From a virus: 44,806 nucleotides of DNA. How positions within the stretch are numbered: the first letter of the stretch is position 1; each line of letters starts with the position of its first letter. The notes below the pieces were generated by a model. It did not search any database and was not told the DNA's origin. It worked only from the letters and a program-made list of their open reading frames with translations. The stretch lies in IMG/VR virus record IMGVR_UViG_3300045988_038198, positions 1 to 44,806 of that record; one strand, 5' to 3'. Below, piece by piece: positions 1-44,806 of the stretch. Made by a program: the position numbers and the translations under genes.

Positions 1-89
1 ATTTACAAGCAATCAAAGCCGTGAGGAAGCCGTGAGAAACGGACAAAAAGGCGGTATTGCATCTGGATATTCTAGGCGACAAAAAAAAG
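1..89. repeat. Terminal overlap identical to 44718..44806; indicates a circular or circularly permuted genome with 44717 bp of unique sequence
   Basis: Direct comparison of both window ends shows the same 89 nt (atttacaagcaatcaaagcc...ggcgacaaaaaaaag). Confidence 0.95.
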
Positions 90-1525
90 CCCTTTCTGAT
101 TATGTAAAAATTATAGCCGAAAGTCCTGCATCAAGTACTGCAAAAAAGAAACTTGCAAAAATGGGGATTGCTGACGAAGACGCAAATAACATGGCAGTCG
201 TAGCAACTTCTCTGTATAAAAAAGCGGCAGATGGAAATATACAGGCTATCGAAAAATGGGAGCAGCTAACAGCAGCTTTAAAAGACGATGATGAAAAATA
301 TGAACTTCCTGCCAGAGTACTTGGCAAGGCGTTCGTGGATATTAACCGACAGATTAAGCCTAACATTGAATATGTATTTGAGGGCGGTCGTGGTGGCCTA
401 AAATCGTCGTTTGTAGCCTTTAAGATTGTTGAGCTTATCAAGAATAATCCCCAGATGCACGCCTGCATTACAAGACAAGTAGCCGGTACTCTGAAAGATT
501 CTGTATACGCTAACATGAAATGGGCTATCAACGAACTTGGACTGATGGAAGAATTTGAATGCAAGGTGTCACCACTTGAGATCAAGTATATTAAGACTGG
601 ACAGACAATATACTTCCGTGGTCTGGACGATGAAACCAAACTGAAATCTATTAAGCCGGAGTTTGGGTATATCGGAATCCTCTGGAAAGAGGAAAAAGAT
701 CAAATGAAGGGAGACGCTCAGGAACGTTCTGTTAATCAGTCAGTGCTTCGTGGCGGCGATGAATCCTATGATTTTTCATCGTATAACCCGCCAAAATCAA
801 AATCAAACTGGGTAAACAGGATTAAGCTCATACCTAACCCGAAAAGAGTTATCCATCATTCAAGTTATCTGGAAGCCCCGGCGGAGTGGCTCGGACAGAA
901 GTTTATTGACGATGCAGCGCATCTGAAAGAAATCAATCCAGAAGCCTATGAGCATGAATACCTGGGTGTTCCAAATGGTGACGGTGGAAACGTATTTGAA
1001 TATCTGGAAATCAGAGATATTACAGATGAAGAGATCAGTCACATGGACAAAATATTTCAGGGGTGTGACTGGGGATTTTTTCCTGATCCGTATGCTTTTA
1101 TTCGTTTGTATTACAATCATAACACTGAAAAGATATATCTCATTGATGAAATTTGCGAAAATAAATGGAGCAATAGGAAATCAGCAGACGAGATTCTAAA
1201 AAGAAAATATGATGATTATACTATTACTTGCGATTCTGCTGAACCTAAATCAATCAATGATTATAGAGATTTTGGACTCCCGGCAAGGGGCGCAATAAAA
1301 GGGCCTGGGAGTGTGGAATATTCTATGAAATGGCTTCAAACAAGAACTATTGTTATTGACCCTAAGAGAACGCCTAATGCTTATAAAGAGTTTTCGGAAT
1401 ACGAATACGAAAGAGATAAAGACGGAAACGTTATAAGCGGATATCCTGATGAGAATAACCATTTAATCGATGCCTGTAGATATGCAACAGAGTCGCTATG
1501 GAGGAGAAGAGGAAACAATGCATAA
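1..1525 (+). CDS. terL: Terminase large subunit (PBSX/XtmB-like); 5' end removed by linearisation (see 44692..44806)
   Basis: The frame of ORF 32..1525 is open back to base 2. It has a Walker-A-like GGRGGLKS and a C-terminal nuclease-type DENNHLIDACRYA. It is the first gene of the late operon and is followed by the portal gene. Confidence 0.9.
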   Translation, partial: FTSNQSREEAVRNGQKGGIASGYSRRQKKALSDYVKIIAESPASSTAKKKLAKMGIADEDANNMAVVATSLYKKAADGNIQAIEKWEQLTAALKDDDEKYELPARVLGKAFVDINRQIKPNIEYVFEGGRGGLKSSFVAFKIVELIKNNPQMHACITRQVAGTLKDSVYANMKWAINELGLMEEFECKVSPLEIKYIKTGQTIYFRGLDDETKLKSIKPEFGYIGILWKEEKDQMKGDAQERSVNQSVLRGGDESYDFSSYNPPKSKSNWVNRIKLIPNPKRVIHHSSYLEAPAEWLGQKFIDDAAHLKEINPEAYEHEYLGVPNGDGGNVFEYLEIRDITDEEISHMDKIFQGCDWGFFPDPYAFIRLYYNHNTEKIYLIDEICENKWSNRKSADEILKRKYDDYTITCDSAEPKSINDYRDFGLPARGAIKGPGSVEYSMKWLQTRTIVIDPKRTPNAYKEFSEYEYERDKDGNVISGYPDENNHLIDACRYATESLWRRRGNNA

Positions 1526-1854
1526 TGAGTAAAATAGGAATAGAACTACCGAAAGAGTATTCGGATAGATTTGACAAATTGCGTCAGAATCGAGTAGAAG
1601 TCAGCTTTTACAAATATGGCACAGCAGCAGACAACTTTGGAATGAAATTAGTAGATGCACTTGAATCACACGATATGTGCATTAAAAAATATAAAGAAAC
1701 TGGAAACACAGAATATCTTTGCGATGCAGCAAATTATCTCATGTTTGAATTTATGTATCCACAGATTCCGAATGCATTTTTCAAAGCAACAGATAGCGGA
1801 GAGAGTGCCGGAGTTGCCGGGACGCCAATAAATCAGCTAAAAGAAAAATGGTGA
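1525..1854 (+). CDS. Hypothetical protein (109 aa)
   Basis: The ATG at 1525 overlaps the terL stop (TAATG). ORF-track ORF 1498..1854 was trimmed to that ATG. No confident motif. Confidence 0.6.
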   Translation: MSKIGIELPKEYSDRFDKLRQNRVEVSFYKYGTAADNFGMKLVDALESHDMCIKKYKETGNTEYLCDAANYLMFEFMYPQIPNAFFKATDSGESAGVAGTPINQLKEKW

Positions 1855-1858
1855 CTAA

Positions 1859-3346
1859 ATGGGACTTATAACAACACTAAAAAGGTGGTTTAACATGATA
1901 TTCAAAAAACAAGCCGAAGAGGATTTTAATATCCAGGCGGCAGAATTTCCAGAAATGGAATCACTGATTAACCGGTGCGCGAACATTTACAGAGGAGTTC
2001 CGGAATGGTTAGACGACAAGAATAATATCAAGACGATTAATTTTGCAAAATCTGTGTGTTCTGAGACTGCCAGACTTGCAACACTGGCGATTGGCATTCA
2101 GATAGATGGTTCTGCAAGGGCAACATGGTTACAGGAGCAGATTGACAAGGTATATTTTCAAATCCGGCACTGGGTAGAATATGGCTGTGCTTACGGAACA
2201 GTGTTCATTAAGCCAAACGGTGAGAGCCTTGACATATTCACTCCGGCAGATGTGATGATTGTGGATTACGACAATCAGGAGATCAAAGGGATTATATTCA
2301 AGGATTCTTATACTGTTGGACGAAAATACTACACAAGGCTCGAATATCATAGATTTGTTGAGACTACAATAGATGGTGTGACAACTTATCCGTATTATGT
2401 TTCTAACAGAGCCTATGTATCAAAATCTCCTCAAAGCATCGGAGACAAGATTGACCTTAAACAGACAAAGTGGGCTGACCTAATGGCAGACACTCCGCCG
2501 ATTATTAAGGCGAACGGTGAGAAGCTGGACGGGCCTCTGTACGGAGTACTGCGGACACCGCAGGCTAACAATGTGGATATTAGCACGCCACTGGGACTTC
2601 CGATATTTGCGGAAGCTATAGAAGAATTAAAAGACCTGGACATTGCATACAGCCGAAATGCAAAAGAAATCCTTGATTCTAAGCGGACTGTTCTAGCAGA
2701 TGACAGATTGTTGATGCCGAGTGGTTCACCTGTCTCCGCTATGACACCACAGGCAATGGAACATAGATGTTCAGAAATGAGCTTGCCGGATTATGTAAAA
2801 AATGTATTCGGACAGGATGAAAAAGAGTTTTACAAGGAAATCAATCCAATTCTCAACACAGATACCCGTATAAGCGGCATAAACGCCATTTTAAGCCAGT
2901 TAGGGTACAAGATTGGATTCTCCAACGGGTACTTTGTTTTTAATGAAAAAACCGGTATGGTGACGGCTACGCAGGTAGAAGCAGACGACCGACGGACAAT
3001 CCAGTTGATTAAGGATGTTAGAGATAAGCTAGAATGTTGCTTGAATGACACTATATACGCCCTAAATACATTTGCAGATTTGTATGGCATTGCACCAGAT
3101 TCTAACTGGATTTACGACGAAAAGAAAAAGAAATATGTCCAGTATATAGTTAATTATGATTTTGGCGATTTTACATACAACAGAGAAGAAGACAGGATGG
3201 CGTGGTACAGTTATGTAAATTCCGGGCATGTAGCATTTTGGCGTTATTTGATGAAATTTTATGGATATACCGAAGAGGAAGCAAAAAAAATTTCACAAGA
3301 AGCCAAAGAGGAAAACAAAACGAGAGGTTTTTTTGAAGAAGAGTAA
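1859..3346 (+). CDS. Portal protein (SPP1 gp6-like size and position)
   Basis: A 495-aa ORF immediately after the terminase and before the MuF-like gene. Confidence 0.8.
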   Translation: MGLITTLKRWFNMIFKKQAEEDFNIQAAEFPEMESLINRCANIYRGVPEWLDDKNNIKTINFAKSVCSETARLATLAIGIQIDGSARATWLQEQIDKVYFQIRHWVEYGCAYGTVFIKPNGESLDIFTPADVMIVDYDNQEIKGIIFKDSYTVGRKYYTRLEYHRFVETTIDGVTTYPYYVSNRAYVSKSPQSIGDKIDLKQTKWADLMADTPPIIKANGEKLDGPLYGVLRTPQANNVDISTPLGLPIFAEAIEELKDLDIAYSRNAKEILDSKRTVLADDRLLMPSGSPVSAMTPQAMEHRCSEMSLPDYVKNVFGQDEKEFYKEINPILNTDTRISGINAILSQLGYKIGFSNGYFVFNEKTGMVTATQVEADDRRTIQLIKDVRDKLECCLNDTIYALNTFADLYGIAPDSNWIYDEKKKKYVQYIVNYDFGDFTYNREEDRMAWYSYVNSGHVAFWRYLMKFYGYTEEEAKKISQEAKEENKTRGFFEEE

Positions 3347-3412
3347 TGAGATTAGAGCAATGGTTAAAGAAGCCCAGCCAGACGAGCCGAAACTGTTTGG
3401 AGATGAGTAATT

Positions 3413-4642
3413 ATGTTAAGCCCAGAATATTTACGCCGGATAACAGAGGGCAGTGAGCAGATTGCGGAAGAACTGCATCAATATATCATCTCTGAGATCG
3501 TGTCTCGAATGATGACAAGAATCGGCAGAGGTGAGGATTATATTCTGACTAATGCCGATGCGTGGAGAATCAGAACGCTACAGGAATCTGGTGAGCTGCT
3601 AGAGGACATTCTGGCAGAATTATCCAGATACACCAAACGCGAACAGCAGGAACTCCTTGAAGCGTTTGAAGATGCCGGTATCACTGCGATGAACTACGAT
3701 GATAAGATATACAAAGCGGCAGGATTAAGTCCCGTACCGCTCGAACAGTCTCCAGCTATGATAAGACTCATGGAGCGAAATATGCTTGCTACAATGGGAG
3801 AATGGCGGAACTTCACAAGGGCAACTGCAAATGTGGCTCAAAGGCTTTATATTGAGCAATGCGACCTTGCATACAATCATGTGATGACTGGAGCAGTTGG
3901 GTATACGCAAGCCATCAAAGAGGCGGTTAATAACGTTGTGAGTGATGGTGTTACGGTCACATATCCATCTGGCAGAAAAGACACGATCGAAACAGCAGTC
4001 GCACGTTCTGTCAGAACTGGTGTGGCACAGGCTACTGGAGATATATCCCTCAAGCGCATGGAAGAAATGGACTGGGATTTAGTTCTGGTCAGTGCTCACA
4101 TGGGAGCCAGAACAGGTGACGGCGGTGAGAACCCGGGAAATCACGCATGGTGGCAAGGAAAGATATACTCTCGTTCTGGCAAGAGCAAGAAATTTCCGCC
4201 ATTCTCATTGACCGGATACGGAACGGCAAGTGGATTGTCAGGGGTCAACTGTCGGCATAGTTTTGGAGCCAGTGATGGAGAATTTAATCCCTATACAGAA
4301 CTATCAGCGCAGGACAAAGCCAACAAAGGTAAACAGTACGAAAAAGAACAGCGACAGCGCACTTATGAGCGAAGAATCCGAAAAACAAAGCGTGAAGTCC
4401 TTGGAATGCAAGCGGCGGTTGATAACTGCAAAGACGAACAGGCAAAATTCGCATTACAGCAAGACCTTGACCGGAAGTCTTATCTTTTGCAGAAACAAAA
4501 TGCTGCATACAAGGAATACTGCAAGCAGAATGATCTAAGAGAGCTGCAAGACCGACTTATGATAGCTAAATGGAACCACCAGAATGCTGCAAAAGTTAGA
4601 GGAGCGGCAAAGAGATATAAAACAGCAAAGGGGATTGACTGA
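3413..4642 (+). CDS. Head morphogenesis / minor capsid protein, Mu F / SPP1 gp7 family
   Basis: Position after the portal gene, the conserved GVNCRHS motif, and a K/R/Q/E-rich coiled-coil tail. Confidence 0.8.
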   Translation: MLSPEYLRRITEGSEQIAEELHQYIISEIVSRMMTRIGRGEDYILTNADAWRIRTLQESGELLEDILAELSRYTKREQQELLEAFEDAGITAMNYDDKIYKAAGLSPVPLEQSPAMIRLMERNMLATMGEWRNFTRATANVAQRLYIEQCDLAYNHVMTGAVGYTQAIKEAVNNVVSDGVTVTYPSGRKDTIETAVARSVRTGVAQATGDISLKRMEEMDWDLVLVSAHMGARTGDGGENPGNHAWWQGKIYSRSGKSKKFPPFSLTGYGTASGLSGVNCRHSFGASDGEFNPYTELSAQDKANKGKQYEKEQRQRTYERRIRKTKREVLGMQAAVDNCKDEQAKFALQQDLDRKSYLLQKQNAAYKEYCKQNDLRELQDRLMIAKWNHQNAAKVRGAAKRYKTAKGID

Positions 4643-5025
4643 TGGATAGATGGGAATATTTCAACCCTAATCCTGTTAAGGATAAGAGAACAGGAGATTG
4701 CGTTGTCCGGGCAATATGCAAGGCAACCGGTTTTGACTGGGAAACGGTATTCGCCGGATTAATGATACAGGCATGTGCTCTGTCAGATATGCCGAGTGCA
4801 AATTATGTCTGGGGAGCGTACCTCTATAAACATGGGTACAGACGCAAACTGATTGAGCAATCAGAACAGTATATCTATACAGTCAATGATTTTTGCGCAG
4901 ACCATCCGACAGGTACATACATTTTATGCATAGATGGCCATGCAGTGACGGTACAGAATGGTAAATATTACGATACATGGGATAGTGGTAATGAGATCCC
5001 GGTATACTACTGGGAAAAGGAGTAG
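4642..5025 (+). CDS. Hypothetical protein, possible Cys/His (papain-like) fold
   Basis: ATGA overlap with the MuF gene stop. Contains GDCVVRAI ... IDGHAVTV ... DTWD. Confidence 0.6.
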   Translation: MDRWEYFNPNPVKDKRTGDCVVRAICKATGFDWETVFAGLMIQACALSDMPSANYVWGAYLYKHGYRRKLIEQSEQYIYTVNDFCADHPTGTYILCIDGHAVTVQNGKYYDTWDSGNEIPVYYWEKE

Positions 5026-5029
5026 CTAA

Positions 5030-5335
5030 ATGAGTATATCAGAATTTGTACAGATTTTCCTTTCTATCTGCGGAGGGGTGTCTATTGTCGGAGGCGCGGC
5101 AGCCGTAATCTTTAAGTGGATTACTCCGGCATTTCGACTCAACAAGCGAGTTGAGACACTGGAAGAACATGATAAGCGAGATTACGAGAGTCTTCAGAGG
5201 ATCGCGGAACGTGATTCATTGATTTTGGAAGTGCTATCAACCATGTTGGATAGTCAGATTAGTGGGAATAATGTAGAAGAATTAAAAAAAACAAAACAGA
5301 AGCTTACAAATTATCTTGCGCAGAATCAACGTTAG
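5030..5335 (+). CDS. Membrane-anchored coiled-coil protein
   Basis: N-terminal TM helix (IFLSICGGVSIVGGAAAVIF) followed by a charged helical region. Confidence 0.6.
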   Translation: MSISEFVQIFLSICGGVSIVGGAAAVIFKWITPAFRLNKRVETLEEHDKRDYESLQRIAERDSLILEVLSTMLDSQISGNNVEELKKTKQKLTNYLAQNQR

Positions 5336-5355
5336 CATTAGTAAGGGGTATGCTC

Positions 5356-5556
5356 ATGAAATTATATGTGTTCACGAAGAAAGATATAGACAGATTCTTG
5401 ATAGAGTGTAATTTCACACCGGACGAAGAAAGATTGTTCCGACTGAGATGTAAAGAACATACGCTCGAATACTGCGCTGAGCAGATGAACGTGAGTATAT
5501 CTACCGTAAAGAGATTAAGCAGAAGAGTAAACAGTAAGATTATAAAAGTATGCTAA
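5356..5556 (+). CDS. Small sigma-70 region-4 / LuxR-like HTH protein (66 aa)
   Basis: RBS AAGGGG lies 7 nt before the ATG at 5356. The sequence LTPDEERLFRLRCKEHTLEYCAEQMNVSISTVKRLSRRV fits a region-4-type HTH. Confidence 0.6.
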   Translation: MKLYVFTKKDIDRFLIECNFTPDEERLFRLRCKEHTLEYCAEQMNVSISTVKRLSRRVNSKIIKVC

Positions 5557-5581
5557 AAGGAGAGGCAATTTACCCCTCCTT
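5557..5581. terminator. Bidirectional hairpin between convergent genes
   Basis: AAGGAGAGG-caatttac-CCCCTCCTT (8 of 9 pairs) followed by a T-run on + and preceded by an A-run. Confidence 0.6.
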
Positions 5582-5585
5582 CTTT

Positions 5586-5753
5586 TTATGCAAAATCTTC
5601 TTTTACAGCTCTTTCAAGCAATAAAATTACGTATTCTGGTGGATTTCTTTTACCGCCTTCCCAGTTTTCAATTGTCCTTTTGGGAATTTTGTATTTATCG
5701 GAAAAAGCCTGCTGGCTTAACCCGGAAATTAATCTAATTTCTTTGATGCTCAT
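5586..5753 (-). CDS. XRE-type HTH protein, 55 aa (aca-like terminal gene of the leftward cassette)
   Basis: Hand translation gives MSIKEIRLISGLSQQAFSDKYKIPKRTIENWEGGKRNPPEYVILLLERAVKEDFA. It is below the 60-aa cutoff of the ORF track. RBS is GAAAGGAAC. Confidence 0.7.
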   Translation of the reverse strand: MSIKEIRLISGLSQQAFSDKYKIPKRTIENWEGGKRNPPEYVILLLERAVKEDFA

Positions 5754-5775
5754 ATTGTTCCTTTCTTTCTTCTTT

Positions 5776-5991
5776 TTATTTCCAACGCTTCACAATGCCT
5801 CCGTCGTAATGATCGGGCGTGTCCTCGTCCGGATTGATGCTTTCCAGCACGTAAAACTCCGATCTGTGTTTCTTTTCGCACCTTGTTAGATGCTCTCATT
5901 GTCCATCCGCTTCCTGAAGGGCTTCTTCTTTGTTCTCAAATTCATCGGTGAAACAATCACCGTCTGTATAATCCATAATTATATACTTCAT
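5776..5991 (-). CDS. Small acidic protein whose ORF is interrupted by an in-frame TGA at 5896..5898
   Basis: GGAGG lies 7-8 nt before the ATG at 5991. Triplet-by-triplet reading gives MKYIIMDYTDGDCFTDEFENKEEALQEADGQ*EHLTRCEKKHRSEFYVLESINPDEDTPDHYDGGIVKRWK*. Confidence 0.55.
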
Positions 5992-6002
5992 TTTCCTGCC
6001 TC

Positions 6003-6236
6003 CTAGTTAATCCCGATAACTTTGACTCGGGTCTGTAAAATATCCTCCGTGGGCTCCAGGATTTCAAAGTCAACGATAAGCTCCTCGCCGTCCTGATATA
6101 CGGCGATTGCTCCGGACTCTAACAGCTCTTCCCCGTCCCCGTCTCCGTACCAGAGCTGACCGAAATAGTATTCCTCTCCGACCTCTATTGTGTCGTTCTG
6201 TCCGTAAACGTAAGATAATGTGTTTAATTTTATCAT
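6003..6236 (-). CDS. Small, highly acidic protein (77 aa; 17 D/E vs 3 K/R)
   Basis: ORF-track ORF. RBS AAGGAGG lies 8 nt before the ATG. It is the first gene after the leftward promoter. Confidence 0.7.
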   Translation of the reverse strand: MIKLNTLSYVYGQNDTIEVGEEYYFGQLWYGDGDGEELLESGAIAVYQDGEELIVDFEILEPTEDILQTRVKVIGIN

Positions 6237-6281
6237 TTTTTATTCCTCCTTGATTTTTTGTTCTTCCCTGTTTCTGATGTT

Positions 6282-6310
6282 ATCATACCACTCAGTGGGT
6301 GATATGTCAA
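6282..6310 (-). promoter_or_regulatory. Leftward sigma-70-type promoter TTGACA-17-TATGAT with the palindrome CCACTcAGTGG in its spacer
   Basis: On the + strand, tgtcaa is at 6305..6310 and atcata at 6282..6287. The palindrome is at 6288..6298. Confidence 0.7.
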
Positions 6311-6387
6311 TACTTTTTTGATACTTTTTTGAACTTCTTAGATTAATACTTTTATGCAAAAATATAATCAGAAAGGCGGTGTATAAG

Positions 6388-6858
6388 ATGGCATTATATA
6401 ACAATCCTTATCAATATAGTTTTGGCGTTCCGGGGCAGATGAACCAGTTCCAGCAACAGCCTGTCCAGATTCCAGCTCAACCAGTACAGCAACCACAGCA
6501 GAATAATAGCGGTATCCTGTGGGTATCCGGCGAAGTCGGCGCAAAATCCTATCTGGTAGCACCCGGGACAAGTGTTTTGCTGATGGACAGCGAAAGTGAA
6601 AAGTTCTACATAAAATCCACAGATGTATCCGGTATGCCACAACCACTGCGGACATTTGAATACCACGAGGTAGGTTCTCAGATGCCGCCTAAGCAGCCTG
6701 TTCAGAACATGGACAGTAAATATGTTACTCGACAGGAATACGATGATTTGAAAGGCAAATACGAAGTTATCATAAACCGATTAAATTCATTTTCTGAACC
6801 TGTTAGGGCTAATACCGTACAGGAATCAGCGACCAAGGGAGGAAATGCAGATGAGTAA
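6388..6858 (+). CDS. Q/P-rich N-terminus protein (156 aa), function unknown
   Basis: ATG at 6388 follows AAAGGCGG. N-terminus is MALYNNPYQYSFGVPGQMNQFQQQPVQIPAQPVQQPQQNN. Confidence 0.65.
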   Translation: MALYNNPYQYSFGVPGQMNQFQQQPVQIPAQPVQQPQQNNSGILWVSGEVGAKSYLVAPGTSVLLMDSESEKFYIKSTDVSGMPQPLRTFEYHEVGSQMPPKQPVQNMDSKYVTRQEYDDLKGKYEVIINRLNSFSEPVRANTVQESATKGGNADE

Positions 6859-7072
6859 TCCATTATTTAACGCACTTGGCGGCGGGATGCCGCAGGGAAA
6901 CGGACCAATGCAGATGATACAACAGTTTATGCAGTTTAAACAGAATTTTAAGGGAGATCCGAAAGCAGAAGTCGAGAAAATGTTGCAGTCTGGAAAGATT
7001 TCTCAACAGCAGCTCAATCAAGTTCAACAGATGGCAGGGCAATTCCAGCACATGTTGAAAGGAATGAAATAG
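6851..7072 (+). CDS. Q/M-rich small protein (73 aa; 15 Q, 9 M)
   Basis: ATG at 6851 lies 8 nt after AAGGGAGG and overlaps the stop of the previous gene. Confidence 0.6.
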   Translation: MSNPLFNALGGGMPQGNGPMQMIQQFMQFKQNFKGDPKAEVEKMLQSGKISQQQLNQVQQMAGQFQHMLKGMK

Positions 7073-7079
7073 TACATTA

Positions 7080-7095
7080 CAATCTGGCCAGATTG
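7080..7095. repeat. Perfect 16-bp palindrome CAATCTGGCCAGATTG
   Basis: Read directly in the 7073..7124 spacer. Confidence 0.8.
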
Positions 7096-7124
7096 ATGTA
7101 AATACACAAAAAGGAGATTATATT

Positions 7125-7904
7125 ATGGATGGAAATTATAGCTTAGCAGATATTGCCGCTGCTACTGGAAACGGTAGAAATAATGACGGCATGTTTGGCG
7201 GAGATGGTAGCTGGTGGATTATTGTTTTATTCATTTTTGCTTTCTTCGGATGGGGAAACAACGGCTGGGGCAATAATGGAAACGGCGGCGGATATGCAGC
7301 CACAGCAGCTACTCAGGCAGATATTCAGAGAGGATTTGATAATTCCGCAGTAATCAGCAAACTTGACGGAATCAATAGCGGCCTGTGCGATGGCTTCTAC
7401 GCCATGAATAACGGTATGCTTACCGGATTTAACGGAATCAACACCAACATCATGCAGACTGGCTTCGGCATCCAGCAGGCTATTAACGCTGACACTGTAG
7501 CAAATATGCAGAATACCAATGCACTCCAGGCACAGCTTGCAAACTGCTGCTGCGAAACCAGAGAAGCAATCCAGGGCATAAACTATAATATGGCACAGAA
7601 TACCTGTGCATTGCAGAACACCATGAACAGTAACACAAGAGACATTATCGACAGCCAGAACGCCGGAACAAGGGCAATCCTTGATTACCTGTGCAACGAG
7701 AAGATTTCTTCCTTACAGGCTGAAAACAATGATCTCAGACGTGCTGCTTCTCAGGACCGCCAGAGCGCACTTCTCACAACTGCAATGGCTTCACAGACAC
7801 AGCAGCTCATTAATGCGATTAATCCAGCACCGATTCCAGCATATCAGGTTCCTAACCCGAACACATATTACGGATGTGGATGCAATGCTGGGTGCAATTG
7901 TTAA
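7125..7904 (+). CDS. N/Q/G-rich membrane protein with a Cys-rich tail (259 aa)
   Basis: RBS AAAGGAG. Contains a TM segment (WWIIVLFIFAFFGW), GWGNNGWGNNGNGGG, an internal CCCE and the C-terminus YYGCGCNAGCNC. Confidence 0.7.
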   Translation: MDGNYSLADIAAATGNGRNNDGMFGGDGSWWIIVLFIFAFFGWGNNGWGNNGNGGGYAATAATQADIQRGFDNSAVISKLDGINSGLCDGFYAMNNGMLTGFNGINTNIMQTGFGIQQAINADTVANMQNTNALQAQLANCCCETREAIQGINYNMAQNTCALQNTMNSNTRDIIDSQNAGTRAILDYLCNEKISSLQAENNDLRRAASQDRQSALLTTAMASQTQQLINAINPAPIPAYQVPNPNTYYGCGCNAGCNC

Positions 7905-7969
7905 CAACTTCATATCGAGAGTATCTTTCGATTGATTTCGGATGTCGGCTTATGCCGTATTACACAGAG

Positions 7970-7993
7970 GGGCAGGCTGAGACCTGTCCTTTT
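7970..7993 (+). terminator. Rho-independent terminator
   Basis: GGGCAGG-ctgaga-CCTGTCC followed by TTTT. Confidence 0.65.
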
Positions 7994-8015
7994 GTGATAT
8001 GAAAGGAGTATTTTT

Positions 8016-8438
8016 ATGGCAGAATTTACAAATGTAGCTGCTCAGACTGTAGCAGCAAATGGAAACGTAGTATTTTCAAACACAGCAGTCAAAGGTTCTA
8101 ACTGTATTCAACACAGAGAGGGAAGCGGAATCATTACCCTGAGAGGGCTTACTAACCAGTGTAAAGCAAGATTTTTCGTGGATTTTTCTGGCAATATCGC
8201 AATTCCAACAGGCGGTACTGTCGGAGCTATTTCTCTGGCTATTGCAATCTCTGGCGAACCTGTATTATCTTCACAGATGATTTCCACACCGGCAGCAGTA
8301 GACCAGTACAACAATGTGTCCTCTGGCATCTATATTGATGTACCTCGCGGATGTTGCGTTAATATCGCAGTAGAGAACACAAGCAATCAGGCTATTTCTG
8401 TTGCGAACGCAAACATTGTCGTAACCAGAGAAGCGTAG
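8016..8438 (+). CDS. Beta-rich 140-aa protein with a C1q/TNF-like (BclA C-terminal-domain-like) sequence pattern
   Basis: RBS GAAAGGAG. The alternating strand pattern NVVFSNTAVKG..GIITLRG..ARFFVDFSGNIAI..ISLAIAISGEPV..GIYIDVPRGCCVNIAVEN..ANIVVTR was recognised by eye only. Confidence 0.5.
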   Translation: MAEFTNVAAQTVAANGNVVFSNTAVKGSNCIQHREGSGIITLRGLTNQCKARFFVDFSGNIAIPTGGTVGAISLAIAISGEPVLSSQMISTPAAVDQYNNVSSGIYIDVPRGCCVNIAVENTSNQAISVANANIVVTREA

Positions 8439-8449
8439 GAGGTGTGATT

Positions 8450-9004
8450 ATGAGAGACATTAAAGACTTATGCGCAAGAATTGAAGACGAACTGTCCAAA
8501 ATCGCTGATAATGGACTGACCACCGGAAATCTGGAAATGACATACAAGTTGATTGATATGTACAAAGATATCAAGAACACTCAGTACTGGGATAAGAAAG
8601 TAGAGTACTACAACACTGTCCTTGATGAGATGCGTGGTGGCTACAATGACGATTACAGCGAACGTGGAAGAAAACGTGATAGTATGGGGAGATACAGCGC
8701 AAATGATGGCAGAATGATGCCGGATTACGACAGGGGCAATTCTTATGCCAGACGGGGTGAGCATTATGTCAGAGGGCATTACAGCCGTTCTGATGGACGA
8801 GATGCTTATGACGATTACATGACGCAGAAACAGAGCTATCGTTCCGGCAAGTCTGAGGACTGCAAGAGGAAGATGCTTGCCGCTCTGGAAGAACATCTGG
8901 ACGAACTCACAACAGAAATGAGCGATATGTCTAAGGACGCAGAGTGCCGGGAGGAACGCGATCTTGTCAAGAGATACGTAGAAAAACTCCGGGATATGCT
9001 TTAA
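8450..9004 (+). CDS. R/D/Y/G-rich low-complexity protein (184 aa)
   Basis: ATG at 8450 lies 7 nt after GGAGG. The central region reads RGGYNDDYSERGRKRDSMGRY...RGHYSRSDGRDAYDDY. Confidence 0.65.
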   Translation: MRDIKDLCARIEDELSKIADNGLTTGNLEMTYKLIDMYKDIKNTQYWDKKVEYYNTVLDEMRGGYNDDYSERGRKRDSMGRYSANDGRMMPDYDRGNSYARRGEHYVRGHYSRSDGRDAYDDYMTQKQSYRSGKSEDCKRKMLAALEEHLDELTTEMSDMSKDAECREERDLVKRYVEKLRDML

Positions 9005-9011
9005 AAACACA

Positions 9012-9051
9012 AAAAGTGGTAGAGAGGTAGTTAAAAGAAATCTGTTATAAT
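9012..9051 (+). promoter_or_regulatory. Putative late promoter: AAAAGTGGTAGAGAG, then 19 nt, then TGtTATAAT
   Basis: The 15-mer at 9012..9026 is identical to 44584..44598. The extended -10 is at 9043..9051. Confidence 0.55.
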
Positions 9052-9330
9052 GTAATTGTGCAGCAGGAAGCACAAGTAAAACGGTTGTTTTGACATTTTC
9101 GTTTTAATCCTCCTTTCTTTAATTTAGTAGCTGGTGCGCACGCTTTAATGGAAAGTTAAACAGGTCCGAATCCTGTCGTGCGTATTTGCCGTCTGGCACG
9201 CAAGATGGCTCACCTCCTTGATTAAGGTTTTTGTTATTTATACTTTTCTTTTAAAAGAAATAAATATCCGAAACAACTCGTGGCAGGCATAACACGTTAA
9301 ATACCTTGCTAACCCGGGAATCCGGGTTAA

Positions 9331-9403
9331 TGGAATGTAGCTCAGTAGGAAGAGCGGAGATGCTGAATTCTTGACGTCAGAGGTTCAAGTCCTCTCATTC
9401 CAT
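9331..9403 (+). tRNA. tRNA-like gene with a non-canonical anticodon arm; isotype not assignable
   Basis: Acceptor stem TGGAATG/CATTCCA, U8, D arm GCTC-AGTAGGAA-GAGC and T arm AGAGG-TTCAAGT-CCTCT are canonical. Positions 27-43 (GAGAT-GCTGAAT-TCTTG) do not pair. The best alternative is GAGA/TCTT with an 8-nt loop. Confidence 0.5.
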
Positions 9404-9480
9404 TACCCTGCCAGTGGTCTAACTGGCTTAATCCATTTACCTGCGGCGGCAGGTCAATAAACACGACCAGGAGGATATAT

Positions 9481-10113
9481 ATGCAGAAACTTATTGACAC
9501 ATTAAAATCGTATGGAATTGAAATCCCGGAAGATAAACAGGCAGATGTGAAGAAAGCACTCTCTGAGCATTATAAGAATGCTAAAGAAGTAGCGAAAACT
9601 CTGTCGAAAGTCGAGGGTGAACGTGATGACTGGAAAGAACGTGCCGAGACAGCAGAAGAAACCTTAAAAGGCTTTGACGGTATCGACCCGGCGAACATTC
9701 AGACAGAGCTTGCTGAATGGAAGAAGAAAGCTGAGGATGCAGAGAAGGAATTCAATGCAAAGATCTATGACCGCGATTTTTCAGACGCACTTAAAACAGC
9801 ACTTGATAATGTTAAATTTTCCAGTGAGGCTGCAAAAAGGTCAGTCATGGCAGACATTAAAGAAGCCGGATTAAAGCTGAAAGATGGCAAGATACTTGGG
9901 CTGAATGATTTGATTGAGCAGATGAAACAGTCTGACGCATCCGCTTTTGTGGATGAATCTCAGCAACAGGCTCAGCAGAATCAGGCAAGATTCACCACTC
10001 ACGTTGGACAGCAGCAGACACCGGGAAGCATGACAAAGAAAGATATCGAAGCAATCAAAGACCCGTCCGAGAGACAGGCTGCAATTGCTCAGAATATCCA
10101 GTTATTCCAGTGA
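9481..10113 (+). CDS. Scaffolding protein (GP20-like)
   Basis: A charged, helical 210-aa ORF directly upstream of the major capsid gene. RBS is AGGAGG. Confidence 0.7.
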   Translation: MQKLIDTLKSYGIEIPEDKQADVKKALSEHYKNAKEVAKTLSKVEGERDDWKERAETAEETLKGFDGIDPANIQTELAEWKKKAEDAEKEFNAKIYDRDFSDALKTALDNVKFSSEAAKRSVMADIKEAGLKLKDGKILGLNDLIEQMKQSDASAFVDESQQQAQQNQARFTTHVGQQQTPGSMTKKDIEAIKDPSERQAAIAQNIQLFQ

Positions 10114-10127
10114 TTTTTTTACACCGA

Positions 10128-10154
10128 CTATACATCAGAGTATAGCCACTAACC
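10128..10154 (+). promoter_or_regulatory. Leader element: hairpin CTATAC-atcaga-GTATAG, then 3 nt, then CTAACC
   Basis: A paralogous element with the same spacing lies at 13972..13997. Confidence 0.5.
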
Positions 10155-10192
10155 CAATACCTTAACAATTATGGGTAGAAAGGATTTTTTAT

Positions 10193-11359
10193 ATGGCAGT
10201 AAAAGCTAATCTTATTATGAGTAATGATATTCAGGTCACAGCACGTGAGATTGACTTTGTAACCAGATTCGAAAGAAACTGGGAACACTTACGTGAAATC
10301 CTTGGTATCATGCGTCCAATCAAAAAGACACCCGGAGCGGTTCTTAAATCAAAATATGCAGAGGGTACATTACAGAACGGAAATGTTGGTGAGGGTGAGG
10401 AAATCCCTTACAGCAAATTCGTTGTAAAAGAAAAGCCCTATGCAGAAATGACTATCGAGAAATACGCAAAGGCTGTATCTATTGAAGCAATCAAGGATCA
10501 CGGTTACGAGAACGCTGTTCAGATGACCGATGATGAATTCCTTTTCCAACTTCAGACCAATGTTACTGAAAGATTTTACAACTATCTGAAAACAGGTACT
10601 CTCTCATTCACGGAAACCACTTTCCAGATGGCTCTGGCAATGGCTAAGGGTCGTGTAGAAAACAAATTTAAGCAGATGCACAGAAATGTGACCGGTGTTG
10701 TTGGATTTGTAAACATTCTGGATGTGTACGAGTATATCGGAGCAGCTGAGATTTCTATTCAGAATCAGTTCGGCTTCCAGTACATGAAAGACTTCCTGGG
10801 ATTCAATACAATCTTCCTGTTATCTGACAGTGAAATTCCAAGAGGAACAGTAATCGCTACACCTGTTGAAAATATCGTTCTGTACTATGTTGACCCGAAC
10901 GAATCTGATTTTGCAAGAGCGGGTCTTGTATATACTGTATCCGGTGAAACAAATCTGATCGGATTCCATACACAGGGCAATTACCACACAGCAGTGTCTG
11001 AATCATTCGCAATCATGGGACTTACCCTCTTTGCAGAATATATTGACGCTGTTGCTGTCGGAACTATCAACGCAACTCAGACACTTGGAACTCTGACTGT
11101 AAACTCCACAGCAGGAAGTAAGAGCGGAGATACAAAAGTGACTGTTACTCCGGCAAAAGTAAGCGCAGGAAATGTGTACAAGTACAAAGTTGCATCATCT
11201 GAGACTTCCGTAGACTACGGACAGAATGTGAAGAACTGGAGCGCGTGGGATGGAAAATCTGACATTACCGCAACAACAGGACAGGTAATCACAGTGGTTG
11301 AGTGCGACAGTACCTATAAAGCACTGAGCGCCGGACATGCGACTGTAACAGCAAAATGA
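10193..11359 (+). CDS. Major capsid protein with a C-terminal Ig-like extension
   Basis: A 388-aa ORF after the scaffold gene. The last ~90 aa have an Ig-like strand pattern (TLTVNSTAGSKSGDTKVTVTPAKV...). Confidence 0.8.
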   Translation: MAVKANLIMSNDIQVTAREIDFVTRFERNWEHLREILGIMRPIKKTPGAVLKSKYAEGTLQNGNVGEGEEIPYSKFVVKEKPYAEMTIEKYAKAVSIEAIKDHGYENAVQMTDDEFLFQLQTNVTERFYNYLKTGTLSFTETTFQMALAMAKGRVENKFKQMHRNVTGVVGFVNILDVYEYIGAAEISIQNQFGFQYMKDFLGFNTIFLLSDSEIPRGTVIATPVENIVLYYVDPNESDFARAGLVYTVSGETNLIGFHTQGNYHTAVSESFAIMGLTLFAEYIDAVAVGTINATQTLGTLTVNSTAGSKSGDTKVTVTPAKVSAGNVYKYKVASSETSVDYGQNVKNWSAWDGKSDITATTGQVITVVECDSTYKALSAGHATVTAK

Positions 11360-11380
11360 TGATCGTGGGAGGTAACTGGC

Positions 11381-11884
11381 ATGGCTTATGCAGATTATGA
11401 ATTTTATACAACTTCATATTTCGGTTCGGTCGTGCCAGAAGCTGACTTTCCACGACTGGCAGAAAGAGCCAGTGATTTTGTGGACACAATGACATTTGAC
11501 AGGTTGGTGGACGGACTGCCGACAGATAAACGCTCTCAGAAGCGTATCAAAAAGGCGGTCTGTTCATTGGCTGAATTAATGTATCAGATTGAGCTTGCTG
11601 AAAAGAATGCTGCCAATGCCGCCGCTAGTGGAGCATCAACCACAATCGGGCCCGGTGGTAGCACGACAGGCGTTGTAACTTCTGTGTCATCCGGCAGTGA
11701 ATCCATCTCTTACGCCACGCCACAGCAAAAAGCATCAGGTGCAAAGGAATGGAGTGCAGTGTATGCCGCTGCCGGAGATGTACAGAAAACGAATGACTTA
11801 CTCTTAAAGACAGCTTTACCGCTTCTGATGGGAGTAAGGACGGATGAAGGGATACCGATTTTATATGCAGGATTTCAAGGTTGA
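11381..11884 (+). CDS. Head-tail connector (gp6-like adaptor)
   Basis: Position after the capsid gene. The N-terminus YADYEFYTTSYFGSVVPEADFPRLAERASDFVD is typical of gp6-like adaptors. Confidence 0.6.
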   Translation: MAYADYEFYTTSYFGSVVPEADFPRLAERASDFVDTMTFDRLVDGLPTDKRSQKRIKKAVCSLAELMYQIELAEKNAANAAASGASTTIGPGGSTTGVVTSVSSGSESISYATPQQKASGAKEWSAVYAAAGDVQKTNDLLLKTALPLLMGVRTDEGIPILYAGFQG

Positions 11885-12218
11885 TATCTTAGGCTCTGAA
11901 TGGAGCGTGAAGTTCGGGAACAAGAAACAATATCCGAGTCTGACAAATGCAGATGGCTATACTGATTTATCAACACGGGAAATTGTGGTTGATGACATGG
12001 AGACATCGCAGGGACAGATTGGAGTAAAAGCAGACCTTAAAAGTTATCAGAAGCAGGTTATTAGGCACGAAATCATCCACGCATTTCTGATGGAATCTGG
12101 ACTTGATTCTAATTCAAATAGTGCTGACAGCTGGGCTACAAACGAAGAAATGGTTGACTGGTTTGCTATTCAGTCACCAAAAATTTTTAAAGTATTCAAT
12201 GAACTTAAATTGATGTGA
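11844..12218 (+). CDS. Putative Zn-metallopeptidase-like protein (HEXXH)
   Basis: Contains VIRHEIIHAFLMESG. The start (11844 or 11865) overlaps the previous gene. Confidence 0.55.
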   Translation: MKGYRFYMQDFKVDILGSEWSVKFGNKKQYPSLTNADGYTDLSTREIVVDDMETSQGQIGVKADLKSYQKQVIRHEIIHAFLMESGLDSNSNSADSWATNEEMVDWFAIQSPKIFKVFNELKLM

Positions 12219-12228
12219 GGTGATAATA

Positions 12229-12498
12229 ATGGACATTACAACATTAGGCTCATGTATAGCAATCGTTATGATTTGCTACATCGTAGGAATGGGCTGTAAG
12301 GCATCAAAAAGAATCTCTGATGAATGGATTCCGGTGATCATGGCGGTTACTGGCGGGATTCTCGGAGCAGTCGGAATGGGAATTATCCCGGATTTCCCGG
12401 CAACGGATTATATCACGGCGGTTGCAGTCGGTATGTTTAATGGATTGTCGGCCACTGGTGTAAATCAGGTTATTAAGCAGACAGTGCAGAAAGAATAA
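12229..12498 (+). CDS. Holin-like membrane protein (phage_holin_4_1 / Hol44-like pattern)
   Basis: ATG follows GAGGTGA. It has two TM helices plus the amphipathic GLSATGVNQVIKQ tail typical of that holin family. Confidence 0.6.
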   Translation: MDITTLGSCIAIVMICYIVGMGCKASKRISDEWIPVIMAVTGGILGAVGMGIIPDFPATDYITAVAVGMFNGLSATGVNQVIKQTVQKE

Positions 12499-12514
12499 TT
12501 AAGGAGAGGGTATC

Positions 12515-12976
12515 ATGTACGAAAAAACTTTGACGATTTTCAATTATTATGAGAGTCCGACAACAGGAGATGCGTACTGGTATCCTCATGTTTTATCCGG
12601 CGTTGACCTTATTACGGATAAGGGGGCAATCATTAAGAAGTACGGGCCAGACGCAACAGACAACGCACAGTTACACGTGCGTTATACTGTCCAGAACGGC
12701 AATATAACCATTACTGATAAAGACGGTAAGATTCTCCCGTATGTACCACCTAAAGAGTGGAAACAGCAGATTAACAACGCTCTGGAAGATACTATCACAT
12801 TCTCAGACGAATCGTTTTTCTGGGAAGGTGAGTGGACTGGTGGAACAGTCACTGAAAGTGATTACCGAAATGGATTCTATCAGTACATGAATGAGAATAA
12901 GGATAACGTGTTTAAGATTACCAGTGTAGGCGGTCCGTATACACTGATTCCGCATTTTGAAATTTTGGGTAAGTAA
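12515..12976 (+). CDS. Head-tail joining / minor structural protein
   Basis: Position between the connector and tail genes. RBS is AAGGAGAGGG. Confidence 0.5.
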   Translation: MYEKTLTIFNYYESPTTGDAYWYPHVLSGVDLITDKGAIIKKYGPDATDNAQLHVRYTVQNGNITITDKDGKILPYVPPKEWKQQINNALEDTITFSDESFFWEGEWTGGTVTESDYRNGFYQYMNENKDNVFKITSVGGPYTLIPHFEILGK

Positions 12977-12977
12977 T

Positions 12978-13469
12978 ATGAGCAAAATTCATCATTTTAA
13001 AGGATTCTCTGTAGTCGATGGAGATATGAAAATCAAACTGAATATGGATAGATTCTCCAGACAGTATCAAGAAGCTCAGTATCTCCTTGATGGAATGGTC
13101 ATGGACAGTATGGTTCCGTTTATGCCGATGATTACTGGAGATTTTATTAACCGAACAAGAGTTAAAAGTACATCTTTACAAGGCAGTGGAAAAGTATGTG
13201 CGGCGGCGGCTCCTTATGGGCGTTTTCTGTATGAGGGAAAAGGAATGGTTGATGAAGCAACTGGAAGCCCCTACGCAAGACGTGGAGCAAAAAAAGTACT
13301 TGTTAGCCAGTATTCCGGTCAGACAAACGCAAAAGAGAACCTGGAATACACCAAACAAGCGCACCCACGGGCACAAGCCCATTGGTTTGATGCCGCTAAA
13401 CGACAATACGGTAGCACATGGATTCGCAAAGTAAAAGCACAAGCAGGAGGTGGACGACATGGCAGATAA
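12978..13469 (+). CDS. Tail-completion / HK97 gp10-like protein
   Basis: ATG at 12978 comes right after the previous stop. The HWFDAAKRQYGSTWIRKV motif resembles the gp10 family. Confidence 0.5.
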   Translation: MSKIHHFKGFSVVDGDMKIKLNMDRFSRQYQEAQYLLDGMVMDSMVPFMPMITGDFINRTRVKSTSLQGSGKVCAAAAPYGRFLYEGKGMVDEATGSPYARRGAKKVLVSQYSGQTNAKENLEYTKQAHPRAQAHWFDAAKRQYGSTWIRKVKAQAGGGRHGR

Positions 13470-13959
13470 GCCAATTGGCAAAGATGCAACAGGATATGAA
13501 ATTTTGACAGACGCCATGAAGGCACTTCTGAACCAGTATCCCGGGCTATACGAAAATGAAACAATCAAATTTGAGGAACTCGGCAAAGAATCCGGAATCG
13601 CTTTCTCAGCAGACAACGGAGCTTTGATCTATTCAGAAAAGGAAGATGTATGTGGAGTAATGCATCAGGTATGCCAGTACCCGTTTTATGTGGTTTACCG
13701 CACAGCATCCGATAAGGAACGGCAGAAGTTATCTGTTCAGAAGTTTCTGGACAGTCTCGGTAAATGGATATGCCGGGAACCAGTTATTATAAATGGCTCT
13801 GAGACACGTTTAAATGCGTTTCCAGAGCTTTCACAGGGGCGAGTAATAAAACGTATCACCCGTGATAATTCCTATGGTTTAGAGCCACAGGAGAACGGTG
13901 TACAGGATTGGTTATTACCATTATCGGTACGCTACGAAAACACTTATGAAGTAATATAA
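13459..13959 (+). CDS. Tail terminator-like / hypothetical structural protein
   Basis: ATG at 13459 follows GGAGGTGG. It lies immediately before the major tail gene. Confidence 0.5.
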   Translation: MADKPIGKDATGYEILTDAMKALLNQYPGLYENETIKFEELGKESGIAFSADNGALIYSEKEDVCGVMHQVCQYPFYVVYRTASDKERQKLSVQKFLDSLGKWICREPVIINGSETRLNAFPELSQGRVIKRITRDNSYGLEPQENGVQDWLLPLSVRYENTYEVI

Positions 13960-13971
13960 CGTAACAACTGG

Positions 13972-13997
13972 CTATCAATTAGAGATAGTCGCTAACC
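13972..13997 (+). promoter_or_regulatory. Leader element: hairpin CTATC-aattaga-GATAG, then 3 nt, then CTAACC
   Basis: Paralog of 10128..10154. Both are followed by AGAAAGGA, then 7-8 nt, then ATGGCAGT. Confidence 0.5.
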
Positions 13998-14038
13998 TAC
14001 ACAGCCTTTTAAAAGTTATAGGCAGAAAGGACATTTCT

Positions 14039-14539
14039 ATGGCAGTTACAGGAAAAATTGACCGTAAATATATGGCTCATTATGTTGATGCAGGTTCCCT
14101 CTGCGGAGGGCTGACACCAAAATATGAGCGTCTTGGAAAGGACCTGGAAGAGTACAATGTAGAACTCAATCCAGATACTGAAACATCTAAAAACATTCTT
14201 GGAGAATCCACATTCAAGCATAACGGCTATGAAGTTTCTTCTGACGCTGATCCGTTCTATGCAGACACTACTTCCGATCTGTTCACAGCATTGCAGAAGA
14301 TCGTAGATGGACGTCTCAAAGACGACAGCCTCAAGACAAAAGCAGTTGAAGTCCATCTCTGGACAGAAGCCACAGCAGGCAAGTATGAAGCATACCAGCA
14401 GGACTGCTACGTTGTACCGACTTCCTACGGCGGCGACACATCTGGCTATCAGATTCCGTTCACAGTTAATTACGTTGGAGAGCGCGTCAAAGGTAAATTT
14501 GACATTACTTCCGGCTCATTCACAGCTGACAGCGAATAA
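14039..14539 (+). CDS. Major tail protein
   Basis: A 166-aa ORF before the chaperone and tape-measure genes, with a strong leader and RBS. Confidence 0.7.
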   Translation: MAVTGKIDRKYMAHYVDAGSLCGGLTPKYERLGKDLEEYNVELNPDTETSKNILGESTFKHNGYEVSSDADPFYADTTSDLFTALQKIVDGRLKDDSLKTKAVEVHLWTEATAGKYEAYQQDCYVVPTSYGGDTSGYQIPFTVNYVGERVKGKFDITSGSFTADSE

Positions 14540-14559
14540 TTTTTAGGAGGGTGTAGAAA

Positions 14560-14985
14560 ATGGCAAAAACAATTAATACAAACATTGATGATGGATTTCT
14601 TCTTTTTACATTCACAAACAAACAGGGAGAAGTATTTTCTTCATTTAAGCTGAATCCTACCGACATTAACGTTGCGGCAAGAGCGGAAGAATTGGAAACT
14701 TTCTTTGAACAGGCTCAGGAATCTGTTAAAAATGTTTCTTCTAGCAAAGAAATGGCGGAGATTAATAAGCAGATTGAGGACAAAATCAATTATATGCTCG
14801 GATACGAAGCATCTAAGGATTTGTTCAAAGAACCAATTACCGCAACAACTGTGTTTGGAAATGGTCAGGTGTTTGCCTATATTGTACTTGATAAGATTTC
14901 AGAAGCAATTGCACCGGAAATTGAAAAAAGAAATAAAAAAATGCAGGCTACTGTTAATAAGTATACGGAGAAATACACAAAATGA
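14560..14985 (+). CDS. Tail assembly chaperone
   Basis: An acidic 141-aa ORF between the major tail and tape-measure genes. Confidence 0.6.
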   Translation: MAKTINTNIDDGFLLFTFTNKQGEVFSSFKLNPTDINVAARAEELETFFEQAQESVKNVSSSKEMAEINKQIEDKINYMLGYEASKDLFKEPITATTVFGNGQVFAYIVLDKISEAIAPEIEKRNKKMQATVNKYTEKYTK

Positions 14986-15554
14986 CCGCCTATGAGTTAC
15001 CCACCTCACTAAATATCAGTGGGGTGGATTTTTCTATCAGAACAGATTTTCGAGCGATACTCGACATTCTCATTTCCCAGAACGACCCGGAATTAAATGA
15101 TTATGGGAAAAAGCAAGTTATACTCAAAATTCTGTATGAAGACTGGCAGAATATCCCTCCAGAATGCCTGGAAGAGGCTTGCGTGAAAGCCTGTGAGTTT
15201 ATTGATTGCGGACAAGCAGAAGAGGACTCAGGCAAGCCCAAACCTCGATTGATGGACTGGGAACAGGACGGAGATATGATCGTACCGGCTGTAAATAAAG
15301 TTGCCGGGAAAGAAATCAGAGCCATTCCGTATATGCACTGGTGGACGTTCTTCGGATACTTCATGGAATCCGGTGAATGCCTGTTCAATACGGTCGTTGG
15401 AATCCGTTCAAAAAAAGCAAAGGGCGAAAAGCTTGATAAATGGGAAAAGAAATTCTATCAAGAAAACAAAAACATTGTTGATATAAAAACACGTCTCAGC
15501 GACGAGGAGCAAGCTTATAAAGATAAGCTGAATGAGATGTTGAACCTCAAATAG
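14982..15554 (+). CDS. Tail assembly protein (Gp15-like)
   Basis: ATGA overlap with the previous gene. It lies directly upstream of the tape-measure gene. Confidence 0.55.
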   Translation: MTAYELPTSLNISGVDFSIRTDFRAILDILISQNDPELNDYGKKQVILKILYEDWQNIPPECLEEACVKACEFIDCGQAEEDSGKPKPRLMDWEQDGDMIVPAVNKVAGKEIRAIPYMHWWTFFGYFMESGECLFNTVVGIRSKKAKGEKLDKWEKKFYQENKNIVDIKTRLSDEEQAYKDKLNEMLNLK

Positions 15555-15569
15555 TTAGGAGGTGGACAC

Positions 15570-18500
15570 ATGGCTGCTGATGGCTCAGTCATTATTGATA
15601 CCAGAATGGACACATCTGGTGTGCAGAACGGCGTATCAGCTATAAAACAGTCATTTAACGGCCTTGGAAGTGCTGTAAAAAAAATCGGTCTGCTGATTGG
15701 TGGGGCGTTTGCTGTCGGTAAATTGGCACAGTTTGGAAAAGAGTGCGTGGAACTTGGCTCTGACCTCGCAGAAGTGCAGAACGTGGTCGATGTTACATTT
15801 ACCACCATGTCGGATAAGGTGAACGAATTCGCAAAGAATGCCATGACCTCAGCCGGACTGTCAGAAACCATGGCAAAAAGGTATGTCGGTACGTTCGGAG
15901 CAATGTCTAAGTCGTTCGGATTCTCAGAAGCACAGGCTTACGACATGTCAACAGCTCTGACACAGCTGACTGGCGATGTAGCATCATTCTATAACATCAG
16001 TCAGGACTTGGCTTATATTAAGCTGAAATCAGTCTTTACAGGTGAAACAGAAACGCTCAAGGACCTCGGCGTGGTAATGACCCAGTCGGCACTTGACCAG
16101 TACGCACTGGCTAATGGCTATGGCAAGACTACATCTGCCATGACCGAGCAGGAGAAAGTAGCTCTGCGCCTGGCTTTTGTACAGAAACAGTTGTCTGCCG
16201 CATCTGGTGATTTCATCCGAACATCTGACAGTTGGGCGAACCAGGTGCGAGTGATGCAGTTACAGCTGCAATCTCTCAAGGCAACAGTCGGACAGGGATT
16301 AATCAACCTCTTTACTCCTGTTCTGAAAGTTATCAATATCTTACTCGGTAAGTTAGCAACTCTGGCAAATGCCTTCAAGTCATTTACGGAATTGATTACC
16401 GGAAAGAAGTCTTCTGGACAAACAGGTGCAAGTGGTGCAGGTCTTGCCGGGACAGATGCAATAGCTGATACGGCAGATCAATATGGAAATGCTGCCGACA
16501 ATGCCGAAAAGCTGGCAGATGCAACAAATGATACAGCGGACGCAACTAAGAAAGCTACTAAGGCGGCAAAAGGATACCTTAGTCCGCTTGACGAAATAAA
16601 TAATTATTCAACGGATAAAAGCGCAGATTCATCGTCAAAAGTACCGGGTGCAACCGGCGGACTTGCAGATCAGATGAAAGATGCTGTACAAAATGTTGAT
16701 TACGGAAAGTTGGCAGAGGGCGAGACAGTTCTTGATAAAATGTCAAAACCGCTAAAAAAGATAATCGACAGATTTAAACAGCTGGCTAAGTTAATCGCAA
16801 AAGGATTCTGGGATGGATTAGGAGATTACGAGCCGATTTTTGACGGAATAAAAAAGGATCTTGATTCCATATGGAAATCTTTAAAGGATATCTTCACTGA
16901 TCCAGAAGTTGTTAAGGCGGCAAATAAGTTCTTAGATTCATTTGCATATGCAATTGGACAAGTTGCCGGCTCATTTGCCAGAATCGGATTGACAATTGCG
17001 CAAAACATTATAGGCGGAATTGAAAAATTTTTAAAGCAGAACGTGCAAAGAATAAAGAACTATCTGATAGATATGTTCAACATCGGTGCTGAAATTTCAC
17101 AAATCGCAGGAAACCTTGCAGTTGCTTTCGCAGATGTTTTCTCAGTTTTTGGTGGAGAAACTGCGCAGCAGATTACAGCAAATTTAATAGGAATCTTTGC
17201 TGAAATCGGAATGGTTCTTACAGAAACGGCTGCAAAACTTGGCAGAGATATCCTTAACATGATTGCACAGCCTTTTATCGACAACAAGGACATTTTAAAG
17301 TCAGCAATTGAGGGTAGCCTCGGAGTAATAGAAACCGTAACAAGTGGGGTCTTAACAGTTGTTCAAAACCTTAGTGACGCAGTATCAAGATTATACGATG
17401 AGCATGTAAAACCGTTCTTTGATTCTATAGCAGACGGACTATCAAGTATACTTGAAACTCTAATAACTGGATATAACACATACATTCTTCCGGTGCTACA
17501 AGGACTGGCAGAACAAATCAAAGGGCTGTTAGAGGGACCATTAGGGGACGCGATTTTAAAGATAGAAACATTCCTCGGAAAACTCATTGATTCTCTGAAA
17601 CTTCTGTGGGAGTCGGTGTTAGTACCTTTGATTAACTGGATAATCGCGAATTTGCTTCCGGTCGTGGCAGAAATAATTAACGTTGTAGGCACCGTAGCAA
17701 TAAAAGTTATAAAATCATTGATTAAAATAATTGGCGACGTAGCAGATACGCTGAGCGGAATTATTGATTTTCTTGTTGGCGTTTTCACTGGAGACTGGGA
17801 ACTGGCTTGGCAGGGAATAAAAGAGATTGCGGATGGAGTATGGAGCCTTATTAAGGATATTATAACTGGCACATGGGACGTAATTAAAACTGCGACGAAA
17901 GGCGCACTTAAAATAATAAAGACTGTCATTAGCACTGCCTGGAACGCAATCAAGACAGCGACTTCAACAGTCTGGAATGCCATTAAAAAAACGCTTTCTA
18001 ATTTATGGAACGCTCTTAAAGCCACCGCGAATACAGTATTTAACGCAATCAAAAATAAAGTTACAGGTGTGTGGGATAGTGTAAAAAGTAAAACGTCCCA
18101 AATATGGGAAAGCGTTACTACTTTTGTGTCTACTAAAGTCGAAGCGATAAAAACCGCCATTACCGATAAGTTTAATGCTGCCAGGGATGCGGTCAAATCA
18201 GCATTTGAAGGTATCGTGGATTTTATCAAAAGGCCAATTAATCAGGCAATTAATATCGTCAATAATGCAATCGGAGTAATCAACAACGCAATTGGTGGAA
18301 TCGAATCAGCGTTTTCTTTTGGCCCATGGAATGTACCTACACCATTCGGAACAAAGAGAATCGGGTTCCATGCAACGTTCCCGCGTGTCGGAACTATTCC
18401 GTATCTGGCTAGCGGTGCAGTCATTCCACCGCGAAGTGAATTTCTTGCAGTATTAGGAGACCAGAAGAAAGGGAATAACCTGGAAGCACCGGAAAGCCTG

Positions 18501-18662
18501 TTACGTCAGATCGTCCGGGAAGAGTCAGGGAAAGGACAGGGAAATGGAAACACTTACAATGTTACAGTCAATGCATCCGGCAGAAAATTGTTAGATATTA
18601 TTATCAGTGAAGCTGAAATGAGAAGAAATCGAAACGGAAAAAACCCATTTGAGTTAGCATAA
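15570..18662 (+). CDS. Tape measure protein
   Basis: 1030 aa, helical, with reiterated W/F-x2-(I/L)K repeats (WNAIKTAT, VWNAIKKT, LWNALKAT, VFNAIKNK). Confidence 0.9.
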   Translation: MAADGSVIIDTRMDTSGVQNGVSAIKQSFNGLGSAVKKIGLLIGGAFAVGKLAQFGKECVELGSDLAEVQNVVDVTFTTMSDKVNEFAKNAMTSAGLSETMAKRYVGTFGAMSKSFGFSEAQAYDMSTALTQLTGDVASFYNISQDLAYIKLKSVFTGETETLKDLGVVMTQSALDQYALANGYGKTTSAMTEQEKVALRLAFVQKQLSAASGDFIRTSDSWANQVRVMQLQLQSLKATVGQGLINLFTPVLKVINILLGKLATLANAFKSFTELITGKKSSGQTGASGAGLAGTDAIADTADQYGNAADNAEKLADATNDTADATKKATKAAKGYLSPLDEINNYSTDKSADSSSKVPGATGGLADQMKDAVQNVDYGKLAEGETVLDKMSKPLKKIIDRFKQLAKLIAKGFWDGLGDYEPIFDGIKKDLDSIWKSLKDIFTDPEVVKAANKFLDSFAYAIGQVAGSFARIGLTIAQNIIGGIEKFLKQNVQRIKNYLIDMFNIGAEISQIAGNLAVAFADVFSVFGGETAQQITANLIGIFAEIGMVLTETAAKLGRDILNMIAQPFIDNKDILKSAIEGSLGVIETVTSGVLTVVQNLSDAVSRLYDEHVKPFFDSIADGLSSILETLITGYNTYILPVLQGLAEQIKGLLEGPLGDAILKIETFLGKLIDSLKLLWESVLVPLINWIIANLLPVVAEIINVVGTVAIKVIKSLIKIIGDVADTLSGIIDFLVGVFTGDWELAWQGIKEIADGVWSLIKDIITGTWDVIKTATKGALKIIKTVISTAWNAIKTATSTVWNAIKKTLSNLWNALKATANTVFNAIKNKVTGVWDSVKSKTSQIWESVTTFVSTKVEAIKTAITDKFNAARDAVKSAFEGIVDFIKRPINQAINIVNNAIGVINNAIGGIESAFSFGPWNVPTPFGTKRIGFHATFPRVGTIPYLASGAVIPPRSEFLAVLGDQKKGNNLEAPESLLRQIVREESGKGQGNGNTYNVTVNASGRKLLDIIISEAEMRRNRNGKNPFELA

Positions 18663-18672
18663 GGAGAAGAAT

Positions 18673-19053
18673 ATGGCACAACAGGAACAGTTTAAAATAG
18701 ACAATGTTGTTATAAGAGCACCGGATAGTTACAAACCGGTGTTCGCAACCACTTCTACGGAAGACTCTAAAAGAAGTCAGGATTTAATCATGCATAATAC
18801 ACCAATGGGAACAATTGGCGGGTATGACATGCAATGGGGCGAACTTACGTGGACTGAAATAGCAACCATACTAAATACTGTACTTAACAAAAGTCAATTC
18901 ATATTCCACCATAAAGACCCAACTGTTCCGGGAAGATGGGTAGACAGAACATTCTACGCATCAAATTTTAACATGGCTGCACAAACTCTGAAAGATGGGG
19001 AAGAAAAATGGACAGATTTGTCTATCAATGTAAGGAGGATTGAGCCGATTTGA
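18673..19053 (+). CDS. Small distal-tail-like protein
   Basis: Position immediately after the tape-measure gene. RBS is AAGGAG. Confidence 0.45.
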   Translation: MAQQEQFKIDNVVIRAPDSYKPVFATTSTEDSKRSQDLIMHNTPMGTIGGYDMQWGELTWTEIATILNTVLNKSQFIFHHKDPTVPGRWVDRTFYASNFNMAAQTLKDGEEKWTDLSINVRRIEPI

Positions 19054-22000
19054 TAAATGTATCTACTCAGTTAAAAAAAGAATCTCTTACAAACAGGAAT
19101 TATTACGTGACAGCAAATGTTACATTGTCAAATGGCACAACTCTTAAATTAGGCAAAAAAGATTTTTACTTGTCTGGAAATAGTCTTGTGGATTCAGCAG
19201 ACTCTGGGGACTTCCCAGTTGGCGTGGCAATTGAAAAAACAGCAAGTCTGTCATTAGTAAACGATGATGGACGTTTTGACGGATATAATTTTAATGCTGC
19301 AAGGTTTGTCATCTTTCTCAATGTGCAGTTATCTGACAGGATAGAAACTATAAAAAGAGGTACTTATATTGTATCGAAAAAACCTGCAACAGCGAGTGAA
19401 ATAAGTATTTCTCTCTTAGATAAAATGCACAACGCTGATAAGGCATATGATTCTAACCTGTCTTTTCCTTGTACAGTCAAGGAACTGCTCTCAGAATGCT
19501 GTCAGCAATGCGGAATTACTCTTGGAGATGCAATATTCCCAAATTCGGATTTTCAGATTCAACAAGTGCCATCTAATGCGACATACCGTACAGTAATCGG
19601 AATGTGTGCCGGGATAGCCGGTGGAAATGCAAGAATAGATGAGAATGATTTGCTTAGAATTATTACGTTTAATAAGACATTTACCAATACGGCTATTTAC
19701 GATGGCGGAACAGTAAAGAACTGGGCAAATGGTGAGGATCTGGATGGTGGTACGCTTAATCCATGGACAACAGGAGCTGTGATTGATGGTGGTACGTTAA
19801 GCAATAACGATTATCATGCGTTATTTTCGATTCAGAATCTACAATATGATGTAGACGATGTTATTGTAACAGGTGTCAAATGCGTAGAAGATGAGACCGA
19901 ATATATGTCGGGTCAGGACGGCTATGTAATTACTATTGATAATCAACTATTGTCAGGAAATGCACAGGCAGGAGTCGAAGCTATTGGAAATCAATTAATC
20001 GGTTTGCGAATGCGTCCTTTCTCATGCGACGGAATCGCAAACGGATATGCCACTTTCGGCGACCCAGTCGAATTTATTGATACAAAGAATCGTGTCTTTA
20101 GATCATTTGCAACTAATGTAGAATTTGTGTTCGGTGGCTCAACATCATGGAGCTGTAGTGCAAAGAGTGCTGAAGAAGATGCAAGTGAATTCATTGGCGG
20201 GCAACAGGCGGCAGTAGAGCAAGCGAAAAAAGACACAGAGAAAAAGTTATCTGCCTATGACATAAAGCTCAAACAGATGAATGAACTTGCAGCAAACACG
20301 CTGGGTTTTTTCTATACAGAGGAAATGCAAGAAGATGGTTCCGTAATTACGTACCGGCATGATAAACCTACACTTGCCGACTCTAAAGTAATCTATAAAA
20401 CAGGCGTTGACGGCTTCTTCTTATCCATAGACGGAGGTCAGACTTGGAAAGCAGGCTTTGACAGTAATGGGGATGCTGTTCTGAATATTCTTTACGCTAT
20501 TGGCATTCAATCAGAATGGATTAATACAAGAGGTTTTACAGCAAAAGATAATAACGGGAATGTTACATTAAGAATAGACGCTGATACAGGCGCTGTCACA
20601 TTAGAGGTTGAAAGCTTTACACTAAAAAGCAGAACTATTGAACAGATTGCCAAGGACGTTGCGAATGAGACAGTTCAAAGCAATGTAACTATCCCAAATT
20701 ATTATGGCACGTATACACCAACATTGCAAAATTATCCGGCATCTGAGTGGAAAAGTGAAGAATATGAAAAGCATGACGGTTCAATTTTCATGAACTTCTC
20801 TACAAGTCAGGTGTATATGTTTTCTGGGACTAATGGCACTTGGCAGGAACTGGACACTGAAAAAATTGTCAATTTTGAAACAGTTTTTAACGCTCTGACA
20901 GATAATGGCAAACAAGAGGGAATTTATGTGCAGAACGGGCATCTGTATATGAATGCTTCTTACATTAAATCAGGTCAGATTTCGGCTGATTTGATTAACC
21001 TGAAAAATATTAATGTCACAAACAGTTCTGGGATGTCAACGTTTGCGATTGACAACTATGGAAATGTTACCATTAGGCCTAATACATTCGTTTTAACAAA
21101 TGGCGATACGATATACAGCGTTGCCGAAGATAAAGCCTCAACAGCGTTATCAAGCGCGAATCGCTATACAGACAATGTACTTGGCAATCTTGACATAGGG
21201 AAAATGTCTAAGCAAGAAATAATTGACGTGTTGAGTGACAACAGTAGCAATAAAGGTCTGTACTTGTCAAACGGCAATGTGTACATGAATGCTGATTATA
21301 TAAATACTGGTGAACTAGCAGGATGGGAAGTTGGATATAAAAAACTTTCGGCAAAAAATGGCACATATGGAGAAGTAACACTGGACGCTTCGACCGGAGA
21401 GATTTATTCGAAAACGAATACAGGGGTATATGTACCAGGATATGGTACACTGTATGGAACACGAATTAGAGGAATCAATCTTTATACAGGAACCCTACAC
21501 GCAAGTTCAGTCTCAGTTAATACTAGTGTTTCAGCAAGCAACTTTTCAGCGTCAAGCAAAGTTACAGCAGGTACGCACATAGAGGCCAAAGGTCATTTTT
21601 ACAGTATAGGCACAGGTACCGACCTCGCAGATTTAAGCGTGCGTGGCACGAAGAAAAGAATCCTGCCAACAAAAAACTATGGCACACAGGCATTTTATTG
21701 TTACGAAATGGCATCCCCCATGTTTGGAGACATCGGAGAAGCGTCCATATCGGAAGATGGCACATGTCTGATAGACATAGACGACATTTTTCAAGAATCT
21801 ACCAATGTAGGGATTGAATACTATGTATTCTTGCAAAAGGAAGGAGATGGCGATTGTTGGGTAGATAAAAAGGAACAGACATATTTCATTGTTAAAGGTA
21901 CTCCGGGACTTAAATTTGCATTCGAAATTAAAGCACGACAAGCTGACTATGAGCACATGCGGTTTGCCGATGCGAGTGAGACGGCTTATGACAGAGCAAT

Positions 22001-22118
22001 AGACACAGACATGCCAGAGCCAGACTACGGTGAAAGCCTTGAAGTATCAGAACCAGATTATGAAAAGGAACTTTTTAATGACAGGGAAAACATTATTGAC
22101 GAAATGGGGAAAATATAA
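19050..22118 (+). CDS. Tail tip / tail-associated (Tal-like) protein
   Basis: A 1022-aa ORF after the Dit-like gene, called by size and position. Confidence 0.6.
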   Translation: MINVSTQLKKESLTNRNYYVTANVTLSNGTTLKLGKKDFYLSGNSLVDSADSGDFPVGVAIEKTASLSLVNDDGRFDGYNFNAARFVIFLNVQLSDRIETIKRGTYIVSKKPATASEISISLLDKMHNADKAYDSNLSFPCTVKELLSECCQQCGITLGDAIFPNSDFQIQQVPSNATYRTVIGMCAGIAGGNARIDENDLLRIITFNKTFTNTAIYDGGTVKNWANGEDLDGGTLNPWTTGAVIDGGTLSNNDYHALFSIQNLQYDVDDVIVTGVKCVEDETEYMSGQDGYVITIDNQLLSGNAQAGVEAIGNQLIGLRMRPFSCDGIANGYATFGDPVEFIDTKNRVFRSFATNVEFVFGGSTSWSCSAKSAEEDASEFIGGQQAAVEQAKKDTEKKLSAYDIKLKQMNELAANTLGFFYTEEMQEDGSVITYRHDKPTLADSKVIYKTGVDGFFLSIDGGQTWKAGFDSNGDAVLNILYAIGIQSEWINTRGFTAKDNNGNVTLRIDADTGAVTLEVESFTLKSRTIEQIAKDVANETVQSNVTIPNYYGTYTPTLQNYPASEWKSEEYEKHDGSIFMNFSTSQVYMFSGTNGTWQELDTEKIVNFETVFNALTDNGKQEGIYVQNGHLYMNASYIKSGQISADLINLKNINVTNSSGMSTFAIDNYGNVTIRPNTFVLTNGDTIYSVAEDKASTALSSANRYTDNVLGNLDIGKMSKQEIIDVLSDNSSNKGLYLSNGNVYMNADYINTGELAGWEVGYKKLSAKNGTYGEVTLDASTGEIYSKTNTGVYVPGYGTLYGTRIRGINLYTGTLHASSVSVNTSVSASNFSASSKVTAGTHIEAKGHFYSIGTGTDLADLSVRGTKKRILPTKNYGTQAFYCYEMASPMFGDIGEASISEDGTCLIDIDDIFQESTNVGIEYYVFLQKEGDGDCWVDKKEQTYFIVKGTPGLKFAFEIKARQADYEHMRFADASETAYDRAIDTDMPEPDYGESLEVSEPDYEKELFNDRENIIDEMGKI

Positions 22119-22318
22119 TGAAGAAAATTCTTACAAGTTTTATGAATCTTAGTACAGGAGAGGGAAGTCGCATTGCCTATACTTATTCAGAAGTAGATGA
22201 GAATACAGGAAGTATTATCAGTCAGAACAATAAAGGTAATTTCCTTGTAATGGATGATGATGTACAGAAAAATCTTGATTCCATAAAGAATTATATAAAA
22301 AATAATTTCCTTTTATAA
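22118..22318 (+). CDS. Hypothetical small tail-module protein
   Basis: Overlaps the previous stop (TAATG); 66 aa. Confidence 0.5.
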   Translation: MKKILTSFMNLSTGEGSRIAYTYSEVDENTGSIISQNNKGNFLVMDDDVQKNLDSIKNYIKNNFLL

Positions 22319-22333
22319 GGAGGCGAGTTTGAT

Positions 22334-24568
22334 ATGGCTGATACATATACTATACAATTCCGACGCGGCATGTACGCTGATTTTGACACGTCAAAAATTC
22401 GCCCTGGAGAGCCTGTTGCAATTCTTGGCAATGACCCATCCGTTCCATCTGGCAAAGCCTTATACATTGCGTTTGCGGCTAATGATGTAAGGCGGTTGTG
22501 TTCCATTGAGGATATTTCAGAGATGGTTAATGCCGGAGAATTTGTTGGTCCACAGGGTCCGAAAGGTGAAAAAGGAGATAAGGGCGCAGACGGTACCGTA
22601 GCATTTGAATCGCTGACACCTGAACAGAAAGAATCGCTAAGAGGAATATCTATTAAGTCAGCTTCTATTGACACAGACGGAAATCTGATAATAACGTTTT
22701 CGGATGGAGGCAGCGAAGACGTTGGAAATATTATGGGTCCGCAGGGAATTCAGGGACCCAAAGGTGATAAGGGTGATGTTGGACCACAGGGACCCAAAGG
22801 TGATAAGGGTGATGTTGGACCAAAAGGTGACAATATGAGCGATAAACAGGCCGCGCAGATCGAACAGAACAAGACGGATATTGCTTCGCTGAAAAAGGAA
22901 ACTGGTTCGCTAAAGGAAGATTTATCCAATAAAATCACCAAATTCTACGCCAGTTCGCAAGGCGAAAATCATCTTGCCGATTCCGACAATGGCAAGATTC
23001 AAGATATGATGCTGTATGGGAAGTCTGAGCAGAAACGGTATTCGGGGAAGAATTTGCTGAATGCTATGTTGCAGACTACTACACAGAATGGTGTTACTTG
23101 TACCGCGAATGGCGATGGAACTTATACATTAGATGGGACTGCAAATGCAAATGCTGTATTTAATTTGGGATCAGTTACTTTTACAGGTGATACAAAATAT
23201 AAGATATGTGGTTGTCCGCAAGGCGGTGGAATAATCGAACGATATCATATAGAGCCTTATGGATCAACAAATGAGCAAAGAGATATAGGAAACGGTGTTA
23301 TATATTCATTGTCTAATGACGAAACAAAGGCCATATATATTGTTGTAACCATTGGCTTTAGAGCAAGCAACCTCCTCTTCAAACCAATGATAACCACTGA
23401 CCTAACCGCCACCTACGATGATTTCGAACCCTACACCGGTGGTATCCCAAGCCCAAACCCTGATTATCCGCAGGAGATTAAGAGTGTGGTGAATCCGACT
23501 GTGAAGGTTTGTGGGAAGAATTTGTTTGATTCTAAAAAATTCCCAATTATATTAAACAGGGGGTTGGATACCAATACAGGCAATATATATCAAACGATGA
23601 GTGGAAAATATTGTGCCACTGAGAAGTATATACCTTTTCCGTATAGTGGCAAAAAAATTTCATTTAACGCTTCAATGTCATTATGTGCATATGACCAAGA
23701 TTATAAATTCATTTCTAGTGTTAATAAATATGATGGTCAAGTTCCATCTGGGACAATATATGTCAGATTTGACATTAAAACAGAAGATAAAGATAAAGCA
23801 CAGATAGAATTATCCGAAAACGCAACCCCTTACGAACCCTACCACGAACAGACCGTCACCCTCCCATACACATTAAACGCTATCCCTGTAAGTTCAGGTG
23901 GTAACGTCACAATTGATGGTCAGCAGTATATTGCAGATTATGTGGATGTGGAACGTGGGAAATTGGTTAGGATGTGCAAAGAATATGTCATTACTGGCTC
24001 TGAAAGACTGGCAATGTATTGGCTTGGGAATGCGTCATATTTAAGAAATGTATGTTGTATAAATAATTTTGAAAATATAGTTTTATATGATGGAATAAAT
24101 CCACTTGCAATGTCTGACATGTTTATTGGTAAAATAAGTGAGAATGCAGATGATGAACGTGCTATATACTTGATGCTTCGTGGAAGTGGTGATAAAACAC
24201 TTGCTATTAAATTCCTTGATAGTGATGGAATAACGACTGTTGATTTAGCAAAACAATGGCTAATAGAACATAAACCTAAAACTGTATTCGTATTATCAAC
24301 TCCAGAAGAAATCGACCTCACATCCGAAGAAGTACAGGCATTCAAAGCACTTGCAACATATTATCCAATCACAAATATATCCATCAATTCAGAGCAACTT
24401 GACGGATATACAGTATTAAACTATCCAATAAGCATGGAGAACGGTTGGAATTATGTAAAACAGCAGATAGGCGATACGAGAGATTATATCTATGACATGG
24501 ACATACAGAGCGCAGAAGCCTATGTCAACAGCGAATATGCAGTAGCATTAACAGAATTGGAGGTATGA
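22334..24568 (+). CDS. Tail fibre / receptor-binding protein with collagen-like G-X-Y repeats
   Basis: Contains GPQGPKGEKGDKGADG and GPQGIQGPKGDKGDVGPQGPKGDKGDVGPKGD. 744 aa. Confidence 0.75.
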   Translation: MADTYTIQFRRGMYADFDTSKIRPGEPVAILGNDPSVPSGKALYIAFAANDVRRLCSIEDISEMVNAGEFVGPQGPKGEKGDKGADGTVAFESLTPEQKESLRGISIKSASIDTDGNLIITFSDGGSEDVGNIMGPQGIQGPKGDKGDVGPQGPKGDKGDVGPKGDNMSDKQAAQIEQNKTDIASLKKETGSLKEDLSNKITKFYASSQGENHLADSDNGKIQDMMLYGKSEQKRYSGKNLLNAMLQTTTQNGVTCTANGDGTYTLDGTANANAVFNLGSVTFTGDTKYKICGCPQGGGIIERYHIEPYGSTNEQRDIGNGVIYSLSNDETKAIYIVVTIGFRASNLLFKPMITTDLTATYDDFEPYTGGIPSPNPDYPQEIKSVVNPTVKVCGKNLFDSKKFPIILNRGLDTNTGNIYQTMSGKYCATEKYIPFPYSGKKISFNASMSLCAYDQDYKFISSVNKYDGQVPSGTIYVRFDIKTEDKDKAQIELSENATPYEPYHEQTVTLPYTLNAIPVSSGGNVTIDGQQYIADYVDVERGKLVRMCKEYVITGSERLAMYWLGNASYLRNVCCINNFENIVLYDGINPLAMSDMFIGKISENADDERAIYLMLRGSGDKTLAIKFLDSDGITTVDLAKQWLIEHKPKTVFVLSTPEEIDLTSEEVQAFKALATYYPITNISINSEQLDGYTVLNYPISMENGWNYVKQQIGDTRDYIYDMDIQSAEAYVNSEYAVALTELEV
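22754..22825 (+). repeat. Tandem 36-bp duplication encoding GPKGDKGDVGPQ/K
   Basis: Unit 22754..22789 is repeated at 22790..22825, identical for the first 32 nt. Confidence 0.85.
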
Positions 24569-24570
24569 TT

Positions 24571-24735
24571 ATGTTATATAGAACATTATTAAAACTTAAA
24601 AAAAGAAACGGACTGACAGATGATTTAAAAAATAAGATTGATATTTTCTTCGCAACGGGCAGAATTACTGAGGAACAGTATAATGAGCTGATGGATGTTA
24701 ATAAGGAAGAAGAATCGAAAGCGGAAACTAATTAA
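24571..24735 (+). CDS. XkdX-like small protein (54 aa)
   Basis: Hand translation gives MLYRTLLKLKKRNGLTDDLKNKIDIFFATGRITEEQYNELMDVNKEEESKAETN. It lies between the fibre and lysin genes and is below the ORF-track cutoff. Confidence 0.6.
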   Translation: MLYRTLLKLKKRNGLTDDLKNKIDIFFATGRITEEQYNELMDVNKEEESKAETN

Positions 24736-24821
24736 CTCCAGAATCTTTCATAAAATTTACAAAATACCTATCCAGATAAAATAGTCTAATTGTGTCAGTA
24801 TAAAATATAGGAGATTTTCAT

Positions 24822-26189
24822 ATGACAAACGAACAGAAAACGGTTCTCAGAAAGATTATTTATGCAACTGAAACCGGCGGACAGGTTTATGGACAGCAGG
24901 ATTATTCGGACTTCACAGAAGCTTATGAGAACAATTCGGATGAACACGCAATCACGATTGGAGCAGGAGCATGGTATGCAACCGAAGCCAAGACACTTCT
25001 GGAGCGGATTTACGATGCTGACCCGGAACAGTGGGAGAAAATAGACAAGGTCAGACTTCTGGAACAAGTTCAGACCGCAAATTGGGAATGCTTCAATATT
25101 TCCAGAGTGTCACAGCTTGCCGACACCATAGTTGCCCTTATTTCGTCCGATTTGGGCGTTAAATGTCAAGATAACCTTATGGATGAACAATTAGCCACCT
25201 ATGCAGATGAAGCCCTTAAACAGGGCGTTACGGACGCTAGAGCGCAAGCTATGTGTGTGAACTTTAGGCATCAAGGTGGACAGGGAGCAGTAACAAGGAT
25301 TTTGGCAAAGACCCAGAAACCATATACACTCGATAATCTCTATGCAGCCTGCCAGACGGACACAGGGAATCAAGTGGGGACATATAAGAGCCGGCAGAGG
25401 TTTGTTTATAACGCATTAAAAAAATATTTCCCAGAGGAGGAGCAAGATAATATGAGTAAGACAGAAAAAGCAACAAAACAAATGGAATCATGGGCACAGG
25501 ACAGCTATCATGGGTACGATCAGGATTATCGCTGGGGAGAAAAAGGAGATTTTGACTGTTCTTCAGCGGTGATTCAGGCGTGGCAGAACGCCGGAGTTCC
25601 GGTCAAAACAAAAGGAGCCACCTATACTGGTGATATGAGAACTGTATTTCTTTCATGCGGGTTTAAAGACGTGACCAGCAAAGTTAATCGTTCAACTGGT
25701 TCTGGACTTTTAAGAGGAGATGTGCTACTTAATGAGACACACCATGTCGCAATGTACTGTGGAAATGGAAAAGAAGTAGAAGCCAGTATTAACGAGAAAG
25801 GTACTGCTCATGGCGGACAGCCGGGAGACCAGACAGGAAAAGAGTTCCTGATTAGAAGCTACAGAAATTACCCGTGGGATTGCGTTTTGCGATATTACGA
25901 AAGCAGCGCAGCAGACAATGCAGTTGTCAAAAAGCAGAACACAAGAGCCTACATTGCACAGATAAAAAAGGACACAAAATGTTATGCAAAATCAAACAAA
26001 AACAGCCCATCAAAGCTGTTCCCAAAATTGAAAAAAGGTGCAGTTGTAGAGGTAATGAAGTACACAGAAACAGACAGTTCCGGGCTGAAATGGTACTTCG
26101 TCAGAATCCCGTACCCGAATGATGATGGGTTCGTATTTGAGTTTGTCCCGAAGGGCGTATTTACCAGAATTTCAGAAATTCATAAATAA
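24822..26189 (+). CDS. Endolysin: N-terminal glycosidase-like domain, central Cys/His amidase-peptidase (Amidase_5/NlpC-P60-like) and C-terminal SH3b-like domain
   Basis: Contains IYATETGG, then GDFDCSSAV...ETHHVAMYCG...GGQPGDQTGKE, then KKGAVVEVMKYTETDSSGLKWYFVRI. Confidence 0.75.
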   Translation: MTNEQKTVLRKIIYATETGGQVYGQQDYSDFTEAYENNSDEHAITIGAGAWYATEAKTLLERIYDADPEQWEKIDKVRLLEQVQTANWECFNISRVSQLADTIVALISSDLGVKCQDNLMDEQLATYADEALKQGVTDARAQAMCVNFRHQGGQGAVTRILAKTQKPYTLDNLYAACQTDTGNQVGTYKSRQRFVYNALKKYFPEEEQDNMSKTEKATKQMESWAQDSYHGYDQDYRWGEKGDFDCSSAVIQAWQNAGVPVKTKGATYTGDMRTVFLSCGFKDVTSKVNRSTGSGLLRGDVLLNETHHVAMYCGNGKEVEASINEKGTAHGGQPGDQTGKEFLIRSYRNYPWDCVLRYYESSAADNAVVKKQNTRAYIAQIKKDTKCYAKSNKNSPSKLFPKLKKGAVVEVMKYTETDSSGLKWYFVRIPYPNDDGFVFEFVPKGVFTRISEIHK

Positions 26190-26193
26190 AAAC

Positions 26194-26215
26194 TCCCGGG
26201 GATAGTCCCCCGGGA
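26194..26215 (+). terminator. GC-rich hairpin after the endolysin gene (weak U-tract)
   Basis: TCCCGGGG-atagtc-CCCCGGGA. Confidence 0.45.
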
Positions 26216-26280
26216 ATCATGCTTCTTATAACATATTGTATCATTTCGTTTTGTAAATCCTATTAGTTCGTTGGACACAC

Positions 26281-26293
26281 GTTAGTCACAAAT
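26281..26293 (+). repeat. GTTAGTCACAAAT, third copy of the integrase-proximal repeat
   Basis: Same 13-mer as 26526..26538. Confidence 0.7.
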
Positions 26294-26421
26294 AAAAAAA
26301 TCATTTCCTAATTAAATATCCTCTAAAGTACTGTATTTAAAGAACTTTCTGACATTTGCGTAGTTCTAATTAATATCCTGATTGAATACAATTAGAATAA
26401 TGAAAATGAAATGAGTGAATT

Positions 26422-26457
26422 CCTTGTAAAATCGCTGAGAATGTTGATTTTACAAGG
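26422..26457. terminator. 12-bp perfect inverted repeat CCTTGTAAAATC-N12-GATTTTACAAGG (int terminator and/or attP element)
   Basis: Read directly. It is followed by gtttcgcgcgttttta. Confidence 0.55.
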
Positions 26458-26515
26458 GTTTCGCGCGTTTTTATGTTCTGAATTGTGATGAATAAAATTG
26501 ATAAAATAAGATTCC

Positions 26516-26538
26516 GTTAGTCACAGTTAGTCACAAAT
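26516..26538 (+). repeat. Tandem GTTAGTCACA GTTAGTCACA AAT overlapping the int stop codon
   Basis: Read directly. It encodes the VTNCD* end of the integrase on the - strand. Confidence 0.8.
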
Positions 26539-27698
26539 GGGACTTTTATTTTCTCAATCTCTGTGCGGAGTTCTTCCAATGTCCTGTGTCCATATACCGC
26601 GTTTGTAACATCTCCACCAAAAGAGTGACCCAGCATTCGCTTCCGGTCGTTCTCCCGGACGCCGTATTTTTCACATAACATAGAAAAAGTATGCCGGCAG
26701 TCGTGTGGCGTGTGTTTCGGATCGCCAACAATTCCAAGACGTTCAAGCGTAGGATAGAACAGGGCGTTGCGGTGGTGCTGCTGAGTATATACACAGAGCT
26801 TCCCACCTTGAGTAAGAACCTTTTGCTTAGCAAATTCGTATACCGCCGAATGAATTGGTACTACGCGGTCTTTTCCTGCCTTAGTCTTGATCCCGCCCTG
26901 AAAGTATCTCTCTTCCAAGTTAGTCGTCAACTTAAGTACTTCGCCGATTCTCCAGCCAGAATAACACATGATTAATATAAGCTGCACTTCCGGATCAGCA
27001 GAATTCTTCCAGAGAATTTTTAACTCATTGTCAGAAAATGGTGTTCCATGTTCAGTGTCGTCATCCGCGTTGACTTTTACATACAAAGCCTTGTTTTCTG
27101 TTACAATTTCTGAGTAAACAGCGTATTTATACATCTGCTTGAACAGCGTAAGAATTGCCATAAGGCTCTGACGTTTTAACGGGCAGTCATCAATTACCTT
27201 TTGCAGATCAGGCGCTTTTAAATCCTCGAATACACGATTATACAGAGCCGTGCAGTTTGAGTAAGCGGTCTGGTAAGCTATCTTTGAACTATAAGAAAGT
27301 TTTGAACCCTCTGGAAACTTCCATGCGTAAAACTTCTTATATACCTCTGAAAACGTCAATTTCTTGATTTCCGGGTGTTTATCCTCGACACCCTTGATTG
27401 TATTGTAGTCAGCAATCAAACGAGTAACAAGGGTATCTACGTCCGTTGTAGGTGATATCTCAAGGTCTCGTTCCATCCCTGGCTGATATGTTCCTGCCTT
27501 GTATGCGGTCAGTACAGTAAATCCTTTAATCCAGTCGTCTACATAGCAGATTGCAGGCGGTCGGACGGGCTTTCCGGTCTTTTCATTCAGTACTGCCGGA
27601 GGATGGACCGCAAATGGATTCCTACGGTTGCCGCCCAGGTACCGTATTGTTCCGAAACTGTTAGGGAGCTTCGGGTATTTCTTTCTTTTCTTCGCCAT
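26517..27698 (-). CDS. int: Tyrosine recombinase / integrase (393 aa)
   Basis: MAKKRKKYPKLPNSFG start follows an RBS. Contains HDCRHTF, MLGHSFGG and VYGHRT catalytic-type motifs. ORF-track ORF was trimmed to M48. Confidence 0.85.
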   Translation of the reverse strand: MAKKRKKYPKLPNSFGTIRYLGGNRRNPFAVHPPAVLNEKTGKPVRPPAICYVDDWIKGFTVLTAYKAGTYQPGMERDLEISPTTDVDTLVTRLIADYNTIKGVEDKHPEIKKLTFSEVYKKFYAWKFPEGSKLSYSSKIAYQTAYSNCTALYNRVFEDLKAPDLQKVIDDCPLKRQSLMAILTLFKQMYKYAVYSEIVTENKALYVKVNADDDTEHGTPFSDNELKILWKNSADPEVQLILIMCYSGWRIGEVLKLTTNLEERYFQGGIKTKAGKDRVVPIHSAVYEFAKQKVLTQGGKLCVYTQQHHRNALFYPTLERLGIVGDPKHTPHDCRHTFSMLCEKYGVRENDRKRMLGHSFGGDVTNAVYGHRTLEELRTEIEKIKVPFVTNCD

Positions 27699-27835
27699 TT
27701 TTATTCCCTCTTTCTGTAGCTGTATTTTAGGTATAAAAATAACAGCCGAACAAACTTTCTGACTTGTCCGACTGCTCCGAAGATGATACAATATGTTTTG
27801 CCAGAATATTACATTTCTTCGGAGATGTATAAACG

Positions 27836-27869
27836 CCACCTCGGTACGCCAATGCCGGGGTGGTTTTTT
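27836..27869. terminator. Hairpin CCACCTCGG-N10-CCGGGGTGG with a T6 run on the + strand
   Basis: Lies 8 nt downstream of the stop of 27877..28920(-). The U-tract is strong only in the + orientation. Confidence 0.55.
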
Positions 27870-27876
27870 ATTTTAT

Positions 27877-28920
27877 TTAATTAACGGTTACATTGAATAT
27901 AGCTGAATATTTGTCTGAATCTGAATATCCATTGTCCGAATATTGGTCAACATAAATTTTAAAATTTCCTTTGTGATTTACACCAATACATTCCTGTGCA
28001 CGACATTTAGCACCTACTGGAATCTCTTCAGGGTAATAAGTTGGTGAATTTGGATAAGTGTATCCGGTGTATCCCTGAGAATCAATATATTTGTATAATC
28101 CCAAAGACATATATAGACCGTCAAAATCTGAAGAATGGTATCCAATATTTTCATAGGTGTAATCTACTAAATATACAGCCGCCGGATTAGTACTTGAATA
28201 AGGGTTTCTTTCACTCATTTCAGTAACTGAATTGATTGTGAATTTCCATTGTCCCGGAACTGTCCAAGTCTGCCCCATGTTATATGTTTGAACTGATGGC
28301 CTTGGAGCTGGTGTAGGCTGCACATAAGGTTTTATGACATTTACAGTGGTTACGAATTCCATTGTTGATACCTTTCCCGTTATGGTTGCACAGCCGACTG
28401 ATTTACCATGAATCTTTCCACCAGATGTTATTGATACAATGGATGGATTGGAAGAAATCCATTTAACTTTTTGCTTTGTATTGCTGATCTTGAACTGATA
28501 TGATTTGCCTAAGTCAATAACAGAAATGAATTGTTTCCACTTCGGAACTTCTGATGTGAGCTTGCACTTATAAACAGTTCTTCCTTTTTTCGCAGTAATT
28601 ACAGCAGTTCCTTTTTTCTTTGCAGTTACAACGCCTGAGGATGAGACAGAAATACATTTCTTGTTGGAACTTGTCCATTTGTATCCTTTTCCCGGCCCTT
28701 TGAATTTAGCTTTTTCTGATTTTAAAATGTATGCAGTTACTGTTTTGCCTTTTTTCAAAGTGATCGGGGTTCGGTATGAATAGTATGTAGGTGCTATGTT
28801 CTGATTCCCTCCGGTATTGGTTCCATCCCCGAACTCACTTGCCATCGCCGGTATGCTGCATAATAGCAAACATAGCATGAGCAAAAGTGAAATTACTTGT
28901 GAAAATCGTTTCTTCTTCAT
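27877..28920 (-). CDS. Secreted/surface protein: signal peptide, two Big_2-like Ig domains and a C-terminal beta-sandwich (DUF4352-like); lysogenic-conversion moron
   Basis: Starts MKKKRFSQVISLLLMLCLLLCSIPAMA. Contains WTSSNKKCISVSSSGVVTAKKKGTAVITA and WISSNPSIVSITSGGKIHGKSVGCATITG. Confidence 0.7.
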   Translation of the reverse strand: MKKKRFSQVISLLLMLCLLLCSIPAMASEFGDGTNTGGNQNIAPTYYSYRTPITLKKGKTVTAYILKSEKAKFKGPGKGYKWTSSNKKCISVSSSGVVTAKKKGTAVITAKKGRTVYKCKLTSEVPKWKQFISVIDLGKSYQFKISNTKQKVKWISSNPSIVSITSGGKIHGKSVGCATITGKVSTMEFVTTVNVIKPYVQPTPAPRPSVQTYNMGQTWTVPGQWKFTINSVTEMSERNPYSSTNPAAVYLVDYTYENIGYHSSDFDGLYMSLGLYKYIDSQGYTGYTYPNSPTYYPEEIPVGAKCRAQECIGVNHKGNFKIYVDQYSDNGYSDSDKYSAIFNVTVN

Positions 28921-29035
28921 AAAATCCCTCCTATTATATGATTTTCACCACGTTTCGCACTTTCCATGCGGATTATGTATTTTGTACCGCTGATTTTGCA
29001 ATGTTATGTAAAGTACGGTTATTCGTGGTATTTTT

Positions 29036-29064
29036 ATTTTATCATTTTAAGAGCATATTGTAAA
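29036..29064 (-). promoter_or_regulatory. Candidate promoter of the moron, TTTACA-17-TAAAAT
   Basis: On the + strand, tgtaaa is at 29059..29064 and atttta at 29036..29041. Confidence 0.45.
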
Positions 29065-29149
29065 GATTTAGAACGAAATAGAGTGATTTAGATGAAAAAG
29101 AAATGTTTTTTTCTATAAAATAGTGAGAGTTCATGTATATCATTGGCAG

Positions 29150-29178
29150 TTGCCAAGAGTCGGAATAGGTGGTATAAT
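29150..29178 (+). promoter_or_regulatory. Strong promoter TTGCCA-17-TGgTATAAT
   Basis: -35 at 29150..29155, TG at 29170..29171, -10 at 29173..29178. Confidence 0.7.
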
Positions 29179-29186
29179 AGCAAAAG

Positions 29187-29200
29187 CGAACTAATGTTCG
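29187..29200. promoter_or_regulatory. LexA/DinR-type SOS box CGAACtaatGTTCG
   Basis: Perfect match to the CGAAC-N4-GTTCG core, 9 nt downstream of the -10. It is the only such site in the window. Confidence 0.6.
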
Positions 29201-29266
29201 GTTCTATTTCCCACAGCCGAACATATACTGTAGTGTAGGCGGTAGTTACGACAGGGAGGGTTATTT

Positions 29267-29383
29267 ATGGATTATAAGAAAGAGATTATTGAAATGATAG
29301 AAAAATGTGATAATGAGGGCAAGTTAAAATTTGTCTATACGATTCTTATCAAATATCTAAAATCAAAGAAGCAAGGGGATTAA
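29267..29383 (+). CDS. 38-aa ORF downstream of the SOS-box promoter
   Basis: RBS AGGGAGGG lies 6 nt before the ATG. It translates to MDYKKEIIEMIEKCDNEGKLKFVYTILIKYLKSKKQGD. Confidence 0.5.
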   Translation: MDYKKEIIEMIEKCDNEGKLKFVYTILIKYLKSKKQGD

Positions 29384-29390
29384 CCCTTGC
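29371..29390. terminator. Shared bidirectional hairpin GCAAGGG-gattaa-CCCTTGC holding both convergent stop codons in its loop
   Basis: TAA at 29381..29383 (+) and TAA at 29382..29380 (-). T-runs on both sides. Confidence 0.65.
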
Positions 29391-29724
29391 TCTTTTTGTT
29401 TAACGATGAAACTATTTGTTTTATTGCTTTCTTATCTTCTTTATCGAGTGCTTTATATTCCTCGATAAAGTCTAAGACGTCAGGTTCTGACATAAGATTT
29501 CCAATTATGGTTGCATAATCGTCATCGCTTTTAGAACCCATGAGGTATGTCGGTGTTACTTCCAGAGCGCCGCATAGAAGTTCGATAGTGTCCATATCTG
29601 GCTTGCACTTATCTTTTTCCCAGTCACTAATTGAATTGTGTTTTGCGTTGATTTTTTCTGCGAGTTGTTTCTGAGTTAATTTCTTTGCTGTTCTGGCTTG
29701 CTTGATTTTCTCGCCAAATGTCAT
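29380..29724 (-). CDS. cI-like repressor, XRE HTH, 114 aa, no peptidase domain
   Basis: AAGGAGG RBS lies 9 nt before the ATG at 29724. Contains MTFGEKIKQARTAKKLTQKQLAEKINAKHNSISDWE. It is divergent from the cro-like gene. Confidence 0.8.
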   Translation of the reverse strand: MTFGEKIKQARTAKKLTQKQLAEKINAKHNSISDWEKDKCKPDMDTIELLCGALEVTPTYLMGSKSDDDYATIIGNLMSEPDVLDFIEEYKALDKEDKKAIKQIVSSLNKKSKG

Positions 29725-29749
29725 TATCGGTTTCCTCCTTTCATGATTA

Positions 29750-29778
29750 ATAATAATATAGAAATTTCGAACTGTCAA
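29750..29778 (-). promoter_or_regulatory. Leftward repressor promoter TTGACA-17-TATTAT
   Basis: On the + strand, tgtcaa is at 29773..29778 and ataata at 29750..29755. The spacer contains TTCGAA (29766..29771). Confidence 0.6.
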
Positions 29779-29784
29779 TAAAAT

Positions 29785-29805
29785 AATTTCGATTTTCTCG
29801 AAATT
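29785..29805. promoter_or_regulatory. Operator: perfect inverted repeat AATTTCGA-ttttc-TCGAAATT between the divergent -35 boxes
   Basis: Read directly. Related TTCGAA sites lie at 29766, 29817 and 29826. Confidence 0.65.
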
Positions 29806-29810
29806 TATTC

Positions 29811-29839
29811 TTGACATTCGAACATTTCGAAGTTATACT
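29811..29839 (+). promoter_or_regulatory. Rightward early promoter TTGACA-17-TATACT with two TTCGAA palindromes in the spacer
   Basis: -35 at 29811..29816 and -10 at 29834..29839. Confidence 0.7.
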
Positions 29840-29886
29840 GTAATTGTTCGATAAGAACGAAACTTAAATAGAAAGGAGAATTGAAA

Positions 29887-30108
29887 ATGTGTGTTGGTAA
29901 GAAAATCAAGTCATACCTTGAGAATAACGGCATAACACAGACATTCGTTGCCAACAAAACTGGTATTCCTGTTCAGAAGCTCAATCTTTCTCTCAATGGA
30001 AATCGCAAATTAGATTTCGATGAATACGAATTAATTTGTGGAGCATTATCTGTTGGAACCGATAAGTTTCTTGAACCAAGGTTGCCAGAACGGAAGGGAG
30101 CTGATTGA
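29887..30108 (+). CDS. Cro-like XRE HTH protein
   Basis: AAAGGAG lies 8 nt before the ATG at 29887. Contains ITQTFVANKTGIPVQKLNLSLNG. Confidence 0.75.
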   Translation: MCVGKKIKSYLENNGITQTFVANKTGIPVQKLNLSLNGNRKLDFDEYELICGALSVGTDKFLEPRLPERKGAD

Positions 30109-30133
30109 TTGAAACGTAAGGAGGTGAGAATAC

Positions 30134-30355
30134 ATGAAAGAAAAAACAGTTGCAGGACTTACAGACTATGCTTTAGAGATGCTTGGATATGATAAAGAAA
30201 AGATTCTCAAGGCAGTAGAAAATTGCGTAATGGCAATGGGAGAATTGACAATCGCAGAAAGCCAAGTTGCCCGTAAGCATCTGGACTCTGTTATGGAAGA
30301 AATGTATAAGCGGAGTCCAGACACCTTAATAAATACTATTCAGCCTCGTTTATAA
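30134..30355 (+). CDS. Hypothetical early protein
   Basis: AAGGAGGTGA RBS; 73 aa. Confidence 0.6.
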   Translation: MKEKTVAGLTDYALEMLGYDKEKILKAVENCVMAMGELTIAESQVARKHLDSVMEEMYKRSPDTLINTIQPRL

Positions 30356-30581
30356 TCTTATTTTCATGAACGACAAAATTATAAGCATAGTTATAGGCTT
30401 GTACATACTGGTTGGACAGTGACAGTACATCAGAAGAATCAACTTCATCTTCACTGTGCAATTTGGTAACCTGTGCAGTCGCTTTGATATAAGCTGAAGC
30501 AATATTATGTGCAGCCAATTCAGGATTCACAGTACGAATCTTAGCAAGTTCACAGTGGCTTAATCCAAAATTGTCAAACAT
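30336..30581 (-). CDS. Hypothetical protein (leftward island, gene 3)
   Basis: GAAAGGAGG RBS. Own promoter at 30632..30660. Its 3' end overlaps 30134..30355 by 20 nt. Confidence 0.6.
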   Translation of the reverse strand: MFDNFGLSHCELAKIRTVNPELAAHNIASAYIKATAQVTKLHSEDEVDSSDVLSLSNQYVQAYNYAYNFVVHENKIINEAE

Positions 30582-30631
30582 AGTAGCGTCCTCCTTTCCT
30601 CAATACTCAGCATGCCAGTGCCTGTACTTAC

Positions 30632-30660
30632 AGGATAGGAGAACAAATATAAAAAGTCAA
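30632..30660 (-). promoter_or_regulatory. Leftward promoter TTGACT-17-TATCCT with a conserved leader (copy A)
   Basis: On the + strand, agtcaa is at 30655..30660 and aggata at 30632..30637. The leader is shared with 33007..33030. Confidence 0.5.
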
Positions 30661-30764
30661 GGTAGGTAGGTGAAAACAGTTGAGCAGATCAGCAAGGAGA
30701 AAATTCCGGTCCCTGGAAAGAAGAATTGCCAGCCTTGAATCGCAACTTCAAGACCAGCAACAAA

Positions 30765-31067
30765 TTATTTCTTCTCAGTGTCCGAAAGTCCGCCCTGAAT
30801 CACTTTTAGAACGGGCGGTTCGTGATGCTCAGTCAGGTGTTCATATTCCAGCATTCCGAATGAATCTAGGTAATCGAACATTATTTGAACAGAAGACTGA
30901 ATAGATGTATTTACGGCATTTCTGATGATTTGGAATTGTTCTTTTGATATGCAAGGTTCGTCTTCCGGCAGACCTTGTAACAGGCTCTGAGCAATATTAG
31001 CGGAATTTTCCGACAGGATTCTTTCAACATCAGAGTTAATGACCGACATAAATTCATCATAAGTCAT
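30765..31067 (-). CDS. Hypothetical protein (leftward island, gene 2)
   Basis: GGAAAGGAGG RBS lies before the ATG at 31067 (MTYDEFMSVINSD...). TGtTATACT lies upstream at 31095..31103. Confidence 0.6.
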   Translation of the reverse strand: MTYDEFMSVINSDVERILSENSANIAQSLLQGLPEDEPCISKEQFQIIRNAVNTSIQSSVQIMFDYLDSFGMLEYEHLTEHHEPPVLKVIQGGLSDTEKK

Positions 31068-31213
31068 TTTTTTAATACCTCCTTTCCAAAGGAGAGTATA
31101 ACACAAAATCAAAAAACGAAACAAAGAAAGTGATTTGCGGATGACTTTGGGCTACGCAATCGCATTGAGGGATAAAGAACAAAGGAGGTGAAGAAAAATG
31201 TTAGACTGCACCG

Positions 31214-31741
31214 TCAGTGAAAATATTCTCGGTCAGGTTTCAGTTCAACTCGAAATGACGAGCCACGACTGGTCGAAATTAAAAACCTCTGGTGTGTGGA
31301 GTCAGATGGAGAAGATTCTAATGGAATCTGAAACACAAAGTAGCCGCTGCTTCCACCATATCCAGACAAACAAACCGGAAGAGACATGTTGTACAAGCTG
31401 TCGGAAGAAACGGTTTTTCCACCGATTTTCCGGTCTGAAGAAGCAACGATAGTTGGCAACTTATTGCATGGATATGTAATTCCGTTAATAACAATGGAGA
31501 CATCTGTGATTGATATTACGGAATTTGAGAGATTGTCGAACTGGATATAAGCCAAAGCCAGTTGTTTTTCTGGACTATATCCAAAATAAGGCAAGCTTAA
31601 ATGAAGATTACGCCGTGATTGAAATAATTGCCAAGCAGTTCCAGCAGACCCTATTAACCCAAGGATAAAAGAAACATTTTCAAACGTAATGATTCCTTTA
31701 GCCGATTTTAAAATTGAAATAATTTGATTTATTTTAATCAC
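31214..31741 (-). CDS. Membrane-anchored protein (leftward island, gene 1); start codon uncertain
   Basis: TM helix FILGLIGSAGTAWQLF followed by a beta-rich domain. GGGAGGTGAT abuts the listed GTG. TGaTATACT lies at 31757..31765. Confidence 0.6.
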   Translation of the reverse strand: MIKINQIISILKSAKGIITFENVSFILGLIGSAGTAWQLFQSRRNLHLSLPYFGYSPEKQLALAYIQFDNLSNSVISITDVSIVINGITYPCNKLPTIVASSDRKIGGKTVSSDSLYNMSLPVCLSGYGGSSGYFVFQIPLESSPSDSTHQRFLISTSRGSSFRVELKPDREYFH

Positions 31742-31784
31742 CTCCCATCTACTGGGAGTATATCACAAGAAAAGAGGTGCGTAT

Positions 31785-31943
31785 ATGTCAGAAAAAGAAA
31801 AAAGAATCGTTGAAAAGCTGAAAGAAGCGATTCCTAATATGTCAGAATTTGACAAAGGATATATTCTCGGTAAGACGGAAAGCTTTTCCGAGAATAATCT
31901 GGAGAAAAAATCAGATAAGAAAGAAGTAGTTAATTCAAATTAG
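31785..31943 (+). CDS. Small hypothetical protein (52 aa)
   Basis: Hand translation gives MSEKEKRIVEKLKEAIPNMSEFDKGYILGKTESFSENNLEKKSDKKEVVNSN. RBS is AGAGGTG. Confidence 0.45.
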   Translation: MSEKEKRIVEKLKEAIPNMSEFDKGYILGKTESFSENNLEKKSDKKEVVNSN

Positions 31944-31954
31944 AAAGGAGAAAC

Positions 31955-32644
31955 ATGAACGAATTGCAGTTTTTTAATTCAGAAGAGTTCGGAGAAATCC
32001 GAACAGCAGAAATTGACGGGAAACCGTATTTTGTTGGCACTGATGTTGCCAAAGCTCTTGGATATAACAATCCCAGAGATGCCGTATCAAGGCATTGCAA
32101 GGGAGTCGTGAAACGCGACACCCCTACATCTAGTGGCATTCAGTCAATGTCATACATAAATGAGGGAGATTTGTACCGCTTGATTATGAAGTCGAAACTT
32201 CCATCGGCAGAGAAATTCGAATCATGGGTTATGGATGAAGTTCTTCCGACAATCAGAAAGACAGGCTCATACCAGAAGCCACTGACGACAGTTGAACAGA
32301 TACAGGTTATTGCGACAGGGTTCTTAGATCACGAAGAACGGCTTAACAGACTTGAAAACACCATGACTATTGACTACGCACAGCAGGAATCTATTAGAGA
32401 CTTAGTGTCAAGTGTCGTAATTGCTCACCTTGGTGGGAAAGAGTCAAATGTTTACAAGGAAATTGGCAAGAAAGTATTTGCTGAATGCAACAGGGATATA
32501 AAGACTTACTTCGCAGTAAATGCCCGTAATAACATCCCTAAGCTGAGATTTGAAGAAGCTATGGAATATGTTAAGAACTGGCATCCATGTACAAATACAG
32601 TAATGTGCATCAGGGACTGCAATGCTCAAATGTGTATTGAGTAG
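31955..32644 (+). CDS. ant: Antirepressor (BRO-N domain plus ORF6C/KilAC-like C-terminal domain)
   Basis: Contains FGEIRTAEIDGKPYFVGTDVAKALGYNNPRDAVSRHCKG. Confidence 0.75.
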   Translation: MNELQFFNSEEFGEIRTAEIDGKPYFVGTDVAKALGYNNPRDAVSRHCKGVVKRDTPTSSGIQSMSYINEGDLYRLIMKSKLPSAEKFESWVMDEVLPTIRKTGSYQKPLTTVEQIQVIATGFLDHEERLNRLENTMTIDYAQQESIRDLVSSVVIAHLGGKESNVYKEIGKKVFAECNRDIKTYFAVNARNNIPKLRFEEAMEYVKNWHPCTNTVMCIRDCNAQMCIE

Positions 32645-32656
32645 AAAGGAGCATAA

Positions 32657-32977
32657 ATGGACGCATTACAATTTAATAAAGCCGTCAGCCAGCACTGCAA
32701 AGAATCTGGTGGAGACTGTTGCAAATGTGACCTACGGCTTTACTGTTACCTATCGCCAAGTGAGCGACCAGATGAGTTAGTGAGCCTGGTTATTGATTTT
32801 TTGTATAACCACATTGAAAACCATGGTCATTATACCCATCACAGCGCGGCTTCATTTCCGTGTATTGATGATATGGACATGAGCACCGCAGTAGGCGGCG
32901 ACTGTTACCAGAAACCTCATACTCTTCATAAACAGTCACATGCTTGTGAATCTTGTGGCAGTGATACAGTCGAGTGA
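32657..32977 (+). CDS. Cys/His-rich hypothetical protein
   Basis: AAAGGAG RBS. It is fully overlapped by a leftward ORF/transcript starting at 32990. Confidence 0.5.
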   Translation: MDALQFNKAVSQHCKESGGDCCKCDLRLYCYLSPSERPDELVSLVIDFLYNHIENHGHYTHHSAASFPCIDDMDMSTAVGGDCYQKPHTLHKQSHACESCGSDTVE

Positions 32978-33036
32978 TTGTTTCAACCATATAATTCCCC
33001 TTTCGTTATACTCGGCATGTCGGTGCCTGTAAAAGC

Positions 33037-33065
33037 ATTATAGGTAGAGGGGAAAGGAAATACAA
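33037..33065 (-). promoter_or_regulatory. Leftward promoter TTGTAT-17-TATAAT with a conserved leader (copy B), antisense to the early operon
   Basis: On the + strand, atacaa is at 33060..33065 and attata at 33037..33042. Confidence 0.5.
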
Positions 33066-33078
33066 TAGGTGATAAATA

Positions 33079-33201
33079 ATGGGAGCAAATAATTTTACGC
33101 ATTTTACCGGAAAGAAATCTCCATTCAAAACTCAAAAGAGAAAGAAGAAAGCAAAGGTAAAAAAAATTCATAAAAACAAATATGAAAGGAGCATGAAATG
33201 A
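33079..33201 (+). CDS. Small very basic ORF (40 aa)
   Basis: Translates to MGANNFTHFTGKKSPFKTQKRKKKAKVKKIHKNKYERSMK and overlaps the next start. Confidence 0.35.
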   Translation: MGANNFTHFTGKKSPFKTQKRKKKAKVKKIHKNKYERSMK

Positions 33202-33527
33202 GCGAAGTTGATACTTACATCAAAGAAAATGCAGAAGTTCATCAGTTCGCCGCAGAGGTTGCGAGAATCATATCGGGCATTCCACAGATGCCGGAGTTTT
33301 CAAACGAACGCCTGACAGTATCAGACGTGAGCAAAATGACAGGCATTCCTACACCATCTGTCAGAGCAGGAATCATCTACGGGTGGCTGCCTATCGGTAC
33401 GGCGTATCGTGGGAATAAAGTGATTCACGACAGGAAAGGTTCTGGCAGAATAGAATTTGTTATCTCTCCAAGAAAGCTCTGGGAAGAAACAGGATATGTC
33501 TGGAGAGGGAAAGAAGCATTAAAGTGA
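33198..33527 (+). CDS. DNA-binding protein, excisionase-like HTH (tentative)
   Basis: LTVSDVSKMTGIPTPSVRAGIIYGWLPIG resembles Xis/MerR-type HTH_17. Confidence 0.4.
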   Translation: MSEVDTYIKENAEVHQFAAEVARIISGIPQMPEFSNERLTVSDVSKMTGIPTPSVRAGIIYGWLPIGTAYRGNKVIHDRKGSGRIEFVISPRKLWEETGYVWRGKEALK

Positions 33528-33659
33528 TAGTGCCCCGGAGGGAGCCGAAACCTCCGCCCCGGAGCTTTGCACCAACTAAACCACACTTAGTAGGTACAGG
33601 TTAATTATAACTTCGTATCTGCTAATTGTAAATACCAAAAAAGGAGAAATTAGCACGAT

Positions 33660-33845
33660 ATGAGCAGAAATAGCACAAATAAATGTGAAAACGTTCCGGC
33701 ATGGGACGAACTTGAGTTCATTCTTGCGACAGAAATTGTCGAAGAAAGTAGAAAAAAAGCAAGAAAATGGTTCACGACATGGATTGTGACCGCAGCCGCA
33801 CTGGTAGCAAGCAACCTTGCATGGATTATGGGAGAAATGAGATGA
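33660..33845 (+). CDS. Small membrane protein
   Basis: C-terminal TM helix WFTTWIVTAAALVASNLAWI. Confidence 0.5.
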   Translation: MSRNSTNKCENVPAWDELEFILATEIVEESRKKARKWFTTWIVTAAALVASNLAWIMGEMR

Positions 33846-33973
33846 AAGAGTATGCGCTGATTGCTGTTTGTATGCTTGCCGGGAAATATGTCGATGTGCC
33901 TATCTGGCTGAACATCTTTTTTGGCATCTCGGCAGCATGGGCGGTGCGCCAGATGAAAGCAGACTGGCAGTAG
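33842..33973 (+). CDS. Small membrane protein (43 aa)
   Basis: ATGA overlap with the previous gene. Translates to MKEYALIAVCMLAGKYVDVPIWLNIFFGISAAWAVRQMKADWQ. Confidence 0.45.
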   Translation: MKEYALIAVCMLAGKYVDVPIWLNIFFGISAAWAVRQMKADWQ

Positions 33974-33993
33974 GAAATAAGGAGGATAAAGAA

Positions 33994-34275
33994 ATGTTCG
34001 AGAAAGAAATTGACGAAATTTACGAACTCTGTAAAAGAGTTGCTAATGAAGTTCCGACAGCAAGTGCCACATTCAACTATTCAATTTATGGTATGAGCGT
34101 ATTTGGGCTCAAAAGGAAGGAAGATATTAGCATTCCCAAAGACAAATTTAAATGGGATTTGCACCAAAACGTATCTTTTAATCCATTTTACGAGAAAGAA
34201 AGCCGTGAAAAGCTTAATAAAATCAAATCATTCTTGCTGGAACTTCTGATAGATGGGAAGTGTCCAAATGAGTAA
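33994..34275 (+). CDS. Hypothetical protein
   Basis: AAGGAGG RBS lies before the ATG at 33994. ORF-track ORF was trimmed. Confidence 0.6.
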   Translation: MFEKEIDEIYELCKRVANEVPTASATFNYSIYGMSVFGLKRKEDISIPKDKFKWDLHQNVSFNPFYEKESREKLNKIKSFLLELLIDGKCPNE

Positions 34276-34492
34276 ACAGATAGCAATTATGAAACTTCTT
34301 CCCAGTCTGGAGATAGCAGGATGTATCAATGAACTTCTCAGAGAGCTTCAGTCCAGAGGGGATCACGTATTGGATTATGAAAACTGCGATATGTCACTGG
34401 ACCATATCGAATACCACAAAGCCGAAGATATCGACGGAGAAAAGTTCGGAGATGCATCAGATAACCTTTATTGTTTCTTTAAGGTGGTGTAA
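34268..34492 (+). CDS. Hypothetical protein
   Basis: ATG at 34268 overlaps the previous stop. Confidence 0.55.
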   Translation: MSKQIAIMKLLPSLEIAGCINELLRELQSRGDHVLDYENCDMSLDHIEYHKAEDIDGEKFGDASDNLYCFFKVV

Positions 34493-34494
34493 GT

Positions 34495-34671
34495 ATGGAT
34501 GAACGCATTCAGGAAGTATTGAGATTAATCGACATACAGCTTGCTACAGTGCCTGATAATCCAATTGAAGAGCAGTATAAGGCAAGAACATTGGCGAGCT
34601 ATGTACAGGCTCTAAATGGGCTTTTAGCGGCTCAGAAATCAACTAAGGAGGGTAACAATGGAAAAGTTTGA
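34495..34671 (+). CDS. Hypothetical protein (58 aa)
   Basis: Hand translation gives MDERIQEVLRLIDIQLATVPDNPIEEQYKARTLASYVQALNGLLAAQKSTKEGNNGKV. Confidence 0.45.
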   Translation: MDERIQEVLRLIDIQLATVPDNPIEEQYKARTLASYVQALNGLLAAQKSTKEGNNGKV

Positions 34672-34858
34672 AATCCGTATTCCGGCTAAAAAGAAGAAAA
34701 CAATCAGTGAAAAGGAGAATCCGGTTGTGAAGATTACTTCAGAAGCATACAACACACTGGTTGAAATCTATAACGAATCAACTATATCTATGAAAGACAT
34801 TGCAAGTTTACTGATTGTAGAAGCCAGTAAGTGCGTGGTCTATGACAAGGGGGATTGA
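34658..34858 (+). CDS. Hypothetical protein
   Basis: AAGGAGGG RBS; 66 aa. Confidence 0.55.
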   Translation: MEKFEIRIPAKKKKTISEKENPVVKITSEAYNTLVEIYNESTISMKDIASLLIVEASKCVVYDKGD

Positions 34859-35493
34859 AATTGAATATCTATGAAAAATTAGGAGTTATTCAGTCAAAGC
34901 TGAAAGCCCCAAAAGGGCAGTATAACTCATTTGGGAAATATAAATACAGAAGCTGTGAGGACATTCTTGAAGCAGTAAAGCCGCTTCTGGCAGAAACAAA
35001 GACAGTATTATGTATCACTGATCAGATGGAAGTGGTCAGGGACAGAATCTATGTAAGAGCAGAAACGCATTTAAAAGATGCAGAGGATTCTTCTTCTGAA
35101 ATCGTAACAATTGCTTATGCAAGGGAAGAAGAGTCAAAAAAAGGCATGGATTCTTCCCAGGTTACAGGCGCAGCGTCATCTTATGCAAGAAAGTACGCAC
35201 TGAATGGTTTGTTCTGCATTGATGACAACAAAGACAGTGATTCTACTAATACAGGTAGCAGCGGGAAAACAGCAGCTAAAAAGCCAGAATCAAAAGAACC
35301 TGTTGAGATGATTACTTCAGAAAATGTAATGAGCATCCAGAACATCATTGACAAATATCCGAATTCTAACTTGTTTGAACAGATTAAAACTCGTTTCAAG
35401 GTAGACGATGTGAAAGGACTCACAAAAGAAAAAGGGCAAAAATGTCTCAAAATGTTGATTGAGTACGATAAACAGCATAGTGGAAAGGAATAA
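34855..35493 (+). CDS. erf: ERF-family single-strand annealing protein
   Basis: Contains IYEKLGVIQSKLKAPKGQYNSFGKYKYRSCEDILEAVKPLL and GAASSYARKYALNGLF. TTG start at 34855 or 34861. Confidence 0.75.
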   Translation: MKLNIYEKLGVIQSKLKAPKGQYNSFGKYKYRSCEDILEAVKPLLAETKTVLCITDQMEVVRDRIYVRAETHLKDAEDSSSEIVTIAYAREEESKKGMDSSQVTGAASSYARKYALNGLFCIDDNKDSDSTNTGSSGKTAAKKPESKEPVEMITSENVMSIQNIIDKYPNSNLFEQIKTRFKVDDVKGLTKEKGQKCLKMLIEYDKQHSGKE

Positions 35494-35496
35494 AAA

Positions 35497-35919
35497 ATGA
35501 ACAAAGTTATTCTTGCAGGACGATTTACAAGAGATCCAGAAGTCAGATATACAAATGATGGAACATCAATCGCAAGATTTTCCATTGCAGTCAATAGAAG
35601 ATTTGTAAAAGAGGGTTCTGATCAGAAAGCAGACTTCCTTAATTGTGTTGCATTTGGAAAGTCTGCGGAGTTTATTGAAAAATATTTCACAAAAGGCATG
35701 AAAGCAGATTTATCTGGAAGAATTCAGACAGGAACCTATACGAATAAAGACGGCGTGAAGGTATATAAAACAGATATTGTTGTCGAGGAAATCGAATTCG
35801 GCGAAAGTAAAGGTTCTTCACAGGCACAGACAGCATCGCCTACACCAAATCCAGAAGCCGACCCGGACGGCTTTATGAGCATTCCTGATGGTATCGACGA
35901 GGAGATGCCATTTAATTGA
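35497..35919 (+). CDS. ssb: Single-stranded DNA-binding protein
   Basis: OB-fold N-terminus MNKVILAGRFTRDPEVRYT and an acidic tail ending DEEMPF. Confidence 0.9.
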   Translation: MNKVILAGRFTRDPEVRYTNDGTSIARFSIAVNRRFVKEGSDQKADFLNCVAFGKSAEFIEKYFTKGMKADLSGRIQTGTYTNKDGVKVYKTDIVVEEIEFGESKGSSQAQTASPTPNPEADPDGFMSIPDGIDEEMPFN

Positions 35920-36404
35920 TACAGATTGATAGCAGAGAACATCAGAAAGTTATTGATGGCATTAAAAAGGCATTTGACGAGGCAGGGGAAAAATGGTTCG
36001 TGTCAAAGCTGTATGTGGGTGATTACATGAATTATGATAACCCGCGTTTGGTAGTTGATAGAAAGCAGAACCTTGCAGAGTTATGCGGAAATGTATGCCA
36101 GCAGCATGAAAGATTCCGATCTGAAATTATCCGGGCAAATGAAGCAGGAATAAAACTTGTCTTCTTATGCGAACACGGGAAAGGAATCGAAAAGCTGGAC
36201 GATGTTCTCTGGTGGGAGAATCCCAGGGCGAAGAAAAGAGTTAAAGAGAATGGCATCTGGGTAGAGCAGGAACAGAAAGTTATGCATGGAGATGTCTTAT
36301 ATAAGATTCTTTGCACGATGCAACGCAAGTATGGTGTTGAATTTCTGTTTTGCGACAAGAAAGACACTGGCAAAAGAATTTTGGAGATTCTGTCAAATGA
36401 ATAA
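35916..36404 (+). CDS. ERCC4/XPF-like nuclease (junction-resolving type)
   Basis: Contains IDSREH ... VGDY ... VVDRKQNLAEL. Confidence 0.5.
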   Translation: MIQIDSREHQKVIDGIKKAFDEAGEKWFVSKLYVGDYMNYDNPRLVVDRKQNLAELCGNVCQQHERFRSEIIRANEAGIKLVFLCEHGKGIEKLDDVLWWENPRAKKRVKENGIWVEQEQKVMHGDVLYKILCTMQRKYGVEFLFCDKKDTGKRILEILSNE

Positions 36405-36888
36405 AGAAACAATTAAACAACAGAATAGCATGAGGGACGTTCTAAGCAGATATGGCATGGTTCCAAACAGAGCAGGATTCGTTCGGTGCCCATTTCATCC
36501 GAAAGATCGTACTGCATCCATGAAAATCTACAAAGACAGCTATTATTGTTTCGGTTGTGGTGCAACAGGTGACATATTTACATTCGTTCAGAACATGGAT
36601 AATTGCGATTTTAAGACAGCTTTTGTCATACTTGGGGGAACTTACCAGAAACCGAACTTCTCTTCCAGAATGGCAATATATCACCATCAGAAACAGATGG
36701 AAATGCGGCAGAAGGAAGAACAGAAGAAAAAGGTTGAGCTGCAAGAATGCTTGTCGGATATAGATTTCTACAGAGCTATCCTTGGCAGAGTGAAACCATT
36801 ATCTGACGGATGGTGTGAAGCATGGAACAGGTTGCAACTTGCGCTATATCATCATGGATTCATAACAGGACTGGAAGAAGGTGATTAA
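36397..36888 (+). CDS. Stand-alone CHC2 (DnaG-type) zinc-finger protein
   Basis: Contains FVRCPFHPKDRTASMKIYKDSYYCFGCGATGDIFTFV. ATG at 36397 overlaps the previous gene. Confidence 0.7.
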   Translation: MNKETIKQQNSMRDVLSRYGMVPNRAGFVRCPFHPKDRTASMKIYKDSYYCFGCGATGDIFTFVQNMDNCDFKTAFVILGGTYQKPNFSSRMAIYHHQKQMEMRQKEEQKKKVELQECLSDIDFYRAILGRVKPLSDGWCEAWNRLQLALYHHGFITGLEEGD

Positions 36889-36890
36889 AA

Positions 36891-38792
36891 GTGGAAATGA
36901 TAAACAAGCTCACGAAGGATTCTATTCTGGACGAAGAAGTGTTTGACGAGATATTCAGCCAGGAAGACGAGATATACAAGGCACGTCTTACACTGACTCT
37001 TCTGGACAGAGCCAAGGAGCTTGGCGTGAAGAAAAAATTTGAAGATTTGCTGAAGGCTTACACGAAAGTGCAGAAGCAGATGATCGAGAAAGAGAAAAAC
37101 AATAGAACAGTGTCTATGCTGGACCAGTGGACTAATTTCTCCGATTGTGAATATGACAGAATGAAATGTCTTAACTGGATAGCAGATGATGACGGAATCA
37201 GAATATCAAACACAAATCCAGGATCACCGGACATTATAGCCTGTTATCATCCTATTCTTCCGATTGAACGAATGAAGAATCTGGAGACTGGGGAAGAACA
37301 GATAAAGTTAATCTATAAGAGGAATAATAAATGGTCCGAGGTTATTGTGCCAAAAACCATGGTTGCATCAGCCAGTAAAATTGTTGGTTTATCCGCGCTT
37401 GGCATTTCAGTGACTTCTGAGAATGCGAAGTTCCTTGTCCGATATCTGTCAGATGTAGAAAATGCCAATGATGATTATATCAACATCCAATATTCCTCTA
37501 GTAAAATCGGGTGGATCCGAGATTATTTCCTGCCTTACGACAAGGATATCGTATTTGATGGCGATATGAGATTTCGGCAGTTATACGAAAGTATCAGTGT
37601 AGGTGGCAGCAGAGTAGAGTGGTATGAACATGTAAAAAAGGTTCGCGCTACTGGAAGAATTGAACCAAAAATCATGTTGGCTGCAAGCTTCGCCAGTATT
37701 CTGATCAAACTGGTCGGTGCTCTTCCATTCTTTGTAGACCTCTGGGGAGAAACTGAGGGTGGTAAGACTGTGACGCTTATGTTAGGAGCTTCCGTCTGGG
37801 CGAATCCGGGTGAATCACGATACATAGGAGACTTCAAGACAACAGATGTGGCTCTGGAAGCAAAGTCTGATATGCTCAACAACTTACCGCTGATCCTGGA
37901 CGATACTTCCAAAGTGTCGGCTAAAATCCGGGATAATTTCGAAGGAATTGTATATGACCTGTGTTCTGGAAAAGGAAAGAGCCGTTCCAACAAGGAGCTG
38001 GGTGTTAATCGGGAGAATCGCTGGCAGAATTGTATCCTTACTAACGGTGAACGTCCACTGGCCGGGTATGTCAGCCAGGGCGGAGCGATTAACCGAATCA
38101 TCGAGGTTGAGTGTTCTGAGAAAATATTTGATGATCCGCAGCTTACCGCAGATACGCTTAAAAAGAACTACGGGTACGCAGGAATTGATTTTGTGAATGT
38201 AGTTAAGGAAATGTCCATTGACGATATAAAAGCCATGCAGAAGCATTTTCAGAGTCTTATACAGGATGATGATAAAATGCAGAAGCAGAGTATATCAATG
38301 AGTATTATCCTGGTAGCAGATAAAATCGCAACAGATCAGCTGTTCCATGATGGCCAGTACATTGACATTGAGACGGCTAAGAATCTTCTGACAGAGAAAG
38401 AAATGGTATCTGAAAACGAACGCGCTTACTGGTTCGTGCTTGATAAGATTGCCATGAACGGAATTAAATTCGATGATAACCCAGATATAAAAACAGAAAG
38501 GTGGGGAATTATCGACAATGATCCGGTAAAAAAAACGTCAACTGCAATAATCTATAGCGCAGCGTTTGATGATTTATGCAAAATCGGAAGATTCTCCAGA
38601 AAAGCATTTTTGTCATGGGCTGTCAAGAAAGGACTTGTGGAAACCGACAGCAGAGGATATCCGACCAAAGCAAAAAAACTTGACGGAATTGTCACCAAAT
38701 GTGTGTTCTTGAAAATTGTAGATGAAATTCCAAAAGGTTTTGTGAATTGTAATGATGATTTTGAGATTACAGACGATATTGTGTTTGATTAA
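36891..38792 (+). CDS. Replicative helicase-type NTPase (DUF927/P4-like); N-terminal ~250 aa unassigned
   Basis: Walker A GETEGGKT and Walker B LPLILDD. Contains LCSGKGKSRS...RWQNCILTNGERPL. Confidence 0.7.
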   Translation: MEMINKLTKDSILDEEVFDEIFSQEDEIYKARLTLTLLDRAKELGVKKKFEDLLKAYTKVQKQMIEKEKNNRTVSMLDQWTNFSDCEYDRMKCLNWIADDDGIRISNTNPGSPDIIACYHPILPIERMKNLETGEEQIKLIYKRNNKWSEVIVPKTMVASASKIVGLSALGISVTSENAKFLVRYLSDVENANDDYINIQYSSSKIGWIRDYFLPYDKDIVFDGDMRFRQLYESISVGGSRVEWYEHVKKVRATGRIEPKIMLAASFASILIKLVGALPFFVDLWGETEGGKTVTLMLGASVWANPGESRYIGDFKTTDVALEAKSDMLNNLPLILDDTSKVSAKIRDNFEGIVYDLCSGKGKSRSNKELGVNRENRWQNCILTNGERPLAGYVSQGGAINRIIEVECSEKIFDDPQLTADTLKKNYGYAGIDFVNVVKEMSIDDIKAMQKHFQSLIQDDDKMQKQSISMSIILVADKIATDQLFHDGQYIDIETAKNLLTEKEMVSENERAYWFVLDKIAMNGIKFDDNPDIKTERWGIIDNDPVKKTSTAIIYSAAFDDLCKIGRFSRKAFLSWAVKKGLVETDSRGYPTKAKKLDGIVTKCVFLKIVDEIPKGFVNCNDDFEITDDIVFD

Positions 38793-38810
38793 CAAACAAT
38801 TCGTCCAAAA

Positions 38811-38834
38811 GGTAACCGGGTAACCTAGGTAACC
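38811..38834. repeat. Origin iterons, left array: GGTAACC x3 (starts 38811, 38819, 38828)
   Basis: Read directly. Confidence 0.8.
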
Positions 38835-38911
38835 TTTGATTCTGCATATATATATTTGAGTATTTATATGCACATATTGAGTATAAAAGTTTCCCTATAT
38901 GAAAAAGTCAG

Positions 38912-38996
38912 GGTTACTCGGTTACTCGGTTACCTACCTGTAAAATCAATGGTTTACACGAATTAGTACGGTTACATCTCGGTTACTGTGGGTTAC
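38912..38996. repeat. Origin iterons, right array: GGTTAC x6 (38912, 38920, 38928, 38970, 38981, 38991) plus degenerate GGTTTAC at 38951
   Basis: Read directly. Orientation is inverted relative to the left array. An AT-rich core lies at 38835..38911. Confidence 0.8.
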
Positions 38997-39050
38997 TTAT
39001 ATTAAAATAATATAAATATATTATATTTATAAAATAAAATTAAATAGAAC

Positions 39051-39070
39051 GTATACAGTATATTGTATAC
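39051..39070. promoter_or_regulatory. Inverted repeat GTATACA-gtatat-TGTATAC upstream of 39085
   Basis: Read directly within an AT-rich spacer. Confidence 0.5.
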
Positions 39071-39084
39071 AATATTCAAAGGAG

Positions 39085-39351
39085 ATGATAAAAATAAAAG
39101 TAGAAGCAAAGGATATTCCGTATATTCAAAGATTTATGACTGAATTTTGGAAAACTATAAAAGATTTCTATTCAGCCGAACTTACAGACGAATATTCTAA
39201 GCAGGCCACTGATCGTCTGATAGAACTTGGAGAGTATGCGGAAATGTGTCCTGATGATAATGATAAACAGTTTATTAAGAATTGTCTAGTTGCTTTTAAT
39301 AAATTATTAGATTCTAAGCAGAGGGAAGTGAGAAAGAATGTACAACACTAA
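39085..39351 (+). CDS. Hypothetical protein
   Basis: AAAGGAG RBS; 88 aa. Confidence 0.6.
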   Translation: MIKIKVEAKDIPYIQRFMTEFWKTIKDFYSAELTDEYSKQATDRLIELGEYAEMCPDDNDKQFIKNCLVAFNKLLDSKQREVRKNVQH

Positions 39352-39604
39352 GAATAAATACGAGCAGGGACAGGCTCTTAGAAAAGAAATCTATATGTAT
39401 ATCGTCAGTTATATCAAATTGGTTGGATATGCACCGTCAATTACAGAGATTTCTGAAAAGGTAGATGCCGGGAGAGCTACGGTCTGGAAACATATCAATC
39501 AGTTGATTGATGATGACCTGCTCAGAACAAACCACCCCAGTACTGACAGAGCATATACTCCAGTTGGGTACGGAATAAGAAAGATAAGCAAGGAGATAAA
39601 ATGA
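39338..39604 (+). CDS. Winged-helix (LexA-DNA-binding/MarR-like) regulator
   Basis: Contains GYAPSITEISEKVDAGRATVWKHINQLIDDDLL. Confidence 0.55.
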   Translation: MYNTKNKYEQGQALRKEIYMYIVSYIKLVGYAPSITEISEKVDAGRATVWKHINQLIDDDLLRTNHPSTDRAYTPVGYGIRKISKEIK

Positions 39605-39858
39605 AACTTTATGACATTGTTACAGCAGATGGTACATTCGTCGACAGTATGAGCAGAATAGAGATTTTGGAACGGTTCGGGATTTCTAAAGGAGTCTTTC
39701 AAAGATATCTGGATAATGGCGATCTGCTAGAAGGGAAATACCAAATAAATGATTATGGCTGTGACATAAAAGCAAGGAAATGTAAGGACAGGGAATTATT
39801 CTTACAGTTTGACATTCTGACTCAGAAGATAAGGAGGGCTGTCGGATGGGAAAGTTAA
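39601..39858 (+). CDS. Hypothetical protein
   Basis: ATGA coupling to the previous gene. Confidence 0.55.
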   Translation: MKLYDIVTADGTFVDSMSRIEILERFGISKGVFQRYLDNGDLLEGKYQINDYGCDIKARKCKDRELFLQFDILTQKIRRAVGWES

Positions 39859-40226
39859 AAATCAAGCAGAAAAATAAAGCATTCATTCCGTATACGAATC
39901 AGCAGGCTCATATGTTTGCGCAGTCTATCCAGAACTGCCAGAAAGAGTTTAAGGAAATGGAAAAGAAAGCCTATGAAGATGGTTTTACCGTTGGTGAGGA
40001 TTGGAGCAATACAATCAACACCGTTACAACAATGATGGCTCTGAGACGCTTATATGGCTTTTCCACGAAGCGATTGCTTGATGTGATTAGAACTGCCAAT
40101 GAGTACGTTAAAATGGCAAACAGGGGCGAAATGAGCGTTCTGAGCATGATGCAGGACATTGAAAAGAACACAGATGTAAGATTCGATGAGATGAATAAGA
40201 ATCTGGTTAAAAAAATGGGAGTTTGA
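39846..40226 (+). CDS. Hypothetical protein
   Basis: Overlaps the previous gene; 126 aa. Confidence 0.55.
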   Translation: MGKLKIKQKNKAFIPYTNQQAHMFAQSIQNCQKEFKEMEKKAYEDGFTVGEDWSNTINTVTTMMALRRLYGFSTKRLLDVIRTANEYVKMANRGEMSVLSMMQDIEKNTDVRFDEMNKNLVKKMGV

Positions 40227-40242
40227 CAAGGAGCTGAATTAA

Positions 40243-40440
40243 ATGAATAGAATTCGTACTCTGAGGGAAGCAAGCAGTATGTCTCAAAAAGAATTGGCGA
40301 GCGCAATAGGAGTGCCACAGTCTTTGGTGAGCTATTGGGAAAGAGAAAAGAGAACTCCATCAGTGATTAACGCGCAAAAACTTGCTGATTTTTTTGGAGT
40401 GGAAATAAAAGATATATTCGCAGAAAAGACTGCACAATAG
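40243..40440 (+). CDS. XRE-family HTH protein
   Basis: Contains MSQKELASAIGVPQSLVSYWEREKRTPSVINAQKLADFFGV. Confidence 0.7.
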   Translation: MNRIRTLREASSMSQKELASAIGVPQSLVSYWEREKRTPSVINAQKLADFFGVEIKDIFAEKTAQ

Positions 40441-40478
40441 CGCGTCAGTTGCTTACATGGGGAAAGTGAGGATAGAAA

Positions 40479-40766
40479 ATGAAATTCAAAAGTAATGCCA
40501 AGTATAACGAAAAACCTGAAACCGGAAGTATTTTCGCCTTGGAATACAATTCTTTAAAAATCGTTATTCACAAATACGTCGGTTACGGAAATGTACTGTT
40601 TCTCAACTGTAGCGCATTGGATATTTACAACCACAATCTCGGAACAGAGAATTTCGAGGAAGCTGTCAGTAAAGCGAAGGAAGTTATCATACGTGAAGTT
40701 AAGAAAGTCAGAGATGATTCATACAGATTTTACAGTGATAACAATATTGAGATTGTCAGATGTTAG
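40479..40766 (+). CDS. Hypothetical protein
   Basis: GTGAGGA RBS; 95 aa. Confidence 0.55.
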   Translation: MKFKSNAKYNEKPETGSIFALEYNSLKIVIHKYVGYGNVLFLNCSALDIYNHNLGTENFEEAVSKAKEVIIREVKKVRDDSYRFYSDNNIEIVRC

Positions 40767-40777
40767 GAGGACGCAAA

Positions 40778-41053
40778 ATGTTAATCAGAAGTCAGAACAA
40801 AAAGTATCTTGTAAGCACTAACAATATCACCTTTTATGTAATGGATAGCGAAGTTATCTGCTTTGGTATATCTGGTATTGAAGATAGCGACTATATAATT
40901 CTTGGACATTACGAAACGGAAGCAAAAGCCATGAAAGTACTGGATATGATTCAGGAAGCTTATTGTAAATTTATGTCGGTAAAAAACGATGATGCTTGGG
41001 GCGGAAAAGAATCCGTGTTTTATATGCCAGCGGATAGCGAGGTGGAAGCATGA
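40778..41053 (+). CDS. Hypothetical protein
   Basis: TAGGAGG RBS lies before the ATG at 40778. Confidence 0.55.
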   Translation: MLIRSQNKKYLVSTNNITFYVMDSEVICFGISGIEDSDYIILGHYETEAKAMKVLDMIQEAYCKFMSVKNDDAWGGKESVFYMPADSEVEA

Positions 41054-41343
41054 GATACAGAAAGAAGCCGGTTGTAATTGACGCACTTCAGTGGACTGGT
41101 GCAAATCATCGAGAAATGTTCGATTTTCTGACGGACTATCAGTGTACGGACCAGTACATGTCGGCAGAAGGTAAGAATTTCTATATTGACCATTGGAAGG
41201 TTCCGGGTGGATTGGTTATTAGGACATTAGAGGGCGAACATCTGGCGAATATTGGTGATTATATTATCAGAGGTGTTCACGGTGAGTTTTATCCGTGTAA
41301 GCCAGATATATTCAGAGAAACTTATGAGGAGGTGGAAGAATGA
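41050..41343 (+). CDS. Hypothetical protein
   Basis: ATGA coupling; 97 aa. Confidence 0.55.
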   Translation: MRYRKKPVVIDALQWTGANHREMFDFLTDYQCTDQYMSAEGKNFYIDHWKVPGGLVIRTLEGEHLANIGDYIIRGVHGEFYPCKPDIFRETYEEVEE

Positions 41344-41660
41344 GCCATATCAAAGACAGATTAAAGCAGTACGCGGATAAATATTCGGACTGCTACAAAT
41401 ACGCTGGGCTGCATGTCAAAGTTGTTCAAGATATGATTGAACAGCTTCAAGATGATCTGGAACAGGACGAGAAAGAAAATGGTTGGGTTCCGGTCAGTGA
41501 GAGACTGCCGTAAGGTGATACGACGGTTCTTGTATCATGCAAGACCAGAAGGGGAACAACATTCGTTCGCACTGGGTATTGTATAGGCGGTTCGTGGCAT
41601 TTAAACTGTGAAGGCGTCACGGCATGGCAGCCTCTTCCGAAACCATACAAGGAGGATTAA
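41340..41660 (+). CDS. DUF551-like protein whose ORF is interrupted by an in-frame TAA at 41511..41513
   Basis: Triplet reading gives ...ENGWVPVSERLP*GDTTVLVSCKTRRGTTFVRTGYCIGGSWHLNCEGVTAWQPLPKPYKED*. The W-x-P-V-x-E-x-LP ... T-x-W-x-PLP pattern spans the stop. Confidence 0.5.
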
Positions 41661-41662
41661 AC

Positions 41663-41851
41663 ATGGAAATGTCAATTTTCAAAAAGGATGACAAAACCTA
41701 CACCAGATTCAAGATCACGCTAAAAGAGTTTAAATCTTGGCAGGCTTTACTCGAGATAAAGTATTGTATTGATACATCAGAGCCGGTCAAGAAAAACAGC
41801 AGATACATTTATTTCGAGAAAGAGGGAGACTGGATTAATGGGAAGATGTAA
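41663..41851 (+). CDS. Hypothetical protein
   Basis: AAGGAGG RBS lies before the ATG at 41663. Confidence 0.55.
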   Translation: MEMSIFKKDDKTYTRFKITLKEFKSWQALLEIKYCIDTSEPVKKNSRYIYFEKEGDWINGKM

Positions 41852-41990
41852 ATTAGAGTGTCCGGACGGTGAAACAGAGTGCTGCATTTGCTGCGAGAAA
41901 CAAGGCGGTTGCGATAACCGGTGCAACATGATGGATGATTACGAATACGCTGAAGATTGCGAAGATTATATCAAGGAGGAAGAAGCATGA
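41838..41990 (+). CDS. Cys-rich small protein (50 aa)
   Basis: Translates to MGRCKLECPDGETECCICCEKQGGCDNRCNMMDDYEYAEDCEDYIKEEEA. Confidence 0.5.
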   Translation: MGRCKLECPDGETECCICCEKQGGCDNRCNMMDDYEYAEDCEDYIKEEEA

Positions 41991-42088
41991 TTACATTCTT
42001 ATTAGGATTCGCCCTTGGAATCATAGTCGGAGTGGTTGGTCTTGCATGTATAGCGATCATGTACGATAAGCACCACTCAGACAAATAG
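41987..42088 (+). CDS. 33-aa single-TM peptide
   Basis: ATGA coupling. Translates to MITFLLGFALGIIVGVVGLACIAIMYDKHHSDK. Confidence 0.4.
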   Translation: MITFLLGFALGIIVGVVGLACIAIMYDKHHSDK

Positions 42089-42101
42089 AAAGGAGAACGG
42101 T

Positions 42102-42419
42102 ATGCTGACAAGGAATAAAAAGCTGAAAGATTACGGGATCCCGGCAGAAGACATTGAAAAACTGAATACGATGCTGAAAGACTTTCCGGCAGAGTACGGA
42201 TACCTGCTTTCCGGTGCTGCCTTGTCGGCTTGCCCGAAAAACACGGTGATAGCGGATATGGTTATCGAGAATATCCTACACCGGAAAAGCTACAGGAAAA
42301 TCAGTAAAGAAAGATATATCCCGATGAATCCGAAGGATTTTTACGGATATAGGCGCAAGACTGTCGCTGTACTGTATGAGAGGATGAGGTTGTTGGGAGT
42401 GTGGGAGGATAAAAGATGA
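42102..42419 (+). CDS. Hypothetical protein, paralog of 44269..44565 (possible regulator)
   Basis: Shared motifs are DYG(I/V)P-x-(E/D)DI and DFYGY(R/K)RK. Confidence 0.6.
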   Translation: MLTRNKKLKDYGIPAEDIEKLNTMLKDFPAEYGYLLSGAALSACPKNTVIADMVIENILHRKSYRKISKERYIPMNPKDFYGYRRKTVAVLYERMRLLGVWEDKR

Positions 42420-42796
42420 AAGAATATAGATGCCCAAAGTGCAATAGTAAAAACCTTTTTGTCAAGAAAGTTAGGAATAATACAGGATTGTATTGCGGGG
42501 ATTGCGGTGCATGGATTAAATGGGTCGGAAAAAATGAGCTGGGAGTATTTGAATATTTAAACAGACAGAAGCACGTAGACGATGCTAATAGTAAACAAGA
42601 CGATATTACAAACATCATTTACGGCACTCTCGATCATATGTATTGCGATAATTGCAGATTCAGTAGCGAAATTAAAGAAAGCGATAGTGATGAATGGAAC
42701 TGTGATGAATGCCACAGAAAATATAATGGATGGGGAATTTCCATGCAGGAAAGTAATAAAATTGCAAAAGAAATTTTAAAACAGTTAGGAGAATAG
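42416..42796 (+). CDS. Zinc-ribbon protein
   Basis: Contains CPKCNS...CGDCG and CDNC...CDEC. Confidence 0.6.
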   Translation: MKEYRCPKCNSKNLFVKKVRNNTGLYCGDCGAWIKWVGKNELGVFEYLNRQKHVDDANSKQDDITNIIYGTLDHMYCDNCRFSSEIKESDSDEWNCDECHRKYNGWGISMQESNKIAKEILKQLGE

Positions 42797-42799
42797 AAT

Positions 42800-43060
42800 A
42801 TGAGCAGACTGATTGATGCAGACAAAATAATTGACTCTCTTGGAAATTCGGATATGGATTTTGCAATAGGTGCAGTTATTGACGAACAGCCGACAGTTTT
42901 TGATGTGGATAAGGTTGTGGAGCAGTTAAAAGATTTAAAGGCAATGTATTGGTTTTCAATAGCAAATACAGGAGATAAAAAACTAGATATTGCTTATGAA
43001 AACGTAGGAAATGCATTAGACAGGGCTATTGAAATCGTAAAGGAGGGTGGAGTTGAATGA
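42800..43060 (+). CDS. Hypothetical protein
   Basis: 86-aa ORF, co-oriented and tightly packed. Confidence 0.55.
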   Translation: MSRLIDADKIIDSLGNSDMDFAIGAVIDEQPTVFDVDKVVEQLKDLKAMYWFSIANTGDKKLDIAYENVGNALDRAIEIVKEGGVE

Positions 43061-43764
43061 GAGAGTTTATACATGGTGACTGTATGAAATATTTACCGGA
43101 TTTTCCGGACAACTACTTTGATATTGCCATAGTAGACCCTCCATATGGAATAAAAGAGCATGGAGGAAAGAATCGAAGTAAATATGTAAAGCAGAAAAAT
43201 GGAAGTTCCATATACGTTCCAGACGGAGGATATAAAAATTTTGGATGGGACAATTCGCCTCCTGAACCTGAATATTTTAAACAATTGTTCAGAGTTTCTA
43301 AAAATCAAATTATATGGGGAGCAAATTATTTTGATTATCCAATGGCTGGCGGGATGATTATATGGGATAAATGTAATGATGGTTCTGACCAGTCCGATGC
43401 AGAAATTGCGTTCAACAGCCTAACAAGAAGAGTAGATATATTCAGATACATGTGGAGAGGAATGTTTCAGGGGAAATCAATTGCTGAAGGAACTGTTCAA
43501 CAAGGAAATAAGAAATTAAATGAAAAGAGAATTCATCCAACACAGAAGCCAGTAAATCTGTACAGGTGGATTTGCCAGAAATATCTGCAGAAAGGAATGA
43601 TGGTGCTTGATACGCATGTGGGGAGTGCAAGCTCATTGATTGCCTATGAAGAATACGGACTTGAATATATAGGGTATGAAATTAATGAATGTTATTACAA
43701 TGACGCTTGCAAACGGTTAGAAGAATTTAGATCACAGATTACATTATTTGATTTAGGAATGTAG
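43057..43764 (+). CDS. Orphan DNA methyltransferase (N6A/N4C, beta-class order)
   Basis: Contains IVDPPYGI, then HPTQKP, then DTHVGSASS. No adjacent endonuclease gene. Confidence 0.8.
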   Translation: MREFIHGDCMKYLPDFPDNYFDIAIVDPPYGIKEHGGKNRSKYVKQKNGSSIYVPDGGYKNFGWDNSPPEPEYFKQLFRVSKNQIIWGANYFDYPMAGGMIIWDKCNDGSDQSDAEIAFNSLTRRVDIFRYMWRGMFQGKSIAEGTVQQGNKKLNEKRIHPTQKPVNLYRWICQKYLQKGMMVLDTHVGSASSLIAYEEYGLEYIGYEINECYYNDACKRLEEFRSQITLFDLGM

Positions 43765-43771
43765 GTGCGAA

Positions 43772-43954
43772 ATGAGTAAATCAGTATTAGTGATAAATAC
43801 GCCAAAATATTGTGCTTTATGCGTTTTACGCAGTGGAGTGCATCACCCGTTCTGTAGGGTAAACAATAGAGATATTACAGATTTGAGTATTAGACCTGAT
43901 TGGTGTCCGCTTATGGACTTGCCAGAGAAAGATAAGGAGGAAGAAAATGAGTAA
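43772..43954 (+). CDS. CxxC...WCPL small protein (short paralog)
   Basis: Contains MSKSVLVINTPKYCALC...WCPLMDLPEKD. The first 23 nt are identical to the next gene. Confidence 0.55.
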   Translation: MSKSVLVINTPKYCALCVLRSGVHHPFCRVNNRDITDLSIRPDWCPLMDLPEKDKEEENE

Positions 43955-44192
43955 ATCAGTATTAGTGATTGATACACCAGAAAACTGTGGAAAATGTAAA
44001 TTTATAAGTACTTTCTGGTGCAGAGCAACGGGTGACAGGAGAGTTCCAAACAATGATGTAATTCCTGTTTGGTGTCCGCTGGATCCACTGCCGGAGAAAG
44101 ATATGGAAAGCTATTTTCCAGACGAATTTGGAGATGGATATGCTACTGGCTGGAACGCTTGTATTGATGCAATTACGGGAGAGGTGAAGTAG
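43947..44192 (+). CDS. CxxC...WCPL small protein (long paralog)
   Basis: Contains MSKSVLVIDTPENCGKC...WCPLDPLPEKD...GYATGWNACIDAI. Confidence 0.6.
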   Translation: MSKSVLVIDTPENCGKCKFISTFWCRATGDRRVPNNDVIPVWCPLDPLPEKDMESYFPDEFGDGYATGWNACIDAITGEVK

Positions 44193-44279
44193 ATGGAGAG
44201 ATTAACAGAATGGGAAAATGGTAGTGTCACATATAACGAAAAACGAGAGATTGGGAGGGGTGAAATAAATGAATCTTAG
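44193..44279 (+). pseudogene. 28-codon ORF MERLTEWENGSVTYNEKREIGRGEINES, possibly a truncated gene remnant
   Basis: The ATG immediately follows the previous stop. It overlaps the start of the next gene. It was judged too short and is only a guess. Confidence 0.25.
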
Positions 44280-44565
44280 AAAAGCTACACTTGTTGATTA
44301 TGGTGTTCCGCCAGATGATATACCGACGCTTCAAAGTCATTTCAGACACCTTGACGAGAATGACAAGTATAATCTTCTGCAAGTGTCAATCAAATATGCG
44401 CCAGGCATCGAATCACAAATCTATGACAGCATCGTCAACAGCATCGGCTATCGGACGATGGAGAAGATCAGGACGGTTCCTGCAACGGAGAATGACTTTT
44501 ATGGCTACAAACGTAAGGTCATGGCGGAATATTATCATTTAGCCAAGTTGATTGGCAGGATTTAA
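44269..44565 (+). CDS. Hypothetical protein, paralog of 42102..42419, last gene before the late promoter (possible late regulator)
   Basis: GGGAGGGGTGA RBS, plus motif sharing with 42102..42419. Confidence 0.6.
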   Translation: MNLRKATLVDYGVPPDDIPTLQSHFRHLDENDKYNLLQVSIKYAPGIESQIYDSIVNSIGYRTMEKIRTVPATENDFYGYKRKVMAEYYHLAKLIGRI

Positions 44566-44583
44566 AAAAACTTAAAAATTTAT

Positions 44584-44624
44584 AAAAGTGGTAGAGAGCT
44601 ACGTACGCCCTAGTATGGTATTAT
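44584..44624 (+). promoter_or_regulatory. Putative late promoter: AAAAGTGGTAGAGAG, then 20 nt, then TGgTATTAT
   Basis: The 15-mer is identical to 9012..9026. The extended -10 is at 44616..44624. It lies upstream of the terminase gene. Confidence 0.55.
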
Positions 44625-44655
44625 AGTATATATAACTATAACTATGCTAGGGCGT
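44605..44655. promoter_or_regulatory. 9-bp perfect inverted repeat ACGCCCTAG-N33-CTAGGGCGT followed by TTTTAATT, enclosing the -10 element
   Basis: Read directly. The loop is AT-rich. Confidence 0.6.
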
Positions 44656-44691
44656 TTTAATTCAGAAAGGATATGATTGGATGTTGATAGG

Positions 44692-44806
44692 ATGGCAAAC
44701 GAGGAAAATTTAAAACCATTTACAAGCAATCAAAGCCGTGAGGAAGCCGTGAGAAACGGACAAAAAGGCGGTATTGCATCTGGATATTCTAGGCGACAAA
44801 AAAAAG
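44692..44806 (+). CDS. terL: 5' end of the terminase gene (TerS-like basic N-terminal extension); continues in frame into 2..1525 across the circular junction
   Basis: ATG at 44692 (alternative TTG at 44677, 5 nt after GAAAGGA) reads MANEENLKPFTSNQSREEAVRNGQKGG. The offset to the GTG listed at 32 is 57 nt, so it is in frame. Confidence 0.8.
   Translation, partial: MANEENLKPFTSNQSREEAVRNGQKGGIASGYSRRQKK
44718..44806. repeat. Second copy of the 89-nt terminal overlap (equals 1..89)
   Basis: Identical to 1..89 when read directly. Confidence 0.95.

Follow-up and report, generated by a model that had tools for sequence, protein, structure and literature searches.

What purpose does a short run of small genes serve when it lies, against the direction of the late genes, inside the head-gene region of a temperate phage? 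We addressed this question for a viral sequence of 44,806 nucleotides (IMG/VR record IMGVR_UViG_3300045988_038198, positions 1 to 44,806), which in its full length is called the window below. The phage is temperate (integrase at 26517..27839, CI-like helix-turn-helix (HTH) gene at 29380..29817) and comes from the human gut, and the cassette sits antisense between two of its head-gene blocks. The nearest MuF protein in species genomes was 64-66% identical to that of the window, and MuF relatives at 55-66% belonged to uncultured Clostridia MAGs and to one probably mis-binned Bacteroides MAG. We infer that the host is a member of the gut Lachnospiraceae. An initial annotation had interpreted the three genes as a locus laid out like those for anti-CRISPR proteins (Acr) and their regulators (Aca). 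The features are as follows.

5555..6349, minus strand: whole accessory cassette, an insertion relative to a relative with an empty site; a hypervariable hot spot with conserved flanks
6311..6349, minus strand: A-rich upstream region with CAAAAAAGTAT twice in tandem (from sequence)
6282..6310, minus strand: sigma-70-type promoter TTGACA-17-TATGAT with a TG-extended -10 element, 11 of 12 consensus positions
6285..6305, no strand: 21-bp imperfect inverted repeat ATATCACCCA-C-TGAGTGGTAT, 8 of 10 pairs complementary
6237..6281, minus strand: 5' leader with an AAGGAGG ribosome-binding site (from sequence)
6003..6236, minus strand: ORF1, acidic protein of 77 aa with 17 D/E and 3 K/R, the only intact cargo gene
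5776..5991, minus strand: ORF2, acidic 71-codon gene with a W32stop change, TGA at 5896..5898
5586..5753, minus strand: XRE/HTH_3 DNA-binding protein of 55 aa (Pfam HTH_3, E = 2.7e-7)
5557..5581, no strand: GC-rich hairpin closing the cassette at its 3' end, AAGGAGGGGTAAATTGCCTCTCCTT followed by TTTAGC

The region 5555..6349 is a discrete, optional accessory cassette with its own promoter and hairpin. A relative (MT835739, our locus L001) aligned to window positions 4001..5554 and 6350..7500 and carried only about 50 bp between the two segments. The stretch enclosed by the conserved flanks ranged from 50 to 2820 bp across about 90 related loci, and the flanks themselves were 85-100% identical among relatives. 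More than 30 different gene arrangements were found at this site in about 90 related phages, all of them composed of about 14 small protein families, the majority acidic. The cargo proteins are 55-180 aa long, cytosolic and mostly strongly acidic, and no enzymatic or membrane domains were found in them. The promoter, the inverted repeat and the HTH gene were constant across cassettes, and it was the small genes between and after them that were swapped. Furthermore, both GC and AT skew flipped across 5401..6600, consistent with minus-strand genes. In L017, L019 and L035, a 28-bp leader repeat lay on both sides of an extra gene, p95; apart from this, these loci matched the window at 100% identity along 694 bp. 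The repeated leader segment appears to mediate the gain and loss of cargo genes. PADLOC matched no defence model on the cassette other than generic HTH models, and an Rfam search of 5300..6500 returned two sub-threshold sRNA matches only and no CRISPR-repeat-like RNA.

The control region largely bore out the initial annotation. The promoter it had placed at 6310..6282 was present and was the best-scoring site within 4500..7500. The palindrome it had described within the promoter spacer, CCACTCAGTGG at 6288..6298, was also there, but proved to be the core of a larger element, the 21-bp inverted repeat at 6305..6285, which occupies the whole spacer between the -35 and -10 elements and overlaps the -10 element. 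A repeat with 8 of 10 pairs has a calculated chance of about 4e-4 per position. Among 86 promoter instances, representing 25 unique variants, 81% of cells were complementary in the register of the repeat vs 32-39% when the register was shifted by one base in either direction. CAC and GTG were invariant among the 25 variants, and perfect 10-1-10 versions were present in relatives, such as ATACCACCAA-A-TTGGTGGTAT in L005-type cassettes. Covariation between the arms did not exceed that given by column composition, the observed value being reached in 379 of 2000 shuffles. We predict from these sequence patterns that the repeat is the operator of an HTH dimer. The -35 element and the predicted operator were kept before every cassette, whatever its cargo, and a second copy of promoter and repeat preceded internal sub-operons in L002, L038 and L081. 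The sequence directly 5' of TTGACA, ending in AAAAAAGTA, was conserved in all promoter copies, and the A-rich region that lies upstream is possibly an UP-like element. The GGAGG-type ribosome-binding sites attributed to the first two genes were seen as AAGGAGG (ORF1) and TAGGAGG (ORF2), and the HTH gene has GAAAGGAAC. The closing hairpin was likewise present (-17.7 kcal/mol by RNA folding, z = -3.2 vs shuffles) and directly follows the stop codon of a converging plus-strand gene of 68 aa. It is likely a terminator, which a simple terminator scan missed because its T-run is short.

The third gene, proposed earlier to encode a 55-aa XRE-type HTH protein at 5753..5586, does so: the HTH_3 match scored 31 bits against a curated cut-off of 23. 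Its dN/dS was 0.12, and copies were 76-100% identical. It was the sole protein family in every occupied cassette of a set of loci largely gathered by searching for the HTH itself, and it lay next to more than 10 unrelated neighbour genes and stood alone in L039. We predict that it is an autorepressor with an Aca-like role. Compared by phmmer with all PDB chains (E <= 1), it showed no match to Aca1, Aca2, Aca10 or AcrIIA1, and its PDB matches were to generic XRE, HigA and 434-repressor chains only; blastp against AcrIIA1 also returned nothing. A weak match to the PADLOC model 'Control_protein' had E = 0.04. Two other identities were discarded: a DNA-binding anti-CRISPR of the CasPR type, as CasPRs carry CapR and AP2 domains, and the controller (C) protein of a restriction-modification system, as no restriction or methylase genes lay beside the HTH gene in any cassette.

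ORF1 had been described as a protein of 77 aa encoded from 6236 to 6003 with 17 acidic and 3 basic residues, and all of this held. Its homologues fell into 238 clusters, every one unnamed or labelled Caudoviricetes, and a profile search gave 117 clusters at 50% identity. The ratio dN/dS was about 0.15 for ORF1, within a range of 0.14-0.25 for the ORFs, and about 0.2 for ORF2. ORF1 and ORF2 are thus conserved, phage-only families under purifying selection. AlphaFold2 gave a confident small fold for ORF1 (pLDDT 85.7) and likewise for ORF2. ORF1 had no sequence match in Pfam, PHROGs, NCBIfam (which includes anti-CRISPR models), PADLOC or the PDB, and its fold had no Foldseek match at E <= 1e-3 in the PDB or BFVD (best E >= 0.01). 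A blastp match of ORF1 to AcrIB6 (35% over 51 aa, E = 3.5e-4 in a 17-sequence database) was set aside: phmmer found nothing, so that the match was taken as acidic composition bias. Some homologues have HTH-like segments fused in front of the ORF1 domain, an arrangement like that of known fusions between Acr proteins and regulators.

The window allele of ORF2 (5991..5776) is a W32-to-stop (TGG to TGA) version of an otherwise intact 71-aa gene. The in-frame TGA and the acidic N-terminal half (10 D/E, 2 K/R) noted before were confirmed, but the gene comprises 70 sense codons plus this TGA rather than 71 sense codons. Codon 32 was TGG in 21 of 25 related loci and TGA only in the window and in three loci with an identical ORF2 allele. 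Barring readthrough, the window gene therefore encodes only a 31-aa N-terminal peptide. Recoding or selenocysteine insertion was dismissed, given that 11 of the window's 33 long ORFs terminate in TGA and that this codon is TGG in relatives. Thus, ORF1 is the sole intact cargo gene of the window, and at least ORF2 is dispensable in this phage. The ORF2 family formed 44 clusters, with full-length members of 69-83 aa, mostly 71 aa. ORF2 had no match in Pfam, NCBIfam, PADLOC or PDB sequences and a weak one (7.8e-4) in PHROGs, to phrog_1672 of unknown function, and its fold had no Foldseek match at E <= 1e-3 in the PDB. Neither ORF1 nor ORF2 significantly matched any of 15 Listeria Acr sequences. 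The initial view that the two acidic proteins resist identification therefore stands for families, solved structures and folds in the databases searched. PAS-like, ERH, Dmd and Gp2 fold resemblances of the ORF1 and ORF2 models were below significance.

A functional clue came from sister cassettes. In L005-L010 and L105-L112, the gene order is A3N, HTH, ORF1, p64 and then a 229-aa Cas5b homologue. This homologue was restricted to sister loci (L005-L010 and L105-L168) and absent from 5555..6349 of the window, and in the window nothing homologous to a known anti-CRISPR or anti-defence protein was found. It is an orphan with no other cas genes alongside, forms a phage-only clade, and matched NCBIfam TIGR01895 at E = 7e-20, below the curated cut-off. 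No PDB sequence matched it. Over its full length it was 33% identical to AcrIB3 (227 aa; blastp E = 1e-41, phmmer E = 3e-38), and its identity to named cellular Cas5b proteins did not exceed 35%. It is thus about equally far from AcrIB3 and from cellular Cas5b. AcrIB3, verified by experiment as a type I-B anti-CRISPR in Listeria, is itself homologous to Cas5; it is incorporated into Cascade and shuts off type I-B immunity (Katz et al., bioRxiv 10.1101/2023.06.24.545427). Five of the contigs with the Cas5 homologue are listed in Table S3 of that study as carrying a predicted orphan viral cas5 (CAS-I-B), with Blautia_A as host (bioRxiv 10.1101/2023.06.24.545427). A3N itself matched an AcrIIA3 model at its N-terminus only (E = 1.6e-4 and 0.019, far below cut-off; blastp 32% over 22 aa); its membership of the AcrIIA3 family is a sub-threshold lead only, and A3N is not in the window.

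An unrelated phage lineage of about 77 kb shares the cargo pool, including ORF1 (92% identity) and ORF2. Its operon begins with an Arc/RHH-like protein of 64 aa and usually ends with the Cas5 homologue. Counted within 1.5 kb on the same strand, ORF1 family members lay upstream of the Cas5 homologue in 48 of 63 Cas5-bearing loci and ORF2 family members accompanied it in 19 of 63, counts that are not independent events because the related contigs derive from related phages. The operon linkage of ORF1 and ORF2 to Cas5 was found in two unrelated phage lineages with two unrelated small regulators. As this highly shuffled pool of tiny acidic proteins travels, in sister phages, with a known type of CRISPR inhibitor, it is a good, though still candidate, source of new anti-defence proteins. 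Many acr-adjacent genes in the Listeria study showed no CRISPR inhibition (Table S2, bioRxiv 10.1101/2023.06.24.545427), so association with one Acr homologue leaves the function of the neighbours unfixed. ORF1 is a candidate anti-defence protein.

Together, the optional insertion, the constant promoter, repeat and HTH gene and the linkage to an AcrIB3-like Cas5 support the acr-aca reading, which the initial annotation had drawn from the layout. We consider it reasonably probable that the cassette at 5555..6349 occupies a recombination hot spot and is an acr-aca-type accessory operon that moves horizontally and regulates itself. Its most likely identity is an Aca-type autoregulated anti-defence operon, probably directed against CRISPR, a function assigned purely by association. 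On entry of the phage DNA, and possibly also from the prophage, host sigma-70 RNA polymerase would fire the promoter at 6310..6282, and ORF1, ORF2 and the HTH gene would be transcribed as a single message ending at the hairpin. ORF1, small, folded and very acidic, could then inhibit some part of the host's defences stoichiometrically, most likely a type I-B CRISPR-Cas effector, and intact ORF2 in other phages may have the same inhibitory role. As the HTH protein builds up, it would bind the 21-bp repeat as a dimer and shut the operon down. Recombination between repeat copies of the promoter and the leader would bring new cargo genes in and remove others. The timing of transcription, binding of the HTH to its operator, inhibition of defence and identity of the target are the parts of this scheme that we infer. 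A bolder version is possible but tentative, and we would sooner doubt than assert it: ORF1 and intact ORF2 would be new anti-CRISPR families and the HTH a new Aca family, all drawn from a shared anti-defence pool. The anti-CRISPRs would then probably act against type I-B and have folds unlike any solved structure, the Aca family would be one for Lachnospiraceae phages, and about a dozen further inhibitor families, as yet undescribed and relevant to a dominant group of gut bacteria, would reside in the hot spot and in the RHH-headed operon of the 77-kb lineage.

Several observations can also be read differently. The phage is temperate, and the cassette lies against the late genes with its own sigma-70 promoter and hairpin and is present or absent in relatives, all of which would also suit a moron for lysogenic conversion or superinfection exclusion, expressed from the prophage to protect the lysogen from other phages or alter host physiology, not to overcome host defences. 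We consider this unlikely, since small, cytosolic, mostly acidic cargo free of enzymatic or membrane domains argues against it, as does the PADLOC search, in which generic HTH models alone responded; moreover, the sole cargo gene with an identifiable relative is the Cas5 homologue, which matches an anti-CRISPR. Next in probability, and improbable as well, are modulators of host takeover or phage development unrelated to defence, for instance small proteins that inhibit the RNA polymerase, nucleases or metabolism of the host and are controlled by an XRE-type switch. Inhibition of diverse host proteins is common among small acidic phage proteins with orphan folds, ORF1 family domains are sometimes joined to DNA-binding-like segments, and the ORF2 model weakly resembles T7 Gp2 and T4 Dmd, but these fold matches are not significant (best Foldseek E-value 0.77; TM-scores 0.31 for Gp2 and 0.48 for Dmd). 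One would not expect genes for core takeover to be optional and reshuffled from one close relative to the next, and linkage with the AcrIB3-like gene speaks for a defence-related role.

A type II toxin-antitoxin module in the style of HigBA or MqsRA, in which the HTH protein would be the antitoxin and a small ORF upstream would encode the toxin, is very improbable. The HTH does have sub-threshold antitoxin matches (MqsA family, 1.4e-5; Y4mF/HipB-like, 3e-4; HigA-2 in the PDB, 0.065), and HigBA systems are known in which the toxin gene comes first. On the other hand, the neighbours of the HTH gene vary and it can stand alone, so there is no fixed partner; a domain for binding a toxin would not fit into its 55 aa; both ORF1 and ORF2 have a strongly acidic composition and match no toxin family; and the HTH gene is retained where ORF2 has a nonsense mutation. 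Finally, chance ORFs or a decaying, functionless remnant, to which the premature stop in ORF2 might point, are hardly credible and already contradicted by the conservation data, namely conserved length across the ORF1 and ORF2 clusters, the low dN/dS values, the confident AlphaFold2 models and the conserved promoter and ribosome-binding sites.

An anti-defence operon of the acr-aca type would matter for its setting. To our knowledge, hardly any work has addressed anti-CRISPR and other anti-defence proteins in phages of gut Lachnospiraceae such as Blautia, bacteria that are numerous in humans and in which type I-B CRISPR-Cas is common. The locus narrows guilt-by-association testing to about 14 small protein families and offers two candidate regulators with predicted operators, and the AcrIB3-like viral Cas5 could serve as an internal positive control. 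If the reading is true, the locus would yield new inhibitors for type I-B genome-editing tools, the HTH and its operator would become a marker for anti-defence loci in gut viromes, and the cargo would exemplify a single anti-defence gene pool common to unrelated phages of one host group. Failing confirmation, the locus would still illustrate clearly how a moron hot spot can be modular and autoregulated.

Operons of the acr-aca type include those with Aca1 of Mu-like Pseudomonas phages, Aca2 of Pectobacterium phage ZF40 and the RHH-type Aca14, and the initial annotation placed the loci of Mu-like Pseudomonas phages at the equivalent point of the head module. The cassette resembles them in its strong, presumably constitutive promoter, whose core elements overlap an inverted repeat, in the small DNA-binding protein encoded within the operon, in its small, often acidic cargo that lacks homologues and varies between related elements, in the reuse of one operator before neighbouring sub-operons, and in its position inside or beside morphogenesis genes. 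Known regulators of this class are small HTH or RHH proteins that bind inverted repeats overlapping promoter elements and can also govern neighbouring operons (PMC13551039; PMC8633003; PMC9410906). The cassette differs in running antisense to the late genes, in that the HTH gene is not always last, in that the HTH has no sequence match to solved structures of Aca1, Aca2, Aca10 or AcrIIA1, and in that the window holds no verified Acr and repression by the HTH is predicted only.

The likeness to AcrIB3 lies in the solitary 229-aa Cas5b homologue of the sister cassettes, alignable with it from end to end; unlike AcrIB3, its predicted hosts are Blautia_A (Lachnospiraceae) and not Listeria, and the window lacks the gene. 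Like the hypervariable AcrIIA22 islands of CAG-217 gut Clostridia and their prophages (PMC8545432), the cassette belongs to human-gut clostridial phages, but those islands are located at a prophage end or at a bacterial purF-radC site (PMC8545432). They are anchored by the Acr itself, whereas the cassette is anchored by its HTH regulator, and the two share no sequence relationship. Phage morons, finally, are autonomous promoter-gene-terminator units inserted between late genes. The cassette is like them in that it forms a separate unit, with a promoter and hairpin of its own, inserted between head genes and present in some relatives but absent from others; unlike them, it pairs exchangeable cargo with an autoregulator dedicated to it, a combination that marks the more specific acr-aca pattern.

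The window is the genome of a phage of temperate siphovirus type, with a terminase, a MuF-like minor capsid protein, an endolysin, an integrase, a CI-like repressor and replication genes. Across positions 5401..6600 both GC skew and AT skew are inverted, and a minus-strand cassette (5555..6349) lies there antisense within the head genes. The three minus-strand ORFs, the near-consensus promoter and the hairpin described in the initial annotation were all recovered:

6310..6282, minus strand: promoter TTGACA-17-TATGAT, 11 of 12 consensus positions, TG-extended -10
6305..6285: 21-bp inverted repeat ATATCACCCA-C-TGAGTGGTAT, 8 of 10 pairs complementary
6236..6003, minus strand: ORF1, 77 aa, 17 D/E and 3 K/R
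5991..5776, minus strand: ORF2, 71 codons, in-frame TGA at codon 32 (5898..5896)
5753..5586, minus strand: HTH gene, 55 aa, Pfam HTH_3 E = 2.7e-7, above the curated cut-off
5557..5581: hairpin, -17.7 kcal/mol, z = -3.2

The promoter was the top site in a 3-kb scan. As had been proposed, ORF1 and ORF2 each have a GGAGG-type ribosome-binding site and the HTH gene has a weaker one, GAAAGGAAC. The palindrome noted earlier in the promoter spacer is present, but at 11 bp it had been drawn too small: it is the core of the 21-bp inverted repeat, which occupies the whole spacer and overlaps the -10.

Comparison with related loci showed that the cassette is a discrete unit at a recombination hot spot. 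In the human-gut phage record MT835739, the sequences that align to window 4001..5554 and 6350..7500 are only ~50 bp apart. Since this empty-site relative also has a hairpin at the cassette site, the boundary between two late transcription units may lie there. At the same site, MT839401 (L002) carries a promoter, a 119-aa gene, an HTH gene (83% nucleotide identity to the window's), a second promoter copy, a 106-aa gene and a 97-aa gene, in that order. Across 80 IMG/VR loci anchored on the HTH, together with loci found via ORF1, the interval between the common flanks (85-100% identical) ranged from 50 to 2820 bp and held more than 30 gene arrangements drawn from about 14 small protein families. 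The families are mostly acidic (mean net charge -13 for ORF1, -9 for ORF2, and -12, -13.5 and -10 for the cargo families p179, p147 and p64), and Pfam searches of them gave no match at the curated cut-off and none that was informative. The HTH is the only constant of the cassettes, which were mainly collected by anchoring on it, and is found by itself (L039), at the end or between other genes. In loci L084 and L090-L096 it forms the C-terminus of 243-252-aa proteins with an unannotated N-terminal domain of ~190 aa (L093 3410..4168), and these may be cargo-regulator fusions. In three loci (L017, L019 and L035) the 694-bp ORF1-ORF2-HTH segment is 100% identical to the window's, the TGA in ORF2 included. 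Their interval (3102..4197, versus window 5555..6349) contains an extra 95-aa gene, p95, that the window lacks, which marks the recent gain or loss of one gene on a shared allele. A 28-bp leader is repeated on either side of p95, suggesting a route of cargo gain and loss. We consider it very probable that the whole is an autoregulated mobile accessory cassette.

Adjoining the cassette, within the flank that all relatives conserve, is the gene of a 68-aa protein (5350..5556, plus strand) that resembles sigma-70 region 4 (Sigma70_r4, 5.8e-4; phrog_1190 'RNA polymerase sigma factor', 5.8e-6; TIGR02937, 3.9e-5); it is a possible regulator of late genes whose own gene lies in the head module. A tRNA-Gln gene (anticodon CTG; 9330..9404, plus strand) lies in the head-morphogenesis module between the 186-aa and Phage_scaffold-type genes, and a 259-aa head-module protein (7125..7904, plus strand) is rich in Gly, Asn and Trp along an N-terminal stretch and in Cys at its C-terminal end (...YYGCGCNAGCNC). 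Among the relatives (L012 5593..7758; L007/L008 1747..2298), the MuF-like gene is found split by an inserted 220-aa gene and a 55-aa RHH_3 gene, and an HNH/NUMOD homing endonuclease is found between head genes. Thus, the head module hosts several independent mobile insertions.

A shared ...AAAAAAGTA-TTGACA promoter and the 21-bp inverted repeat stand at the head of all cassettes. Among 25 unique variants of the repeat, 81% of cells were complementary in the correct register versus 32-39% when shifted by one base, and the CAC and GTG cores were invariant; covariation beyond column composition was not significant in these 25 variants. Perfect 10-1-10 inverted repeats (ATATCACTCA-T-TGAGTGATAT) were found, and cassettes of the L005 type combine another perfect palindrome, ATACCACCAA-A-TTGGTGGTAT, with a diverged HTH. 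According to PMC13551039, binding of core-promoter inverted repeats by a co-encoded small regulator is a documented control logic of acr-aca operons, and this control reaches adjacent operons via repeated operators. The 55-aa HTH showed no sequence membership in Aca1, Aca2, Aca10 or AcrIIA1. A role as an R-M controller was excluded, R-M genes being absent, and assignment as CasPR was rejected.

ORF1 homologues form 238 clusters at 90% identity; among the 120 of these listed, most are 76-77 aa long and few bear any name, either 'hypothetical protein' or Caudoviricetes. When 1.84 billion representatives were searched by profile, 117 clusters at 50% identity were returned. ORF2 homologues form 44 clusters, with full-length members of 69-83 aa, mostly 71 aa. 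Pairwise dN/dS was ~0.15 (ORF1), ~0.2 (ORF2) and 0.12 (HTH), and purifying selection acts on the cargo. At codon 32 of ORF2, 21 of 25 related loci have TGG, and TGA occurs only in the window, L017, L019 and L035. Because TGA terminates 11 of the 33 long ORFs in the window, the genetic code is standard and, with TGG in most relatives, ORF2 here is a W32stop allele; ORF1 is the sole intact cargo gene in the window cassette. The ORF1 model is a compact alpha/beta domain (pLDDT 85.7, pTM 0.76), and that of an intact ORF2 homologue (97% identical) is beta-beta-alpha-alpha-beta-beta (pLDDT 80.4). The earlier judgement that the acidic ORFs resist identification held: both fall in no described Acr family, and Foldseek found no match at E <= 1e-3 for either model in the PDB or for the ORF1 model in BFVD. 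In some distant homologues (P0173, P0207, P0251, P0258, P0195) the ORF1 domain lies at the C-terminal end of longer proteins (136-248 aa), several with an internal HTH-like stretch (P0173: HTH_Tnp_1, E = 1.2e-3); one has an N-terminus that looks AbrB/SpoVT-like by eye, with no confirmation from Pfam. As an analogy, and as weak evidence, these fusions recall regulator-Acr fusions.

Sister cassettes (L005-L010) have the order A3N (a 143-aa protein), HTH, ORF1 homologue, p64 and a 229-aa protein. The 229-aa protein matches two models: TIGR01895, the NCBIfam model of type I-B Cas5b (E = 7e-20, short of the curated cut-off), and a Cas5 N-terminal domain model. Its identity is 33% over 227 aa to AcrIB3 (blastp E = 1e-41, phmmer 3e-38; sequence from Table S2 of Katz et al., bioRxiv 10.1101/2023.06.24.545427), 24% to C. 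difficile Cas5b and at most 35% to named cellular Cas5b; its nearer relatives (46-99%) are on contigs of up to about 82 kb. AcrIB3 is itself a Cas5 homologue that enters Cascade and abolishes type I-B interference, and orphan viral cas genes have been proposed as markers of anti-defence loci (Katz et al., bioRxiv 10.1101/2023.06.24.545427). The A3N family (L002 2777..3097, minus strand; L005 3133..3564, plus strand), absent from the window, starts MKKYNLSxIMKRAWELVKK, and its N-terminus matches the AcrIIA3 model NF033948 weakly (E = 1.6e-4 and 0.019, far below cut-off).

Searching IMG/VR with the 229-aa Cas5 homologue yielded 64 loci, mostly from a different, unrelated phage lineage whose contigs largely measure 50-80 kb, many of them close to 77 kb. 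In this lineage the Cas5 homologue ends an operon located just upstream of a putative small terminase and headed, in loci reaching its start, by a 64-aa Arc/RHH-like protein; the promoter is TTGACG-17-TATAAT with three direct copies of GCATAGTTTAATAA. This operon (L102 1413..6098; L113-L167) often includes a GIY-YIG gene. With the cassettes it has in common a cargo pool of ORF1 (92% identity to the window's copy), ORF2, p60, p139, p68, p147, p64, p95 and p97, in about 30 arrangements. Of 63 loci with the Cas5 homologue, 48 have an ORF1-family gene and 19 an ORF2-family gene, in every case on the strand of the Cas5 gene and no more than 1.5 kb upstream of it; cargo families are linked to the AcrIB3-like gene in sister loci. 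Table S3 of Katz et al. (bioRxiv 10.1101/2023.06.24.545427) lists five of these contigs under predicted orphan viral cas5 (CAS-I-B) and names Blautia_A as their host, which points to a likely host group and indicates that the Cas5 gene alone, not its neighbours, had been flagged previously.

The window's operon is modular, optional and horizontally exchanged, and combines a strong promoter, a conserved palindromic sequence and a co-encoded HTH. Overall we read it as probably an anti-defence operon; anti-CRISPR activity of ORF1 or ORF2 specifically is a tentative proposal. That the cassette is instead a moron serving prophage protection or conversion seems unlikely, and that its cargo are host-takeover proteins unrelated to defence slightly less likely still. 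A toxin-antitoxin pair of HTH and ORF is also unlikely: the HTH has many unrelated partners and occurs alone, it leaves no room for a toxin-binding domain, and the ORFs are acidic. Chance ORFs without function are excluded by their conservation. As an anti-defence operon, the cassette would be transcribed on DNA entry or in the lysogen, and ORF1 would bind and block some component of host defence, for which type I-B Cascade or Cas3 is the leading candidate. An HTH dimer would then repress the promoter via the predicted operator, and recombination at the repeats of the promoter and leader would drive cargo turnover.

The locus is a well-supported candidate rather than a surprise, and its practical value is a shortlist of candidate inhibitor families for Lachnospiraceae phages. 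The layout for which an acr-aca locus had been suggested, namely a regulator, an inverted repeat in the promoter and variable cargo of unassigned function, is all found, and by analogy the locus may work like an acr-aca operon. In its hypervariable-island behaviour it resembles the AcrIIA22 islands of gut Clostridia, and the RHH-headed sister operon of the second lineage resembles Aca14.

Follow-up and report, generated by a model that had tools for sequence, protein, structure and literature searches.

Why should a temperate phage interrupt its head genes with a row of low-complexity, cysteine-rich proteins and a protein resembling those of bacterial spore surfaces? The question is raised by a viral sequence of 44,806 nucleotides (IMG/VR record IMGVR_UViG_3300045988_038198, hereafter the window), which encodes an integrase and a CI-like repressor and carries five unusual open reading frames between the genes for its MuF-type head-morphogenesis protein and its scaffold. 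A first-pass annotation, made from the sequence alone, proposed that these frames form a cassette remodelling the host spore or cell surface or, alternatively, a set of cross-linked capsid decoration proteins. It gave the intervening DNA as 2.6 kb; the block is in fact 4.8 kb long (4643-9480).

The five frames, here named A to E, all lie on the plus strand where they had been placed, and the start codons then chosen are those with properly spaced Shine-Dalgarno sites. The compositional features first described also hold. A (6388..6858) has a Q/P-rich N-terminus, followed by a small conserved beta domain and a C-terminal helix. B (6851..7072) is a helical, Q/M-rich protein that overlaps the end of A and counts 15 Q and 9 M in its 73-aa form. 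C (7125..7904), a predicted single-pass membrane protein, combines one hydrophobic segment between Gly-rich flanks with a long N/Q-rich helical region, an internal CCCE and a Cys-rich C-terminal tail, YYGCGCNAGCNC. D (8016..8438) is an all-beta protein with a GCC pair. E (8450..9004) consists of N- and C-terminal helices joined by a low-complexity linker of variable length, rich in R, G, Y, D and S. Codon differences among 80 near-identical viral contigs gave synonymous to non-synonymous counts of 1325:81 for D, 1920:169 for E, 237:34 for C, 1652:410 for A and 784:179 for B. A to E are genuine genes, since the synonymous differences far exceed the non-synonymous ones. All five are under strong purifying selection, which for D and E is stronger than for the major capsid protein (754:200 in the same kind of comparison).

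The AF2 model of D (pLDDT 97.9, pTM 0.90) is a jelly roll spanning residues 2 to 138 of 140. Foldseek searches of the PDB align it with the C-terminal domain (CTD) of F-BclA from the F-ENA fibres of Bacillus (E 7e-8, TM 0.72-0.77; 9h38 included), with BxpB/ExsFA (8d02, 7r1m and 9h3d; TM 0.74-0.75) and with the BclA CTD (1wck, 2z5w, 2r6q and others; TM 0.65-0.67). Almost all of the top 50 PDB matches belong to the BclA, ExsF, C1q or TNF families, and phage entries named 'BclA protein' match the fold at TM 0.76-0.86. Structure prediction thus agrees with the C1q/BclA-like jelly roll that had been read from the strand pattern: as modelled, D has a ten-stranded C1q/TNF-type jelly roll, the fold of the anthrax spore-surface protein BclA. 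Pfam BclA_C (PF18573) is matched by 8 of 71 diverse D homologs (best E 2.3e-10), while D of the window gives no match at E<=1. The suggested likeness to Ena (DUF3992) did not hold up, as neither D nor the 71 homologs match that family in Pfam and no Ena structure is found among the top fold matches.

Unlike BclA, with which it shares the jelly roll at 12-15% identity, D is phage-encoded (also in Butyrivibrio phage Ceridwen) and is a lone domain of 140 aa, devoid of the GXY collagen-like stalk and of the N-terminal region that targets BclA to the exosporium. The family comprises 696 representatives at 50% identity, and nearly all of the 150 listed are about 135-157 aa long or shorter fragments. 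D also bears no relation to the collagen-repeat tail fibre that the phage itself encodes. The CC pair is retained in 55-56 of the 71 diverse homologs. In Clostridium perfringens phages, D is replaced by another Cys-rich beta protein, 125 aa long and without a Pfam or PDB match, and C retains its Cys tail.

The hydrophobicity of C peaks at residues 28-42 (Kyte-Doolittle 2.07), with Gly-rich runs on either side. C has no signal peptide, and its hydrophobic segment could instead be a buried core. The protein matches phrog_16490 (E 3.5e-58). Three of its cysteines, C88, C251 and C259, occur in all of eight diverse homologs, and the CCC in seven. A PDB profile search returned sub-threshold matches alone, to coiled coils and influenza HA2. 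The resemblance to YjcZ (TIGR01732) suggested earlier is not borne out, the NCBIfam scan at E<=1 having given a spurious StbC match only. Cys-rich termini and Gly-flanked hydrophobic segments do look alike by eye in the ExsY/CotY, CdeC/CdeM and YjcZ-type proteins, but the likeness is compositional only, with no HMM match at E<=1.

A, B and E likewise belong to phage protein families (phrog_21718, E 3e-38; phrog_22984, E 5e-27; and phrog_28802, E 1e-63, respectively). Searches of Pfam, NCBIfam and the PDB gave no match for A, in which D67, Y74, K76, D79 and G82 are invariant among eight diverse homologs. The overlap between A and B is kept in Ceridwen, Dulem virus 35, the C. perfringens phages and Vescimonas. 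In the alignment of E homologs, the shortest linkers have about 12 residues and the longest more than 150, and the equivalent of E in lineage L087 matches Pfam DUF7841.

A sixth protein, P (127 aa; 4642..5025, plus strand), is often encoded by the first gene of the cassette in other phages and directly abuts A in Ceridwen, L086 and L091. Among 74 homologs, D19-C20, D111 and W113 are invariant and H100 is conserved in at least 90%. In the AF2 model (pLDDT 94) the Cys starts a helix (20-29), and the His and the Asp lie on neighbouring strands (100-105 and 108-111). The predicted Cys-His-Asp set thus occupies the canonical positions of papain-like (clan CA) peptidases such as C39 and Josephin. 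Compared with these, P is minimal in size, and protease and transglutaminase chemistry are indistinguishable in it. The Foldseek matches are weakly papain-like (Josephin-2, the best, at E 0.21; the C39 domain of PCAT1 at TM 0.46). P has no Pfam match and no significant C39, NlpC/P60 or transglutaminase-core match, and a PDB profile search gave nothing relevant. P may be unrelated to the cassette, because it is missing from some copies and is found elsewhere without one, namely in early regions of Bacillus Tsamsa-like phages and Geobacillus GBK2, and also in Lak phages. No N-terminal signal-like segment is seen in A, B, D, E or P.

The block between MuF and the scaffold contains, besides P and the cassette, genes for a TM/coiled-coil protein and a sigma-region-4-like HTH protein, two minus-strand genes and a tRNA-Gln gene. 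The 68-aa HTH protein (5350..5556, plus strand) matches TIGR02937 (E 3.9e-5), phrog_1190 and, below the curated Pfam cut-off, Sigma70_r4 (E 5.8e-4). Its homologs lie directly upstream of the cassette in L002, L083, L087/L088, L099 and L100, and the gene accompanies the cassette in at least six lineages. It is likely to be the dedicated regulator of the module. The gene before it (5030..5335, plus strand) specifies a 101-aa protein with an N-terminal hydrophobic helix (Kyte-Doolittle 2.14, residues 6-20) and a helical C-terminal part. Its homologs occupy the same place in L099 and lie near the endolysin gene in Ceridwen; it is only loosely linked to the module. On the minus strand, 5586..5753 encodes a 55-aa XRE-type HTH protein specific to the lineage of the window (Pfam HTH_3, E 2.7e-7), and 6003..6236, an open reading frame with a ribosome-binding site, a 77-aa acidic protein transcribed divergently from A. 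It is on this strand, too, that the region best matches a sigma70-like promoter (6310-6282; 11 of 12 positions, with a TG).

The annotation had further described the cassette as a separate unit that carries regulatory punctuation of its own and is placed within the head module of this phage. This description is supported, with some amendment of the individual signals. A strong hairpin separates C from D on the plus strand (7963..7996; dG -24.9 kcal/mol, z -5.7), and none of 200 shuffled sequences folds equally well. It is larger than the terminator first marked at 7970..7993 and has no free T-run after the stem; it may be a partial terminator or serve to stabilise the mRNA. The palindrome of 16 bp (7080-7095) is indeed exact. 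By itself, it is unremarkable, because the window contains three perfect 16-mers against about 0.7 expected. It overlaps the -10 element of a promoter-like site upstream of C (TTGAAA-17-TACAAT; 7055..7083, plus strand), which is a consensus match only. The late promoter proposed to follow the cassette can be read by eye as an extended -10, TGTTATAAT, at 9043-9051, but is absent from the list produced by a consensus scan.

Comparison with other phages places the five genes in a larger, self-contained and mobile accessory module, which is carried by phages infecting Clostridia of the gut and rumen. Its core is A, B, C, a small jelly-roll protein (here D) and E, usually preceded by the sigma70-region-4-like gene and often by P. 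The same gene order recurs on unrelated phage backbones at no fewer than five different genomic positions. The module lies between MuF and the scaffold in the window, Dulem virus 35 and L099; after the endolysin gene in Ceridwen, L087 and a Vescimonas prophage; after a tail protein gene in L091; convergent with the tail genes in L092; in the antirepressor/early region, behind an antirepressor gene and before Gam/Erf, in C. perfringens phage XP41-N3; and at a prophage end adjoining host tRNA genes in Eubacterium ramulus. Alleles are also exchanged in place: the scaffold region of L099 is 90% identical to that of the window in DNA, and its C only about 27% identical. D, C and P each form at least about 8,000 clusters at 90% identity in public data, and one lineage alone accounts for at least 587 near-identical viral contigs. 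No paper describing the module was found in the literature.

This distribution bears directly on the idea of spore remodelling, according to which the prophage would express the ExsF/BclA-like D, the Cys-rich C, the Tyr/Arg/Gly-rich E and a Tgl-like P during sporulation. The exosporium proteins F-BclA, BclA and ExsFA/BxpB are indeed the nearest relatives of D in fold, the phage is temperate, and C. perfringens and many Lachnospiraceae sporulate. A compositional likeness to coat proteins, itself a matter of inference, points the same way. However, none of the proteins has an HMM match to coat, exosporium, YjcZ, GerQ or Tgl families, and the distribution of the module speaks against the idea. 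Butyrivibrio fibrisolvens, the host of Ceridwen, is not known to sporulate, and E. ramulus and Vescimonas fastidiosa, both with prophages that bear the module, are described as non-spore-forming. Ceridwen itself is reported with lytic growth only. Another carrier, a 45-kb DNA-polymerase-A phage, shows no genes for lysogeny within the 16 kb examined. The spore hypothesis is accordingly weakened, and we regard it as highly improbable.

The module is dispensable. In phage phiCP39-O, A, B, C, X and Y are missing, but the genes on either side of the site are 96-98% identical to those of XP41-N3; a viable and otherwise near-identical phage thus does without it. Because it is absent from phiCP39-O and present in a lytic phage of B. 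fibrisolvens, the module is best described as a dispensable accessory cassette, neither a core head component nor spore-specific.

Dispensability does not of itself argue against a place in the virion, as decoration proteins can be dispensable too (SPP1 gp12 is an example). D trimers might decorate the head or tail, with C and E becoming cross-linked through their cysteines after release into oxidising conditions. The location between MuF and the scaffold in three lineages, that behind tail genes in L091 and the predominance of the late strand all fit such a role, and phage fibre tips commonly bear C1q-like domains. The early-region and prophage-end positions, the latter in both E. ramulus and Vescimonas, count against such a role, as do the transmembrane-type segment, the regulator proper to the cassette and the lack of kinship between D and the collagen-repeat fibre. 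Since the cassette is not among the head genes in the majority of lineages, is missing from phiCP39-O and includes a putative membrane protein, the capsid-decoration alternative of the first-pass annotation is weakened, and accessory virion proteins of this kind seem to us unlikely.

The cassette lies behind or beside holin/endolysin genes in Ceridwen, L087, L086 and Vescimonas. This would suit a function in lysis or egress, with C, whose hydrophobic Gly-rich segment precedes a long helical region, acting on membranes late in infection in the manner of a class-I fusion subunit, of the T4 holin T or of an i-spanin, perhaps after maturation by P. The profile of C repeatedly matches influenza HA2 from its fusion peptide on, at sub-threshold E-values of 0.1-0.9, and tblastn matches in crAss-like phages land on genes annotated 'spike protein/glycoprotein'. 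Every one of these similarity scores is, however, non-significant and could reflect coiled-coil composition. Recognisable holins and endolysins are already present in these phages; moreover, the hosts are thought to be monoderm and therefore need no spanin-type step. As this function would also leave A, B, D and E without a role, we consider it distinctly unlikely.

In its apparent autonomy, with a likely regulator and a hairpin of its own, the module resembles phage morons and lysogenic-conversion cassettes. Like them, it is variable in position, being found beside attachment sites and after lysis genes among other places, and polymorphic in presence and absence between near-identical phages. 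It differs from morons in having five to ten genes instead of one or two, in being under very strong purifying selection and in occurring also in apparently virulent phages. The moron-like traits, the regulator and the membrane protein could indicate phage-borne defence or superinfection exclusion, in which C would be the membrane effector, accompanied by sensor or adaptor proteins. Yet a PADLOC search gave just a weak match of C to the ZorA coiled coil (E 0.006) and generic HTH matches; the module encodes neither a nuclease nor an NTPase, nor any other domain typical of defence. Carriage by apparently virulent phages does not favour defence either, nor does the constraint on D and E, which exceeds that on the capsid protein and is unlike that of arms-race genes. 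Such a defence system is very unlikely.

The reading that we prefer, and put forward tentatively as a real possibility, is that the module builds a membrane-anchored fibre of C and D at the envelope of the infected cell, outside the conserved head-assembly pathway. C would enter the cytoplasmic membrane by its single Gly-flanked hydrophobic helix and extend a helical stalk, probably trimeric. Its invariant Cys-rich tail would dock on a D trimer or be joined to D, which has its conserved CC pair, by a thiol or metal cross-link; disulfide cross-linking is unlikely in the cytoplasm of an anaerobe. A, B and E, low-complexity or helical proteins with no export signals, may be cytoplasmic assembly partners or a matrix, and P might process or cross-link one component. 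The assembled complex would have its role at the cell envelope, during infection or lysogeny (for instance around lysis, in superinfection exclusion or in receptor masking), and not in the virion or the spore.

Two known systems offer analogies. ExsFA/BxpB (ExsF), the exosporium anchor of the Bacillus cereus group, is a single-domain C1q-like protein of a size similar to D. Such standalone trimers serve as sockets for the termini of fibre proteins (PDB 9h3d, among the fold matches of D, is a precedent), and D may by analogy receive the tail of C, although it has neither detectable sequence homology to ExsF nor its N-terminal extension. The TNF-family ligands are type II membrane proteins with a C-terminal trimer, and one of them, EDA-A1, is among the fold matches of D. 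Their domain order would be repeated by C (short N-terminal part, membrane helix and stalk) together with D (head). Unlike in these ligands, anchor/stalk and head are separate polypeptides encoded by adjacent genes; the likeness is one of architecture and not of homology. The product would then be a two-gene counterpart of a membrane-anchored TNF ligand or a BclA-type fibre with a C1q-like head. What tells against the envelope fibre is that three lineages have the cassette within the head module, on the late strand, which fits a virion role as well.

A more elaborate variant has the D trimer, the C stalk, a matrix of A, B and E and a papain- or transglutaminase-like cross-linker, P, assembling themselves into a cross-linked, exosporium-type protein coat in vegetative cells, on released membrane fragments or around virions. 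It strikes us as very improbable. If true, it would imply a common origin for the architecture of the spore surface and this phage module, or a spore-like coat that helps the phages to persist outside the anaerobic gut.

Whatever its role, the module places the BclA/ExsF-type fold, until now found mainly on spore surfaces and fibre tips, in a multi-gene unit with a predicted membrane anchor, common to temperate and lytic phages of dominant gut Clostridia. Butyrivibrio phage Ceridwen and the C. perfringens phages XP41-N3 and 17DYC are cultivable carriers, and phiCP39-O is a natural comparator without the cassette; the role of the module is therefore directly testable. A last feature of the block is the tRNA-Gln(CTG) gene (9330..9404, plus strand), identified by both ARAGORN and Rfam within the 476 bp that separate E from the scaffold gene. 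The related L099 has a tRNA-Ile(TAT) in the same slot, and the tRNA-Gln is probably functionally unconnected with the cassette.

The five open reading frames, here called A (6388-6858), B (6851-7072), C (7125-7904), D (8016-8438) and E (8450-9004), all lie on the + strand, and the start codons chosen in the first-pass annotation are those with a well-spaced Shine-Dalgarno sequence. The compositions described there hold as well. In A the Q/P-rich N-terminus is followed by a small conserved domain and a C-terminal helix. B is helical and rich in Q and M (15 Q and 9 M among 73 aa). In C, Gly-rich runs flank a single hydrophobic segment (residues 28-42), CCCE occurs internally and the tail reads YYGCGCNAGCNC. 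D, all-beta, bears a GCC pair. E has an R/D/Y/G-rich core, and its two helical ends are connected by a low-complexity linker of about 12 to more than 150 residues, depending on the homolog. Each of the five matches a PHROG family of unknown function (E 5e-27 to 1e-63). Codon differences over 80 near-identical viral contigs are overwhelmingly synonymous in all genes counted, the ratio of synonymous to non-synonymous changes being 1325:81 for D, 1920:169 for E, 237:34 for C, 1652:410 for A and 784:179 for B, as compared with 754:200 for the major capsid protein and 2397:482 for the scaffold. A to E are functional genes, and the constraint on D and E exceeds that on the capsid protein.

The unit is larger than the 2.6-kb, five-gene insertion originally placed between the head-morphogenesis and scaffold genes. 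MuF (3413-4642) and the scaffold gene (9481-10113) are 4.8 kb apart, and this gap holds additional genes: P, encoding a putative papain-like protein of 127 aa (4642-5025), a TM/coiled-coil gene (5030-5335) and a gene for a 68-aa sigma70-region-4-like HTH protein (5350-5556), followed on the - strand by an XRE HTH gene (5586-5753) and the gene of a 77-aa protein (6003-6236), which has the best promoter match of the region. Single-sequence scans of A to E and their neighbours with Pfam, NCBIfam and PADLOC gave nothing informative beyond the HTH domains, and PDB sequence searches with single proteins and with profiles of D, P, C, A and E gave no significant match. A signal-peptide-like N-terminus is absent from A, B, D, E and P.

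Comparison of diverse loci, reached through distant D homologs and annotated phages, reveals a conserved order, [sigma-r4-like HTH]-[P]-A-B-C-D-E. A scan for related loci with a single protein against genome contigs yielded four loci only, and a viral scan only copies that are 99-100% identical. P directly adjoins A in Butyrivibrio virus Ceridwen and at two further loci (L086 and L091), and the sigma-region-4-like HTH gene lies immediately upstream of the cassette in at least six lineages. Extra genes are present in some lineages, for a 66-78-aa protein with a hydrophobic N-terminus and a 175-197-aa helical protein. In Ceridwen a 287-aa ORF (L001 8449-9312) separates D from E; judging by its sequence and its annotation as similar to a protein of Acinetobacter phage AP22, it resembles a homing-endonuclease-type insertion. 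In the Eubacterium ramulus prophage a 106-aa HExxH protein (L100 11130-11450) comes directly after E, and a small HExxH-motif protein encoded in the connector region of the window (11844-12218) is weakly similar to it (E 1e-4).

The suggestion that D is of the C1q/BclA type is borne out. D of the window has no match in Pfam; BclA_C is matched directly by 8 of 71 diverse homologs (best E 2.3e-10). An AlphaFold2 model built on the alignment of these 71 (pLDDT 97.9, pTM 0.90) finds its best solved-structure matches in the C-terminal domain of the F-BclA tip fibrillum (E 7e-8, TM 0.72-0.77), BxpB/ExsFA (TM 0.74-0.75), BclA (TM 0.65-0.67), EDA and C1q. Against a viral structure library, small phage proteins score best, and two of these bear the name 'BclA protein' (TM 0.76 and 0.86). 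D thus belongs to the BclA-C family as a standalone jelly roll of the C1q/TNF type, sharing the fold of BclA but lacking its collagen stalk. At 50% identity an exhaustive search gave 696 family representatives, and almost every one of the 150 listed is a single-domain protein of some 140 aa or a shorter fragment. Within a fold family already known, D represents a new phage branch of very large size. The CC pair of D (residues 113-114) is conserved in 55-56 of the 71 diverse homologs. The phage also encodes a 744-aa tail-fibre-like protein with collagen triple-helix repeats (22334-24568); no similarity between it and D was found, and a paralogous origin of D from this fibre was rejected.

In C. 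perfringens phages the position of D is taken by a different protein of 125 aa (L096 6670-7047 in XP41-N3; L097 5638-5997), with CNRRCNCCNRR at the N-terminus followed by a beta-rich part. That it might be a divergent D was rejected on an hhalign probability of 0.4%, and it has no Pfam or PDB match. At the level of motifs it recalls the Ena spore-appendage subunits, which combine a Cys connector with a jelly roll. The Cys tail of C is retained where this protein replaces D.

From N- to C-terminus, homologs of C share a short acidic stretch, a Gly-flanked hydrophobic helix, a long helical region rich in N and Q, the motif PxPxP(A)Y and a tail rich in Cys. Within the helical region C88 is invariant, and CCC occurs in 7 of 8 homologs. 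The C profile gave only sub-threshold coiled-coil matches in PDB, most of them to influenza haemagglutinin HA2 (E 0.1-0.9), where the alignment starts at the fusion peptide and extends along the long helix; we take this alignment as a lead, not as evidence. A tblastn search with C also touches genes of crAss-like phages annotated 'spike protein/glycoprotein'.

Among 74 homologs of P, D19-C20 and D111 are invariant and H100 is conserved in at least 90%. In the predicted structure (pLDDT 94) the Cys sits at a helix N-terminus and the His and Asp on adjacent strands, a placement that corresponds to a papain-like arrangement. Sequence methods gave no relevant family match. By analogy with Tgl and GerQ, P could be a transglutaminase acting on the Q-rich A and B; the fold search, which returned only weak papain-like matches (Josephin-2 with E 0.21, the PCAT1 C39 domain and Tae4), neither supports nor excludes this. 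P is tied to the cassette frequently but not obligatorily, since it also occurs alone, among the early genes of Bacillus Tsamsa-like phages, in Geobacillus GBK2 and in Lak megaphages.

The position of the module varies widely. It lies between MuF and scaffold in the window, Dulem virus 35 and the relative L099; directly after the endolysin, as the last part of the late operon, in Ceridwen and a 45-kb DNA-polymerase-A phage; after a 1268-aa tail protein in L091; convergent with tail genes in L092; after the antirepressor and before Gam/Erf in C. perfringens phages XP41-N3 and 17DYC; and at the extreme end of the integrated prophage, adjoining host tRNA genes, in E. ramulus and Vescimonas fastidiosa. 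Phage phiCP39-O has the XP41-N3 backbone, with flanks 96-98% identical, and is devoid of A, B, C and the next two genes. In L099 the scaffold region is 90% identical to that of the window, while the whole cassette is a very divergent allele. Chimeric ORFs in public assemblies (P0124, P0210, P0132, P0184 and P0028), in which the N-terminus of P, A or C is fused to the body of D, are apparently deletion variants within the cassette; in P0028, C is joined at about residue 50 to D at a GN(G/V) microhomology. The variable positions, the absence from phiCP39-O, the allele swap in L099 and the deletion chimeras together mean that the module is mobile, exchangeable and dispensable for infectious particles. 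A plasmid search found one carrier, a prophage on the Vescimonas chromid.

Several minor features accompany these loci. In E. ramulus (L100 6525-7415) the cassette-bearing prophage end adjoins three tandem tRNA-Glu(CTC) genes and, on the opposite strand, a 128-aa Mn-catalase family gene fragment that may have been truncated at the integration site. A 3.3-kb contig binned with Methanobrevibacter in an archaeal MAG (L085) carries a cassette fragment with A, a split C and D; its archaeal assignment is most likely a binning error. In the window a Hol44-family holin gene (12220-12498) is found amid head-tail connector genes, some 12 kb from the NlpC/P60+ELLD endolysin (24822-26189), an arrangement also annotated in Dulem virus 35.

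An integrase, a CI-like repressor and an endolysin are encoded by the window phage, which is temperate. Remodelling of the host spore, as proposed in the first-pass annotation, loses its main support because the module also works in phage-host pairs without known sporulation or lysogeny. Butyrivibrio fibrisolvens, the host of Ceridwen, is not known to sporulate, and E. ramulus and V. fastidiosa are described as non-spore-forming. For Ceridwen only lytic growth was seen and its authors judge it virulent (PMC7372960). The alternative, cross-linked capsid decoration proteins, is weakened on four counts: the module also lies away from the structural genes, a regulator travels with it, C has a putative membrane segment, and a phage that naturally lacks the cassette exists.

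The genes, their selection, mobility and dispensability and the fold of D are established here; beyond these we infer, as the likeliest model, that C forms a membrane-anchored stalk and that a D trimer caps it or is cross-linked to it. Three observations underlie this model. C and D are invariably adjacent, and taken together they would run from anchor through stalk to C1q-like head, as in a TNF-type ligand anchored in the membrane or in a fibre of the BclA type. Both have conserved cysteines, and the protein that replaces D is again Cys-rich while the C tail is kept. Finally, ExsF-type standalone C1q-like trimers are known sockets into which fibre termini fit, and D matches one such PDB entry, 9h3d, in its fold. 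Assembly would take place on the cytoplasmic side, since no partner carries an export signal. A, B and E might help in assembly or serve as matrix, P might be the enzyme that processes or cross-links, and the whole would have an accessory role at the envelope of the infected or lysogenic cell. Literature searches on BclA/C1q in phages and on cassette-bearing isolates found no functional or proteomic data and no description of this module, whose families exist only as unnamed PHROGs. No counterpart of this multi-gene unit is described, but its class, that of phage accessory cassettes, is a familiar one. The module is abundant and strongly conserved, and it lends itself to experiment.

The DNA punctuation assigned to the cassette stands in part. 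A strong hairpin lies between C and D (7963-7996, dG -24.9 kcal/mol, z -5.7). The palindrome at 7080-7095 is exact and overlaps the -10 of a promoter-like site; it is not exceptional, because the window contains 3 perfect 16-bp palindromes where about 0.7 are expected. The other two are ATATTGTATACAATAT at 39060-39075 and TTTCTTTTAAAAGAAA at 9245-9260, in the spacer after E. This 476-bp spacer between E and the scaffold gene also harbours a tRNA-Gln(CTG) gene (9330-9404). A role as supplier for the Q-rich cassette was set aside, CAG being preferred phage-wide; the same slot holds tRNA-Ile(TAT) in L099, which suggests a site of variable tRNA content with no particular tie to the Q-rich genes.

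Follow-up and report, generated by a model that had tools for sequence, protein, structure and literature searches.

A putative LexA-controlled antirepressor peptide at the lysis-lysogeny switch of temperate phages of human-gut Lachnospiraceae

Organisation of the switch locus

The stretch of DNA analysed here, referred to as the window, comprises 44,806 nucleotides (IMG/VR record IMGVR_UViG_3300045988_038198) and represents a complete temperate phage genome. Along the window, the following features lead up to and make up the switch region.

Up to about 26.2 kb: structural and lysis genes
26517-27701, minus strand: integrase
Between integrase and switch, minus strand: Big_2 secreted protein
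29150..29178, plus strand: sigma-A type promoter of the small ORF, with TTGCCA at 29150-29155, a 17-nt spacer and TGgTATAAT at 29170-29178 (extended -10)
29187..29200: putative LexA (Cheo/DinR-type) box CGAACtaatGTTCG, starting 9 nt past the -10 hexamer and spanning the expected transcription start
29201..29266, plus strand: 5' leader, with CCGAAC at 29217-29222 and the SD sequence GGGAGG at 29254-29259, 7 nt 5' of the ATG
29267..29383, plus strand: 38-aa ORF MDYKKEIIEMIEKCDNEGKLKFVYTILIKYLKSKKQGD, a putative SOS-induced antirepressor
29370..29400, both strands: bidirectional intrinsic terminator, GCAAGGG-gattaa-CCCTTGC at 29371-29390 with T-runs on both flanks
29380..29724, minus strand: cI-like repressor of 114 aa, with an Xre-type HTH (residues 1-62) and a three-helix C-terminal domain (67-112)
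29778-29750, minus strand: divergent promoter on the repressor side, TTGACA-17-TATTAT
29811-29839, plus strand: divergent promoter on the cro side, TTGACA-17-TATACT
29887..30108, plus strand: cro-like 73-aa HTH gene (HTH_26/HTH_3), which opens the early rightward operon

Beyond the switch, the window encodes Bro-N/ORF6C, ERF and SSB proteins and a DUF927 primase-helicase.

The promoter of the small ORF, which the initial annotation had described as near-consensus with a TG extension, is indeed the top match of a consensus scan of the region 28700-30500 (11 of 12 positions, TG extension present), and its sequence is kept in the largest group of related loci. Equally, the palindrome CGAAC-N4-GTTCG was found where it had been placed relative to the -10 hexamer. 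Its description as the only such site in the window holds for the exact 14-mer, which occurs once versus 0.01 expected occurrences (seen in one of 100 shuffles), and fails for the shorter core GAAC-N4-GTTY, which occurs six times versus three expected; the further sites of the 12-mer core at 18733, 33708 and 43279 are all located within ORFs and correspond to chance frequency.

The leader of the small ORF is conserved between promoter types among the related loci. The alternative pairing of the GTTCGG arm of the box with the downstream CCGAAC, as initially suggested for the leader RNA, is possible and kept in 92% of cells over 24 relatives, a value no better than that of shuffles, and the helix shows zero compensatory changes among these relatives. 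A search for a structured leader or riboswitch yielded an RNAalifold energy of -2.9 kcal/mol with no compensatory pairs, and no Rfam family was found for the leader.

The small ORF converges on the cI-like gene with a 4-nt overlap at the stop codons, and both stops are held, as had been read from the sequence before, in the loop of one hairpin (29371-29390), with the TAA of the plus strand at 29381-29383 and the stop of the minus strand as the complement of 29380-29382. The hairpin scores as a terminator on either strand. Operator repeats of the TTCGA type are located at 29763-29868.

Concerning the repressor, the previously noted absence of an S24 domain from its 114 amino acids is borne out, with HTH_3 as the only Pfam domain and an AF2 model (44-sequence alignment, pLDDT 89.1) consisting of five HTH helices followed by the C-terminal helices 67-78, 81-91 and 95-112. 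Neither in the window nor in 1.36 Mb of related loci did a tblastn search with LexA detect a lexA gene or an S24-like protein. Fifteen classes of the C-terminal domain fit one three-helix scheme with a single invariant leucine. The best PDB sequence match of the repressor is the N-domain of ImmR; an ImmR/ImmA route was considered and rejected, with no M78/ImmA protein among the neighbours or the scanned ORFs of the window, and the slot downstream of the repressor is occupied by the small ORF. Furthermore, the repressor profile matches the phi106 repressor (9sf2_A) at E 4e-7 in the HTH only (residues 4-70), and in Foldseek the full-length model aligns to SinR in 1b0n over 103 columns.

A widespread small gene and its LexA-type box

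A degenerate DNA pattern for MDYK[KSRN][EK]II[ED] run on IMG/VR retrieved at least 120 loci, with 123 matches listed. At all 123 matches listed a 32-39 aa ORF opens, which in 117 of them is preceded by an SD sequence within 20 nt upstream. In eight sequence groups of small ORFs, the dN/dS ratio amounts to 0.02-0.15 with variable sites mostly at third codon positions, and codons 2-9 vary synonymously. The N-terminal 13 residues of the peptide are near invariant over all cassette classes, with the first nine of them forced by the pattern, an ascertainment bias which was partly lifted by repressor-based look-ups. Since the pattern fixes these nine residues, a second entry was made through repressor homologues, independently of the peptide pattern; those at 55% and 65% identity likewise have a convergent small ORF, whose N-terminus is related but not the same (MEYKDEIKKLINSIEN... 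and MNYKEEIIKKVNSIES..., with MEYKDEIKK... and MNYKEEIIKK...). Judged by its pattern of substitutions, the small ORF is a protein gene under purifying selection.

The 38-aa peptide is predicted by AF2 to form two helices, 3-16 and 20-34 (pLDDT 86.6), and is charged and amphipathic and not of the membrane type. Throughout the family, the layout comprises a conserved N-terminal helix and a C-terminal helix specific to the class. Neither Pfam nor PHROGs holds a family for the peptide, and a literature search with the peptide sequence and with LexA or antirepressor in Lachnospiraceae found no account of the MDYK peptide family in the publications covered. On the other hand, the exact peptide of the window is present in 639 contigs of public collections and five peptide variants looked up are present in 435 to more than 1000 contigs apiece, all labelled just 'hypothetical protein'. 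Hosts as represented by species-representative genomes are Blautia spp., Jutongia, Lachnoclostridium, Ruminococcus sp. and Lachnospiraceae MAGs, and the closest phages in databases either infect R. gnavus or are uncultured faecal phages. Homologous small ORFs were spotted by eye in three of those closest phages; in the R. gnavus phage phiRg507T2_3, the family ORF sits unannotated between gp22 and gp23. As far as sequence collections can tell, the MDYK peptides are a very common, unnamed family of temperate phages of human-gut Lachnospiraceae.

For 121 loci, 160 nt of sequence 5' of the small ORF were available, and in these the occurrence of the box was counted, with 6368 windows of the same loci as background. 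A perfect GAAC-N4-GTTC is found within 160 nt upstream in 91 of the 121 loci (75%) versus nine of the 6368 background windows (0.14%), and GAAC-N4-GTTY or its complement in 105 of the 121 loci (87%) versus 1.1% of the 6368 background windows. The box is present in at least six mutually unrelated promoter layouts and occupies a repression-competent position in each. It lies 8-9 nt past the -10 in the window-type layout, about 11 nt past the -10 in a second one and within the -35/-10 spacer in three others (TTGACTatgccGAACacgcGTTCTATAAT, TTGAAAtcGAACgaacGTTCgtaTATAAT and TTGACGtttaaGAACaaatGTTCTATAAT), while the layout of the R. gnavus phages has two boxes, one on each side of the promoter. Among the relatives, the arms of the box are invariant and the 4-nt spacer is variable. 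Some family members lack the box, namely L038, L078, L100, L150-152 and the tandem arrays described below; in L150-152, an HTH gene is located upstream of the small ORF.

In Bacillus and clostridia, LexA recognises the operator GAAC-N4-GTTC/T, and binding of the Clostridioides difficile LexA to the recA site GAACAAATGTTT has been shown by SPR (PMC4234289). Equally, the LexA motif has been treated as conserved throughout the gut Firmicutes (PMC3998124). The box is accordingly interpreted here as a probable LexA operator, an assignment that draws, for the host clade, on conservation at the level of the phylum; motif, position and conservation together suggest that the small ORF is gated by LexA.

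Covariation with the repressor, cassette exchange and tandem arrays

In 106 of the 123 matches listed, the end of the small ORF falls no more than 50 nt from the stop codon of a 104-130 aa HTH repressor; loci of the L023 and L014 types have a gene inserted in between, which sets such a repressor 0.4-0.8 kb apart from the ORF. A strong hairpin with A- and T-run flanks occurs at each of the 55 distinct peptide/repressor junctions (median -17.9 kcal/mol). Clustering at 50% identity gave 14 classes each for the peptide C-half, the repressor C-terminal domain and the HTH domain. The classes of the peptide C-half coincide with those of the C-terminal domain at an adjusted Rand index (ARI) of 0.99, compared to 0.77 for the HTH domain, a covariation of which a part may reflect linkage in a mosaic cassette because the two segments are tail-to-tail on adjacent DNA. 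A single cassette was found joined to four types of HTH domain and, conversely, four of the HTH types turned up with two cassettes each (for example, L029/L057/L010 versus L029/L036); the recombining unit is therefore composed of the peptide C-half, the terminator and the repressor C-terminal domain. Mimicry of the repressor C-terminal domain by the peptide, in the manner of SinI, was tried as an explanation and found no support, with cognate pairs no more alike than non-cognate pairs (permutation p 0.35); an hhalign comparison of the peptide with the repressor C-terminal domain gave a probability of at most 5.5%.

As adjacency alone could give rise to the ARI pattern, unlinked copies of the peptide were sought. 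Genomes of Blautia and Ruminococcus and one viral contig contain 2-5 family ORFs in tandem, with no repressor close by and no LexA box; an array of five peptides is present in Blautia difficilis M29. Each ORF of an array belongs to a different C-terminal class, each of these classes matches a phage cassette class, and the array peptides are under purifying selection (dN/dS about 0.1). The presence of class-matched, selected peptides without a repressor argues for action in trans, and such a pattern would be expected of antirepressors that act in trans on particular repressor classes.

Proposed mechanism, related systems and alternative explanations

Selection on the ORF, conservation of the box and the tracking of the repressor C-terminal domain by the peptide C-half all lend support to the initial proposal of a LexA-gated small effector for a non-cleavable repressor. 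We consider it probable that the locus feeds the SOS response into the lysis-lysogeny switch by way of a small protein under LexA repression, which binds the oligomerisation domain of the repressor. In a lysogen, host LexA on CGAACtaatGTTCG downstream of the extended -10 promoter would keep the 38-codon gene silent. Upon DNA damage, RecA-stimulated cleavage of LexA would permit the promoter to fire, with the short mRNA ending at the bidirectional terminator, and the two-helix peptide would build up and bind the 114-aa repressor at its three-helix C-terminal (oligomerisation) domain. The repressor dimers or oligomers needed at the operator would then fall apart and the cro-like early operon would be derepressed. 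Contact between peptide and repressor is suggested by the covariation of C-half and C-terminal domain and by the analogous AimX-AimC pair; more speculatively, the conserved N-terminal helix probably touches a scaffold common to the C-terminal-domain classes, with the variable C-terminal helix setting the specificity.

The closest precedent stems from Bacillus phages. AimX is a peptide of 29-80 aa; in phi106 its gene follows a LexA site and is convergent and overlapping with aimC. It heterodimerises with the C-terminal domain of AimC, by which oligomerisation and DNA binding are blocked, with the RNA being dispensable (bioRxiv 10.1101/2025.11.23.689978); the complex of the phi106 repressor with AimX is available as PDB 9sf2. 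The tail-to-tail placement, thought at first to be an unusual version of an antirepressor module, therefore has a counterpart in AimX/AimC of phi106, which combines the same layout with a LexA site (bioRxiv 10.1101/2025.11.23.689978; PDB 9sf2). As in the AimX-AimC-AimL module, carried by the extended arbitrium phages phi106, phiW23 and BMBtp14 (bioRxiv 10.1101/2025.11.23.689978), a short HTH repressor without cleavage domain (80-140 aa in AimC, 114 aa here) is met head-on by a tiny ORF that overlaps its 3' end (here by 4 nt at the stops), a divergent cro-like gene is next (73 aa here), the repressor consists of an HTH and a small helical C-terminal oligomerisation domain, which is predicted in the present case, and the antirepressors diverge in step with the repressors. 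In contrast to the extended arbitrium module, AimR/AimP and an ORF for a TPR receptor are absent, and the Big_2 protein and integrase genes are located upstream on the minus strand. Equally unlike AimX, the 38-aa peptide is unrelated in sequence, with no match to PDB chains, AimX included, at E values up to 10, and the repressor C-terminal domain lies outside the match to 9sf2_A; the hosts are gut Lachnospiraceae instead of Bacillus, and the combination of a conserved N-helix with a class-specific C-helix distinguishes the MDYK peptides. By analogy, the MDYK peptide is most likely AimX-like in action and not part of an arbitrium module, and most likely turns the phages on after DNA damage as AimX does in Bacillus phages.

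In coliphage 186, Tum is a LexA-repressed antirepressor. Further LexA-repressed antirepressors are GfoA/GfhA of the Gifsy phages (PMC3121763), and Sar of SPbeta-like phages hits an integrase-like repressor by DNA mimicry (bioRxiv 10.1101/2025.11.27.690993). The logic of these systems, a repressor that is not cleavable upon RecA stimulation, a small antirepressor gene under LexA repression and damage induction via protein-protein inactivation, resembles that proposed here; at the window locus, a LexA operator at the promoter of the small gene is indicated by the motif and the repressor is without S24 domain according to Pfam, AF2 and tblastn. However, neither the proteins nor the folds of the repressors are related to those of the window locus and the genes are positioned differently, with none of the Tum, Gifsy and Sar genes tail-to-tail with the repressor over a common terminator. 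SinI-SinR of Bacillus subtilis (1b0n) likewise combines an Xre-type HTH repressor, its short helical C-terminal multimerisation domain and a small helical antagonist, which heterodimerises with the repressor. SinI, however, shows recognisable homology to the C-terminal domain of SinR, is free of LexA control and acts in a chromosomal developmental switch and not in a phage, whereas neither protein of the window locus has a match to Pfam SinI (PF08671) and homology between the peptide and the repressor C-terminal domain is not detectable. In TF-smORF modules of Vibrio phages, small proteins with exchangeable sensory inputs inactivate cI-like repressors (PMC10432266), an arrangement of which the box-less L150-152 with their upstream HTH gene are reminiscent; unlike the window locus, these modules are SOS-independent and involve unrelated proteins of about 80 aa and RecA-cleavable repressors (PMC10432266).

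Alternative explanations concern the target of the peptide, the nature of the effector and the protein that binds the box. An SOS-induced peptide might act on a host or otherwise shared factor, with a merely physical link to the repressor C-terminal domain; this we regard as unlikely, be it that the peptide modulates LexA/RecA as gp7 of GIL01 does, inhibits cell division or serves as a protease adaptor. The near-invariant 13 N-terminal residues with their synonymous variation would suit a common partner and are the main reason to keep such a target under consideration, the adjacency of the two segments confounds the covariation of peptide and C-terminal domain, and sequence similarity between the two is not detectable. 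A hypervariable, class-structured C-half is, however, hard to square with one conserved target. The arrays join up to five classes, each matched to a cassette and under purifying selection; furthermore, a charged, amphipathic peptide is not a membrane peptide, and the antirepressor role has been demonstrated in Bacillus phages for the same layout.

The initial annotation had also allowed for an antisense RNA in addition to or in place of the peptide. RNA or transcription itself as the effector, by antisense pairing or polymerase collision that lowers the repressor with the ORF incidental, would agree with the convergence of the genes with their 4-nt overlap and with an earlier proposal for aimX in arbitrium phages (cited in bioRxiv 10.1101/2025.11.23.689978). 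This option is very unlikely because of the bidirectional terminators at all 55 junctions, which limit the overlap to about 20 nt, and because of selection at the protein level, with dN/dS values of 0.02-0.15 and a conserved SD; in addition, an extra gene separates ORF and repressor in some relatives, and recoded and stop-codon alleles demonstrated that the AimX RNA is dispensable (bioRxiv 10.1101/2025.11.23.689978). A type I toxin-antitoxin or antisense pair was equally rejected, the peptide being charged and amphipathic with two helices and the overlap being confined to the terminator. Binding of the palindrome by the phage's own repressor instead of LexA, which had been named as a reading that would place the ORF in the immunity circuit rather than in the SOS response, derives its appeal from the arms CGAAC/GTTCG, which include the CGAA/TTCG of the operator repeats at 29763-29868. 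The dyads are nevertheless built differently, CGAA-N6-TTCG in the box versus TTCG-N7-CGAA in the operators, and the invariant arms with a varying 4-nt spacer are expected for a LexA site. Because the box persists in phages with other operators, as in L002, where promoter and box are kept next to a different repressor with AATTCAAT-type operators, and in many other loci, the assignment to the phage repressor is highly improbable.

A LexA-repressed peptide directed against the repressor, the reading preferred here, can be extended to the arrays. It is conceivable, if rather doubtful, that the MDYK peptides represent a modular, exchangeable specificity code, by which LexA-independent arrays of up to five peptides of different classes, found on small integrase-bearing elements of Blautia and Ruminococcus, may simultaneously derepress several heteroimmune prophages resident in the cell. 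The N-terminal helix would dock on the common scaffold of the C-terminal domains and the C-terminal helix would pick the repressor class; a phage would have a single LexA-controlled peptide cognate to its repressor, and an array might serve satellite-style helper induction or anti-immunity. Satellite-style helper induction is exemplified by epsilon of P4, which acts on the C protein of P2.

The concept of LexA-controlled antirepressors is already known and the exact layout has a precedent from 2025. New are the family itself, the dominant gut Firmicutes as host clade, the high prevalence and LexA as the sole putative input, as are the two-part conservation of the peptide, the cassette exchange and the tandem arrays. 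Lachnospiraceae such as Blautia, Mediterraneibacter/R. gnavus and relatives dominate the human gut, and prophages of these bacteria rank among the most prevalent viruses found there. To our knowledge, no molecular route has been described for the induction of Lachnospiraceae prophages by DNA-damaging drugs, colibactin or inflammation, because their repressors are without cleavage domain. A concrete candidate would be the path from the LexA box via the 32-39 aa peptide to the repressor C-terminal domain, which would extend AimX-type antirepression past Bacillus and past arbitrium signalling. The exchanged cassettes equally provide natural domain-swap data on specificity, and the signature MDYKKEII... 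behind GAAC-N4-GTTC might serve as a simple predictor of SOS-inducible gut prophages. In the records of R. gnavus phages, the family ORF has been left uncalled.

Modularity of the switch and, possibly, of its inputs

The repressor genes have been identified as mosaics: a conserved linker marks the point where HTH domains recombine with different C-terminal domains (comparison loci L029, L036, L057, L010 and others). The linker reads ..EEWLRTG.G.MF.. in one superfamily and has its equivalent at approximately residues 60-66 of the window repressor. Some of the repressors start with GTG or TTG and are overlooked by ATG-only calling. A second mosaic breakpoint is located inside the small ORF, after approximately codon 13.

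Upstream of this ORF, the 5' leader is kept across approximately 70 loci with homologous leaders, even where promoters differ. Within it, TTTCCC could base-pair with the SD; covariation supports no structure in the leader.

Window 29201-29266: 5' leader of the small ORF, approximately 65 nt, tatttcccac...catatactgtagtgtaggcggtag...gggaggg
L150-L152, 1842-1952, - strand: small ORF, family member MNYKEEIIKKVNSIESSAMLKYIYAVITTYLKSRGF

The related loci L150-L152 encode a repressor 65% identical to the window repressor, and the small ORF and the repressor stop share 4 nt. The small ORF is without a LexA box; its upstream region is occupied instead by an HTH gene of its own, along with a hairpin and the tiny uORF MVKTKLIT, which suggests an input for this family member that is non-SOS and exchangeable. 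With respect to the window itself, the six GAAC-N4-GTTY cores found versus three expected are at chance level, with further LexA-like cores located inside coding sequences:

Window 18733-18744: core inside a tail-region ORF
Window 33708-33719: core inside the 61-aa ORF 33660-33845
Window 43279-43290: core inside the methylase ORF 43057-43764

Tandem arrays of family members

Two to five MDYK-family ORFs occur in tandem in L139 (Blautia difficilis M29) and equally in L022, L125, L128, L140 and L144, in arrays without a LexA box and without an adjoining repressor. The C-terminal class differs from ORF to ORF, each matching some phage cassette class, and dN/dS of the array ORFs is approximately 0.1.

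L139, 1945-2547: array of NTGKLRFVYMILFKYLKTKM, VKTEQTLNRVYKLLEYLYLREE, DNICWLRSIYVFMKTLLG, NDDSLLEFFYRFIARVLRNRGY and ADHDQTYTIFRFVCSFLGIK
L139, 2604-3752: tyrosine integrase, directly downstream of the array

Together with an RHH gene, array and integrase in L139 look like a small element of approximately 3.5 kb, which may be satellite-like and derepress several prophage classes.

A cultured phage and neighbouring genes

A family member is also present in a Ruminococcus (R.) gnavus phage, phiRg507T2_3, which belongs to a cultured collection and therefore offers an experimental system. In the one record examined, the annotation omits MDYKSKIIELINGISNTAKLEYLYYVIRSFLKG and both LexA-type boxes flanking it.

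L003 (MT980837.1), 1696-1797: small ORF MDYKSKIIELINGISNTAKLEYLYYVIRSFLKG, between gp22 and gp23

Proteins with Bro-N and ORF6C domains are usually annotated as 'antirepressor'; the corresponding window gene is without a LexA box. The lysogeny module also harbours inserted moron-like genes for secreted proteins or lipoproteins, and in L023-type phages a 215-aa lipoprotein separates the small ORF from the repressor.

Window 31955-32644: Bro-N + ORF6C protein, early operon
Window 27877-28920: moron-like gene for a 347-aa Big_2/DUF4352 protein with signal peptide, between integrase and switch
L023, L027, L040, L085, L097 and L123: moron-like inserts lying downstream of the small ORF, at a distance of about 44-692 nt
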